A DNA stretch of 64,000 nt from Botryllus schlosseri (Eukaryota). Position 1 is the first letter of the stretch. Each line of letters opens with the position of its first letter. The notes under the pieces are model-generated. The model worked only from the letters and a program-made list of their open reading frames with translations. It ran no database searches and had not been told where the DNA came from. The DNA is taken from the NCBI GenBank assembly GCA_051294905.1, contig CM119372.1, forward strand, positions 1,364,001-1,428,000. The letters run 5' to 3'. Position numbers and translations under genes: made by a program. Positions 1 through 64,000 of the stretch are shown one piece after another.

Positions 1-1296
1 ACATTTAACTACACATCTAATACTTTACTATAGTACAGGGGTGGGCAGAGCTATTTTATGCGCGAGTCGCATATCAAAAATCTTATCCTTGAAAGAACCA
101 CAGCACAAAAAATCCATGATAAGCGCGCGTAATTAATTTTACCTTATCGTTGGATGAACATTCTTGGTAAAGACATAGATGTCCCCAGGAATCAAGCTAA
201 CTTCGCTTCTATTCTTTTACATTGTTTGCAAAGCACGCTCGAATTCTAATCTAGTTCTGTTCAACCTGTTTCAGTTACGCACGCTTTTCAGATACACTGC
301 GAGCTTCGTGGATTTTGATCTCTAGGCGTTGATCTGTAGTGAGTTTCTTATCATTGTGAAATTAGCAATTATCTCGTGATGTTAATGAAAATAATCAGCT
401 TACGTTGTTATATGCACCAAACATGATTTAAATATGTTTAAAATATTCCATTTATCAAGTATTATTACTTTGGTTCTATAACTTTGGAATAATAATGATT
501 AATAATATTTCTTTCATTATTCATTGAAATCATTGTAGCTTATAACGGTGAACATCTTTTGTACAACAAGCTCCAAGTTTAATTAGAATTAGCGCTACAC
601 AAAATTCAAACACCTTGCCACCTCATGAAGGTGTATCCTATCAATACACAATAATAAACTTCATTCGATAGTCAACATTTCATTGTGACAACAGCTGTGC
701 TCTTCAGAGAATTAACTCAATACATTCTTGGTTAATGGATAGTGTCGCAGTACCTTACCGTATGCACTACAAAATGCTATCATTTTACACTAAATGAGAC
801 ACAAACTAAAGTAATAATATCAAAAATTGCCTGGTATTATGAATATCTTATGATTTTGCGTGAAATTAGCCATTTTCATGTGTTGTTATTGTTTCACTAC
901 CACTGATTATTTTAATAATATTGTTGTTTTCTGAATATCCTATTAATTATTTAGTTAATTTATCAATTATCTTGTGTTGTTAATGAAAATAATTAGCTTA
1001 CGCTGTTATAAGAACCAAAACATGATTTGAATCTTTTAAAATATTTCATTCTAACTTAGGAATAATAATTAATAATAATATTTTTCCAATATTCATTGAA
1101 ATCATTGTGGCTTGTAACGGTGAACATATTTTTTTTTAATAATATTGTTGCTTTGTGAATATCTATTTGATTTTTTCGTTTCCAAAGTTAGAACCAAAGT
1201 AATAATATTTATTTAAATAATTTTTATTAATCATTAAAATCATGAAAATGTTTACAAGCGAGTGGTGATGACGCGATAAATTAGCGGGCGGGCGGT

Positions 1297-1871
1297 AACG
1301 TAAATATTTCTCAGTGTTATTGGACTGGAACTAGACGCAATCATGACGTAATCATATCTCAGCATTACTGAAACTAAGCAAAGCCGCTCTAGTAATAACT
1401 AAAGTAATCAACTACGCTTGTGACGTAATCATGAATATGGTGCAATACGCAATCATAACGAAGGTAATCAACTTACGCATCTCAGCGTTACTAAAGTAAT
1501 CAACTACGCATATGACGTAATCATGAACATGCTTCAACTACACAATCATATTAACGTAAATATTTCTCAGTGTTATTGGACTGGAACTAGACGCAATCAT
1601 GACGTAATCATATCTCAGCATTACTGGAACTAAGCAAAGCCGCTCTAGTAATAACTAAAGTAATCAACTACGCTTGTGACGTAATCATGAATATGGTGCA
1701 ATACGCAATCATAATGAAGGTAATCAACTTACGCCATGACGTAATAAATATCTCAGCGTTACTGGACTGGAACTATACACGTAATCATGAACATGCTGCA
1801 ATACGCAATCATAGGTTATCAACTTACTCAATGACGTAATAAATATCTCAGCGTTACTGGACTGGAACTAT
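1297..1871. repeat. Complex tandem repeat (256-bp period) built from TGACGTAAT / TACGCAATC subunits
   Basis: 1297-1479 recurs almost exactly at 1553-1735, with shuffled subunits around it and seven TGACGTAA octamers. Confidence 0.85.
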
Positions 1872-2794
1872 GCCATCTCTCACACAACCAAAACCTCTCT
1901 CGTATTGGAACCACACCCACATCGTTCTGCGTTCTAATTGGCTAACAGATGTCACGTGATCAAATACTCAACGGTGATTGGGGCGCGTATAAACCCTGTG
2001 TATAATACTACTATCATGATGTTCAATTGTTCACACAAAGCAAAAACAAGATAATGATGTATTATACTGTAAATAGGCGTTACTTCTGCTGCAATTGCAT
2101 GGGTGTGTGTCTTGCACTCTTGACCTCCAGCGAACCAGCGACAAGATAAAGGCTATCTTTTTGGATTGTAATACTATATCAGTGATAGGCTACTTAACCG
2201 GGGTTACCTGAGTCAGGCCCGTATTAAAAAAACCTGACTCAGTGCTCAAACTCATTTTGCGTCAACATTGCGTAAGAATCGGTATTCAGAAAGCGAAGAG
2301 AGAGAACGAGTTTGAGTTCAACTAGAGTCGAACTTGGCGCTCTTTCGAGTTGTGCTTTTGTGGTTATGGTATTCAATGACGATCTGAGGTTGGAGTCGCT
2401 CTCGAAATGCGGCGTTTGAGCAAGCGTTTTCCGAGTCATGCCGTGGGCACTGGCCAGACTCAAGGCCTTACTCATTCTCTCTTTTACGGTTTGGCCGTGA
2501 ATATATTGTGGAAATTGCGCTGTGAGCATGTTTGGTGCCTGAATTCACAATTTCAATTAGAATTAAGATTAGGTTTGCCATACGTCTGGCATTTCACCAT
2601 TGAAACTGCGTCCGGGAGGAATTTCTAAAATATGCGTAAATGTCCGGAATTTTGAAGACTTGAAGTAAGCTCATAATTTTTTCGTAAATCAACCTAAACA
2701 ATTTATTTTTGGGCCAATTTATGCTACATGAAATGTTTCTTCGCGCTGCGCGCGATTTAGGAACACAAATTTTGGTTTTGATAAGTCATCAGTA

Positions 2795-3115
2795 ATCAAT
2801 CAATCGATCAGGTTTATTGATATTTTCATCGTTTCAAAAACATCACAAGAGGGCGATACAATGAAAAGATAGGAAGGTGTCGAAACAACTTGGAGTAGCC
2901 TTTAAGATCAGACAGCCTAGGCGAAGTAAATAAGAGGCATGCACATTGCACATTGCACACTGAATGAAAAGTAACGCAGAGAATATAAGACGCAAGCGAC
3001 AAAATGAGATGGTATGTGGCGGAGGGCGAGGTCGGTGTTAGGTCGTGGTCCGGAAATCCTGAAGACTGGCTAGTAATCCAATAAAAGCAGTTTGTGCTTA
3101 TGCCTGAAGACTTCA
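2795..3115 (-). mobile_element. LINE 3' tail fragment related to the element at 10091
   Basis: Shares GCGATACAATGAAAAGA..GGAAG.TGTCGAA..GCCTAGGCGA and GTCGTGGTCCGG with 10150-10350. Shorter copies lie near 6000-6125, 8320-8470, 42150-42345, 48570-48775, 52530-52750 and 54965-55040. Confidence 0.7.
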
Positions 3116-3955
3116 GGATGATACATCCAGCGTATAATTCAAATCTGTCTTGACGTAATTGAAGGCAATACTATGCAGCCAACATCACATCCAAACCCGC
3201 GGATTGCCAGATCGCGAGCATAATTAACAAAACCGCATGGGCCTACGTCTGCAAGCAGTCATCTAATCTATCGAGTGAAGACTCGAAACCGAGCAACGCT
3301 CGAAATCCCAACAGAATCCCAAACGCTCTCTCGAATCGAGCTGGTCATCATTATGACTGAAGGCAATTAGGCGCGACAAGTAGTCGGATGGTGAATTTTG
3401 TGATGGTGCCTCATCGTTTGTAGTCACATCCGCGGGGGAGACGGGGGTTAGGAACCGCAACCCCGTCCTCCTGGTAGGCTACTAAGCCACTTTCCAAGCA
3501 CAGTCTCCCATTTCAAATTGGTCTCTGAAAAGGAATGGCAATGAGTAGGCCTATTCATTATAACTGTCTTCGCCTTGCGCGAAAATCATAAATTAATGGT
3601 CTTGTTCTTCTAACACTCAAATGATGCACTGATCATTTTGTGCACCTGGATTTCCTACGCAGTTAGATGTGCAAAGTAGTAATATTTGTTGCTATGACCC
3701 CGAAGGCCAGCAGACTAGAATGTAGACCAGGCACGGGCAACATACGGCCCGCGAGGGATTTTGTCCGGCTCGCGGACAGTTTTCCGTCTAACTTGATGTG
3801 GCTCGCGGCCACGGTTTGCCGAGATACCCGACTACCAGCCCAAACGTTAAATTTTAGTGACTATATATTATTATATACGTGTGTGCGTCGCGTGCGAGAG
3901 TGTAGCTTACGCGTAAGTTCGTCGAAGCGAGAAGACTTGCATTATCAGTATTTAC

Positions 3956-4900
3956 TAGGGATGGTGTGAACGTGAGGTTCACGTTCGCGTTCTGTGTGTG
4001 AACCTCGGAACATTTGAGGTTCGCGTTCACAACAGAACCTTGGTAGGTTCTGCACTGTGAACCTTTTTCATATATTGCAATTTTCACTTCATTATAACAT
4101 CTTTGGTTCAAAGTTATTGACTTTCAACGGCGGGCCACTCTATGCATGGAGCTGGCAGCATAAACATTCAACACTAAACGAGCATGCCCTTGACAATCTC
4201 AAAAAATTTACTTGTACTGTTACAAAAGTTTGCTCGAAATATCCAGCTTTCCGTTTGTGCATATTTAGTGTCTCTGTGCTGTGAGCTTAACCCGCAATCG
4301 CATGACATCAAGAGCGAAATACACTGTATTTTGGGAGCGAGTGATCCTTATTCAACCAATCAATGAGATTGATATAGTCTTCTGATGTAAAAATCTAGCT
4401 GGCGTACGGGGTCAATCTTGACTACATATGTATACTGTATCATAAAAACCAAATCCGTGCGACTAGGGTGTTGGCTATACTGCTGTATAACTTGTTAATG
4501 GCGTAATATCGGTAGTAAGTATAGAAACCCATCCATGTGGCAATACTCAGACTCCGAATACATTGTCCGATCAGGTCGAAATTGTTGGCAAAGCGACGCA
4601 AGATACTGATTTTACGGGATTATTATATCATTTGATTGCCTCAGTTGATACATTTGGCGACGTTTAAAACGTCAATATGTACTTAAGTACTGAGCTATTA
4701 TGTGGCCCCGAGTCGTCGCTCGGTATCGTGTATACAGTAGATTAAAATAGGCAATCACCTAATTGAAATATGGGGTTGAAATTAGCAATATGGCGTCACG
4801 TGACGTCATGAGATTCACGTTCGTGTTCACACGAACCTAAACCTTTCAGAGGTTCACGATCACACGAACCTGAACCTTTCAGAGGTTCACACCATCCCTA
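3956..4900. mobile_element. hAT-like MITE nested in an older MITE (about 3728-5225)
   Basis: TIR TAGGGATGGTGTGAAC/GTTCACACCATCCCTA, perfect TSD GTATTTAC (3948-55, 4901-08), subterminal GGTTCAC/GAACC repeats. Confidence 0.85.
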
Positions 4901-5292
4901 GTATTTACCTCGCACTCGACCCTAATGAATTAGATACCTTGGTAAATGTGGGGTACCCGGCTAATCAAAAGCCTTGAAATCTTAATTAAGGTTTGCACCG
5001 TGTGTTAATTGATCAGACAGAAGCATGACGGCGCCTGCATGACAAGGCTGTTCTCAAATCCACATTGCCTTCGTCATTATCGGCGAGAAATGGTTTCGAA
5101 GTGACATTACTGTCGAATTACATTCATTAAACACGATTTATTCCTTGAATATGTGGATAAATGGCGAATAATATACTTTATTTTCCTATATCCGGCTCGC
5201 AGACTGGGGAGGTTGCCCGCCCAGGGTAGTAAACCACTGCAATACCTCACTCGTATTTCACCAGACACACCGCTCAATTCGATACATTTTAT

Positions 5293-8200
5293 TCACACAG
5301 CTTGAAACAGACTGCTGTTCTCCTGCACCCATCTCTTGAGAGACTGCGCCGGCACGTTCTCCAATCCAAAGCCGACCAAAACCGAGGTCACAAACGCCAC
5401 GGTCAAACTCGACAACGCGCCCTTTTCAACACATTTCCCGATGTACTTCAGCGCCGCGGCCTTCTGATTCGACGCCGGGCTTAATACTGTATCGCAACTG
5501 TACAAAATCAAGTCCGAGACCGCGTCTTCAATAGGCGAAGCACCGTAAAGTCCAAGCAGGCGGCCGAAGAAGCGGTAAAGATTTGTCTCGCCGCTGACGG
5601 CGGTTCGCAGACACGGGTCTACATGCAGGGAGGGCAGGTTTCCGGCTGAAAAAAATTCGCGTTTCATTCGCTTCCCTTCATACGTCATAGTTGGACAAGC
5701 ATATAATTATAGTGGTGCAATAAGCAGAGGTGGTCAAAGTAGTCACCGTCGCTACTCAAGTAGAAGTAGAAGTAACGCCGGAATTTCTACTCAAGTAGAA
5801 GTAAGAGTGGTGGTTCACAAGTAAGTAAGTAGGTATTTTACGCTTATTTTTGCCTACAAAACTGAAAACTGTCAAGTAGAAGTAGAAGTAGTCTAAAATC
5901 ATAACTACTTGAAAAGTAGTGTGAGTAGGCAAAATCTACTTCAAGTACTTCAAAAAGTAGAAGTACTTCGTTTCTGACCACCTCTGGTAATAAGAGAGAA
6001 AAGCCTGCGTGGGTGACCGATTTCAAAGACTGCTCCAAGTCGTTTTGACACCTTCCTATCATTTTATTCTAACGAAGTCTTCTGGTGTTTAAAAGTGATG
6101 AAATTATTAATAAACTGATAATGATGCCGGTGATTCTAGTCTCATTTGTGAAATGTTCAGAGGTGGTCAGTAACGAAGTACTTATACTTTTTGAAGTACT
6201 TGAAGTAGATTTTGCCTACTCACACTACTTTTGAAAAAAACGACTCAAGTCGAGTCACCGAAAAATCGCGACTCGTGTCCGACTCTAGTCGAGTCATGAC
6301 CCGAGTCATTACAACATTGGGCAAAACTAGGTGTGTAATACTTACTTTACTACATGCTTGTGAATCGACATTTCTACTTCCACTTGAGTACTGACGATGA
6401 CTACTTCTGACCAACTCTGGAAAATTATCAACGGTCTCATTTTAATTCTGGTTCAATTTCTGCGTTTCTCGAAAATGGTACAGGAGAACTGTGTAGTGCA
6501 AAACGAGCCAGATTTGCTGTACATGCGAGAATTAAACTGAACTCTAATTTTTTGTTTCTTTCTAATTTGGGTTAATGTAATTCTAGTGCTAATTTAATTT
6601 GACAGAAACAAATATGTACATTTTATGCGGACCATAAAGAATATAACACCCTTTATACAGCACATAAAAATAATTTGATATTTCTCGATTGTGCCTATTT
6701 CATTGCACTTTTGACAATAGGACGCTCAGTCGATCACGGCTTCACAGAAATATCAGTTCCACTAACGTACACAGATTTGCACTATGATTCGTGCTGCGAC
6801 AACGCGGCCAATCGAGATTTCAAGGCTTCAACATTGGAAACTACTATCAAAACTATAATTTTTGTTGATAAATTTACCAATATGGGCAAGAATCGCATCA
6901 TTTCAGTACTCGAACAAATCATCTTTCACTACGCGACTCGAATCATTAGAATTAACACTCTATTCAAATTACAGTACTAAAATCAATGTGCCCGTCCCTA
7001 CACTATCTGTGCCGACTGTGCGTAATTACAACCTGTCGTCCATATGATGGTAACGATGAGCCGGAAAGGGTGACGGTCTTCGTGCGATACTTGTCGCGTT
7101 AAGGAATTGGAAAGCGGCGACTTCACAGACGAGTGAGTGTGAAACTTCCACCATGTAGAGACCTACAATGAAAATAATGCGCTTATTGTTATTCATCCAG
7201 CCCGTAGCAGATTCGTACAAACTAATGAATTCTCAAAATACGCTTTAGAACTAGATTACTCACTTTTCAAAACTCACAACTAGAACTACGCAAAAAAGCA
7301 GTCAATAAACTAGATTGATAGCTTGCACAAGTGTCTGAATAGTATCTAGAACTAATGACCTTTAAAAATGCACAACTAACTAAAACAAAACTAATCATAT
7401 TTAATTCTGAAACAACTCATTAACTTTTATATAATTGGAATCAGATCTGTTTTCAAAATCAGTCAGTAAATCAGTGTAAGTCGGAAACGGGAGGGCTTTT
7501 GACCCAAAAACTCCATCCCCTGGCTACGACACTGTCAGTCAGTACATCAGTACAAGTTGGAGATGAGAGGGGTTTCGACCCCAAAAATCAACCCCTGGCT
7601 ACAAGAACATTAGGCTACACAACAGAACACCGTAATCATGATTCTCGCCAAACGATGGCATGCATTTTTTAGTAGTTTGGCAACTGATCTTTTTAGAATA
7701 TTTTTGAAACGCGCTACTAGAACTAGAACTACTGGTATTCGCTTTTCAAAATCCTCAACTAGAACTACCAACTTTTCAAAGTCCGCAACTGCAACTAGAA
7801 CTACTATATAATATATAATATATACTGCTACTATAGAGCTATATAGAACTACTCAAAAAAGCCGTAGTTATTTGACCGTCAACTAACTAGACCAGTTGCA
7901 CAAGTCTGAATAGCATCACAAGAGGATTTGTGTGATAAAAAGAGTCATGAGATCGAACTTGAAACTTGTTCAAATCTCACCTGTTTATCTTCCAGAAGCT
8001 TTTTCACATGGCCCAGCCAGCTTGGGGGCTGCGATGGATCAGCCCGAATCACAATATCCAAAGGAGTGTCTCTCTGAAAGCATAGGTTACACCAATGTTG
8101 ATTCAATAACATGACAGGCATGGAAAAAAGCATTTCCAAATATTATAATTAAACCTAACTTAAACGATCCAGAATCTTGTTCATCCTGACGAGCAGAAGA

Positions 8201-9940
8201 GCAAGCATAAGAGTCCTAAAAGCAATAGACCAATTCATCAATTTAAGTAAACATACCACTATAGCTATATACCGGTATGTATAGGCTGGCGGTACATAAT
8301 GTATAGCGGTTGTAGACTCAATCAATCAGGTTTACTAATATTTTCGTTTCAAAACACCACAAAACTGCGATACAATGAAAAGATAGGAAGGTGTCGAAAC
8401 AACTTAGAGTAGGTACGGTAGCCTTTAAGATCAGACACCAACCTTAGCCTAGGCGAAGTAAAGAAGAGGCACGCCTGTTAAAATTTAGGTCATTTCCGCA
8501 GAAGCATATTAGTAATAGGCAATTTTTTCATGTTCTGTACCACGATTTTGCTATCAAGAGGTGGGGTTAAACGTCAAGTTACATCGAAAGTTCTTACGTT
8601 GAGCAACTGCTGGATGCAGGACTCGTCAAGAGAAGATTGTTGAGACTCTCCGAGTCTAGACGAAGCGTCTATGATCAAAGAATCTAGTTTCTTTAGCAAA
8701 TTCTCTTGCCTCTCCTCAAGTGATGCTTCGCTGCTCACCTAAAAGTGAATAAGCACTTGAAAGCTTACTACACAGTGTCATCGGGTGTGCTACCTATGCT
8801 CTATGCATGCTGCATCGTACCTTATTGTTACTGTTATTTGCGTTAGGATCGGGGTACAAACGGTTGCTGTGATACATAACGTCTGAAAGCATGACATGGC
8901 CTTCCAAGTCGTAATGCCTGTTAACTTCGTACATCGTCCCAATAGCAGCCATCATAAAAATGCTTTTAGTAGGCTTAGCATATTTTGGAAATGTAATAAG
9001 AGGACACTTTTTCAGAAATTTGCAACTTGCAAAACCCTTGAATTTTTCCCACTTCGTGATTGGTTGACTAAAAAAAAAAAGGTCATCACCTCCGCTCAGA
9101 GCTCAAAATAACGTTTTTCACTCCACATTGCCAGGTGGATGACTAAAAAAAAAAAAGGTCTTCTTTTCGCTCAGAGCTAAAATCACCGCTTTTCCCTCCG
9201 AAATACCCGCCGGAGCTTCACTTCTGCGCTAATTTGCGGCATATCACTCGGAATTTCCTCTAAATCTGACCTTAATTTTCAAAAAAGAGGACAAAATCTC
9301 AAAAATGAGGACAAAAGGGCGTCCTCCGAGGACACTTTCAAAAAAGTCAAAAAAGAGGACAAATCGTATGGTAAGCCTAGCTTTTAGCAAATATATCGCT
9401 TCACCCTGTCGCCGATTTTTTAAAATAAAATCACAGTGGTTGTTGTCGAGGGGTGTCTCTATTTTAGCAGTCACCAATGTCATCATCATCATCATATTTG
9501 TCAACATTTTCATCAAATCAAATAACCACAAGGTTTTTATCTACATGTCGCTAGATGTTCCGACAAATTACCCGACATAAGGTTACGCATTCGTGCGTCA
9601 CAGACGACGCAAATTTGTCGAGAAATCTGTCGGGCAAAATTGTGTCGCGAGGTTACTCGATAAAACAGCAGGGGAAATCGCGTATATCGGGTAACGGAAA
9701 TGTTCGTCCTGAGATTTTAGTTTGGTTTAGGTACTTCCATGGCTGTATAATTGATTTTAAGTCAGTTTTATAACATTATAAGTGACTTTTAGCACCTGTG
9801 GATATAATTATATCATAGCCTTTATAAAGGCTATGATTATATCGTCGAATGGCAATATGTCTAAAGTACCGTACGAAACGAACCTGATATGGAAGAGTCA
9901 ATTTAGCTTCCGATACAAAACATCCCGCTTTGCCAAACAT
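5293..9940 (-). CDS. AIMP2: Aminoacyl-tRNA synthetase complex-interacting multifunctional protein 2 (p38/JTV1)
   Basis: Minus-strand exons: 8738-8598 (VSSEASLEERQENLLKKLDSL), 8073-7981 (RDTPLDIVIRADPSQPP), 7162-7033 (KFHTHSSVKS..LIVTIIW) and 5645-5293 (GETNLYRFFGRLLG..KAAALK..LTVA..KRWV, stop). All are GT-AG and phase-consistent, and they match recalled human AIMP2 motifs (LESRQDDILKRL, DIVINANPASPP, VHTHSSVKS, GEGNIARFL). The first exon 9940-9884 (MFGKAGCFVSEAKLTLPYQ) is tentative. Confidence 0.88.
5725..5986. mobile_element. hAT-like MITE, AGTAGAAGT-rich family
   Basis: TIR CAGAGGTGGTCA/TGACCACCTCTG and TSD GCAATAAG/GTAATAAG. Relatives at about 6158-6419, 47000-47590, 54425-55751 and 55778-56197. 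Confidence 0.8.
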
Positions 9941-10090
9941 ATTATAATTTAGGCTGTAAAAATCTTTGTTGTAGCATATTTGTGAACTTCAAGTGTTCAC
10001 TAAGGTTATTCACGTTGAGAACCGGTCCTATTCGGATATACATGGCACATCAATAGGCTGCCTAAAGTTTTACAGTTCCAAACGACTCCT

Positions 10091-10835
10091 TCATCATCAT
10101 CATCATTGGTTTATTAGCAATTTTATCAGTTCAATACACCACAAAAAATGCGATACAATGAAAAGACAGGAAGATGTCGAAGCGACAAGGAGCAGTCTAT
10201 GGAATCTGACACCCACCTTGGCCTAGGCGATGTAAAGAGGAGGCATGCACACTGAATGAAAGTAAAGAAGATAGTATAGAAAAAGAATGCGACAAGAAAT
10301 AGGGCGGCATGTCATGGGAAGCGAGATCGATAGGTCAGTCGTGGTCCGGTAATCTTGAGGATGGACTGTATTTATTTAGTAGTAATTGTTTGTATTTCGA
10401 CTTGAATGTGGACATGCTCGTCGACTGTCTGATGGCCGGCGGGATACTGTTCCACACATCAGGTCCGGCATATTTGATGGAGCGATGATCTTTTCGGTCG
10501 ATCATATGATATTTGGACGACGTGGACGCGCGTGTGTTGTACTTGTGCGCTTTTGATTCAGAGGTAAAGAAGTCATTGAAATATTCGGGGCAACGACCGC
10601 AGTGAAACTGATACATAAACTTGGCGATTTCTAGTTTCCGCATATCTTCTATGTTTAGGACGCCAAATCTCTTCAGCAGCGACTTATTGGATGGGCAGCC
10701 AGGCCCTTTTGGAGCCCTAGCTATGATTCGGAGTACTTTATGCTGTAGTTTCTGCAGTGGCTTGAGTGCAGTTTTACTGGCAGCCCCCCAACAGAGGATG
10801 CCATAATGTAACTTCGATTGGATTAAGGATTTGCG
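10091..10835 (-). mobile_element. 5'-truncated non-LTR retrotransposon (CR1/L2-like), ORF2 C-terminus plus 3' UTR
   Basis: ORF 10865-10335 includes SLIQSKLHYGILCWG..LQKLQHKVLRII..HKYNTR..SIKYAGPDVWNSIP..FKSKYK, typical of the post-RT region of CR1/L2 LINEs. The 3' UTR ends in AATAAA followed by (TGA)n. It lies in or near the 5' part of AIMP2. Confidence 0.85.
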
Positions 10836-10984
10836 GTGATATGCGTTCTTATCTGCCTCTGACAACTATGCAATGGAAAACATCACATGGATGAATGGTA
10901 ATAAACTAATTATAAACTGTCGAATGTAATGCAATGTGTAGTTTCGTTGTGACATGTGAAACGGCGAATCTGTCGGGTAAGCTG

Positions 10985-12048
10985 CAGAGATGAGCGGATT
11001 TGAAATTTCTATGTCCTAATCCAATCCAAACCTTCAAATCCAAATCCTAATCCATAACTTTTTCATATTCAAGTCCATGTCTAATCCTACTGGAAATTCA
11101 GAAAAAATACTAATTTATGCAATGGTGGGATTCGAAAATTTTCTTTCACAACCAACGATTCACTTGATTCAAGATAACTTAGTAACCATAATTACATTAA
11201 TAACTGATCTGAAAAAAGTTTGTCGCCATTCGCCACACGACATTTCATCTCCCTAATTTTTCCTATCGTTCGTTGGATTATTTTAATTTTATTTTATTTT
11301 ATTTTATATTTTTTCATTAGTTATCGACTGTGAAAATTGCTCCTGTCCCGGGTGGCTCGGCTCTGAAGACTATGTCATATCGAGCCTCCCGTCTACCTTG
11401 CATGTCGCATTTCACTGTTACATTTTTTGTAGTGTTATGTTGATATGTAATGTATACGAATAAAGATTCTCTCTCTCTCTCTCTCTCTCTCTCCCTAACT
11501 AATCAACCTAACTAAGAGATCTATCGACTACTCGGGACCTATCATCTGGAATGCATTACCACCACATATCCGTGAATTGCCTTATAATAGATTCAAAAAA
11601 CCCCTACTTGATCACCTCTTGTCGTTACACTAACACTGTTGCCCTACCTCGCCCAGACATTGCTTCATTGATCATTTGCCACCATTGTTTAATTTTTTTT
11701 TCTATTTTCCTTTCACTAAACATTTCTTTACAGCCAGACTGTTCAGAGTCAAGTGTACCTGTTTGATGCTGGTGTGATCAGACTAGATGACCTTCACGGT
11801 CTTATCGATCATTCCTATCTAATACCGAATACTGTGCACGCATATTTTCTGTACCACCATCACTGCCGTTTATTATGTATTTTGGTTCGATGAAAATAAA
11901 GACTCTCTCTCTGTCTCCCAGAAAATCTGTAAATCCAATCCAAATCCTAATCCGTTCTGAAAAAAATGTCTAATCCAAATCCGACAAAATTTCACAAATC
12001 CTGTTTTTTCAAAACCTAACCCTAATCCATGCTCAATGCTCATCTCTG
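10985..12048. mobile_element. hAT-like MITE (AATCC-rich family) carrying two nested retroposon tails
   Basis: TIR CAGAGATGAG/CTCATCTCTG and perfect TSD GTAAGCTG. About 660 bp are inserted at 11254-11915 relative to the 14025 copy. Confidence 0.85.
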
Positions 12049-13275
12049 GTAAGCTGTCGCCATTCGGCGAGTCCCCCTACGTAATAATCATTGTCGGGTA
12101 AATATAATCGACATGTAGATAGCTGTAGATAGCTTTACATGATAGTAAAAAATTTCGCGTCCCCCTTATTGTTATATCACAAAATCCAACCGGGATGCTA
12201 GCAACCCCAACAGTTTGTTTGATAGTATGAAAGGTTATAACTGTTGATGAGAGAATTAAAAATATGAAATCCGGTGTAATAGAGAAACACGCGTGAATTG
12301 CAGGTAAAATTTTTGCAGGAACATTTTTTCAGTTTGCCGCTTCTTCGGGCCCCCTTCAGAGCTTTCACGCCCCCAGGTTGGGAACCACTGTGCTAGTTGA
12401 TTTCAGTTTAAAAGTATTGTCGTAGTTGTTGTTGTTCAAAATAAGCCATTCCTGTGCCCAACATCACAATTTCCCATTATAGCTGATACGACTTCGGCGA
12501 TGGTATAATAGCATATGTCTTTAGCTGGTGGAGGATGATGACTTCGAAAATGAAAGGAGCGTGATTATACATCGTTAAGTCATGTTCATATGTCACACAT
12601 ATAACATTATTTATCAACCTAATGCCGGTGCGTACTGCACCTCTGAGATATATAAACACCGCACATCCGGTGGTTTCCAACCTTCCAGGTTCGCGACTCC
12701 ATTTCCAATTTGAAAATGTTCCGTGGAGCAGCTTAAAATTTGATGAACTGATTACTAATTAAAGGTCGGCATATTCGCTCAGACTTACTCACACTCACGG
12801 CCTATTTCGGAAGCTGCGGATTACGTTCAACATCTTCGCGAATCCCAGAATAAAGGCAACCTTCCCCTAGGTTGAGAACCACTATCTTTGAATAAAGCAT
12901 CCAAACCGCCTAAACCGACCATATGAATATACGGTCATATTGTAATTGCGATTACAATTAGAGTAATTTTTGTAAATGAATGTTATTTTCATTTATTTTT
13001 GATCGCAGTTTTTGCGAGGGTGGTAGTCCCAACAATGAAACCAATATAAATGATAGTAAATCGCGCGCGGCGCGAAGAAAAATTTCATGTAGCATAAATC
13101 AGTCCAAAAATAATATTGTTTGTGTCGATGAACGAAAAAGTTATGATCAAGCTTATTACTTCAAGCCTTCAAAATTCCGGACATTTATAAGAATATTTTA
13201 TAAATTACCCCGGACGCAGTTTTAACAGAGAAATTCCGGACGTATATGGCAATTCTAGTGCCTGATGTCACAGTC

Positions 13276-13503
13276 TTCTTCGATGTTATTTTTTCTTCGT
13301 TGGTCCTTTTTTCGAAACAAGTTCTTGCTCTTTTTCATTCTTTATCGGGTCGTTTTTCTGGGCTTTTTTCCGCCGTAAGGAAAACGACGGGGACGATAGA
13401 GCCCAGAATATCTAGCTCAGTGAGAATAACCTTAGAGGACGTGAATCGAACCCGGGCAGCCTGCTTGGAAGGCTCCGACGTTCGCAACTACGCCATCTCC
13501 CTG
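13276..13503 (-). mobile_element. tRNA-Gly(TCC)-derived SINE-like element or tRNA pseudogene
   Basis: Minus strand reads GGAGATGGCGTAGTTGCGAACGTCGGAGCCTTCCAAGCAGGCTGCCCGGGTTCGATTC: A box, Gly-type anticodon loop CTTCCAA and B box. The stems are broken, and an unrelated body with an A-rich tail follows. Confidence 0.65.
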
Positions 13504-13597
13504 AGTAATAAGTTTCAGAGAATAATGGATGGGAAATTATTCTCATAGTTTAGCAGCCTATTTATGAGTACTGAAACCATAGCCTTTCTTAGCAAAT

Positions 13598-14461
13598 GGG
13601 CCATTACATACACAGACAACCGATGTTCACATCACTACCTCTTCAAATTTCTTGAAATTTGGTGCACGCACAGATTAGCTAATTCCAAACAGGATGAACT
13701 TTATTTTATGAAAATTGGACTTTGGGGTCACTTTGAAAATTGACAATTTTCTGCACATTTTGGGTCTGCACTTCTCAGGTTTTATCAATGAAATATTCAG
13801 AAAGGTGTAGCTAGATGTTAGACGACAGTTGAGATAAGGCACTTGAATTTATCTGAAGCTTGTCTGATCGTCTATATTTCCAGGCGAAATTAAATACCCT
13901 GTGGGGTATTCTTATAAAATAAAGTTTATCCTATTTGGAATTAGCTCATCTGTGCGTGTACCAAATTTCAGGAGATTTGAAGAGGTAGTGATGTGAACAT
14001 CGGTTGTCTGTGTGTGTGGAATGGCAGGGATGAGCGGATTTGAAATTTCTACGTCCTAATCCAATCCAAATCCGAACCTTCAAATCCAAATCCTAATCCT
14101 AATCCATAACTTTTTCATGTTCAAGTCCATGTCCAATCCTAATCCGATTCCAACTGGAAATTCAGAAAAAAACTAATTTATACAATGGAGGGATTCGAAA
14201 ATTTTCTTTCACAGCCAACGATTCACTTGATTCAAGATAACCTAGTAACCATAAGTACATTAATAACTGATCTGAATAAAGTTTGTCGCCATTCGCCACA
14301 CGACATTTCAATCTTCCAGAAAATACTTAAATTCAATTCAAATCCTAATCCGTTCTGGAAAAAATGTATAATCCAAATCCAATCCAAATCCGACAAAATT
14401 TCACAAATCCTGTTTTTTCAAAACCTAATCCTAATCCATGCTCATCTCTGTGGAATGGCCC
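13598..14461. mobile_element. Fold-back MITE with about 110-bp inverted arms and an apparent 4-bp TSD
   Basis: GGGCCATT.CA.ACACAGACAACCGATGTTCACATCACTACCTCTTCAAAT.. is mirrored at 13914-14024 plus 14459-61, and both ends are flanked by AAAT. Confidence 0.75.
14025..14450. mobile_element. hAT-like MITE (AATCC-rich family)
   Basis: TIR CAGGGATGAG/CTCATCTCTG and perfect TSD TGGAATGG. Inserted in the right TIR of the fold-back element at 13598. Confidence 0.88.
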
Positions 14462-14502
14462 AAATGCAATGGTTATACACCAAAAATTTACCGGCGTCAA
14501 AG

Positions 14503-14543
14503 TATAAATAACTAACCTACGGTAGGTAGGTTAGTTATCTATA
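14503..14543. mobile_element. 41-bp TIR-only mini-element with a 7-bp TSD
   Basis: TATAAATAACTAACCTACGGTAGGTAGGTTAGTTATCTATA flanked by GTCAAAG on both sides; same TIR as 51111-51385. Confidence 0.7.
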
Positions 14544-14755
14544 GTCAAAGCAAGTACGATGTTGTTTGCATCTCTATTTTAGGGGCGCCCTTCGAATCAC
14601 GCTTTAGTACCGTCACGCAACAATGAATCTGAAGTGTCGCACGTGTACAGTTCAATATTTCGCAACCTGTGGCCGACGAGATTATGCAGGGGATCTGAAT
14701 GATATCGCGCTCAGTTTAGAAGTTCTGCTATATTTGAAAGAGAGAGAATAGCGCG

Positions 14756-17700
14756 ATGTCTCTTTACAATTTCAAAAAAATCACGGTCGTTCCAACTTCA
14801 CAAGTAAGCACACATTTTTCTGAAATGGATTTCGATATTTTATGATTCACGATAGTGACTGTACCAGTGCTGTACCTCTCACTTACTTGATGCTTATGGC
14901 TTTCGACCAGATAACTTCTTTGGATGATCAATGTCATAATTTTCTTGAAGACATAAAACGGTGTTTGTGGTATGATATTTCGTGCAATCAATTTTACACT
15001 GTGTCAAAGTCAATAATTTCGATTGAAATGACATATTCAAATGTGAAAGTATATATATACAGTTGTGGAATATATATTGAAATTTTTCTTTCCGAATGTT
15101 TCCAAATGTTTTGAGCTGATGATGTTTTATTAATCAGGACTTTATCGACATAACACTATCGAAGACCCAGCGAAAGACGCCGACTGTCGTCCATAAAAGT
15201 TACGCAATATCGCGGATACGAGGATTTTATCTTCGAAAAGTGCGATTCACCCAACAGAACTATCATGATCGATTAGCGATGATTTTAACGGAGTTTCCCA
15301 AGCTTGAGGTAACTTTCCAAGAATGCCTATAATACAATTTTGTTGAAAAATGTATATTGAGAAGTGATACATTTTGTCCTACGACGCCAACCGTCTCCCC
15401 TGTAAAGCTTTCATAATTACTTGTCACCCAGACTGGAATCGGTGGTTGTTTTCGACAACATGTTGTGCGTGACAGACGGAATTCTCGCGTGATTTAAAAA
15501 TTTCATCCGTGTGACGGAAATATTTTGTGCCCTGATTCTATACTGAATTACGGTATTTATTGAAACGACACAACGTGCTAAAATAGACCTGGTATACGCC
15601 GGACTAGGGTTACGCCGTATATTCGCTGTTGCACAAATGCCACTCTTGCTTGCGTTCACTGTAAAGCGCAAGCAAGCGTCTCATTTTGGATCTGAACTCT
15701 GGTATCGCTTTGTGACGTCAGCATAATTCATTAATTGGCGTGATCTGATATAAATGCTCGCGTGACACTGCGTGTGCCGTTGCCACCGATTCCACTCTGG
15801 CTTGTCACATTTAGCTTATATAATTGCACAACAAATGCGTTGGGCAATTCCACAAAATTTCCACGTAAAATCAGAGATTGTCTTCAAGTCAAGACAATAT
15901 TAACAACATATCGCCGCAGTGGAATCAAAGTAGCTTATATCCAGTTTTCAAATTTTGAAGGTTCATTTGAAAAAAACACTTTTGAAAAAATTTTTCAATT
16001 TCTTTTAGTGATGTCTTGGCCATGGTTATGTCGGTCTCAGTGTTTCAAAGTTAATCGGGGCCAATATATGGCTGAAACAAGATGAAAACTTCACGTTGAG
16101 TTAATTTTCTCAAAATGTGCGAAACAGACATAAGCTACTTTGCTTCCACTGCGTCGATATGTTCAGTTCAAATCGAAGTTCCTTCCGATAAGCATGAGAA
16201 TAGCAAACGTCTGTTCACTAAGTTTGACTCATATTGCGCTTTTGCACCATACAGTTCTTAGCATTTTCAGGAACATTTTCAGGAAAACCATAAATTCGAT
16301 TAGAAGTGAAATGAAAGCATAGGTGCATGTGCATTTAAAAAATTTGGTAGGGGATAGATTTCTAGCATTTTTCTCTAATTAGTTTATTTAAACAACTACA
16401 ATTATCTATTATTCCAAGTCTGCTTTAGAAACCCGACTCCTTTCAATGAAAATAATTTCAATATTTGAAGTGAGCAAACTGTGGCGTGAATTCTGCTGAT
16501 GTGCATAGTTTCAGTCTTGTGATTCTCTCTCTTTATAGGACGTGCATCCGTTCTATGCTGATCTGATGAATGTCCTCTACGACAAGGATCACTACAAGTT
16601 GGCGCTCGGTCAGATAAACACTGCCAAACATCTTATCGACAAGTAAGATCGCTTATTGGTGCAAAGAACTGATGTCTCTCGCTGCATTTGTGAGCACTAC
16701 ATCCATTGTCACAGTGCTGAAAAAATATCGATTTTTCTTTCAAATTTCATCGACTATCCCATGAATTGTCCCATGGTTTAAAAACATTTGGCTCATTTCC
16801 AATTATATTTAACAATTTCATGAGATAGCCAGTGAACTTTGAAATATTTTTTACACTGTCTATACTTTTACAGGTTGCGAGCCAAATTCGGTGTTCACTG
16901 CTTTTTAGACAGCCTAATAATTTTATCATCCACCCGACATTTGAGCATGCAACATTTTGGCATGTGACACTCGGCCATGCGCCTCATAACGCCTGACCCT
17001 AACCCCAAAATTAATTCTTACCCTAACCCTGGAGTTTTCCGACTACTATTCGTGAAAGACCAATCTTGAAACTAGTACTACGCCAACCAAGTGTGTGCCT
17101 ATAGGTATAGTTTGAGCACCATCTGAAAATAGTACACTAAGATTAAGCGCTCCCTTTTGTCTCGATTGTTCGAAATTTCATGCCGGCGACGTCATGCTTT
17201 GTGACATGATTGTTGACATACAACAAATGTTCTTTCCAATTCTTTACTAGCGTCAGTCGAAAATAATCTGGTTCAATACAAAACTACATTGTCGCGTATT
17301 CATAAGGTCTGTCCTTATTTTTTAATGAATTGAATGTTGACCAAGCCACCAAGTTTCATGTCTTGATCCAGGTTAATCAGGCGTTTTGCAATCGTATAAT
17401 TTCTCTCTAGTGTGGGCCGTGACTACGGTCGCTTACTGAAGTACGGAGACTCGCTCTATCGCTGCAAGCAACTGAAAAGGGCCGCGCTGGGACGCATGTG
17501 CACCATAATGAAACGACAGAAGCAGAGCCTGGAGTATTTAGAAGAAGTCCGCCAGCACATGTCGCGATTGCCGAGCATCGACCCCAACACGAGGACGCTA
17601 CTGATTAGCGGCTTTCCTAACGTCGGGAAGTCTAGTTTAATTAATAAGGTGAGGGTGATCTAATTCCAATTGAATTGCTCAAGTAATTTAGCACACGGTG

Positions 17701-20700
17701 ACGTCAAAACGGTATGAGTGATTTGGAAATTTGTTGAAATATGTACCATTTATGCGATCGCAATGAATGCAATTTGCCTGATCCGACCAATCTAGGTTTC
17801 AAGGCTGGCACAGTTTAAAATGGTATTGTAGCGTATTTACATAACATGTCTGCACGATGATGACTTAGTAAAACCGAGATATGATGAGGATCTATTTTTA
17901 CTGGATCGATAGGCCTGAGTGCAGATTCTCACAAAAATACCTCGACTTCATTAAGGCCGGGCAAAATTGAGCGCCTGATTGACTCGCTTCCGAATCGAGT
18001 GCTGTGCGCGAGCATTCGAATGCCGCTTCTTTTAATGTCATACGAGCATGAATAATGTAGGAAACTAGAATATGTACCGTTTATGCGATCGCAATGAAAA
18101 CTCTGCCAGTTCTACATTCCGGGATAAGTTTGTATTTTTTCGACCAATGGCTTCACAGCTTTTCTAAATTAGATTACATTTAGAGTTATAGCTAAACAGG
18201 TTTTAACAAATTATATTGCATTTAAAATTACGGAGTTCCCAAAAACTAGAATTGAATTCAAGTCCGAATTTGAACGGAATTCAACAACATTCGCACTCCA
18301 CAGTTCTCGTGTGGCGTTCTCAGGAGAACCAGGAATCACGGATGAATTGAAATGAGGGCATAGAGGCATTTCACAATTAACATTAAGAATCGGATTACCT
18401 GATCCCGTACATCCCCAGCAGCAATTCCTTTTCCCCTTCTCAGGTCACCAGAGCGGAAGTCGACGTTCAACCGTACGCCTTCACCACCAAGTCGTTATTC
18501 GTCGGCCACATGGATTACAAGTATCTCAGATGGCAAGTCATCGACACTCCCGGCATTCTGGACCATCCCCTGGAAGAACGTAACACCATCGAGATGTTGT
18601 CCATAACCGCGTTGGCTCATCTCCGATCGGCCGTCATCTACGTGATGGACATTTCCGAACAGTGCGGGCAGCCACTGGAAGCTCAGCTACAGTTATTTAA
18701 CAACATAAAGCCGTTGTTTGCTAATAAGGTGAGCTGTCTGTGACTAGGGCTGGCCACGATGATTCGACTGTAGTGGTTAGAGATGGTTTTTCGGGTACTG
18801 AAATTATAGGGGATAGGAGACCAAGTTGAGACACTTTTCTGCTATTTCAACTCCACTCAAAGAGTAATGCCTTCTGAGGAATAATTTTGGTACCAATGGA
18901 ATGCCTGTGTGTACTATTTATGACTATCTCTTGAGTTACATTGAATAACATACTTTGGATTTCTTGGCCCTTGAAAATCCTTGCTCAAATGTCTCAACTT
19001 ACCCCCAGGTGAGGGTAAGATAAGACACAGTGTTCCAGATGAGACACCAAACATGCGGTGCTAACATTGCACTCTACCAGCTCCAGTAATGTAATTTTGT
19101 TTTATAATATGAAGTACTATGGTCGGTATGCCCTTACAAACACAAATTCACATAATTGACACAGACTATGAAAGTATAGTTTTTAGCATTTTTCTACCCA
19201 TCCTCAAATCTGTTTGCCCTGTTAATATGGTAGGACTATAGAATGACAATATGGGAATGACATAAATGAAGGAATCTGTCCATCAGAAAATTGTTCTATG
19301 AAAAAATTGCATGTCTCATCTTGGCCTCCTCTCCACTACACGCCTTGGCAGTAAAAGTTAGTCTATGTTGCAAATTTGGTTTCGCTATGTCCTTCAATTT
19401 GAGACAACATCGTTTTTAGAGTGCAGTGCCCCTTTAACTCTTAGTGCTAAGGAGCGTATAATTTCAGTACTCGAAAAAATCACGTCTCACTACCCGACTC
19501 GAAGCATTGAGCCCAGCCCTAATCGCTACTTCATGACTCGCGATGCACGATGATGATTCATGAAATCCGAACAAAACATGAGGATTCGTTTTCATTTGGA
19601 TCGATAGGCCTGAGTGCATTTGCCACGTCGCGAGATACTGTCGTGTACGCATTGCTGTTGAACCACGCTGGAGCCGAGTTCTCTGTGTCTTTCAGCCACT
19701 TTTTGTGATGGCCAACAAGATCGATATTATTTCGAAAGAAGATTTGAACGCGGAAACGAGTAAAATTTTTCAAGATATTGAAGAGGGCGGCGTGCCCGTT
19801 TTTTGGACTAGTACAGGTAACATTTCATCGGGCTAAAGTTGTACCAATAAAAAATTCTCAGCTTCTTCCAAATTAAGATTATAAGTAGAATTATTATATT
19901 CACCAAAGTTTGAAAATAAATTCAATCCTGAATTAGGAGGAAATATACAACAAAAAGCAAGTTCAATTCACATCAAAACAGAGTTCGTTCTCATAAGCAC
20001 GAGAACGGCAGCTGTCGGTGTGCTCTTGAACTGTAGCTTTTTCTGGAACACAGCGTAGAATATCCACTGAAAGATTCGAATTTATTAATATAATATTTCT
20101 ATATATATATTTAATAGTAAGATAGTACATTTTTAATGCCTAATTCGCTGGAAATCTTTTGTGGCATTACTGTGATTTTGTTTTGATTAATTTCCTAACG
20201 TGACGTGTAATGGATTTTGCTTGGTACAGTTACCGGCGAAGGTATCATGGAGTTGCGGGAGGCGGCTTGCGACAAACTCTTGCTGCAACGCGTTGGCGCG
20301 AAAATGAGAGGAAAGAAAGTCGGTAACGTTCTGAACAGGCTGCGCGTGGCTCAACCGGCACGCAGAGACGACAAGGTGATCATTTTTTTCCAGTATTGAA
20401 TTTTTATGTGGAATCAATGTAGCTTACAGTATGTACTTTTTCAAATTTTGAGATCCACTTTTGAAACCTGAAATTTGCAAAATGGACATTAGCTACTTCT
20501 ATTCTCCCGCAACGATATTTTTTGATACGGCTGTTGGCATACAAAATCTGCGAACCTAGTTTGTGTCGACAGAACGAGTTCTTGTATAATCTAAAAAATA
20601 GTAGGCTACAGTGTCAGCCGAAAATATTTGGCTTTATTTCAAAGTAATATGTATATTATTCCATTGTATACCTTGTGGATGTCTGCACGATGATGAATTT

Positions 20701-23700
20701 GTAAATCTCAGAAATGATGAGGATTATATTTACTGGATCGATAGGCCTGAGTGCAGATTGTCACGATAATATCGAATTCATCAAATTTTGCATCGATCGT
20801 CTTCAGAACCGCTGAACCTTTTTCATTACTCAATGTCGGGGCAGGGGCGGCCAACCTGCGGCCGTAGAAGGAAATTTGTGCGACCGTGGACACGTAATTC
20901 AATCAGTATGTGTTGGCCGCCGTCGACATGCAGTTGGAATTTACGAATTGACTCTCGAATTTCTTGAGAGATTTTGACTGATCTTGAAATTTTCTTCGTG
21001 CTGCGCGCGATTCAATGTGAATTCATTTTTGGATGTTCATATATAGTAGCGGCCTTTCCAATCACCGCCCACAGTACAGATTCGAACAGCAGAGGAAAAT
21101 GAAGCGCCCCATATTAAAATATGAACTAGCAATTGTGTGCTCCTCAGTATACCGACAATCCTGATGGGAGATCAAGAAATAACGACATGCAACAAAGTGA
21201 CTAATAACAATTGGCCCACCCGAAGACGCATCATCATTTATAACTTGCCCTAAATTTTTGAAAACACCCCCCCCCCCGTCCATCAACTTCACAAGTCAAT
21301 CTGGTCACATTGACTAAGAAAGGATAAATGTTTGATAGAAATGTATAAAACACTAATATTTATGACGAAATTCATTAGTGAAACTGAAAATAACTCGCGA
21401 CTTCGGTGCTTATAGTAAGCCTACACCCGTAACAGACACTTTACATGGGTATTTGGTGTCCAGCTAGCTCATTACGACTATGTCCTGAAATGCGGCCGTG
21501 AATGTCAAAAAGGTAGTCCACTTCTGCTCAATCTACCTAATATATATAGAACAATCTTGAGGGTGTGCGTTGCGACCCGTGCCAAGTGACGATGGTTTTA
21601 GCCTAACACTTTTTTCACCCCGGTTTGCTGTATTTTAGGCCCGACCTCCGTGCATTCCGGCCAGCGTCCTGGCCCGGCGTGCCGCCGCAGCCAACGGAGA
21701 GGAATTGGACCCATTGCTTGGCGACGAGCCGGTCGCCATGGACACGGAAGGAGGGGCCAAAACGAAAAAGACGGAGCGAGATTTGGAGATCGCGATGGAG
21801 GAGGAGTATATTCTCAACTTGCAGAGTAAGAGAATGTTGCCTTAGACTAGGACAACTAAAACGCTGCTGTTCGACCTATTTTTGGAGTGGTGCGCCCTAC
21901 AAAGTTGTAGCTCTGACCGATGCACCCCCCTGTCAGGTCATAAATAGGCTGGGCAAAATCGAGGACCTGAGTGATTCGATTCTGAATCACGTAAAATGCT
22001 TTGAGTCAAGTCGAGTATCACTCATTATGATGTCACAACAGAAGGTACTATGTCAAAGTTCAAATATGCACCTTTTATGCCACCACGAAGAACCTAATGC
22101 CTGTTATCCGTCACATTAACGATACTTCGGCCAATCAAGGTTTCATGGCTTCATCAGTGGAAAATATAGTATCAAACCAATAATTCTCATTAGCAAATTA
22201 ACTTTCAGTTGCGAGGAGCGTATAATTTCAGTACTCGAAAAAATCGTATTTTACTACTCGACACGAATCATTGAAATTAATACTCGATTCACGTTCGAGC
22301 ACTCGAATCATTGTGCCCAGCCATAGTCATAAACTGAGTGCGTCAGCTTCAGTTTCATCTGGCTCCCCGATATCAGCCCGTTACAGAGACTGAATTTGGA
22401 TGGGCAAAATGTTTCGCATATGCACCCTTGACCCTTGGGTCTACCACGCACACTGGCTGAGCAGCAATGAATTTTTAATTTTAGTAGCGAAATGCCAGTA
22501 GTCTTCGACAAAATTTTCAGGTCCTCCAATTTTGATTAGAATTAGAGTAACAGTTGCACGTTTTTTCCAAATAAGGTCAATCCAAATGTAGAGTAACAAA
22601 TACAACAAAAGTTAACTTTAAGCTTTTCTGGTTTCATGAACTAATTAGTCAAAAATGTTGAACATTGCGGCTCGACTGTTCTATTGAAATTTTATTCTAT
22701 TTCTTTTGTTGTTACGGAAGTTTTTTGTGGCCCCCATGAAAAAGCCTCAGCCATGCCCCACAGGTTGGGAACCCCTGCGCTGCACAGTTCTGTAGCCTTG
22801 TCAGGATAAGCAAACATTGGATTAAAATTCAAACCAAGAGCATAAAACATTCCGCAAATTTGATTAGAATTAGATTACCCACATTTCGCTTCAACTAGTG
22901 CAATTAGACAGCTAGAATTATCGAATTCGAGTCGAATTTGTCGGGAATTTTATTTTGTATTTTTTTCTGCCGCCTGCAGAATGGTGGGATCTCAAGAATC
23001 CGGAAGAGAAGGAAGACGTGCTGCCAGAGATTTGGGAGGGTCACAATATCGCGGACTTCATCGATCCCGAGATCATGCACAAGTTGAAGGCCTTGGAGAA
23101 GGAAGAAGAGGAGAGAGAAGAAGCCGGACTTTACGATAACGACGAGGTGGGCTACTTTGCTCGCTTTGACGCTATTTCGCTATTCCAAAGAATAACATAG
23201 CGATCAAAATCAAACCATTTTCGGCGGACACATTCAGGGTAATCATTAGCATTGCAGAAAGCGGGTTTGAAACCGGCACGCCCCCTTTATGATAGTGAAA
23301 AATTTCACCCCAGCCTGCCGTGATATCACAAGATACCGAAGGGAGCAATCAGAATGTTTGCAATCCCAACGGATAGTTTGATGGCATTGGGTGTTATGGC
23401 CGTAGACGAGAGAATTCTCAAAAAAAAATGTCAGTTCACTGTGGCTTAGCGCTCCCCCCCCCCCCCTTCAGACGCTTCCACGCCCCCAGTTTGAGAACCA
23501 CCGACTTGAAAAGCCTACATGTTATGCCTCTAAATCTGTAAAAAGATAGAAAACGCCATATGAGTGTCAAAGTACATGAAGTAACTTTGTTACGACGTGA
23601 AATTTTGTCGCAGCTCGTCACGAGACTTAGGTAAATCCAATCCTAATCCCTCAAATTTCCAAAATACGGTTTTCTCAAATCCTGACCCGTGCTCATCTCT

Positions 23701-26700
23701 GTAGCATTGGTAGAGAATTGAAAAGTGCTTTGCATGCCAACAATCTCCGGGATGAAATTTGAATAACGAGGGCGGACAGATGGCTTCAGCTCGATGTACA
23801 ATTTTTAGATTGTACGCGAACTATTTTTGATGCCATACACTAGGTTTGTGTAGTTTGATAGAAGTCGACTCCAAGGCACATAAATAAACGTGTCTCGCTG
23901 AAGCGAAATCCATCGTCTTGTTGGTAAATTTCTGCACAAATAGTATGAATCTTTGAATATTTGTCAATGGCAGAGTTCATAGTCATTGCCTGTTCCGATT
24001 CAGGCTTTGAGGGATGAGTCAAGGGCCGTCTTTTCTCTAGGCATTAGACCTGTGTACTAACGAATCTAGGGACATGCTGTTTGGTCCTGCAAACGTTTTG
24101 TTTTTCTACCTGCGTAACCACATTGTATCCATATTCATTGCCGTGTTGACTATTCTCAATTCGAATACTTTTCTGTATATCTAGTCTTCTGAGGATGAGG
24201 AAACCAAAGAGATTCGACAGCTGGCCGCGAGGATTCGCGAAAAGAAGAAACTGCGAATGATCGAGGGTCACGCAAAGCGAACGGTAACGCTTCCGCACCG
24301 CATATCTTTTATAGATTTTTCTCGTTTTCCGGTTGCATGCAGTTCTGTACTCGGAGGTGGGCAGTCAATAGACTGCTTTACTCTTGAAAGAGTTCTTGAT
24401 TAGCGTTGGCCACCTTGTACTGCTTGCTCGAGTGGATATGTTTGGCTACTCTCACTTCAGCTTGCCAATTTCTTGCGCAAAACTTACGACTTTTAATTCC
24501 AAGTAGATATGGTACGCGGGGCCAGTTGAAAATTGCATTTCTAGTTTTTAGGCAAAACTGCTTGCTTTCTGGATTTTAAAAAGTAGACAGTGGTTTTGGG
24601 GTGTGTCTACCTCACTTTAACAAGTGAAGTCGTTATAGCAACTGTACTTAATACCATTCCCTGTATCATGATGATTTTTTTTTTCGAAACTTTCATTGAT
24701 TTGAAGTGTCACACTTCGTCAAGCCGCTTTCTTTAGGGTGATTTGTCATCCTTTTTCAAGATATCACAATTATCCTCCTAGGATATCCAAGTGACCTTCT
24801 TTGTGGCTATTTGTCCTCGTAGCTTCGACAGCCACGCGGCTGCACAGTAGGGCGGTTCAAAAATAACCTTTTTTCCTGAATCTTGCTGGTTACTTGATTA
24901 AATCGTTAGGTTGCCTCAAAAAACGACGCACACCAAATTTGAATTCATTCCAACCAATATTCGCGGATTTCGTAGAGTTTGAAAATTTTTAATTTGCCTG
25001 AAAATGCAAAAAAAAAATTTTTTCCAATTTTCCCTCGATCCATATGAAATTGTTGCGCTGTCTTCAAAAACGATGGAAAACAAATTTGACTCAATTCCAA
25101 GCTGCAGAAGCGGAGTTATTCAAGTTTTTTGATGATAATTCTGGGATGATCCCTCAATCAAGGATAATCCCAGAATTATCAAAGAAAAACTGAAATAACT
25201 CCACTTCTACGGCTTCGAATTGAGTCAAATTTGTTTTGCATCGTTTTTGAAGACAGCGCAACAATTTCATGGGGTTGGCATAAAAATTTGAAAAATTTTT
25301 TTTTTTGCATTTTTAGGCAAATTAAAAATTTTCAAACTCTACGAAATCCGCGAATATTGGTTGGAATGAATTCAAATTTGGTGTGCGTCGTTTTTTGAGG
25401 CAACCTAACGATTTAATCAAGTAACCAGCAAGATTCAGGAAAAAAGGTTATTTTTGAACCGCCCTACTGCACAGGCACAACTGAAAAACGCCATAAATGA
25501 CGCGATATCACTATTTGGACGGCGAGGATCACTAAAAATTTATGTTGGACCTGGTCTTCCGGGAGTCGAGTTTAAGGAAATGACCTTTCTTGCTCAACGC
25601 GACATTGTTTCCGGTCAAAATTTTCAAATCACCCGATTTCATGAGTTTTGTGATTTGTAGAAAGTGCCCACTTTTCCAGATCGCAAAATAGGGTAAACCT
25701 AACTTTCCGCGACTAATCTTGACCACCTCTGTCTGTATTTCTTCAGCATGATTTCTCGTTTATTTATATGTTTTACGATTTGTCCACGAGTAGCATGCGC
25801 TGTGACGAGAACTTGCAACTGATATCGGGTTTGTGATGAGCATGTGGATCGATAGCTGAGATTGTGGATCGATAGCTGAGATTGTTATCAGATATACGCA
25901 TCATGAACCGGAGTTAAGACAACTAGAACATTTTTTGGCTTTACCAAATGAGATTGGCAATATGATGACAGCTACATTTTTTCAAACTAAGTTATGATTA
26001 GAATTACCGAATTCGTCAATGGTAATGGTATTGAATTTAAAATTGGAAGAAATACGACGAAAATCATGTTCACTTCATATCAAATCAGGTTTCGTTCTCA
26101 TCAGCACGAAAATGACAAATGTCTGTACGTCGACTGTCGAGCTTGGTTTGTTCCGTACGATACAGTCCTTACCAGAAATTAGATTACCAAAATTTCCTAG
26201 TTGTCCATGTCTGTCCTGAACTTGCTTTGCTTTGCTCTTACATTTGTTGTTTGCAGAGTTGCCTTAAACACTTGAATTTTACTTGCTTGCACGGTTCTAA
26301 TGCCGCTTCTTCGGTGTGATTTATCGACAGTTGTTGTTGAATGGTAGAAGAAAACATTCCAGCGTTTGTCGTTGCAGGTTGAAAAGCCGCAAGTTACCAG
26401 AAAAGTGACTTCGACGAATAAGACAGCTGGAGAAATCGAAAAGAAAATGGGAGAGCTGGGTGTTGATTTGAGAGGGCGACAGGTATTGTCGCCGTTCATT
26501 CTTCGTGTATCTGCTGACGTGTCGACTTCAATCAGTAGCACTGGTAGTGATACTCGCAGCGATATTTGGTGACGAGATATTCGTACAATATTGTTTCCCT
26601 ATCTTTACTACTTTGGTGTTGAGCTTCTTGGAGGTGCATGACTTTATTATCGAATTTAATAATACGTTCATAAATCCGAATATTTTCAGCGGTCATCGTC

Positions 26701-27480
26701 AGCAACTAATATGGAATTAGAAAAAACATTGTATATCTACAATCGTATCACAAAATATGACTTTGAATGGTGTTTTCAAGCTTCTACTTTATTTTTACGT
26801 ATGCGAGTTTTTGTAAATTCAATTTTGCGTTAGTTTGCATCGATTCTGTGCGGTGAATTATAGCAATAGCCCAGTATGTTACAGATAGGGCTGGGCACAA
26901 TAGTTCGAGTACTCGAATTCAAACAGAGTATTACTTGCTACGATTCGAGTGGAGTGGGCGAATATAATTTCTTTGTATCATGTGATTATACGCTTATTTC
27001 TCGCAGGGTCATTTCCGATCTCGAAGTAAAACGCGCGGACTGAAGAGAAAGAGAGACCCGTCTGCCATGGACACTTCCACCACGCGGTCACAGTCCAGGA
27101 GCAAGTCTAGGACGCGAGACGACAGCGGCATAAGAGACCCGAAGGTTTGTGTGTCAACTTGTGGAGAAATACTGCCGTTTATCGTACGTGCAGTCGGTGT
27201 CGGAAACTTGGTGCTACTTTTTCGGAAGTGCGCGAATCGGTTTTTCGTGCTTGCGCTACGGCCTACTGCTTCTTCGCGCTCCAGTACCTGCGATGACTGT
27301 TTTGACCTTATGCATTTCTAACCTCAGATGATGGCCAAGGCGAAGAAGCTCGCGAAGACAGCTCAGCGCAAGATGATCAGGCAGGGCAAAGCGGGAGAGT
27401 CCGATCGTCACATCCACGAGAAGAAACCTCGGCATCTTTATTCGGGCAAGAGGGGAGTCGGGAAGACGGACCGTCGCTAA
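14756..27480 (+). CDS. GTPBP4: Nucleolar GTP-binding protein 1 (NOG1), 60S biogenesis GTPase
   Basis: Exons 14756-14803, 15138-15308, 16539-16642, 17411-17648, 18444-18728, 19696-19816, 20230-20375, 21639-21825, 22980-23146, 24185-24283, 26378-26482, 27007-27144 and 27328-27480. Start is [14 protein letters not shown]. Motifs: G1 [45 protein letters not shown]-terminus is [18 protein letters not shown]. All junctions are GT-AG and in frame; AATAAA at 27503. Confidence 0.97.
17849..17925 (+). ncRNA. Intronic box C/D snoRNA, copy 1 (GTPBP4 intron 4), putative 28S rRNA 2'-O-methylation guide
   Basis: Terminal stem TCTGCAC/GTGCAGA, C box ATGATGA 17857-63, D' CCGA, C' ATGAGGA, guide TGGATCGATAGGC, D box CTGA 17915-18. 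Confidence 0.88.
18806..19340. mobile_element. MITE with GAGACA-type TIRs (unclassified)
   Basis: Left end AGGAGACCAAGTTGAGACA, right end TGTCTCATCTTGGCCTCCT, internal palindrome TGTCTCAACTTACCCC..GGGTAAGATAAGACA. Confidence 0.6.
19543..19619 (+). ncRNA. Intronic box C/D snoRNA, copy 2 (GTPBP4 intron 5)
   Basis: Stem ATGCAC/GTGCAT, C box ATGATGA 19550-56, D' CCGA, C' ATGAGGA, identical guide, D box CTGA 19610-13. It ends 76 nt before the 3' splice site. Confidence 0.88.
20682..20757 (+). ncRNA. Intronic box C/D snoRNA, copy 3 (GTPBP4 intron 7)
   Basis: Stem TCTGCAC/GTGCAGA, C box ATGATGA 20690-96, D' CAGA, C' ATGAGGA, identical guide, D box CTGA 20747-50. Confidence 0.88.
21945..22325. mobile_element. 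hAT-like MITE (GGCTGGGC family)
   Basis: TSD GTCATAAA; internally deleted relative of 63018-63532. Confidence 0.8.
24848..25466. mobile_element. Young, almost fully palindromic fold-back MITE in GTPBP4 intron 10
   Basis: About 300-bp arms, near-identical over the outer ~150 bp; TIR TAGGGCGGTTCAAAAATAACC; perfect TSD CTGCACAG. Older or partial relatives at about 34418-34830, 35448-35745, 46466-46938 and 58680-59319. Confidence 0.9.
25797..25882 (+). ncRNA. Divergent intronic box C/D snoRNA candidate (GTPBP4 intron 10) with a duplicated guide+D box
   Basis: C-like GTGACGA 25802-08, D' CTGA 25819-22, C' GTGATGA 25833-39, guide TGGATCGATAG followed by D box CTGA 25856-59. The 20-nt unit TGTGGATCGATAGCTGAGAT occurs twice (25843-62, 25863-82). 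No clear terminal stem. Confidence 0.6.
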
Positions 27481-27927
27481 TTTATCGCCGCGTTTTCTGT
27501 GTAATAAACAGATTTATTATTCGATTCGTGATTTTTCAGTATGTTGTCAGTAGTTCAGTGACTTGGATATGACTTCTCTCGATATTTTGTCGATGGAATT
27601 CCTTCGTTGCCCGTTAATCATTTTTGTTAGTTGCATGCAATGATAGGACAAGTAAGGTGTGTGTCCGTTAGGGTTACCTTATTTTCTCTGGAAGGATTCG
27701 TATTCAGTGGGAGTCGAGTTGGAAAGATGACCTTTTTTCTTTAGCCAGCCGACTACAAGCTCTTTATGAATTAACCAATTTTTCCGGATTTCACTCCTGT
27801 CTTGTAAGTCTGAAAATTTGTAAAAAGTGTCCTGTTCAGATTCCCAAAATATGGTAACCCTAGTGTTAGTATACCCGCAGTTTAGACGTAACGACATCAC
27901 TTTCGACGAGGTTTAGTGCGTATCACC

Positions 27928-28419
27928 AGAGTTGTCACAACTCAATCTAACTTCTTTAGTTTTGACTCGAGTCATTCTCAATTCACCACCGAGTCCAAAG
28001 TCGAGCAAAGGATCGAGTCTGGGTCATGGTATTATGACTCGAGTCCAAGTCGTTATGTTGACTGCTCAGTTTCTCGTTAAATAAAGTCTTGTTAAACCCA
28101 CTTTTTATAACTATGTTTATATTGAATGCTTGGCAATTATAATATACTAATTCTCCTCACCTTTACCAGTTTCCGGTTGCATTTTCAAGTAGGCCTACCA
28201 GTACGAACAGACGAAATCCCAACAGGGCGGTTACTTGACAATTCTTCGAAATTACAATGAAATGTCGGTCTTGGCCGTCTGAGTTGTGACTTGGCTGGAG
28301 TCATGCGCAATGACTCGAGTCAATGGACAGATTGACTCGCGTCGAGTCATTTCCGTATTTTGAAAAAAATGACTCAAGTCGAGTCATCAGAAATCGTGAC
28401 TCAAGTGATTACAACCCTG
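27928..28419. mobile_element. hAT-like MITE, GACTCGAGTC-rich family
   Basis: Ends CAGAGTTGT/ACAACCCTG and TSD CGTATCAC/TGTATCAC. Further copies at about 28676-28948, 29500-29939, 35841-36167, 38246-38754 (TSD CTGCAAAC/CTGCCAAC) and 42890-43370. Confidence 0.8.
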
Positions 28420-29342
28420 TGTATCACAAGATCAGGGGGAGAAGATCGTAATTCCTCACCTGCAGATTTTGAGCATGACATTGATTTCTACCAATTTACG
28501 ATCTGGAAACAGTCGTGCCCTGAGCTGTAGGTTGATTGAACTCCTATTAAATTCTTCATAGAAGAACTCTGATAACTCCAACCTTCATGTATGCTTATTG
28601 CATTTTTGGTTATTATTTTAACCAAGTGAATAAAGCTTGTGAAGAACTTGATAACTTCTGCAACCAAGTCGTCACCAGGGTTGTTGTAACCAATTCACCA
28701 GTAAATTCTACTTTACAGTTTTGACTGCAGTCATTTTCACGTTCAAGTCATTGTGTTCACTGATATTCTCAAGAGGTATTCATAATATGCTATCTTTCCT
28801 CACTTCACACGGTCTCTGGCTCTATTATACAAACAGCAGTACTGATAGACTAAATACCAATATTGTGGTAGCTTACCATTCTTTGAAGTTACAACGAAAT
28901 GACTTTTCGAGTCTCCATTTACAAATGATTCGAGTTGTTACAACCCTGGACGTCACTGCTTGTACAGCTGTGAATACTCGACTGTACTGCCAACTGGTGG
29001 GTATAATCAGCGAATGTATAAAGTATGTACAAATGGTGCATTGATCCTAGTATTCTAAAATTGTGGGTGATCATTCTTCAAATTCATAAAGGTCGCTTGA
29101 ACACGAAATACAGTCGCCCTGCTGCGCGAAGTCGGTCATTTATTTCAAAGAGTATCAAAACGTACACACTGTCTGTCCTCGATGCAATTCTAGATTTGCG
29201 CACGTGTGGCCGAATCCATAAAAAGTCATCGGCCGTGCTAGAAGAATATTGCAAGTTCTTCTATCTCATAGCGAAACGATGTCGACAAATAACATCTGAG
29301 CGGCCTGCGGAAGTGATACGAGTTTCATTTCTCTGTCGGCTA

Positions 29343-31306
29343 TCAGTTTTTGGGGTTGAATTTTGGTGTCTTTTGCTTCAACTGCGCCCTGACACCGAAC
29401 CCACCGCGTCCTGGGTCGTAGTCAGATCGGTATTCGTCACGCACCTGAAACAGAGATGAGGAAACAAGTGTTGAAACTGCAGAGAACAGACTACTTAAAA
29501 GGATTGTAATGACTCGACTTGACTCGAGTCATTGCGCATGACTCGAACCAAGTCATATGACTCGAGACTCAGACTGCCAAGAACAACATTTCATTGTAAT
29601 TTCGAAGTATAGTGAAGTAACCACACTATTGGGATTTCGTCTATTGGTACTGGAACTTGAAAATGCGACCAGAAACTGCTACAAGTGAGAAAAATTGGTA
29701 TATTATAAATGCGAACCATTCGTTATCACCAAACAGAGTTATAAAAAGTTGGCTCAACAAGACTTCAACTCGAAACTGAGCAGTCAACACAATGACTTGG
29801 ACTCGAGTCATAACACGATGACTCAAGACTATACCCTCCGCTCGCCGATTGGACTCGGACCTGACTCAGTGGTGAATTGAAAATGACTCGAGTCAAAACT
29901 ATAAAAGCGAGATTGACTTGTGACTTGGTTACAACCCTGGACTGCTGGTGTGGTTGACGGCAGAAATGATCAAAAGTAGTCAATGTTTGCACTCAAGTGT
30001 GATGTACAGTTCTACAGCGATCTACAACACAGTCAATACTACGGAAGTGGGAGTAGAAAATGAAGATTAAAGTATTCTAGTGTTTAAAAGTAGATTTTGT
30101 TTATGTATGGTAGCCTATACTTTTCATAGTCAATCGGAGGTCGCTGGTTTCAAATTTGCAGGGTGCATATATTCAGGATTCGCGCCTGACGCCAAGGTTG
30201 TGACCAAGTCACAAGTCAATCTCACTTAAATAATTTCAATATATTAATTTAATAAATCAATTTAATAATACATAAATTGACTCGAGTCGCGTCATTACAA
30301 GCCTGCATGACGCTACAAATCGGTAATATTTTCAAAAATAGAATCAGTTACCAGTATAGCCTAAATGACAATGGTTACATCCAATATGGAATCGGTGTCT
30401 CGTGCACAGCAAAGATTATACTGACTACACACAGGTGTGACGCTGAGAACCGTCTTGGCACACCAAAGATATACCGCTAAACGTACCGGGATTCCAACCT
30501 GGGGTTGCATTCCTGATTGGAATCGCTGGCCTTTTTGCCTGATATATCAGGTGAGCAGCGATGATTTTCCAAGTTGAAGTAATTTAATAAAAAATAATTA
30601 AAAAATAAAATATAGTGTGAGCACAGGACGCCGATTCCAAACAGGGTTGCATTGAATATTGATTCAGGCCATTACCACATTAGCAGTAGTATTTACTACT
30701 TGTAATACTCACTTGACCGCCAGATTTTCCCCGTCCAAATTGCCTTCCTTCTTTAAAGCCTGCGTCCCAATCTGTTCGTACAACACGGTCATCAAGTCTG
30801 GTTCCATTGATATAGCGAATGGCGTTGGCGGCATCATCTCGTCTATAGTATCTGTTAGAATAGGCCCGTGGCACCACAAGTTACATGTGGAGCAAACATA
30901 GGATTTTTAAAAAATACGTCAATAGTTCAGACTTGGTATGCCTAAATTAAATCACTGATGATCACATTTAGAGTGAAATAGGCGATGATGCTCGATGCAT
31001 CAACATGTAAATGTTTGAAACATACTCAACGAAGCAGAAACCGCAGGGGGTTTTCTTGAATTTGTCGAGACCCATAACAACCCGTTTAATATCTCCACAT
31101 TTCCCGAAGAGCTCGTAGATTTGTTCCTCCGTAGTGTAGTAAGACAAGTTCCCGACGTACAGCGTGCAAGTAGTCAACAATGCCTTCTCTTGGTCCTTCT
31201 TTGTTCCCTTGAAGTGTTGATCCCTGTATTGCGTCAAATCTACGTACGGATCTTTCGCGAGTGGCCTCAATATTGTCTTCTCCATAATATCGGATTCCAT
31301 GACCAT
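29343..31306 (-). CDS. NCBP2: Nuclear cap-binding protein subunit 2 (CBP20)
   Basis: Exons: 31306 (or ATG 31285, which aligns with the vertebrate start) to 31026, 30851-30713 and 29444-29343. Peptides: [76 protein letters not shown]. Minus-strand AATAAA at 29144-29139. Confidence 0.96.
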
Positions 31307-31572
31307 GCCTACAGCTATACGACCAGCAGTTACGAAGAATAATGTGATCGAAATAGCAAAACAGAGATATTCTCTATAGCGAATGTGTGTCTCACTCCAA
31401 ATACATTCTAAATACTAAATTGCGGAACTGGCGGATCTATCGGCTCAATGAATATATTAGAAACATAACGGAATAGACACGGTGATGTCATACTTTGCTA
31501 ACCAAAAGAATAAATACCAGGCTATTGAAAATTTCTTCCCCGATCAAGAGTTGAAAAGTCATGCGCCAAACA

Positions 31573-31994
31573 CCAGAGATGAGCATGGATTAGGATTAGG
31601 TTTTGAAAAAACAGGATTTGTGAAGTTTTGTCGGATTTGGATTGGATTTGGTTCAGACATCTTTTTCAGAACGGATTAGGACTTGGATTGGATTTACCTA
31701 TTTTCTGGGAGATTGAAATGTCGTGTGGCGAATGGCGACAAACTTTAGTCAGATCATTTATTATTGTACTTATGGTTACTAAGTTATCTTGAATCATTTG
31801 AATCGTTGGTTGTGAAAGAAAATTTTTGAATCCCTCCATTGCATAAATTAGTATTTTTTCTGAATTTCTAGTTGGAATCGGATTAGGATTGGACATGGAC
31901 TTGAATATGAAAAAGATATGGATTAGGATTTGGATTTGAAGGTTCGGATTTGGACTGGATTAGGACATAGAAATTTCAAATCCACTCATCTCTG
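31573..31994. mobile_element. hAT-like MITE (AATCC-rich family) in the NCBP2/MRPL13 head-to-head spacer
   Basis: Reverse-oriented copy of the 14025 element. TIR CAGAGATGAG; TSD CCAAACAC/CTAAACAC. Confidence 0.85.
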
Positions 31995-32167
31995 CTAAAC
32001 ACCGTCACCGTCAGTGTATGGTCCGGTTGTTTTGTACTTTTGCAAGTCGTCAGATTCAGACGGAAACAGTGCTAGTGTGCTACTGCTACAGCATAGTACA
32101 ATACAAACAGGGTATACCTATACGCGTACCGGCGTACGCTTTGATTTCTAGGTGAGATATTGGTGAG

Positions 32168-35011
32168 ATGTCTCTCGGACGTTCGAACCAGGTGAGAAAT
32201 ATATGATGCATCATAGGCAGTCAATTTTGGTAACACATAACCTTGCTATTCAGCAATGGGCAACATTTTCAAGAGCCTGGTATATACTCAACGCTTATAA
32301 GCAACCTGCAGGTGGCATTGCTGCAATTACTGCCAAGTATGCTGGCCTATATTATAGTTAGAATTAGAGTTATCATGCTCATGTAGCGGATAAATTAATG
32401 ATTTAAATTCCAGATATCTTGAAGGACGACACAAGCCAATTTTCCATCCTCAAAGTGACGTTGGCGACCACGTGGTTATAGTAAACGCTAAAGAAATCGC
32501 GTTGTCTGGGAATAAATGGGAACAAAAGACATTTTCTTCTCACACTGGGTAACATAAATATGGCTTAGTACGTTCAGTTTTATCTTTCACTATATTCATG
32601 TGATAGAAAGGTTAATTTGAGATTCGAATCCCAAATGATACTTTGAACTCAGATGTGACTGACTTTGTTGCTATACTTGCTATACTGTAATTTTTGCTTA
32701 ATCATTTCGGGGAAAAGTCATAACTTGATGTGTACAAGCGCAGCATATACGGTGAATATTATATCATTTTCCTACTATAAAAGCAATTAGAAATATTTTC
32801 TTGACCACATTTCAGGAGAAGAAAAGGGTTCCTGCAGATGCAAGCCTACCAAATTCATGAAATCGACTCGACGTGGGTGAGATTGATTTCGTATTATATG
32901 GTTTTAAATGACATCAGTGGATCGCTGCTGCAGTATTGGATGAGCCAGAGTCCGACTCGAGTCCAGTGTGCAATGGCTCGATATGACTTGTGACTCGGCT
33001 GACTCCACGGTAGTGACTTCTTTCCAACACTGGCTTCAGAAACTTCTTTCTCAATAACCCTTGAGCAATGTTCCCTCTAATTTTTCATGCGCCTGTGCAC
33101 ACTCACCAACTCATTGCACGTTCTCTTTGATAAGAGTGCGTAACATAGGGTTGCCACGTCAAGTACAATGTGTGTTGTTGACTAAAAAAAAACTACGATT
33201 TTCGTTGATAAATCAACTGTAGTGACAAGGGCCATATAATTTGAGTACATACTCAAAACAACCATCTCTCGCTAACTGACTTGAATAACTACAATTAAGA
33301 CTCAATTTAGATTTGAACTCAAATCATGTTACCTAGCCCTGGTAGCTAGTAGCTTCTCACTTCCATCACCTTGACTTACCGTGAAACAATGATTTCGATT
33401 CAGATCACAAGAAAATATGTGTACAGCGCTCTTCCAAAGACCAGCATGAAACACAGGCGGGGCATGTTCACCCGGTGTCACGTTTTTGAGGATGAAGTGA
33501 GTAATCATAATCGTCGTAATCTTTTCTGTGATTTCAGCTCTGGTTGACTCATTCCATTATAATTTAGCAAATTTTTTCACTTTTGTAATGCATACCCTCA
33601 GAACTGTCCAATATTTACAAATGTTGTTCTTTTTTGAATTCTAGGTACATTGAAAAAAATGAAAAAATTTCCAGCGGTTCAAAAGATATTGCTATTCAAA
33701 ATTGCAAAGACATTGAACTGCTGCCCACCACAACTACTATTATGACCAATTATGCAATGGAAAGACAAATTTATTTGTGATTTCGTTGTGGTTAATTTGA
33801 AAATCCTATTTTTTATCAATCATGCACTGCTTCAAAGTACATTTTGCAATAACATGGATATTCAATTTCGCATGCCCCTCAATCTTTTTTCTTCTGTAAC
33901 TTTTTTCCTATGAGTTTAGAGAGAAAAAGTTGATTTTTTTCAATTGTATAATTGGACATTTTAATTGATTCTCCACCATCATTAAAGCAAAAAATATGGA
34001 TTTTAAAGATTTTTGCATGCAGCGCCACCTAGTGACAAGAAATTTTTTAATCGCATTATCTTCTGAACCGCTGGAAATTTTTCAATTCAATTTTTTTAAT
34101 GTATCCGGAATTCAAAAAAAGAACAACATTTGTAAATATCGGACAATTCTGAGAGTATACATTACAGCCCTTACTAAGTTATAATGGAATTAACCGGTTG
34201 TATTTTGAACAGAACGTTCCTCAAGAAATCCTTGAAAATATCGTGGGAGAAATACCGGCGCCGCGCAGGATTCCGAAATCGATTTGGGATTACTCTGAAG
34301 AAGAAGTGAACGCGTTTCCCAAGTTGTGGATACAGTGAGTGGGAATTTTTGGGTTGACATCACACTTTAAAAGAAATACTGGTCACTGGTCAGTCATTAG
34401 AACTTGAAAAATATTAGCAGGGTTGTTCGAAAATAACTTTTTACCCGGATTCCGGGAATTCATCGAATAAATTATTAGGTTGCCTAAGAAACGCTGCACA
34501 CCAAATTCGGCTCGATTTCAACTGATCGACGCGAAAACTCAGGAGTTTAAAAATTTTGAATTTATTACAGAAAATTTTGTATCAATTTTTCAAATTTCTT
34601 TGTAAACCCCATGAAATTGTTGTCTGCTTAAACGATGCAAAACAAATTTGACGCTATTCCAACCCGTAGAAGTTATTTGAGTTTTCATTCATAATTCCGG
34701 GACTACCCCACCGTGCAGGCTATTTTTTTGCAAATCCAAAATTTTCAACTGCAATAACTTCCCTTCTACCGGTTGGAAGTTAGCAAAAATTGTTTGGCAT
34801 CGTTGTTTTAGACAGATTAATAATTTTATGCATCCCCTTGACCTATTCTACTTTTTGAAACTGCTTAAGTAGATTTCATTTCTTATGTTTTCTACTTCCA
34901 CTTAGAGTAGTTTTGATGCGCCTTTCTACTTGTATAGCAACGTTTACTACTCTGAACACCTCTGATATTGTGCCCCTCACTTACAGACCCCATGACTATA
35001 TAAGAAGATGA
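32168..35011 (+). CDS. MRPL13: Mitochondrial ribosomal protein uL13m
   Basis: Exons 32168-32191, 32254-32336, 32414-32548, 32816-32876, 33404-33496, 34213-34334 and 34987-35011. Translation [65 protein letters not shown]. Phases are consistent; AATAAA at 35272. The ORF track misses it because the exons are short. Confidence 0.95.
33551..34190. repeat. Fold-back element with long inverted arms in MRPL13 intron 5
   Basis: ATTCCATTATAA..ATATTTACAAATGTTGTTCTTTTTTGAATTC..TTTCCAGCGGTTCA is mirrored at 34063-34190. Confidence 0.75.
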
Positions 35012-37301
35012 TCTGCCTGGCTTCTGTGGAAGACGATCTTCACGCAGCAAACAGCTGTAAGGAAAAGTGTACCGGGCACTTTTACGAGTCTATCGTTCAT
35101 TACAAATGCATTCGCAAATGTCGCCGACCTGACAGAATGGTCCTTGTAGAAGACTCCTGGCCCCGTTTTATCTGGACCGGTGTGTGGCCTGTATTTGGTC
35201 AATTGTGGAGAGGAACGATTCCACAATCCTATAAAACGATCTTTTGATATCAGATTGAAGGCAGTATATTGAATAAAAGTTTTTGCGTGCAAAGTTTGAT
35301 TGCGGAAGGATTCTTTTGAATTGGAAGCGCCGAATTTCCATGTAAATAATTACGATATGTATCTTGAAACTTCAATTCCTTACCAGAAGTGACTATGAGT
35401 TTTGACTGGTTTATTTGAGCTTGCTTGCTGCTTTGTAGATTGTGCAATAGGGCTGTTCAAAAATAACCCTTTTTCCTGAATCTTGCTGGCAACGTGATTA
35501 AATCTTTAGGTTGCCTTAAAAAACGTCGCAAGCCAAATTTGAATTCATTCCAACCAATATTCGCGGGTTTGTATAGTTTGAAAATTTTGAATTTGCCCAA
35601 AAATAAAAAAAACAATTTTTTTCAAATTTTTCCGCCAACCCCATGGAATTGTTGCGCTGTCTTCAGAAACTATACAAAACAAATTTGACTCAATTCCAAG
35701 CCGTATAAGCGGAGTTATTCCAGTTTTTCGGTGATAATTCATAAATTATAGACTATATTGAAGGGATGTGATGGTGCTCTTTCAAGACTATCTTCTGCAA
35801 TTCTAAATTGTCATTGGAAAACAAGAATGTATAAAGTAGACAGGGTTGTAACTGAGTCACGAGTCAATCTCACTTTTATGGCTTTAGCAGGCTTTTTTCA
35901 ACTCTGCTTGGTGCTACTGGATGCCTTGCATTCATCATACTCTAATTTTCCCCACTTACTAGTACCTGTACCGATAATTCGTTAACTTTACTACTCAATG
36001 ACTTTACAATGAAACGTTGGTCTTGGCCGTCAGAGTCTCGAGACATGCGCAATGACTCAAGTACAAGTCGCGGCTGTACACAGATTGACTCAAGTCGAGT
36101 AATTTTCCGAATTTCGAGAAAATGACTTGAGTCACCAAAAAATCGTGACTCGAGTCATTACAACCCTGCAGGGGAAATAGAGCAATCGCTAAAAACTACT
36201 GGAATACTACGTCGCTGCACAGTGGAAATCTATGAATACAAAACATCCACAATATACATATCTTACAAAGTTTATTGTGACACTAAACCATTTTGAATCC
36301 GAGTGCAAAAACAAACGCCATAAGCATCCGCTGAGTCACACACAATAATCAAGGCTCGACTAAATAAAATCGTTGGAACTTATTTGTAGTGAGATCACTA
36401 TAAGAGCCACAAATCGTTTATCAAGAACTTGAGGAAGCACTTCACAATGATCGACAAGTCCACATTATTTCATTGATGATTTGTTAACAATCTACGCTGG
36501 TCAAGTGGTCAATCATCAACGTTGCAAGCATGATACATAGGCTACTACATTTCTCATATCATAGCACTGTAAGACTTTATGGTTGCATAATTCTGCGGGT
36601 GTTACTGGTAGAGCTGAGCACAATGTTTCGAGTCTAGTAATAAGAGACGATTCTTTCGAGTACTGAAATCATGTGTGCCTTGCCATCAACATCAAAAACT
36701 GACTTAACAGTTTCGATAGTATTTTCTGCTGTACAAGCCTTATCGCAGCACACGAAAGATGAACTAGAAAGCCACGCTCGTTAGTGGATATGGTATTTCT
36801 ACGAAGTGGTGATCAACACACGGCATTGACACAAAGTAGAATGAAATAGGTACGGTCAAAAAGACACAAAACTATCTTTAAACAGATGTAGAGCGGGCAC
36901 TATACTTTTTGTGGTAGCATGAAAGGTATATATTTCATCTTTACACATATTTCATACTGAATTACAAGTGATACTTTAATACTCGATTACGATTCGAATC
37001 ACCCGAGGCCCTACCAGATAACTTTGCCAGACAATTGTATTTGCAACACAGAGCGAGTAAATGTAAGTCACAAAATAACGACACGTCCAATGTCCACTTT
37101 CAGTTCAAGATATCCAGCACAAGACATATCCATGAATCATGTTTATCATATCAATTTAAAAGCTGCAGGAACTAGTATTACACGGAACATAAACAGAAGT
37201 GCAACGTAGCATCGATCAAATCACATCCCATAGTAAATCGCTGTTAGGAAACACCGTATATCATGCAAAAGATAGTAGAGTGAATAGTACAATGCGAAAA
37301 G

Positions 37302-40300
37302 TTACACGTCTTTCTCGATCTTGACTTTGGAAAGATCGAAGAACGACACCGGCGCTTTCGAATCGGACGCGTTGCCCTGTCCAGCCCCGAATGCCCCGGG
37401 CACCAGAATGATGGCACCCTCAACTTGCTTCAACGAATAACGAGACCGGTCGTAGGGCAAGCCAGACTCGTCGCGAAGCGAGTCGAATATCTGGAAATAA
37501 GTGGATAGGTTGGTGCTTCTTCGGTATACGCTCCGCAACAAAACAAGCGCTCCCCATGACAGCATTAAACGTTTCCCATGAACACGTCAAAATAAATTGT
37601 TAGGTAGGGTGAGATCCGAAAAAGGGAACACTTTTGAGAAATTGAGCAAAATGCATGTAGTCTAATTCTCATATCTGATTTTCCTGATTTTCTGATTTGA
37701 TAAGAACTGGACTTGATTTTTGTTGTATTTCTTTCCAATCATGAATTTTATTCAATTTTTAGGATTTTGAGAAATCAGCAATTCTAATTCCGAGCTGAAA
37801 ATTTTCTAGTTTTCCATGTTCAACTATGACATCACCATCGTGTAAGCATCACTCACTTGCTGGTAAAGCTGATTGTATCTGGCTTGAATGCCGCTTTTGG
37901 TGGCCTCCAGTTCTTTTTTCGCCGACATCAAATCCCTGCGTTTTTCGTTCAGTTCCTCGATGTCCATCTCCATTGACGAGATTGTTTCGATCTTCCTTTT
38001 GCGGCAGTTTTGAGCGGCAACCTGGATTTTACGTTGTACATTTATATTGCTTTCACGTAATATCAGTTTTCAAGTGATGACAGCACTACTTCAAGTAGAT
38101 GCAGAAAGGGAAAGGTCTGAAAAGTACTCAAGTAGCTACAAATATTTGACTTGTCAGGGGTAATTGTGTGCAACTCGTAGAGATTTCAAAAACTCTGTAA
38201 ATCAACAGTCATATCACCGATCATGACGTCACAGGCACTGCAAACCAGGGTTTTTTGGTGACCCGACTTGACTCGAGTCATATTTACAAATGCGTAAAAT
38301 GACTCGACTCGAGTCAATTTGTGTTTTGGCTTGACTTGTACTCGAGTCATTGTGCACGACTCGAACCAAGTCATATGACTCGAGACTCGGACTGCCAAGA
38401 CAGTTATTTCATTGTAACTTCGAAAAATCCACCACACTCTTGGTATTTCGTCTATCAGTCCTGATACTTGGAAATAGGGCAAGAAACTGTTAGGACTGAG
38501 GAAAATTACGACATTATGAATGCGAGTCATTCTATGTCACTCGAGCAGAGTTGAAAAAGAGGATTGGACCGGATTGAATTCAAAACTGAACAGTGAACAC
38601 AATGACTTGGACTCGAGTCACAACACTATAACTCGGACACTGCCCTCTACTCACTGACTTGGAGTTGACTCGGTGGGGAATTGAAAATGACTCGACTTGA
38701 CTCGAGTCAAAACTATAAAAGTGACTCGGAACCTCGGACTTGGTTACAACCCTGCTGCCAACTGTTAAGTAGTGTAGAAGTAGTCGTTACCTTATTTTTC
38801 CCGCGTCTTCGGATGTCCCTCACGAGCGACTGCTGCTCTGCGTTGAGATTGGCTCGGTTCAGAAGCTCGTTGTATTCCTCCACCGGAGTGTTGATGATCT
38901 CCTCCAGAGTGAGCGAGATGTTCAGCTCCCTGGCTTTCTTCTTGTCGCGAGACTCGCGCTGCTTCATCTTCTTGATTCTGGAAACGTAATTTAAACTCGG
39001 TTTTCAAACTTTTTTGACAGTCTTCATATTTATTGTACTAGTTCATGTCACTATCATGACTAAACGATGTATACATAGTTATTTGAAGAGCGTCTTGGAG
39101 GCAGAGAACATCAATAAACAATTGAACAATATATTCATATTGAAATGAACCCATATATTTACGGCTGACATTCGTGATACGGTTGTTGATACACAATGCT
39201 GTTTCCAATTCTCTACCAGTTGCTGACGATTACCCCTGACGAGTGTCAGCCGAAAATATTTGGGTTCATTTCAATATGAATATACAATTCAAGCATATAG
39301 TTATTTGATTAAAATTCCCTACAATAAGAAGTAGCGCACAAAACCTGTGACGTGATAAGCGTCAGCATCACGATTTTACTAATAATTATAATAATAATAC
39401 TTAACAGTTTTCAGTTTTTTAGGCAAAACTAGGCCTAGAACGGACTTGGACAATTAGACAATTCTAGTTGTCTAATTAGAGCAAAAAGCCAGTAATCTAA
39501 TTCTAATCTAATTTAATTTAGGTTTTTCTGAAAATGCTTGTACAAACTACTAATCTAGATAGTTTGGACGGCTTTTTGGGCAGTTCTAGTTTTGTTGTGA
39601 CTTTTGAAATCCGAGTGGTTCTAGTTGTGAATTTTGAAAATCCAAAAGTTTGTAAAAGTCTGGAACTGTACAGTGCAAAACGAACCAAGCTCGGTGTACA
39701 GACATTTGTCGTTCTCATGCGTATGAAAATGAACTTTGATATGATATGAACCAAGCTTGATAGTCGTTGCAGTTCTTTTTAATTAAGAATTTCATTCAAT
39801 TTCCAAGTTTTTGAGAATTCAGTAAGTCGAATTCTAATCTAATTCGCGAAAGCTGAAAATTTTCTAGCTATCCAACAGCGGGCCGCTATAAGTTGGGTAC
39901 CTTGTGCTATGTGTGATTGAAGAAGTCAAGGTGACTAAAAATTTTACCTTTCTTGCTGTTGGCGAGCGGTAAGTGGTGTGTTGTTTGTCTCGACTGAAAG
40001 CAAAAGACAGGGTTTAATATGTGATAGAGTGAACGCATCTTGAGTTGTCTGTATCTTGCAATTGGCAATACACTTACCGTGTGAGATTTCATGAATGTCG
40101 AGGTCCACCTCCATGATTTTATCCGCGTATCCTGGAAATCAAAATCAAACGATAGCAATCAACTTCACATATCACCGACATAAAATTGAATAATTCATAT
40201 CGAAATAAACCCAAATATTCCCGACTGTCACTCGTCAGGGGTAATCGTCATCAACTAGTAGAGAATTGGACACAACATTGTATATCAACAATCTATCACC

Positions 40301-43300
40301 AGAACACAGACTTACCGCTATCCAATGATTCTGACTCAGAGCACACCCCCATCGCAGCCTGACTCATAGTTTCCATTCCAAGGGGTGGAGGAACATATGG
40401 GGCACTGGCTGGGTCCATATAAGGTCCGGGCTGAAATTAACAATACTGCTATCAGGAATTTCAATGTTTCACTAAACTTTTCTATGAAACTAAAATTAAA
40501 CTGAGGTTGGATCAAGCTAAAAAGGTCATAAGCTCCAACACAGTTTGTGCGTGCAAAAAAAAACATTCTAGGAGGACCTTTCGTACCTCATTGTAATGGT
40601 ATTGGACGCAATTCCTATCGTTAACTTACAAGGTATGACACAGTACATTGTTTTAACACAAGATGAGTGATTACGGAGAAACAATGACGGACATCTACAC
40701 GTAGAACAGAATGCTAAAGAAAGTTTAGCCTTTCAGCATAAAAAGTGAAATTGCACTTAAAAGTGAGCCCTATATGTGAGTGTTACACTGTAATATGGTA
40801 AACAGTATTTGTTGAATCGCTTGGTGTCGCAATATGTACTGAACAACTAACTTGAACGTATAACTTTTTTGCGATCAGTGCCAATTGCTGCAGTATAGCA
40901 CAGCTGAAGTTCATTTAGTACCCAACGGCCAACAACAGTACAGGATTTTTTTATGCATTGTCTCTCTTTACTCATGACCATAAAACGAACTAGTGATTTT
41001 CCTTAATTCAGCCAAAAGTGAGAGGAACCAAGGTGTCTTAATGAAGCGGAGGCGACTGTATATATGATTTTGCCTATTTATTGCTGTTAATCAAACTGTA
41101 CAAAGCAAAAGGATTAAAAAACAACAGACAAACGATAACTAAATTTGACAGGTATAGTTTCATCAAATAATCATTAAAAAATATATCATTAAAATTGGGT
41201 TAACATATTTTGAGATCTGGAAAGGAGTACACTTTTCACAAGTTTCACATTACCAGAAAACTGCCGATTCTAAATTTTTATGGGAAATCCTGTTGTGTTG
41301 ACTAAAAAAAAGGGCAGTTCTTCAGTTCTACTCCCGAGAGACCCGCTCGGACATCCACAGAGTCATTCATGGACATTTTTTAGTTGTGCCTGTCCATTAG
41401 CCTGGCTGTGAAAGCTATAAAGGAGGACGAATTCCCAAAAAGGAGGACATTAAGGGGTCCTCGGATGACATTTCAATTTCCTGCAGGACCTAATTATGGT
41501 AACCCTATTAAAAATCATCATTGAAAATTTTTCAACGTTGTAATCATTAAAAATTATTTGGAAACATCTTTTTCACCATAAAAGCGCAGCTAAATCAATC
41601 TATTACCTGTCTCTGCATGTTATTCATGATGTCCAGCTCCGCCAAAACATCAGTCAGGTTAGTCGTGGGTTCGTCACCGTCCAAAAACCACCCCCCGGGG
41701 GCAGAAACTTGCTCCGCGTTTAACGGCGGGGCATTCGGGACGCCGGTCACGTTGTCGAGTTGAAGCAGCAAGTCGTTCTGTTGCTGGGTCATCATCATCT
41801 CTGTCAGCTTGACCTCCTCAAGGCTGGCAGGGCTTAACTTGTTGATGGGATCCGTAGGGAATGCGGTGGCATGGTCGCTCTGTTCGTTATAGGGTGGGGT
41901 TGGGAAATTGGGGTATGGAATGTTAACGTCTGGAAAATTACATTGATTTAGAATAGCATATTTGAAGAGAGTCTTGGGCTGCAGAACTTGAATTGAATGA
42001 TATATATTGAAATAAACCGTAATATTCCAGTTTCCAGTCATCAAGCATGTCCGGGTTTCAGCAAATGCAAACAATTTCTACTGAATGAATACTAGTCAGC
42101 CCTCAATCACGAACCGACATATCGACATATCACGGCATGTTCCACTTTTTTGTCGCTTGTCCTTTTATATTCTCTTCCTTTACTTTTCGTTCAGTGTGCG
42201 TGCCTCCTATTTACATCGCGTAGGCCCAGGTGGGTGACTGATTCCAAAGACTACTCCAAGTCGTTTCGACACCTTCCTATCTTTTCATTGTATCGCAGTC
42301 TTGTGGGTTGTGAAATGATGAAATTGTTAATAAACTCATACTGATATTACGTCGTTACGACATAGATTTATTGTTCATTACTGTATAGTCAATTCATGCC
42401 GTTTTTAATATCTTTTATCGAGAATCTAGACCCATTTTCAGAAATTGGTTCGAGTAGTTTGTTCTTCCAAACATTAAAAGAGCTTCTTGGAGGTACAGAA
42501 CTTCAATACACATATGAATAGTATATTCATATTGAAATGAACCCGAATATTTTCGGCTGACACTCGTCAGAGGTAATCGTCAGCAACTAGTAGAGAATTG
42601 GAAAGAACATTGTATATCAACAATCGTATCACAAAATATGACGTCACCAGCATGAAATTTCGTATATCAAACAGCAAAAATGCACTTACACTGTTCCTTA
42701 GCAACTGGTTTTTGCTCAGGCATCTGGATCTGAGATGAGCCGTTGAAAACGTCACTGAAAGAAATTTCAAAGACTGTTTTTTCAAATTTTACAAAAAAAT
42801 TGAGTTCATTTGTTCACTCCACACCCATCCATAAATATCGGAATCATATGTAGCTTTCTGAAGAGCTTATAACACCATATTTTACTTGAAAGTTGTAACT
42901 CGTAACGACTCGTGTAGCAATTTTTCGGTGACTCGACTTGACTCCGGTCACTATTTTTAACACAGAAAATGACTCGACTTGAGTCACGTTGTATATTGAG
43001 TCAACTTGTACTCGAGTCATTCTATATGACTTGATTCATTTCGGTCATATCTGTTTGAATAAACATGTTAAGAAATATATTGAGCATTATCGTGTTAAGA
43101 CTCGAGTCTGTGAGACATTCAATATCACCCAAGCAGAGTTCTAAAAATGTGAGTCCCACATTACTTGAACTAGAGTCTGAACACTGAACACCATGACTTG
43201 GACTCGGACTTAAGAGTCAACACTGTGTCTCCGACTTGGACCTTTGCGCCCTCACTTGAACTCGGACTTGACTCGGTGGTGAATTGAAAATGACTCGACA

Positions 43301-46300
43301 TGACCCGAGTCAAACTGTAAAATTAATATTGCCTTGTGACTCGGAGCCTTGTCACTTGATTACAGCCCTGAGATGTGTACATGCCGCTGGACAAGGAAGG
43401 TGCAGATATAGCCTGGGAAGGCTTTCCAAGTCTAAGTCATCCATCCAGTATAATCCTAGTAAGATTGTAAGTCAATAGCGATATGAATTACCTTTGATAT
43501 TGACTAGCCTGAAACGGCGTATGTTGTGTCATCGGGCTCGCAGACATTTCTTGTTTGGCGCACTCGCCAGAATCAAGAGCGAGGTAAGCTTCAGACAACG
43601 TAGCAATGTCATCCCAGAGCTCTTTATTCTGAATTGATTACAAATTTTACATGCGGTGGTCAAAGTGATCATGGTAGAAGTTATCTTGTGAATTTCTACT
43701 CAATTATAAGTAGAAATAACAGTTTCAGAGACATGTCAACATTACTTCAAGTGGAAGTGGAATATAAATGGTCTAAAATGCTGAAATAGGTAGTTTCAAA
43801 AAGTAGATTTGGGCGAGGGATCGTGTACTTTTAGCAGTTATGACAGTACAAAAAGGTACATCGGTATGAATTTCGAAAATACATTCAGTTACGTTGAGAG
43901 GCCTACAGGGATGTTTCACGAAGTTCCTATGACAATTTCACTCATAATAGTGATGAAAACTTATCACAAAACCTTGAGTGTAAAAAGTATGTGATTTTGC
44001 TTAAAAACATGAACTTAAAAAATTTGTAACGGATTATATCTATAGTAACAAATGATTGTTTCAGTCACAAAAGTGATGCAAAATTATCACAAAACCACTT
44101 TCCAAAATGCAAATTGTAAAAAGTAATTAATTTTGCCTTCCAAGCTGTTCAAGTAGAAGTGAAAATAGTGTAGGCCTGCAACCATAATCACTTGACTCAC
44201 TTGACCGTCGGTGTTGGTAAAATTACTGGTAATGATTTTGAAAGAAGTTCATGATCCGCAATGTATGAGTTTGACTTTAGAATATAAGAAAGCGTGTAGC
44301 GAAATGTGTACACAGTTGCTGAACGCCAATATTTAATTATTAAATCAATAAGAGTGTGCAATTGGAAGAATCATGATCATTTATGGTTTAAATATACTTA
44401 CTATGGTGTCTGTGTTGTCACCATTTATGAGTTGAATACCCTGCAAAAGAAATAAAAGACCATTATGGCACTTGAACTGATCACGAGGCGAGCGAGCAGT
44501 AACTTTCACTTGTCATAACACATCTCTTGTTTAAACAAATTTATTCTTGAATTGAATCCCGTCTTTTGGGTACGGTATTATCATCACAATCCTTTCATTA
44601 AATCCACACAAAGCGGCATTCGAACTTAACAATGCCGTTCTGGCTTACATAACTTTGATGCGGGTTCGAAAAAACAGGTGCGCATGCTTGAGTAATACAT
44701 ATCAATCGGCCCTTATCGATTAGTATGGTTGATAAGGTCAGTAATAAGTCCAGCGATTTCACATTTCTAGAAAACAATGTAAAGTGCTACGAATTATCTA
44801 TCAAACGTCGTGATAGTGTTGAATATTTTGCCCCGAAATTTATGACAAGCACAACGAATGTAATATTCAATTGTGGATTGAAGTTCGGTACCTCCAAAAA
44901 GCTATCCAAAAATAACGACTTTGATAATCTTATGTCGATTCAACCAAATCGAAATAACTGAATCTCTGTAGCCTATGCCAAGTAAAAGATGTTTGATTGA
45001 GATTAACTTTTGCCCGGGGGCTATAGGCCTAAGAGCAAAATAATAGGCCTACTTTTTGATGTATTGACCGGAGTAGCATTACTTTGTACTACACGTTTCT
45101 TGTGCTGCGGTACGACCAATTGAGGTTTACAGTGGAAAATAGTATCAAAACTATAATTCTCATTGATAAATTTACTCTTATACTCTTACTGACAAGGAGC
45201 ATAGAATTTCAGTACTGGAAAAAATTATGTCTTACTACTCTACTCAAATCATTAGAATTAATACCAGGTTCAGATTCGAGTGCTCAATCTTTGTTTCCAG
45301 CCCGACTTATTGCTTGATTAGGGGCAATAACGTTCCCCACCCTTTTGGTAGAGTCAAATTCATCACTATTCCGACTGTTAATTTGGAATGGACGCCTTCA
45401 ATCGCGAAACTATCTGAGATAATTGTGATTGAGATAAATGTTATCAACAATGTGTAAATGACATAATTGGTTGAAATTGGCGCGTTGTGGGAGTGAATGA
45501 ACATGCTTTAATCAATCTAAATCAGTGGTTCCCAACCTTTTTCGACCCATCGCCCCCTTTTCAAGGTCAACACCGATCATCGCCCCCCAAATTTTGTGCA
45601 CCGATAATTGGGCATACAGGCTGTAATCACCGGCGGGTTGACTAAAAAAAAAAAAAAGGTCATCTTTCTCTGCTCAGAGCTGAAAATAACGTTTTTTCTC
45701 TCCGAATGGCTAGGTGGATGACTAAAAAAAAAAAAAAAGGTCAGCCGTTTTGACGCGTCATCGCCCCCCTATCGCCCCCTTCGCTATTTTCGCCCCCCGT
45801 CGCCCCCTTTGTCTATTTTCGCCCCCCTATCGCCCCCTTCGTAATTTTCGCCCCCCTAGATCGCCAAATCGCCCCCTGGGGGGCGATATCGCCCACGTTG
45901 GGAACCACTGATCTAAATCGTAATTCGCCAAGACTTTCTGCAACACAACAAATAGATTAAATACTGGGCGTTTTAGTTTCACTCAACAGGTTAAATCAAA
46001 GGAAATGCCACTGATATTTTGACCAATCATCTTGTCATCTCATCTCCCCATGCATACAATATCGCTCTACATTAATCTAAATGCTTCAATATAGTAGGGA
46101 ATTTTTCTTTATTTACCAGGTAATCATAGAGACACTTTCCAATATTATTATGCGGTAACCATCAAGCAATAAAAATGCAACAATACTCATCAAAGGATAA
46201 CCGGACAGTACCTGAGGGTCCGATGTAATTCCAGATTCCAAAAATTCATCGAGATTGAATTCAGGAGTCTAAAGAGAAGTTGATTTCTTTGAAAACTTTA

Positions 46301-49300
46301 ATTCGTTCAGTCTCCCATGTTCTAGGCCTAGATTCTTGATTTAACACGTAGAATTTTCGATTGCAGGTTACGTAAATAACAGAAGATAATGGACTTTTTG
46401 GCGGTCTATCCACGCCAAAATGCCATGAAATAACACTACTGTACCCGTTGCTGCTAAGTGCTCACTAGGTTTGTTCAAAAATAACTTTTTTTCTTCAAGT
46501 GTTACTGGCAATTCAATAAAATTGTTAGGTTGGCTAAAAAATTATGCATAACAAATTTGGCTAAATGACAAGGGTGGAAGCGAATTTATTGGAGTAAAAA
46601 ATTTATTGATTTGATAAAAAATAGTATTTACGGTTGGAAATTCTTCAATTGTTCATGTTACAACCACCCACGGTAAATACTATTTTTCAAATCCAAAATT
46701 TTAAACATCAATAACTTCGCTTCCACTGGTTGTAATTGTGCCAAATTTGCTCTACATCGTTTTTTAGAAAACTTAACAATTTCATGGGTTTGTCAGTAAA
46801 ATTTGAAAATATTTTTTTGAACATATTTGAGATCTTTTAACTTCAATGGCTTCGCTTCTACAGGTTGTATTTGAGCCAGATTTAATGTGTTGAAATCGCA
46901 ATAAAATTGAAACAAAAATATTATCTATGAACAACCCTACTGCCCATTGCTCAATCACAGCTTAAATAGTGACAATTGTTGCCCTACTGTGTAACTAGAG
47001 GTAGTTAAAGTAGTCAGCTTTCTGCTCAAGTAGAAGTAGAAGTAGCACCATGAATTTCACTCAGTGACCAGATCTTTCAGTAACAAAGTACTTCTACTCT
47101 TCAAATTACTCCAAGTAGGTTTTGCCAACTTTAGGGTCACCATATGTGCACATTTAGGAGGATCTGCCCTCCTTTTTCAGCTAAATTGAAAAATACCTGC
47201 AGGGACCCCTAAATGTCCTCTTTTTGGGAATTCGTCAACCTTTATAAAAAAAAAATTAGAATCATAGTTTTCTCGTCTGCTAAACCAACTTTTGTGATTT
47301 GTAAAAGTGTCCTCATTACCGGATCCCAAAATATGGTAACCCTAGCTTCTTGTACTACTTACTCAAGAGGTTATGGTGTTACACTACTTATACTAATGAC
47401 TACAAATATGGGAATCTTGAAAATAGATTCAGTCACCATGATACAGGACCTATTTCCCACATAAAAGTGATGCAAACATATCACAAAACTGCTTCCTACT
47501 TTTCAAAATACAGAGTGTCAAAATTGAGTAGTTTTACCTAAAAACGTGTTCAAGTAGGAGTGGTTCGATAGAAGTACTTCATTACTGACGATCTTTGTAT
47601 GCAAATCGGTATAATAGGCTTAAAAACAAGACATATGACGTCACCTCATTGTTGTTCACTGCAGTAGTTACGACATTGGTCCGTGAAATCGGGAGAAACT
47701 CTCCTGTCTCGCCGTCAACGATGTAATCCTGAAATGTAACAATGGAAATGAATACTTTATATAAAAAACGTAAATATTATTTAAATATTAAAAAAAAAAA
47801 ATAGAATAAAAATAAATAAATAAATAAAAATAATCTCGACATTTTCATTGGGGATTGTGGACGTATCAGTTTTACTGTGAATAAAGAAAAATACTGATGA
47901 AAATGTTAAAAAGTCGAAAAAAGACTCTGCTGAACAATTACGAGTGGCTTGCAATGGAGGACCGCGAACCTTACCTGAGATTCAAATCCAAACTTGTTCG
48001 GAACGTCGACTTCTTTACTGTTCTTGATTGGCTCAAAAAGCGGCCAGTTCACTCCCAGATCTATATTTTGCTGATACAAAGCATTCAATTCCATACCCTG
48101 TAACACAGAAAGAAAGCACGTATTATATATGGCACAAGACTTTTCGTGTCGAGTAGTTGCAACACCTTCCTATCATTTCATTATATCGTAATCTTGTGGT
48201 GTGTAATCTGATGAACATTTCAATGACTGCCAGACTGATAGCCGAGGTGTCTGGGTAGCCGAGATGGCAACAGCGGTCATTTGGAACAGGTTAGCGCCAG
48301 TAAGCAACAAGTTTCGCAAAAGGACAAGATAGTTTGAGGGTGTTACAAATTCAAAGGCGCTTTGGAATTACAACAATCAATGCGTGGTGTTTCAGTAACG
48401 TTCCAATCAGGAGCGCAATTGCCTTCATACGTTACGGAGAACTATCCGAATTCGCCGCGTAACTGAAGCCGGTACCTTCAACGCAGAATATAATAAAATT
48501 GATAGTCAGCCCTCAAGATCACCGGACCTCCTACTGACATATTGACCTCGCCTATAGAGCACACGGGTCATTCATTTTATTCGCTATAGTATGTTATGTT
48601 ATCCCTTATTTCTTTCCACCTAATGTGCATGTCTCTTATTTACATCGCCTATGCTCAGGTGGGTGTCTGATTTCAAAGGCAAACTACAAGTCGTTTCGAC
48701 ACCTTCTTATCTTTTTATTGTATCGCAGTGCTGTGGTGTTTTGAAACGATAAAATCGTTCATGAACGGATACTGAAGGCAGAAGCCACAGGATAGAATAT
48801 ATAGATACTAGTCAGCGCTCGAGATTATACCAGACCATAATCTGATATATCGACCTCTAAGATAAATCTTCGCTTAAGTTGTAGTATAGGTAATCTGTGT
48901 CAAACTCAAACTATACCCTATTGAATAATATATTAATATTGACATAAACCCGAATATTGTAGGCTGACACTCGTCAGGGGCACTGGTCAGCCACTACATA
49001 GTATTCAGGTTTATTTCAGTACGAATATATTATTCAATTGTATACTGAAGTTTTGAGTCCCTATGAGTCTCTACAAACTATATTCTATTGAATAATACAT
49101 TGATAATGAAATAAACCTGAACATTGTCAGCTGGCACACATCAGGGGCAATCGTCCGCAAATAGTATTCGGGTTTAGTTCAAAATGAATATATTATTCAA
49201 CTGTACACTGAATTTCTGCGTCTCCGAGAGCATCTTCAAACTATATACTGTTGCCGCACATTGCACATTGTGCCCGATCCATGGTACGAAATATTGTCAC

Positions 49301-52300
49301 ACATTTTGAGCGCGATTTTCGTCACTGAGGATATGGGCTACGTTTACCCGTAGGCGGTAATTATGAATCAAAATAACGGTTTGCCAATCGTGCTCAGCGG
49401 GACTTGGCTACTTGTCCGAAAATAAGGCATCTAGGAAAAGCACTTTCGACTGTGGTCGTGGTGGATAATCAGGAAACACCGCGGATTAAACGTGTCTCGG
49501 TATTGATTTGGAGATTACGATTTAAATAAAGACAACTCGAGACACGACACGAAAGAAAAATATTGCGCGTCTAAAAACGTCACGATTAAAAACACTCAGC
49601 CAACGGACGACTATTTACTACAACACGACATTTCGGATGGGCGAGGTTTTCACCTGTGAAAACTCTACAGCAGGGGTCACCAACCCGGTGCCCGCGGGCA
49701 CCAGGTAGCCCGCGAGGACTAGATGAGTAGCCCGCGACCCCATTCTGAAAATAGGTGGAATAGCAGCATTTACTAATATTCGTCAGATTATTACCAGTGA
49801 GCTTTTAGATGTATAGATTGATTGATTCAGCTATTCTTGTTTAAAACACACTAACATGTAACTTACATATATAAACACTTAAAAATATCTTCAATTACAA
49901 TTAGTAATATATAGATGTATGTGATAGAATCACCAGAAATTCAAGATACGGCGCATTGCCTATACAGGCGACATGACGGAATGCCGTTCACGGTCTTCTT
50001 GAAATGGTGGAGGGTTCCGTTACGATAGCTCGACGACCAGGACAATGCCGAAGTAGTAAACAATATTACTATTCGGAGTCAGATAACCGTGATGTACTAG
50101 CAGATTTTCAATATCTGTATACCCATTACGTATTGCATCTTTTGGCACAGCTTGTATCGATTACACTCAACGCAGTTTAATATGCCATGCTTGTAACTTT
50201 CTGTAATCGTTGCTGCTGTCCGGTATGATGAAATCTTGTCATTTCTGGATGCTGAACAGTTGGAGATTGAAATTGTAACTATGCATAATGACCCCCACCT
50301 CAGTCTGCAGCAAACGTTTGGTGCATTATTGTTGATACGGAAAAGTACAGTGGTGTATGTGCAGCAGCTATGAAGGTTGCAAGCGTCTATGGTTCAACTT
50401 ATCGTTGTGAATCAGCCTTTTCGGACATGAACTTCATCAAAAACAAACACAAAACACGGTTAATTAATGCACATCTGGAATACTAGCTCAGAGTTGCAGT
50501 GTCAAGTTAAATACCAGAGTAGGGAGCGCACTAGTTGATATCATACAATGCCAGGCTTCCGACTGACTGCTATAGAAACAGATAACATGATGTCCAGTCA
50601 TGCCCAGTGCTATGAATATCAAAGTGGAAATTCAGTGTGGTACGGGTAAACGACGGGAGTAAATAGTAGCCCGCCGCTTCAATCATTACGCAAAAGTAGC
50701 CCTCGGTTGCAGAAAGGTTGGTGACCCCTGCTCTACAGCAAGTCCGCCGGATTGCTAGTCTGCGCTCGAGATTACCGGGCCAATATCTGACGTCAACTTA
50801 TTCGCCTACCGACCCATTTCGTTTCCTTTTCATCGGACTTGGAAACTATGCCGGTAATCTAACTCTAATCTAATTTGCGAAAAATGTTTCTATATGCTCT
50901 CATTAAAAATCTTAATATAATTTCTGGTTTCCCTGCAAATGCTATACAGGTCAGCCTTGGCAAACGGGAAAATTTTCAGCTTTCTAAATCAGATTAGAAT
51001 CATCACTATAGGCTACAGCTCTTTTTCAAAATTAGACTAGAACTAGAATGATCACTGTGGCGAGATGATGCACAGTTGCAACGCCAATGGGTTGCGGGTT
51101 CGAGTCCGACTATAGATAACTAACCTACGGAACAATGCCGATTTTCAAACTTCGAGGTGTCTTTTAAGGGGGTTCCGTTGCCCTGATTAGATTTTAATGT
51201 ATATTTGCGGAATCAGTGCGACAGTAGCTTTCAAATATGATCAACTTTATTGAATTTAAGCACGCGGATCGGCAGCCATAGGATTAGCGATTATGTTGCG
51301 TTCAGATTGCTGAACAGTAATTACCTACGGGCAAGCAAGCGTGACGACGGGTGTTGCGTATCTATCCGTAGGTTAGTTATCCATAGTCCGACCGAGATCG
51401 ACTCCAGAATTCCGACCTAGGTTCCTCCTCGCAATCTGATCCGAGCGAGCGGTGTCTTAAAAAAGCCTAGAAGATGGCCGTGCTACAAGTCGGCAGATAC
51501 GGAATCAAAAAACAAGACAATCGACCAGGTATAAATGATAATTGTAGTCGACAAACAACATGAATAACACACAAAGCGGCATTTCGCTCTAATTAGTCAA
51601 ATTACGCAACTAGTGGCCAAAATCTGCCACAGAGGAACTGCAGCCTACAGCACGAAACGAGGCAAGCTTGTAACCTACAATGCATAAAATCGCCATTCTC
51701 GTGCTTATCAGCATGAACTCTGAATCCCTACGAATAGGGCTGGGCACAATGATTCGAGTACTCGAATCTGAATCGAGTAATTATTTTAATGATTCGAGTC
51801 GAGTAGCAAAAGACGATTTTTCGAGTACTGATATTATACGCTCCTCGCTACTGAAAGTTGTTTTATCAACGAGAATTACGGTTTCAATACTATTTTTCAC
51901 TGTGGTAGCCTTGAAACCTTGATTGACCGCATCGTAGCATACGAAACATATGTTACAAAGTTACGGCCGTTACTGGAAAGACATTTTCGAAGTCGTGATC
52001 CTCTCACTACTTTGTCACAAAGTGCAATGAAATCGACAGGGTCGAAGAAATACCGAAGTATGTTTAATGTGATGGATAACAGACATTATAATCTTTGTGG
52101 TGGCACAAAAGGTACATATTTGAACTTTTACATATTACATTTTGTTGCGACGTCATAATGAGTGATGCTCGAATACTTGACTTGACTCGACTCGAAGCAT
52201 GATACGGGATTCAGATTCGAATCACTCAGGTACTCGATTTTGCCCAGCCTTAGCTACGAATTGGACTTGAATTTCGTTATATTTCTTTCTAATTCGCGAT

Positions 52301-55300
52301 TATATTCCAAACTCTAAATCTAATTTGGGAAAACCGTGTAGCTACCATTCCAACTCTAATCCTATTTGAGAAAGCGGAAAATCTCCGTGTTGTTCAACTC
52401 TAAAGAGCGTTTTCGAGGTACAGAACTTCAGTATACAACTGAATGATATATTCACCGTGAAATAAACCTACTCTGCGCTCCGCATTACTGGACCACGAGC
52501 AGACCTATCTGTTTCGTCGCTGACACACACGCTTCATTTTCATCACCTGTCCTTTTTATGTCATCTTCTTTTACTTTTCATTCGGTGTATAATGTACTGC
52601 ACGTGCACATACGCTATATTACATGTTGTAGGCCATTTTGGATGTTTCATGGAAAGACTACGAGCCGTTTCAACTCCTTCCAATCTGCTCGATTTATTAC
52701 AATCTTGTGGTGTTTTGAAATGATGATTACTATTTACGAACTGAACTGATAGCGTCCTCGTGTCTTGCACCAGTCACCTCACCGGTAAAGGGGCAATCCT
52801 TTCTCCCACTTGACCCGAAATGCCAAACGCAACAGGCTGAATAAGTCCACACGCATGCAAGGTGCATGCACATTGCATAACTCATTCACACATACATGTG
52901 ATTAAACACTGCGTAGTGTAATTGGCATTGCCTCGTTGCCGTTATTGATTGCTGTGATTGATTGCTAGTAATGAGATTGACCAGCGTTCGTCATATCCAT
53001 GACCAAAGCGATGCGTCTTCTGTATGAGCTGTCTACAAACTGGTAGTATTCCATCAATACAACGTACCCCGGAGCAGACTTGGATTATGTAATAGTTCTA
53101 GTTGTTCATCTAATCTAAAGCTAATTTGTGGAATGTCTTTACGCTGTAGTTTTAATTCTAATCTAACTTCTGGTTTGCCAGAAAACGCTACATGATAACT
53201 GTATAGTTCGAAACGAGCCAAGCTTGGCGTACAGGCATTTTCCATTATCAGGTTTACAAAAATAAACTCTGGTTTTATATGAACTTGATTTTTGCTGTGT
53301 CTCGATCTAATTCTGAAATGAAATAAATTGCCAAGTTATTGTGAATTCAGTAATTTTGAATAAACTATTCATCTGTAATTCCAACTCTAACGTAGCTTGT
53401 GAATGCTCAAAATGATTTAGAAGTTCATCTCTGCTCGGATTGCTGTATAGTCCCTGCTCGGCGTCAAGCTGCGACCTCGCCCGGCACCAGCTTTTACAAT
53501 ACTGCCTTTTTGAAGAGATATCACAATATTTCGTACACGGTTGATTGATCGATAATATATCCGTGCGGATCCTTTTTCGTACGACCGTAGATATCTAACT
53601 CATAGTCAAACACTATCTTTCAACTGCTATTATATCAGGTATGAGAAGTCAAATAAAGCGCTTCAATAGATTGTATTCCAATAGCATGATAATTTCAGAA
53701 CGGCGCCTGCAGAAATGTAGGTGATAGTTCATCCGACGCATATCCTCAAAGCGTGATCGATGATACTGATTATGTCAACGTTCGGTGGGTGTTGCCGACA
53801 TTGTGCAGATAGCGGATTCATCCCACTACATTTACCGGCCAATCGCATAACAGTAACGGCATAACGTTGATATCTTACTAGTAGATAGCACGTCAGTGCC
53901 GTGTCGATATACTGACCCATGGTCTAGTAGCCCACGATTGACCTCAACAGGGATAGAATTATTGATGAAAATAATTTAATAACGCGAAGAGACGCTAACG
54001 ACAACGCGCAATCATGTGTGCGGTATCGGGTTAGCGTCGGAGTGATGTCTACAGAGGCTTTTGACCTTTACTGAAGTGGCGAACTCCGGATTTTTGCTCA
54101 GTCACAAGACATTTTACCACATTACACATCAAATACAATGCTACAGAATACCTATGCACAAGATGAACTGTGCATCAACAACAGTGTTGCAAAAGTAAAT
54201 CCATTAAAACATGATTTTTCACACAAAACAACAAGATTGAAATGAATATTTGCTGCGGATCAGTGTAACTTCTGCCGTATGAGTTGGGTGTGTCGTGTGT
54301 GTCTTCACCTCAAGCGAACCCTTGGAGTAGCCTACGTGTGAGCCCGGTTAAGAAGCACTGCGTTTGGACATGGTACAATGAAAGACTACAGTTGAGCGAT
54401 TTTATATCCCACACACTAAACTGTCAAAGGTGGTCAGTAACGAAGTACTTCTACTTTTTGGAAGTACTCAAGTAGTTTTCCTCTACTTCTGGTACTTACT
54501 CAAGTAGATCTTTTTTTCGCTACTTCTACTTCGTAATATTTTGTGAACTACTTACTTACTTTTCGCTATTTTCAGTTTGTCAAGTAGAAGTAGTTTAATC
54601 CCCAATAAGAAAGATAGCCTAAGGAATTTCGGGGCTGTTTTCACGTAGTACCAACCATTAATTTTCACAAAAGTCATGTAATACCCAGAATTGTCGTTGC
54701 GCTTCGCGCACAGTAGATATGGAGTGGCAAATATGTTTTAACGAAAGTATCCCTGAATATAATTTAGATACCGGGTTGCGTGGTCCATCTCAGTAAGTAT
54801 GGCCGCACATAACGTTTGAGATGGAGGATTCTTTTTTTTTTAACTATCGTTTCGCAATCTAGCAATAACCTATTATACCTAGCAGCCCATGACGTGGAAA
54901 AGTGGACTTTGACTTTTTTAACGTTAGACCTGCTTTAGCAGACCACCGTTGAAACTTTCTGGACAATCATCATTGGTTTATTAGCAATTTTTATCAGTTC
55001 AATACACCACAAAAATGCGATACAATGACAAAAGACATGAAATATATTTCCCGCCTTTTAGAAGTAGTATTTGTATATTTCTTTCAATTACGAGTATTAT
55101 ACGTTGAGTTCTAATTATAGTTTCAATTCTTTTGTCAGGAAAACATACATGTTGATGTTGAAGTATAAAAGCAAGTGTAGTAATGCCCTATATTTTCCGA
55201 AAATAAAGCTACATACTATGGTATTTTTACGATCTGCCATATTTTTAATTAACTAATTGACTAATCGCGCAAAGTGTTAAAGCATCCGACACAACTTCTC

Positions 55301-58300
55301 CGTATTGTTCTTCGACTGAACTAGGGGCCTTATAATATGGGGGAGGGCGCCATGCCATGATATTCTCTAAAACGGGATGTTCGAGTAAACAAAGAATTAA
55401 TATGGCATTTCCATATCAATACTATCATTTACATCCCATGATGTGGACGACTGTTTATTTTGTCAAGAATTGACACCTCCTCGTCCTCCTGGGATGCATC
55501 AATATGAATCAAGCTCTCTACACCTTCCGCATATCTCAATTTGCAGCTTTTGACAAACCATGTGAACGAATTAAGATCGTTTTCACTACTTACTTACTTG
55601 AGTAGACTTAAATTCAGTCAATTCTACTTCTACTTCAAGTAGTTTTAGGTTGCTTATGAAGGAAGTACTTCTCCTCGTACTCGAGTAGATTTTTTCGTCG
55701 CTACTACTACTTCTACTTGAGTAGCTTTCTTGACTACTTTGACCACCTCTGTAATCTGCACGGGCTGTACCGAAGACAGCGGTGGTCAGTAACGAAGTGC
55801 ACTCCAAGTTGTTATGGTTTTAGACCAGTGGTTCTCAACCTTTTTTAGACACGCCCCCCCTTTATGATAGTGAAAAATTTCGCGCCCCCCTTATCGTCAC
55901 ATAACAATCACAAATACCAACCGGGATGCTAGCAGCCCCAACAGATCGTTTGATGACATGGGAGGTTATGACTGTTGATGAGAGAATTCAAAATATGAAA
56001 ATCGGTCTGTATATAGAGAAACATGCGTGAATTGGAGGTAAATCGCGCAGAGCGCGAAAAAAAATCAGTTGACCGCTTTTTCGCGCCCCCCTTCAGATGC
56101 TTTCACGCACCCCAAGGGGGGTGCGCCCCCAGGTTGAGAACCACTGTTTTAGACTAGTTCTACTTCAGTGACGACGATGACTACTGCGGCCAACTCTGAC
56201 TAGAGACCAGGATGGCCCCTGGAAATAAACGCTGAGCTGCCGCGACAACCGAATATCTCAGCTGTTAAAAGTATTGAAAATCTTCTAATTATACCGCCTT
56301 AGAACATCCTTCATATGGCCAACTATACAAGGCCATGAATGGCAAGATTGGTTTTTAACCTGGGTTCAAGCGAACTCCATGGGTTCGATGAGACAGTGTT
56401 AAGGGGTTCGGTGGAGGTCAAGAGACAAGCCCGACTCGCACAGCAGTCACGCCACACTGAAATGCAGTAAATACTCAATATCACCTGTCTGTAGTGCGGG
56501 AATCTCGTTTTAGTAGCTTAGTACTTTTCACGCTGCTGTTGTTGCACAGGTCATTTTCTGCACCAGAAGTATTCTACGGTAATGTATTAGATGTGTGGTA
56601 GACTTTTGTTATTGTGTTTCCACCAAAATTCGGGGTTCACCGAAGGCTTGTAGTTACTAAGACTGCAGAAACAATAGAACTACTTTCTTGTGGGCTGAAT
56701 ACTTTGTCATAATTACATTCTGGGTTGATTCTAATTTTTACAAGTTCACCTGCCCGAGTGCCCGTCTGTGTAAAAACGATCTAAAAGTCGAAGACAGATA
56801 AGTTTCAATTGATTTATTAGAACTAATATAAAATCAAACAATTTGTGTTTTTGCGACGAGATGCAATCAATCAGTAAGGTATTACTAAAGCGGAACAGTA
56901 CATTTTTGTCTCGTATCACCAAATATCAACTATAAACAGCTTCAACGTAACACAACGCAAGGGCACCAGGAGTAAATAGGCGCCTTCTTGCTTCAAAATA
57001 ACTTCAATCCAAATAAGGGGTTACGAAACGAAAGAGCGATCGAGGCGAACATTTAAATGAGATAGCAACAATATAAACAGAGATGTTTCAATGAAGAATT
57101 GACAAGTAGCCATCACTTACGACGTCAGATGGAAGCCTACGGACCAACTATTGTCAGCATCTCAAGTATTTGCGTGAAATGAGCAAATACGAAGTTTCAG
57201 TTTCGCTGACATTTGCCATGTGAACATTAACCCGAATCAATCATTCTACGAACCCTTATGTATCAGAAATTGACTTTTTTTGCGAGTAGAGAACTTTCAG
57301 AAATATCAGAACTACAGCCTTATTATAGCCTGTCTACGAACCTCTAGACATGAAATTATAAGTGACACAGCAAGACTCAGCACTGTGGTCGAGGCAGTGG
57401 TAGTGCTGACGATTCACTCGGACATTCTCATCTCGACAATACTTTCAAATGCAAGACAAACGATAAGAGTGGAAGGAGACATACATCAAGTTACACTTGT
57501 AGAAAACAAAGTCATAGAAACGACACAAAAGATCAATGAAAAAATACAAGCTTATCATACACTGATGCACGTATGCAGACGGAAAAGGAAAATAGTTGGA
57601 CACACACAAGCCACGTCTGAATACACAAAACAAAGTATTCGTTTTCCGAAGAAATATTAGTTATATTACCAACGCTAGTTTTAGCGAGCACTGACAAGCC
57701 TTCTCTAGAGGTTAGTGCACGAATAAAGCAGAGGGTAGCATATTCTTACTTTCAGAGAGGACATATACACATCTTTATCTACATACACGGTAACCATGGT
57801 GCTGTGCATTACACCCGAATTTGATAGCATATTATTGATTACCTGTAGAATCACAGTCAATACCGTGGTCAGGTTGTAAATGTCATGTGTCACTCTGTGC
57901 TACTGATAAACGGATGGGCATTGCTGTGCTATGACAATAGCAGGGCAACAGATTTTCTGGAATTTGTTCGATTATGGCAGTATAATTGAAGCAGCATGAA
58001 GGATATGCTTCATTAGAAAGATTCAGAGGGGAATAAATGACCAAACTCCTGTGTCTAGAACTTCTGAACCAGCAGAAACGTAAAGACTCGGGGTGTTATA
58101 GCGAAATGAGTGATCAGAGAAGAGATTGAAGTAAAAGTTTTTATATTCGGTTCCGAATCATGAAGGTCAGAATTCAAATCCAAAAATGGCCACTTTTAGG
58201 AACTATTATATCATCAGCCAAGCTCGAAAGATTTGTAGTGAAACATCCAAATTGGCAGCAGAGTCATTGAACTTTAGATTATATTGCGTCAAAGATATTG

Positions 58301-61050
58301 TCAAACCAAGCAATGAGCTGCCATTCATTTCTACAGGCCGTCAAATGACACCAGTAACCAAGAATAGGTCATGGATTGGGTTTGGAAAAGAACATAAATC
58401 ACAATCGATAATTTTGAGGTAGGTGAAAATTGAAATTTGTTATCCATCAAGACGTATCTATTGGACATAAATCGCTAACTGATAGCTCACCAAGTAAGTC
58501 TGGGAAAAATTGAGTATCTGAGTAGCATATTCGAGTATTGCTCAATGCTCATTATGACGTCCCGAGAGTTAAATACACGTAAAGTTCAGTTATGTAGGCC
58601 TACCTTTTATGCGACCACAAAGAACATTATGTCGTTCCACATCACATAAAAGATAATTTGGTATTTTTTCAAGCATGCTTATTCCAAAATGACTTTTTTT
58701 CTGAAATGTACTGGCTACCTGATAAAATTGTTAGATTACCTAATTTAAGCCTAGACACCAAATTTAGATTAATTCCAACCAGTAGCCGCATTGCTACAGA
58801 AGAAAGTTTCTATTTATTATATAAAAATTGATGACGGTGAAAGTCAGTTGCGTATCCTAAAAATTGATACATTTTTTTTTAATTTTCTGTTCACCCCATG
58901 AAAGTGTTAGGTTGTCCATAGAAACGATGTGCACCAAGTTTGACTCAATTCCAACCAGTGGAAGCGGAGTTATCGCCGTCGACAAAATTTGGATGGTGGC
59001 CAATTCTTCAATTATTATACTATTTTATTCGAGTCCAAATTTTTCGACGGCAATAACTCCGCTTCTACGGATTGGAATTGAGTCAAACTTGGTGCACATC
59101 GTTTCTATGGACAACCCAACACTTCTACGGGGTGAACAGAAAATTTTGAATTTTTTTTTCATCAATTTTATATAATGAACAGAAACATTCTTCTGTAGCA
59201 ATGCGGCTACTGGTTGGAATTGAACCAAATTTCGCGTCTAGGCTTAAATTTGGTAACCTAACAATTTTATCAAGTAGCCAGTACAATTTAAGAAAAAAAT
59301 TCATTTTTGAACACCCCTAATGTGTAGCTTCACTTTGTACTGAAGGGTTCATATGTTACGATACAACCCATCAAAGTTTTCGCATTGGAAAATAGTATCG
59401 AAACCACAATTCTCGTTGATAATTAACTCTCAGTGGTAAGGATCGTGTAATGCAGTAGTCGAGCAATTCCATCTGTCAATACTCGACTCATTACAATTAA
59501 TTCTCGAATCATTGTGCTTAGCCCTAATTTCAAGTCGAATCAGCAACTATTTGAGATATCAACTCCGCAAGACAATCTATGCGATTGGTCTCTACGCAGT
59601 CTATGCACTGATCGCTTCAAACAACGTACAGAAAACAACATACATAGTACCAGTACTTCAGTGCAACGTCATACACCAGTAGCAGCTCACAGTATTACAC
59701 CACATGGCAAATATCATTAGCCATGAAGTATCCAGGCCGGCGCCTGTTCAATTTTGCAAAAGTCTTGCCTCGCCAGGCTTAATTACAAAGAATGATTTCC
59801 CGTTGTGCACCGACTGTCCTCGATATGTTATCAAAGTAAGATACATCGAGTGGTTTGATAACAAATGAGTCGAATGTATCCAACTGTTGACGAGATCTAT
59901 CTCCTTCAGATTCGTGACAATCAATACCTTCATCCATAGACGATGAAACAGACGACTCGGTGCTAGTTGAGATGTGCCTGGACCGCGGAGGAACAGATAT
60001 AACACGCGTAGATACTTCATGTCGCGAACGAATTGCGTAACTTGTAGTTTGGGCCGTCACTTGGACTTCTGGTGGGGTGCGAGACGAGTTATAATAATTG
60101 TGATCGTGAAGGTGATTATTATTTGTAACTCTCGGCAGATTGTTACTATGAGTTCTATTTGCTTGACCGCGCACAACTTGTTCATAAGATGGCGGAGGGA
60201 GGGATGGAAAAAGCGTATCTTCTTCATGGTTTTGACCGGCCCATTCGTTAAACTCAATCATTTCTAATCTAGCTGTTGTTGTTGGATCATCAGCAACTTC
60301 GGTTGCTAATTCAGACTGTGTTGAATTCGTGTAATTCTGACTGCTGGAAGGTACAGGCAGAAAAAGCTCTGAGCTTTGGATAGCTTCTGACAGAATATCT
60401 GACGTACCCCATGCAGGTATATTATCAATTGATTTAGCGACACCAGAAGCTCCGTTTACAAAAGAATCGTAATCGGAGATGAACTGTTGCCAGTTTAGAT
60501 CGGAAAAAGTCTGCTCCAAAGTAGCAGTGTTATTGCTTGACAATAAACTGTTGATATCATCTTCCTCCATATTTCCAGGCAAGAAATTATTGAATATATC
60601 CAAATTCTCATCACCCACGAGAGGTTGACTGAACCCGCCAACGGCACCATCAGTTGCAGAATTTCTTAATACTTGTAATCCACCGTGAGATAGCGATCCA
60701 GATGGTTCGGACATTCCCAATACCATTGTGATAACCCCGTCATCAACGACGGTACTTCTTGAAACACTGGTACGCAGCTGGGGTATAGGATACTGTGACC
60801 TAACATCTTGCATTATTCTGTTATATTCATCGGCCAACGGATCATATCCAGCATGAAATGGCTTTCTGAATTGGCCGTTTGATGGCACTGAGACAGGAGT
60901 CAATAATAAAGGTCCGTGGCTTGAGCTGTCCGGCAAATCCAGGCCTTGATGAGTTGGAATGATGCCAACGTTTGATTGCCGCATAGCCATAATGATGAAG
61001 ATGAAATCCATCAAGCCATTGACGATAAGTCCTTTGTTGATTCGATGCAT
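37302..61050 (-). CDS. NFE2L1: CNC-bZIP transcription factor, Nrf1/Nrf2 (NFE2L) family
   Basis: Phase-consistent exons: 48097-47975 (LYQQNIDLG), 47728-47645 (DGETGEFLP), 43628-43492 (ELWDDIATLSE, Neh5-like), 42754-42690, 41929-41607, 40430-40316, 40131-40078 (DS|GYAD), 39993-39948, 38977-38791 (CNC: SRDKKKARELNI..RDIRRRGKNK), 38021-37857 (VAAQNCRKRK + zipper) and 37490-37302 (stop). A large upstream exon starts at 61050; its junction to 48097 is unresolved. Minus-strand AATAAA at 36276-36271. The symbol names the closest vertebrate type; this is probably the single pro-orthologue. Confidence 0.88.
45523..45910. mobile_element. hAT (Buster/Charlie-type) MITE
   Basis: TIR CAGTGGTTCCCAAC/GTTGGGAACCACTG, perfect TSD ATCTAAAT, many TCGCCCCC subterminal repeats. 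Confidence 0.9.
49671..50730 (+). mobile_element. Internally deleted hAT (Buster/Charlie-type) DNA transposon with a transposase remnant
   Basis: TIR CAGGGGTCACCAACC/GGTTGGTGACCCCTG and perfect 8-bp TSD CTCTACAG (nnnTAnnn). About 50340-50505 translates to a broken hAT dimerisation motif KVASVYGSTYRCESAFSDMNFIKNKHKTRL..HL*LRVA. Confidence 0.9.
51055..51520 (+). mobile_element. tRNA-derived SINE-like element interrupted by a MITE
   Basis: A-box-like TGGCGAGATGA and B box GGTTCGAGTCC (51097-51107). The body resumes after the 51111-51385 insertion and ends in A-rich sequence. Confidence 0.45.
51111..51385. mobile_element. MITE with a 7-bp TSD (P-superfamily-like)
   Basis: TIR TATAGATAACTAACCTACGG/CCGTAGGTTAGTTATCCATA and TSD GTCCGAC (51104-10, 51386-92). 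Confidence 0.8.
51735..52252. mobile_element. hAT-like MITE (GGCTGGGC family)
   Basis: TIR TAGGGCTGGGCA/TGCCCAGCCTTA and TSD CCTACGAA/GCTACGAA. Confidence 0.82.
55826..56146. mobile_element. hAT (Buster/Charlie-type) MITE nested in an AGTAG-family MITE
   Basis: TIR CAGTGGTTCTCAACC/GGTTGAGAACCACTG and perfect TSD TTTTAGAC. Partial relatives at about 12135-12390 and 23280-23502. Confidence 0.88.
59779..61050 (-). CDS. Large first coding exon of the Nrf gene with an NHB1-like membrane anchor
   Basis: 423-codon ORF. The N-terminus MHRINKGLIVNGLMDFIFIIMAMR resembles the NRF1 NHB1 signal anchor (MLSLKKYLTEGLLQFTILLSL). It is acidic and Ser/Thr/Asn-rich, on the same strand and upstream of the DLG exon. 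A likely donor is near 59927. Confidence 0.72.
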   Translation of the reverse strand: MHRINKGLIVNGLMDFIFIIMAMRQSNVGIIPTHQGLDLPDSSSHGPLLLTPVSVPSNGQFRKPFHAGYDPLADEYNRIMQDVRSQYPIPQLRTSVSRSTVVDDGVITMVLGMSEPSGSLSHGGLQVLRNSATDGAVGGFSQPLVGDENLDIFNNFLPGNMEEDDINSLLSSNNTATLEQTFSDLNWQQFISDYDSFVNGASGVAKSIDNIPAWGTSDILSEAIQSSELFLPVPSSSQNYTNSTQSELATEVADDPTTTARLEMIEFNEWAGQNHEEDTLFPSLPPPSYEQVVRGQANRTHSNNLPRVTNNNHLHDHNYYNSSRTPPEVQVTAQTTSYAIRSRHEVSTRVISVPPRSRHISTSTESSVSSSMDEGIDCHESEGDRSRQQLDTFDSFVIKPLDVSYFDNISRTVGAQREIILCN

Positions 61051-63017
61051 TTTTTATATCTATGTGATTGTATGTTTCTAAGCATTCAACAAAATATTAA
61101 AGCGAATCTTGCAAGCTAAGTATAAGAAACCAATGAATTGAGAGTCTGAATAATTCAGGACATTAAAGAAAATACAGCATTAGACCAATCTGTTTTTTAA
61201 TACGACTTTTTTACGATTATCAATATCTCAATGCAAATGTCTATTAACTGATACCAAAACATCACCTTTGTTCCAAAGCAAGTATTGGTTTATAACAGCG
61301 AGAGGAAGTGTCAAATTGTTACATCATAAACAATAGATTACATACTTTGCACCCCTACTGGAATCTCGGTACGTTTTGCCTAATATAACAGGTGAGCAGC
61401 GATGATTCTTCAAGTTAAACTTATTTAATAAAAAGAGAAAAAAAAAAACTATTGACTTCGACTCATTGCTATCTTTCAATTTTATTGCGTATCTGGTGTT
61501 ATTGCGTATCTGGTGGTGTCTTGAAACGATGAACTATATAACCTGAACTGAGAACTAATCCTATATGCCCTTTTAGTCAATAATACCTATGCATTGCATA
61601 GTTTAATGCGAATGATGATCCATAACCACCACTATCGATAGCCAATCAAGTTTAGAACAACATTAGTCGTTTTCCTAAAAGACTCAGCTCACTTTCCCCA
61701 AATTTCATAACGAATATGAACTGAAAGCCGGGTCGAGACGCTTACGCCTCGTGCCGTTGCTAAACGCAGACGAAAACCGTTGCAAAGAATGACGCGTACT
61801 CTCACCAGACCGTGACAGGTCACATGATCAGTCGCGCTCGACTAACAAATGGTGACTTTGCAATCGAAGATTCTAGATTCCGTGATGTCGAAATCACTAT
61901 ATTCCCTTCCCTTGCCGTCGTCACATTAGTTCTGGATTATAGTCGCAATGACATACTACTACGTTACAATACAACGGAATCAAGAAACGTATTACACAGG
62001 AACTATGGTAACTAATCGGAATAGGTATAAGGCGTTATACATTTCAGTCCCTGATGTTTTTACGACATATATACCGACTCGTGATACACAATACATACAA
62101 ACCATATGGGCATATGCATTGCATAACATGAGTAAATGATGTGCATATGCCGCTGGAAAAGGAAGATACGATGCAATATCTCTATCGTAAGTCTTGCACC
62201 ACCCCTCCATCCTATCCCGGAAATGCTGAGCGCCAAGCGGGGAAACCACATATACCAGTTTTGCTGATCAGGTCTTTGATCTGACTGATTCCGAGCCTGG
62301 TCTGAACCAGCCGCGGATTGAACCCAAGACCAACCCATCAATAAGCCGGACACTCGGGCATCTTGTTGCAACGGCGACAACATCAGCAGGATCTCAAACG
62401 ACGCCCTATCACGGGAAATTTAATCTGTAACGGAGAATCTTTCATTCTCTTTTTTCGATGGATATTACCATCATCTCGGCGATGACGTATATAATATAAT
62501 ATACCAATAATATATATATATATGCATTTTCTTCAGCTACAAATAAGCTGCACCTATGGCTGTACCGATGTCCCAGGAACATTTTTAATCTGCATTTCCG
62601 TTGCGGTTGATATTTTAATCGGCGCCTGTAGAACTACAGCATAAGGCATGGCCTGACAGCGCCAAAGATTTTTACGATTCCGTCGCTAAGGCATGGAATT
62701 CCCTGCATCGGTTGTCGGTTCTTTTAGACGCGCAATTATGAGCGGCGCCCTTGATACTTTCAAATTGCGCAGATGCCCGAAGCGACGATGATCTGCGTCG
62801 GGTGATAGGTTATTAGTTATGACATGGCTTCAGAAAGACCGATCGATGGCGATTGCCGTTGTAAAATGGATCGTATGGTTCAGGACATGCTCAGCGTTTG
62901 TTTTGAGTAGGAGCTACCTAGAAGAGATGTGCTATGCTGAGGGAAAAGTAATAACATTACCGAGAGAAGTAAAGAATGTTACTGCAGGTGAGAGAGCTCG
63001 TATCGACGGGTTATTTG

Positions 63018-63532
63018 TAGGGCTGGGCAAAATCGAGTACCTGAGTGATTCGATTCTGAATCACGTAAAATGCTTCGAGTCGAGTCGAGTATTCGAGTAT
63101 CACTCATTATGACGTCACAACAGAATGTACTATGTCAAGGTTCAAATATGCCCCTTTTATGCCACCACGAAGAACATAATGCCAGTTATCCGTCACATTA
63201 ACGATACTTCGGTATTTTTTCGTCCGTACCGATTTCATCGCACTTCCTGACAATGTTGTGGGATGATCATGACTTCAGAAATGTGTTATTTCCAGTTACG
63301 TTCGTAGCTTTGTACAATGTCTCTTATGCTACGATATGGCCGATCAAGGTTTCAAGGCTTCAACAGTGGAAATTAGTATCGAAACCATAATTCTCGTTAG
63401 CAAATTAACTTTCAGTTGCGAGGAGCGTATAATTTTAGTACTCGAAAAAATCGTCTTCTACTACTCGACTCGAATCATTAAAATTAATGCTCGATTCAGA
63501 TTCGAGTACTCGAATCATTGTGCCCAGCCCTA
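63018..63532. mobile_element. hAT-like MITE (GGCTGGGC family)
   Basis: TIR TAGGGCTGGGCA/TGCCCAGCCCTA and perfect TSD GTTATTTG. Confidence 0.88.
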
Positions 63533-64000
63533 GTTATTTGTTCACAATTTGCACGATTTACCGTTTCATACTGTCCCTCCTCACAATCCCGTTCGTATAA
63601 GCGATGTCTTACAAACGCCTAGGACGAAAGTGAGCCATGCTAAAAGTACGCAGCTCAGGAATCATAATGAAGATTATCGGCATGGCGTAAGATGACCAAA
63701 GTATTCGGAACACCATGGACGCTATAACAACAACATTTCATAGCCTACTGACATTCCCAGTTAGTCCAGTGCTGTCGAAGTCGAGAAGGAAGGACGTGTA
63801 CTGCTTAAACAGAGCTGTGGTAGAAAATTTCTAGCCCCTTCAAATTCCTTTTCTCGAGCACAAATCAATAAGGCATTTCATAACGATCTTTTTATGAACA
63901 GCTTTGTTGTCAGCTTAGGGCTGTCAAGCATCATCGACAACAAAACAGGCGTAGGATTTGTCGGGTGCCAAATGCACAGTATTTGTTCAAAACCATATTT

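Follow-up and report, generated by a model that had tools for sequence, protein, structure and literature searches.

What three short sequences in the introns of a GTPase gene of the ascidian Botryllus schlosseri are, which RNA they would act on and whether they are peculiar to this animal was examined here in a window of 64,000 nucleotides, the whole stretch analysed (contig CM119372.1, positions 1,364,001 to 1,428,000 of the forward strand). The evidence makes it highly probable that all three are box C/D snoRNAs, encoded in introns and paralogous to one another, each predicted to act as a single guide for methylation of 28S A3080 (yeast A2758), and that they belong to an old family that has moved between hosts.

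The host gene and the anatomy of the elements

14756..27480, + strand, host gene GTPBP4/NOG1, 13 coding exons (open frame, introns, homology, RNA junctions)
14756-14803, 15138-15308, 16539-16642, 17411-17648, 18444-18728, 19696-19816, 20230-20375, + strand, GTPBP4 exons 1-7
21639-21825, 22980-23146, 24185-24283, 26378-26482, 27007-27144, 27328-27480, + strand, GTPBP4 exons 8-13
17849..17925, + strand, predicted snoRNA copy 1, intron 4: stem 17849-17855/17919-17925, box C 17857-17863, D' 17874-17877, C' about 17881-17890, guide 17903-17914, box D 17915-17918
19543..19619, + strand, predicted snoRNA copy 2, intron 5: stem 19543-19548/19614-19619, box C 19550-19556, D' 19567-19570, C' 19578-19584, guide 19598-19609, box D 19610-19613
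20682..20757, + strand, predicted snoRNA copy 3, intron 7: stem 20682-20688/20751-20757, box C 20690-20696, D' about 20707-20712, C' about 20714-20723, guide 20735-20746, box D 20747-20750

A preliminary description of this DNA had named GTPBP4/NOG1 as the host, and the gene model agrees: it has 653 codons with no internal stop, its introns are all GT-AG, 550 of the 653 residues are those of Styela clava GTPBP4, and exon 5 matches human NOG1 in PDB (E 3e-50). Eleven of the 12 junctions were found among the joints listed from RNA reads and contigs. The elements lie one per intron, as had been described, all in sense orientation to this transcribed and spliced host. Each of the three has a canonical box C (RUGAUGA) near the 5' end, a canonical box D (CUGA) near the 3' end and a terminal stem of 6-7 bp, which is the box C/D anatomy that had been proposed; a scan of the window for C and D boxes with a stem gave these copies as its sole matches on the + strand. 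The C' boxes are canonical or near-canonical, so that of the four boxes said to be conserved C, C' and D are, while D' is degenerate (CCGA, CCGA and CTCA/CAGA in copies 1, 2 and 3). The statement that only the boxes and the guide are conserved went too far for copies 1 and 3, which are identical in 69 of 77 columns; copy 2 shares 59/79 and 57/79 columns with the other two. Identity of the flanks drops to background within 10-20 nt of the boxes. The 13-mer described as the guide has three exact matches in the window and six with up to two mismatches, against 0.79 expected, and none of 100 shuffles reached six.

Box D is 526, 83 and 889 nt from the 3' splice site in copies 1, 2 and 3, respectively. 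Mammalian intronic box C/D snoRNAs prefer a distance of roughly 70-80 nt. Given their long distance from the splice site, copies 1 and 3 would depend on their terminal stems. In four cDNA runs of mRNA or unknown type, the molecule starts and ends listed include none at the ends of the elements.

The guide and its target in 28S rRNA

The guide of each copy forms a perfect 12-bp duplex with positions 3076-3087 of the 28S rRNA of the same genome, running up to box D, and thereby gives an antisense element within the range of 10-21 nt directly 5' of that box. The complementarity that had been claimed for a 13-nt guide is therefore present in the animal's own rDNA, including the target segment itself, over 12 bp rather than 13: the first T of the 13-mer faces U, and 13 bp are obtained only if the C of box D is counted. 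The adenosine predicted by the D+5 rule holds as a register and is 28S A3080, which corresponds to yeast 25S A2758 (a single offset of 322 fits 25 of 26 yeast Nm anchors). The target sequence is unique in the animal's 18S and 28S rRNAs, and the duplex is the best over 18S, 28S, 5.8S/ITS, U2 and U6, the next best having 8 bp. Among the 560 CTGA sites in the window, a complement of at least 11 nt is found at these three only. In the Rfam eukaryote LSU model the target is upper-case consensus, and the predicted methylation site falls in an unpaired linker. The E-site inhibitor pocket (yeast C2764) is next to the adenosine equivalent to A2758.

On the D' side, no duplex longer than 7 bp was obtained against 18S, 28S, 5.8S/ITS, U2 and U6. 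The homologues described below likewise gave no convincing second (D') guide when tested against the rRNA of the window genome.

Relatives outside the ascidian

The family had been suggested to be lineage-specific. If the guide is read correctly, it could still be a tunicate invention tied to NOG1, with matches in other eukaryotes arising by convergence or chance. Metagenomes were scanned for the pattern of C-box, guide and D-box, with 596 Gb of prokaryote genomes as the control, and 59 loci in 21 sequence clusters were found, as opposed to 3 loci in the control. A box C together with a stem of at least 5 bp is present at 37 of the 59 loci (null 4.4%). Because the other 22 are stemless and one of the three control matches passes the stem test, part of the list is chance. 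The same guide and box D occur in annelid-like, other animal-like and protist-like contigs, in introns of RPL35 (19 of the 59 loci) or in snoRNA clusters. In some homologues the pairing with 28S extends to 13-14 bp, beyond the motif searched; others adjoin SNORD24, snR60-clan and SNORD36 genes that score above the Rfam cut-offs. Three metagenome loci show a triplication of the guide element of their own. The locus L034 carries a TIM exon.

Stem covariation was evaluated on 24 of 29 metagenome rows, with L016, L037, L045 and L059 left out as near-relatives of kept rows and L074 as a control match. Pairing was 90.7%, double changes occurred in 6 of 6 pairs, and shuffles reached the observed values in 0 of 500 cases on four of five measures and in 15 of 500 on the fifth; this gives weak support only, because the rows had been picked for having a stem.

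A green alga provides a counterpart that has been sequenced as RNA. Ot-CDsno96 of Ostreococcus tauri is, like the window copies, a short C/D snoRNA (67 nt), and it is abundantly sequenced at 2182-4828 TPM (PMC7671301). In our reading, it carries GATCGATAGG, 10 nt of the family guide, one base before box D, and would address the same LSU site and the same D+5 A. It differs from the intronic window copies in being intergenic, within a cluster, and in having a second, D'-side guide to U6 resembling that of SNORD8/SNORD9 (PMC7671301), which the window copies lack; their best duplex with the animal's own U6 is 5 bp. In that report, the targets given for Ot-CDsno96 are U6.A51 and 18S.A770 with none in 25S, and Table S4 assigns no Ot-snoRNA to the expected 25S A2590 (PMC7671301).

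A tunicate origin draws on the fact that any guide for the A3080 site needs the same sequence, so that identity of the guide is no proof of descent; in addition, outside the boxes the alignment of the window copies with other members is weak, and the family model gives protist members low scores (20-40 bits). It is nevertheless unlikely, given the excess over the control, the boxes, stems and intronic or cluster positions of the matches and the separate triplications, and even under convergence the targeted site would not be lineage-specific. Since the same guide is found in worms, protists and a green alga, the family appears to be an old one that has been overlooked, not one peculiar to the ascidian, and the suggestion of a lineage-specific family fails.

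The same data bear on the idea that a 60S-assembly GTPase co-produces guides for its own substrate. A tblastn search with NOG1 gave no match at any of the 59 loci, and Nog1 is described as acting late, at H89 of the pre-60S particle, in the part of the source available (PMC6968927). A literature search found no report of GTPBP4 as host gene for an intronic snoRNA. A special tie between the guide family and NOG1 is not supported; GTPBP4 would simply be the host in this animal.

Known families and methylation maps

No Rfam family matched in the window at the cut-off, and the best match on a copy in a search to E 5 was SNORD99 with 24.1 bits (E 0.56), compared with a cut-off of 60. The guide-bearing metagenome elements also had no Rfam match (20 loci searched at the cut-off, 11 loci at E of up to 3). 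These results are in line with the suggestion of an undescribed family. The window copies resemble intronic C/D guides in general in their C/D'/C'/D layout, terminal stem, position of one per intron, paralogues and ribosome-related host. They differ in guide and target from snR48/SNORD60 and snR38/SNORD1, whose targets, yeast G2791/2793 and G2815, are the conserved sites closest by. Drosophila snoRNA:Me28S-C3227a/b (CD54a/b), the guide of 28S-Cm3298 (yeast C2765), is likewise a duplicated intronic C/D snoRNA for this same part of LSU domain V; its target lies 7 nt downstream (yeast 2765 versus 2758) and its host is the non-coding Uhg5 instead of GTPBP4 (PMC11014333). Membership of that family is ruled out, since the target of the window copies is yeast A2758, not C2765.

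No Nm is listed at the A2758-equivalent in the maps of human, mouse, yeast, fly, Xenopus, Arabidopsis and Dictyostelium that were examined, nor in those of tomato and tobacco. Searches of published main texts for the guide and target strings gave none that concerned this snoRNA by title or abstract, and nothing relevant came up under site labels such as Am2758. Positions 2757-2760 are absent from the main text of the fungal snoRNAome (PMC5824354), and the A2758-equivalent is unmentioned in the available text on planarian (PMC11649923), Leishmania (PMC13487219), Arabidopsis (PMC8351944), nucleomorph (PMC6461891), Euglena (PMC7672448) and Chaetomium (PMC12723226).

The site being unmethylated in every map examined, the copies could be genuine C/D snoRNAs that serve as pre-rRNA chaperones on the helix-88 linker with little or no methylation, and the unpaired 5' T and a motif after C', kept in 3/3 copies, would fit such a role. 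However, the guide directly adjoins box D, in just the register that a methylation guide has; Ostreococcus keeps this register though the first base differs, and the RNA is short and carries no additional domains. We therefore regard a chaperone as improbable, slightly more so than a tunicate origin.

Copy number and a fourth, degenerate element

Guide-bearing copies number three in the 495-Mb genome, all sense, and the searches gave no dispersed ones, in agreement with the earlier view that the pattern does not fit a transposon. Although the GTPBP4 introns hold many dispersed repeats, seen as read pile-ups, there is next to no chance that the copies represent short repeats or pieces of transposons whose rRNA complement is fortuitous, since there are only these three, one per intron, their similarity stops at the stem, and boxes and 12-bp guide are in register; a repeat identity was rejected on copy number and orientation.

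The three copies had been listed correctly, but a related element in intron 10 had been overlooked:

25802..25879, + strand, degenerate fourth element, intron 10: C-like GTGACGA 25802-25808, CTGA 25819-25822, GTGATGA 25833-25839, guide 25845-25855, box D 25856-25859

Its guide stops two bases before the end of the family guide and is perfectly antisense, over 10 bp, to the 28S site of the three copies; the D+5 position would be 28S C3082. The motif of guide and D occurs at no other place in the genome. A terminal stem is lacking, and box D is followed by a 20-nt tandem repeat of guide and D, up to 25879, which is missing from one contig of run X1. The family model R1 gives this element no score, and in its 5' part the resemblance to the three copies does not exceed that of random windows (161, 2040 and 541 of 3000). 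For these two reasons it was not counted as functional. This relic may be a minor example of a guide that is in the course of slipping.

Proposed function and significance

From the class of RNA and the position of the guide, we infer the processing, RNP assembly and methylation activity of the three copies as follows. The snoRNAs would be released from spliced GTPBP4 introns and would assemble with Snu13/15.5K, Nop56, Nop58 and fibrillarin. The 12-nt element adjoining box D would then pair with the single-stranded linker immediately 5' of helix 88 in pre-28S rRNA and direct 2'-O-methylation of A3080. With no target on the D' side, each would be a single-guide snoRNA, of a family that is probably old and moves between housekeeping hosts.

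As this mechanism is textbook, the anatomy would come as no surprise to specialists. The family is apparently new and uncatalogued, old, and of a well-known kind. A wider picture is conceivable and is put forward tentatively: an ancient, uncatalogued C/D guide for the yeast A2758-equivalent would occur in tunicates, annelids, other animals, protists and green algae, be absent from the yeast, fly, vertebrate, land-plant and Dictyostelium maps, and hop between hosts (GTPBP4, RPL35, non-coding clusters), with one ascidian paralogue that a two-base slip would retarget to C2760. The finding adds a candidate rRNA methylation site and a guide family that have no entry in model-organism maps and Rfam. 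As this guide family seems to span several eukaryote groups, it is relevant to attempts to reconstruct the ancestral repertoire of snoRNAs and to the part that repeated loss plays in shaping rRNA modification.

Three box C/D snoRNAs in the introns of GTPBP4

The preliminary description had placed three elements on the sense strand of introns 4, 5 and 7, and the positions agreed with those found here.

14756-27480: GTPBP4/NOG1 host gene, 13 coding exons, introns all GT-AG, open 653-aa protein
17849-17925, sense strand, intron 4: box C/D snoRNA, copy 1
19543-19619, sense strand, intron 5: box C/D snoRNA, copy 2
20682-20757, sense strand, intron 7: box C/D snoRNA, copy 3
25802-25879, intron 10: fourth C/D-like element (C-like, D'-like and C' boxes), its guide shorter by two bases than the family guide

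The 653-aa protein shared 550, 487 and 458 identical positions with those of Styela clava, Clavelina and Ciona, respectively; exon 5 alone was 99% identical to S. clava and also matched human NOG1 in PDB. These similarities suggest that the DNA comes from an ascidian close to Styela. Among the joints listed from RNA reads and contigs, 11 of the 12 splice junctions were present.

Each copy consisted of a terminal stem of 6-7 bp, box C (ATGATGA), a D' box that is degenerate, a C' box, the guide and, last, box D (CTGA). When the whole window was scanned for C and D box pairs with a stem of at least 5 bp, the three copies and one unrelated minus-strand stretch came up. Copies 1 and 3 were identical at 69 of 77 columns, while copy 2 agreed with the other two at 59 and 57 of 79. 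The distance from box D to the 3' splice site was 83 nt in copy 2, 526 nt in copy 1 and 889 nt in copy 3. Since snoRNAs distant from the 3' splice site depend on external stems, the longer terminal stems of the distant copies 1 and 3 fit this rule. No Rfam match reached the cut-off in the window, the best weak match on the copies being SNORD99 (E 0.56). The whole source genome gave 48 U6 matches over many contigs (45 above the Rfam cut-off), which constitute a large set of U6 genes or pseudogenes.

The guide is complementary to a conserved site of 28S rRNA

Four identical copies of the LSU rRNA were taken from the source genome as the target sequence. The guide was perfectly complementary to this 28S over 12 nt (positions 3076-3087 as numbered in the Rfam hit), the duplex directly abutting box D; complementarity of the 13-nt guide proposed earlier thus held except at its leading T, which is unpaired. 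The next-best duplex among 18S, 5.8S/ITS, U2 and U6 was 8 bp, and at least 11 complementary bases occurred at 3 of the 560 CTGA sites in the window, all in copies 1-3. No target was found for the D' side of these copies. As had been predicted, the fifth base 5' of box D pairs with an adenosine, A3080, under the D+5 rule as given in PMC11542601. A3080 is yeast A2758, since a single offset (322) fits 25 of the 26 yeast positions drawn from Table S4 of PMC11014333. The Rfam LSU model has this site as conserved consensus within an unpaired linker on the 5' side of the following helix. We take that helix to be H88, and C2764, six bases from yeast A2758, presumably lines the cycloheximide/E-site pocket.

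For fly, human, mouse, yeast, Arabidopsis, Xenopus and Dictyostelium, the species comparison tabulated in PMC11014333, as far as covered, had no Nm entry falling between yeast positions 2735 and 2765; fly Cm3298 corresponds to yeast 2765, a site distinct from A2758. Table 1 of PMC8817022 agreed in having no Nm at the site, and so did Table 2 of PMC11542601, where tomato and tobacco are included as well. Text searches for the guide, target, site label and GTPBP4 as a host gave nothing relevant in the literature covered, which took in Euglena, Chlamydomonas, Chaetomium and general fungal lists incompletely. Within the literature and databases searched, the family and its site are apparently uncatalogued.

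Recurrence of the guide in other eukaryotes

The pattern TGATGA, 30-60 nt, guide and box D matched 59 metagenome loci (21 sequence clusters) versus 3 loci in prokaryote genomes totalling 596 Gb, a ratio that is indicative only as the metagenome base total was not given. At 37 of the 59 loci, box C was accompanied by a terminal stem at least 5 bp long, against 4.4% of random positions and one of the three prokaryote matches. The remaining 22 probably include chance matches such as L019, which adjoins a molybdopterin-binding domain.

According to the supplement of PMC7671301, Ostreococcus tauri Ot-CDsno96 carries GATCGATAGG one base before box D; its abundance was 2182-4828 TPM (three values of Table S6), and the authors' targets were U6 and 18S. 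Its D' side matches U6, and GATCGATAGG complements the same 28S site as the window copies, with the same D+5 adenosine. Ot-CDsno96 would thus be aimed at the same LSU adenosine, a reading of ours beyond the authors' assignment. The 10-bp 25S complement at its box D is missing from the published targets in the part of that paper available. Given this recurrence in metagenomes and Ostreococcus, the proposal of a lineage-specific family was not borne out.

Nor was a special coupling to GTPBP4/NOG1, which hosted none of the 59 loci; other hosts were seen. RPL35 exon peptides flanked the element in 19, and these loci appear annelid-like, since among named RPL35 proteins a polychaete one came closest (76%). 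In several of them, 28S pairing reached 13-14 bp, past the searched motif, although these members are mutually related and count as one observation. L014, L018 and L062 each carried three copies in RPL35 introns, all within one intron in L018, and their triplication is independent. SNORD24 neighboured the element in L017, L031 and L037, snR60-clan genes in L017 and SNORD36 in L013 (whose own member has a short stem), all above the Rfam cut-off; weaker snoRNA neighbours occurred in L026 and L070. The gene adjoining L013 came closest, among named relatives, to stramenopiles, but at only ~43%, a weak indication of lineage. The NOG1 link requires no special explanation, since the host differs from lineage to lineage and Nog1 works at H89, late in pre-60S maturation (PMC6968927).

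Two metagenome loci showed further features. L017:413-2475 held a run of five C/D snoRNA-like genes (one SNORD79-like, one of the present family, SNORD24 and two of the snR60 clan) separated by very short exons; none of 11 frames tested had a Pfam match, and we take the locus to resemble a GAS5-type non-coding host. The member at L015:3001-3071 is rich in GC, and its D' side, as judged by eye, is complementary to the LSU consensus of Rfam around yeast 2934-2935, which suggests a double guide.

Other elements in the GTPBP4 introns

With its shortened guide, D+5 of the intron-10 element would fall on C3082 (yeast C2760). Its four-box pattern was the only one of its kind in the window, as was its guide and box D motif in the genome. 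It had no terminal stem and no score with the covariance model of the family, its 5' half showed no significant similarity to copies 1-3, and its 20-nt tandem repeat was missing from one contig of RNA run X1. A paralogue in decay is the most likely reading; that the guide still works and has been retargeted is less probable.

At 25962-26000, an AT-rich stretch, ATGATGA was followed by an 11-nt perfect 18S complement (D+5 at A769) and CTAA, without a following box D; it presumably resembles an snR53-type guide. A 14-nt complement (one G-U) to the 18S 3' end, which we take to be the region bound by U13, lay at 23583-23600 in intron 9 and is probably due to chance, since no boxes were nearby and no Rfam match was obtained. 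The long inverted repeat at 25020-25300 in intron 10, with many repeat reads and weak miRNA-family scores far below the cut-off, is probably a MITE.

Function and origin of the family

Copies 1-3 are, in all likelihood, intronic C/D guides for methylation of A3080; their anatomy, position, uniqueness of complement and recurrence across eukaryotes were observed. As in other members of the class, the snoRNA would be released from the spliced GTPBP4 intron and assembled into a C/D snoRNP, its guide would pair with pre-28S, and fibrillarin would methylate A3080. A convergent or tunicate-only origin, which concerns history and not function, seems unlikely, and identity of the guide fits single descent and several convergent guides equally. 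That the copies have a chaperone-only role is rather improbable. A repeat artefact deserves virtually no credence: in the 495.5-Mb genome, a 17-mer pattern with one mismatch matched exactly copies 1-3, BLAST with copy 1 recovered the same three (at least three, BLAST counts being lower bounds), and similarity among them stopped within 10-20 nt of the boxes. The snoRNA feature itself is real, its predicted mechanism is conventional, and the family is apparently broadly distributed.

Follow-up and report, generated by a model that had tools for sequence, protein, structure and literature searches.

The fourth snoRNA-like element of the NOG1/GTPBP4 gene in Botryllus schlosseri (copy 4) has the anatomy of a box C/D methylation guide whose register on 28S rRNA has moved by two nucleotides, and we lean towards reading it as a decaying shifted paralog that would now be under relaxed selection. 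The element lies in a window of 64,000 nucleotides, which is the whole stretch of DNA that was analysed, and its anatomy, register, target sequence, and allele differences were read directly. For the alleles, 4 of 24 runs were compared over 25500-26600: X1, X8, and X15 (DNA or unlabelled contig sets), with one contig each spanning copy 4, and X23 (RNA). X15 is labelled organism B.

All motifs of a box C/D element (C, D', C', and D) were found in copy 4 on the + strand, and the original prediction of a fourth snoRNA-like element was borne out. Its features are as follows.

25790..25800, + strand: 5' arm of the terminal stem (25795-25800 in the register of copies 1-3; 25790-25798 in an alternative 9-bp register)
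25802..25808, + strand: box C, GTGACGA, with one mismatch to RUGAUGA (fifth base C)
25809..25818, + strand: C-to-D' spacer of 10 nt, equal in length in all four copies
25819..25822, + strand: box D', CTGA (consensus CUGA)
25833..25839, + strand: box C', GTGATGA (consensus)
25845..25855, + strand: 11-nt antisense core, directly before the first box D
25846..25855, + strand: D guide, 10 Watson-Crick pairs with 28S rRNA
25856..25859, + strand: box D, CTGA (consensus CUGA)
25863..25882, + strand: second 20-nt unit (guide and box D), with the second box D at 25876-25879; in the window allele only, among four haplotypes
25880..25888, + strand: position of the 3' stem arm, broken in the window allele by two substitutions (25881 and 25882)
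25903..25906, + strand: ATGA in the window and a CUGA-type tetramer in X1, X8, and X15, an unlikely candidate for an alternative box D

Boxes D, D', and C' of copy 4 all match the consensus, and box C carries no listed change in X1, X8, or X15. As had been claimed from the window alone, the core lacks the GC that copies 1-3 keep ahead of box D, and the 20-nt module of guide and box D is duplicated exactly in tandem; Tandem Repeats Finder reported 25843-25885 with a period of 20, 2.2 copies, and 100% matches. Unlike in copies 1-3, the terminal stem of the window allele reaches 1 bp at best with either box D, leaving the C/D kink-turn without a closing stem. Whole-RNA folding gave z-scores of -2.3 to +1.5 over seven stretches and was not counted as evidence.

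The element is intronic and codirectional with an expressed host gene. X23 RNA reads join the exons on either side of the intron, Pfam NOG1_N, NOG1, and NOGCT were matched in all three other exons tested, and the three sister copies sit in three other NOG1 introns, one each.

24284..26377, + strand: host intron of NOG1/GTPBP4, defined by spliced RNA reads (X23; loose ends at 26377 and 26483) and by the reading frame
17857..17918, + strand: sister copy 1 (box C to box D), predicted guide for 28S A3080, stem -9.5 kcal/mol
19550..19613, + strand: sister copy 2 (box C to box D), predicted guide for 28S A3080, stem -7.0 kcal/mol
20690..20750, + strand: sister copy 3 (box C to box D), predicted guide for 28S A3080, stem -9.5 kcal/mol

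The 11-nt core occurs in the window five times exactly and once with one mismatch, against a chance mean of 0.85, and none of 100 shuffles reached six. Outside the guide, copy 4 is identical to copies 1-3 at 7 to 8 of 20 positions (P of 0.13 to 0.29), whereas copies 1-3 agree among themselves at 11 to 17 of 20. It is plausible that copy 4 is a paralog of copies 1-3, a relationship that is not demonstrable outside the guide. Elsewhere in the genome, a 161-nt copy 4 query matched only itself, and none of the guide-pattern matches outside the window (1 + 15 in the 495-Mb assembly) had C/D anatomy; these 16 matches thus held no second snoRNA in the C register. Rfam gave no match in the window at the gathering cutoff, nothing on copy 4 at E values up to 10, and no family for any of the four copies. 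NOG1/GTPBP4 was not found as a snoRNA host in the literature searched. The same intron also contains a 313-nt inverted repeat (24840-25474; 92% complementary, with a 9-nt loop) about 320 nt before copy 4, which resembles a foldback or miniature transposon, and two short high-copy repeats (25640-25720 and 26040-26130). The latter attract most contigs and so explain the runs with a low share of sampled words.

The guides were scanned against the 18S, 5.8S, and 28S rRNAs of one rDNA unit from the same genome. Copies 1-3 pair with 28S over 12 bp, with the D+5 position opposite A3080, and would be three intact guides for this base. For copy 4, both D boxes give 10 bp with 28S and place D+5 opposite C3082. 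The original prediction that D+5 now points to a C two nucleotides from the site of the sister copies therefore holds on the genome's own 28S. No other site of at least 8 bp was found for the guides of copies 1-4 in 18S, 5.8S, or 28S. An antisense stretch of at least 9 bp with a paired D+5 is present in the window allele, in X1, and, going by its listed differences, in X15, and is lacking in X8. The target is exact in four of the five rDNA copies that were read, the fifth being a divergent fragment; 27 anchor matches were found in the genome. One locus with a 28S anchor match (L012, G000:C13 near 20.87 Mb) has unrelated sequence upstream and represents a short or divergent rDNA fragment.

By an offset of 322, A3080 and C3082 are the equivalents of yeast 25S positions 2758 and 2760. 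This offset between the present 28S and yeast 25S was first placed from what we took to be the corresponding sequence context. It was then checked at anchor bases, which match the base types of PMC11014333 Table S4 in six of six cases.

Comparison with the other alleles separated the register shift from the duplication. The 2-nt shift is common to the window, X1, X8, and X15, and the two bases before box D are restored in none of them. The 20-nt duplication is absent in all three runs. Differences from the window at 25881, 25882, and 25903 are likewise found in all three; X1 differs additionally at 25845 and 25890, X8 at 25784, 25842, and 25871, and X15 at 25784, 25842, and two unlisted places. 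Over about 930 nt, 28 letters differ between X8 and the window. Since the shift is shared, and the duplication and the stem loss are found only in the window among the four haplotypes, the shift appears to be the older change.

In X1, X8, and X15, a terminal stem closing the C/D kink-turn can form, with 6 bp in the register of copies 1-3 or 9 bp when placed two bases out, at -5.4 kcal/mol compared with -7.0 to -9.5 kcal/mol in copies 1-3. Such a stem is rare by chance: 6 bp in the canonical register occurred at 2 of 2,082 intron positions and 9 bp at none of the 2,082. X8 carries a G>A change at the D+5 base (listed at 25871; contig depth, 81.9), which produces a mismatch to the target and weakens the duplex to -15.9 kcal/mol, compared with -18.7 to -21.9 kcal/mol; its guide has no substitute site elsewhere in the rRNAs. 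Thus, the X1 and X15 alleles have the sequence features of a box C/D member, whereas the window allele fails at the stem and X8 at D+5.

The original prediction had raised two possibilities for the duplication, namely two alternative 3' ends of the gene and a polymorphism or assembly artefact. Two functional 3' ends were rejected: the duplication is absent from all three runs, no stem forms at either box D, and both boxes aim at the same C3082. On the second point, the duplication, absent from the X1, X8, and X15 contigs, is probably a private allele, or else an assembly error, on a copy that is probably dead, and it is not itself a mechanism. Both repeat units carry the stem-breaking bases, which suggests that the duplication came last. 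In X8 and X15, a 9-nt stretch recurs exactly at a distance of 20 nt (4 nt at the corresponding position in the window), which fits replication slippage. A deletion of the 3' stem arm, considered because of a likeness to the flank of copy 3, was dropped since the other alleles show two substitutions.

In our view, it is unlikely that assembly introduced the duplication and the three private substitutions in error and that the shorter stem-bearing allele is the true sequence; such an error would bear on the duplication only and be compatible with either fate of the gene. The duplication was seen in none of the three DNA runs, the highest share of sampled words in any listed run was 0.88, and X1 is identical to the window along about 600 nt except for one 59-nt patch (five substitutions and the 20-nt gap), all of which would fit an error. 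However, at 25845 and 25890, two of the five positions where X1 differs, the window sides with X8 and X15, so that its patch cannot be derived from X1 by errors alone. In addition, two haplotypes are seen on both flanks of X1, and alternative paths are lost from its contigs; therefore, X1 cannot show the absence of the duplication. X1 may even be the assembled sample and would then give no independent support. Finally, the substrate for slippage is present in the natural alleles X8 and X15.

The guide pattern was also searched for in a metagenome collection, which yielded 120 matches in 114 loci, with the spacer classes expected to be about equal by chance. In the A register there were 32 matches, 12 of which had snoRNA anatomy (several near-identical, corresponding to about four or five distinct RNAs), whereas the C register gave 26 matches and none with such anatomy (Fisher P of 0.0003). 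The other 2-nt spacers gave 33 matches, 3 with anatomy, and the 1-nt spacers gave 29, 2 with anatomy. Guides for the A site thus appear to exist in other organisms, and matches to the C site are not in excess, in a collection that is poor in animal genomes and says little on close relatives. None of the 20 metagenome loci tested matched an Rfam snoRNA family. The A-register guides (L092, L103, L025, L028, and L080) share the antisense core and the predicted A with copies 1-3 and differ in where the core sits, ahead of D' in some of them and next to another guide in others. The C register is found in none of them, and none has an Rfam family. Locus L092 consists over its whole length (- strand) of four tandem double-guide C/D snoRNAs, and L103 holds a similar one; their D guide is directed at the same 28S A as copies 1-3 and their D' guide at the C equivalent to Arabidopsis Cm2837, with no Rfam match. 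Eight loci in three groups (L025, L027, L106, L028, L040, L077, L080, and L085) have an A-register core before a D'-type box together with a closing stem and are putative, unnamed snoRNA candidates.

Several observations point to decay. Critical positions are damaged in two of the four haplotypes: the stem in the window and the D+5 base in X8. The listed segregating sites fall on 3 of 44 constrained positions and 2 of 34 free ones (tallied by offset); the match between the classes favours decay over a working Cm guide, on tiny counts from four haplotypes in which both stem changes could reflect a single event and two X15 differences are unlisted. This comparison covers copy 4 only. We also counted for decay the mismatch in box C and the lack of a C-register guide in the metagenomes or of a second C-register snoRNA in the genome. 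Against this stand the consensus D', C', and D boxes, the nonrandom stem, and the 10-bp core, which are kept despite near-random similarity to copies 1-3 elsewhere. Their survival of drift suggests that selection acted for a long time, possibly before the slip. Of the two fates first proposed for the element, a new target acquired by slippage or a decaying paralog, the shift to the C stood, and the evidence leans to decay.

These same kept features are what a working guide would show. On that account, the common alleles would methylate 28S C3082, a site gained by the 2-nt slip, and the window and X8 alleles would be tolerated nulls of a dispensable mark; we consider this possible but not probable. 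In its favour, the shift is found in all four haplotypes, including X15 from labelled organism B, the duplex with 28S is perfect over 10 bp, and the 6- to 9-bp stem of X1, X8, and X15 (-5.4 kcal/mol), unlikely by chance, departs from that of copies 1-3 by one double change and two wobble pairs. There is also a human parallel, in that 18S Um172 (SNORD45A/B) and Cm174 (SNORD45C) are sites of one family that likewise lie two bases apart (PMC11014333 Table S4; PMC5027482 Table 2). This offset may itself have arisen by a register slip, but the rRNA and the site differ, and both human marks have been measured, whereas C3082 methylation is predicted. The damage in two of the four haplotypes argues against a working guide, as does a stem weaker than those of copies 1-3. 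The 3' arm in X8 and X15 also equals the sequence after box C' and may be an old local repeat rather than a compensation. Moreover, C-register matches are not in excess in the metagenomes (26 versus 29 in the 1-nt control class), and the site equivalent to yeast 2760 is absent from the relevant part of the table of six model organisms (PMC11014333 Table S4). It is rather doubtful that the stem-bearing alleles actively guide a lineage-specific C3082 methylation that originated in a 2-nt slip, and that functional and null alleles segregate at the locus so that the rRNA mark varies between individuals of one species.

We regard it as very unlikely that copy 4 is an independent snoRNA, or that it acts through its D' guide or through a frame from C' at 25833 to the CUGA at 25903. 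In favour of these readings, the similarity to copies 1-3 outside the guide is without significance, D' and C' are nearer the consensus than in copies 1-3, and the CUGA at 25903 is present in all three other haplotypes. However, the host gene, the 10-nt C-to-D' spacing, and the core are the same as in copies 1-3, and the spacer (25809-25818) finds at best 7 bp in 18S, 5.8S, or 28S and 6 bp in U1, U2, or U4. The frame from 25833 to 25903 was rejected, with a stem of at most 3 bp in the alleles that have this CUGA and no target above 7 bp. Pairing of the D' guide with U1 A71 was dropped as well (5 bp only), as was a possible likeness of 25886-25895 to U2 snRNA, since the U2 of this genome has a different sequence at that place and the longest pairing with any tested snRNA is 6 bp. 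A U2 snRNA copy without its 5' end was observed at L140 (G000:C14 near 25.70 Mb), one of several lower-scoring copies on C14.

Returning to decay, we infer paralogy, the order of events, relaxed selection, and a loss of expression as follows. Copy 4 would be the fourth intron-encoded box C/D snoRNA gene of NOG1 and most likely an old cis-duplicate of an A3080 guide. It would have been under selection for a long time before two bases were lost between guide and box D, a loss that would have moved D+5 from A3080 to C3082. With three redundant A3080 copies present, selection on copy 4 would now be relaxed. In the lineage of the window allele, the terminal stem would have been lost through two substitutions, after which short repeats spaced 20 nt from each other would have allowed slippage to double the guide and box D unit. 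The stemless allele, with its box D about 500 nt upstream of the intron acceptor, is predicted not to assemble a stable snoRNP.

This last step draws on other systems. In PMC5519232, snoRNAs remote from the branch point are described as able to assemble independently of splicing when they have long external stems, and PMC10234308 describes vertebrate snoRNA expression as predicted by box score and stem stability. By analogy, a stemless copy about 500 nt from the acceptor would probably not be made. Guide length should be sufficient, since 100 of 104 assigned Arabidopsis sites have a guide of at least 9 bp (PMC8053127), and that of copy 4 has 10 bp. X23 (150-nt RNA-seq, 6% read) had no reads at 25722-26017, with a depth of about 11 to 17 at the next exon, and is uninformative for short RNA. 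No RNA run was listed among those containing the copy 4 sequence.

In its layout, the locus resembles other intronic box C/D guides with cis-duplicated paralogs, having C, D', C', and D, an rRNA antisense element before D, and each copy in its own intron of a host gene involved in ribosome biogenesis, and it would be expected to work like an ordinary intronic methylation guide. The window allele differs in its absent terminal stem and in having no Rfam family. As reported in PMC2653536, cis-duplicated snoRNA paralogs in chicken gain or lose guide function by substitutions and indels. A guide register shift of the copy 4 kind was not found stated in the literature searched, as far as the accessible parts of those sources go. 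Within this part of 28S, the methylation mapped closest to C3082 is the lineage-specific Cm3298 of Drosophila (yeast 2765 equivalent), guided by snoRNA:Me28S-C3227a/b; its target lies five bases 3' of C3082 (C3087 here) and its host is Uhg5, with no homology shown. The sites equivalent to yeast 2758 and 2760 are unlisted for fly, human, yeast, Arabidopsis, Xenopus, and Dictyostelium in rows 175-179 of PMC11014333 Table S4 and in Table 1 of PMC8053127. The guide and target strings were not found in the supplements of PMC11014333 or PMC7671301, and the available parts of PMC6984369 and PMC11649923 contain nothing on A3080 or C3082, the planarian Dataset EV2 being outside this scope.

The 28S site predicted for copies 1-3 and for several metagenome contigs (the yeast 2758 equivalent) has no Rfam guide and is absent from the six-species table. 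If copy 4 is decaying, as is more likely, it exemplifies ordinary snoRNA birth and death. If the common allele works, the locus would provide a natural experiment on the birth and loss of rRNA methylation sites, in which a new site would have arisen two bases away from an older site and functional and null alleles would occur within one species.
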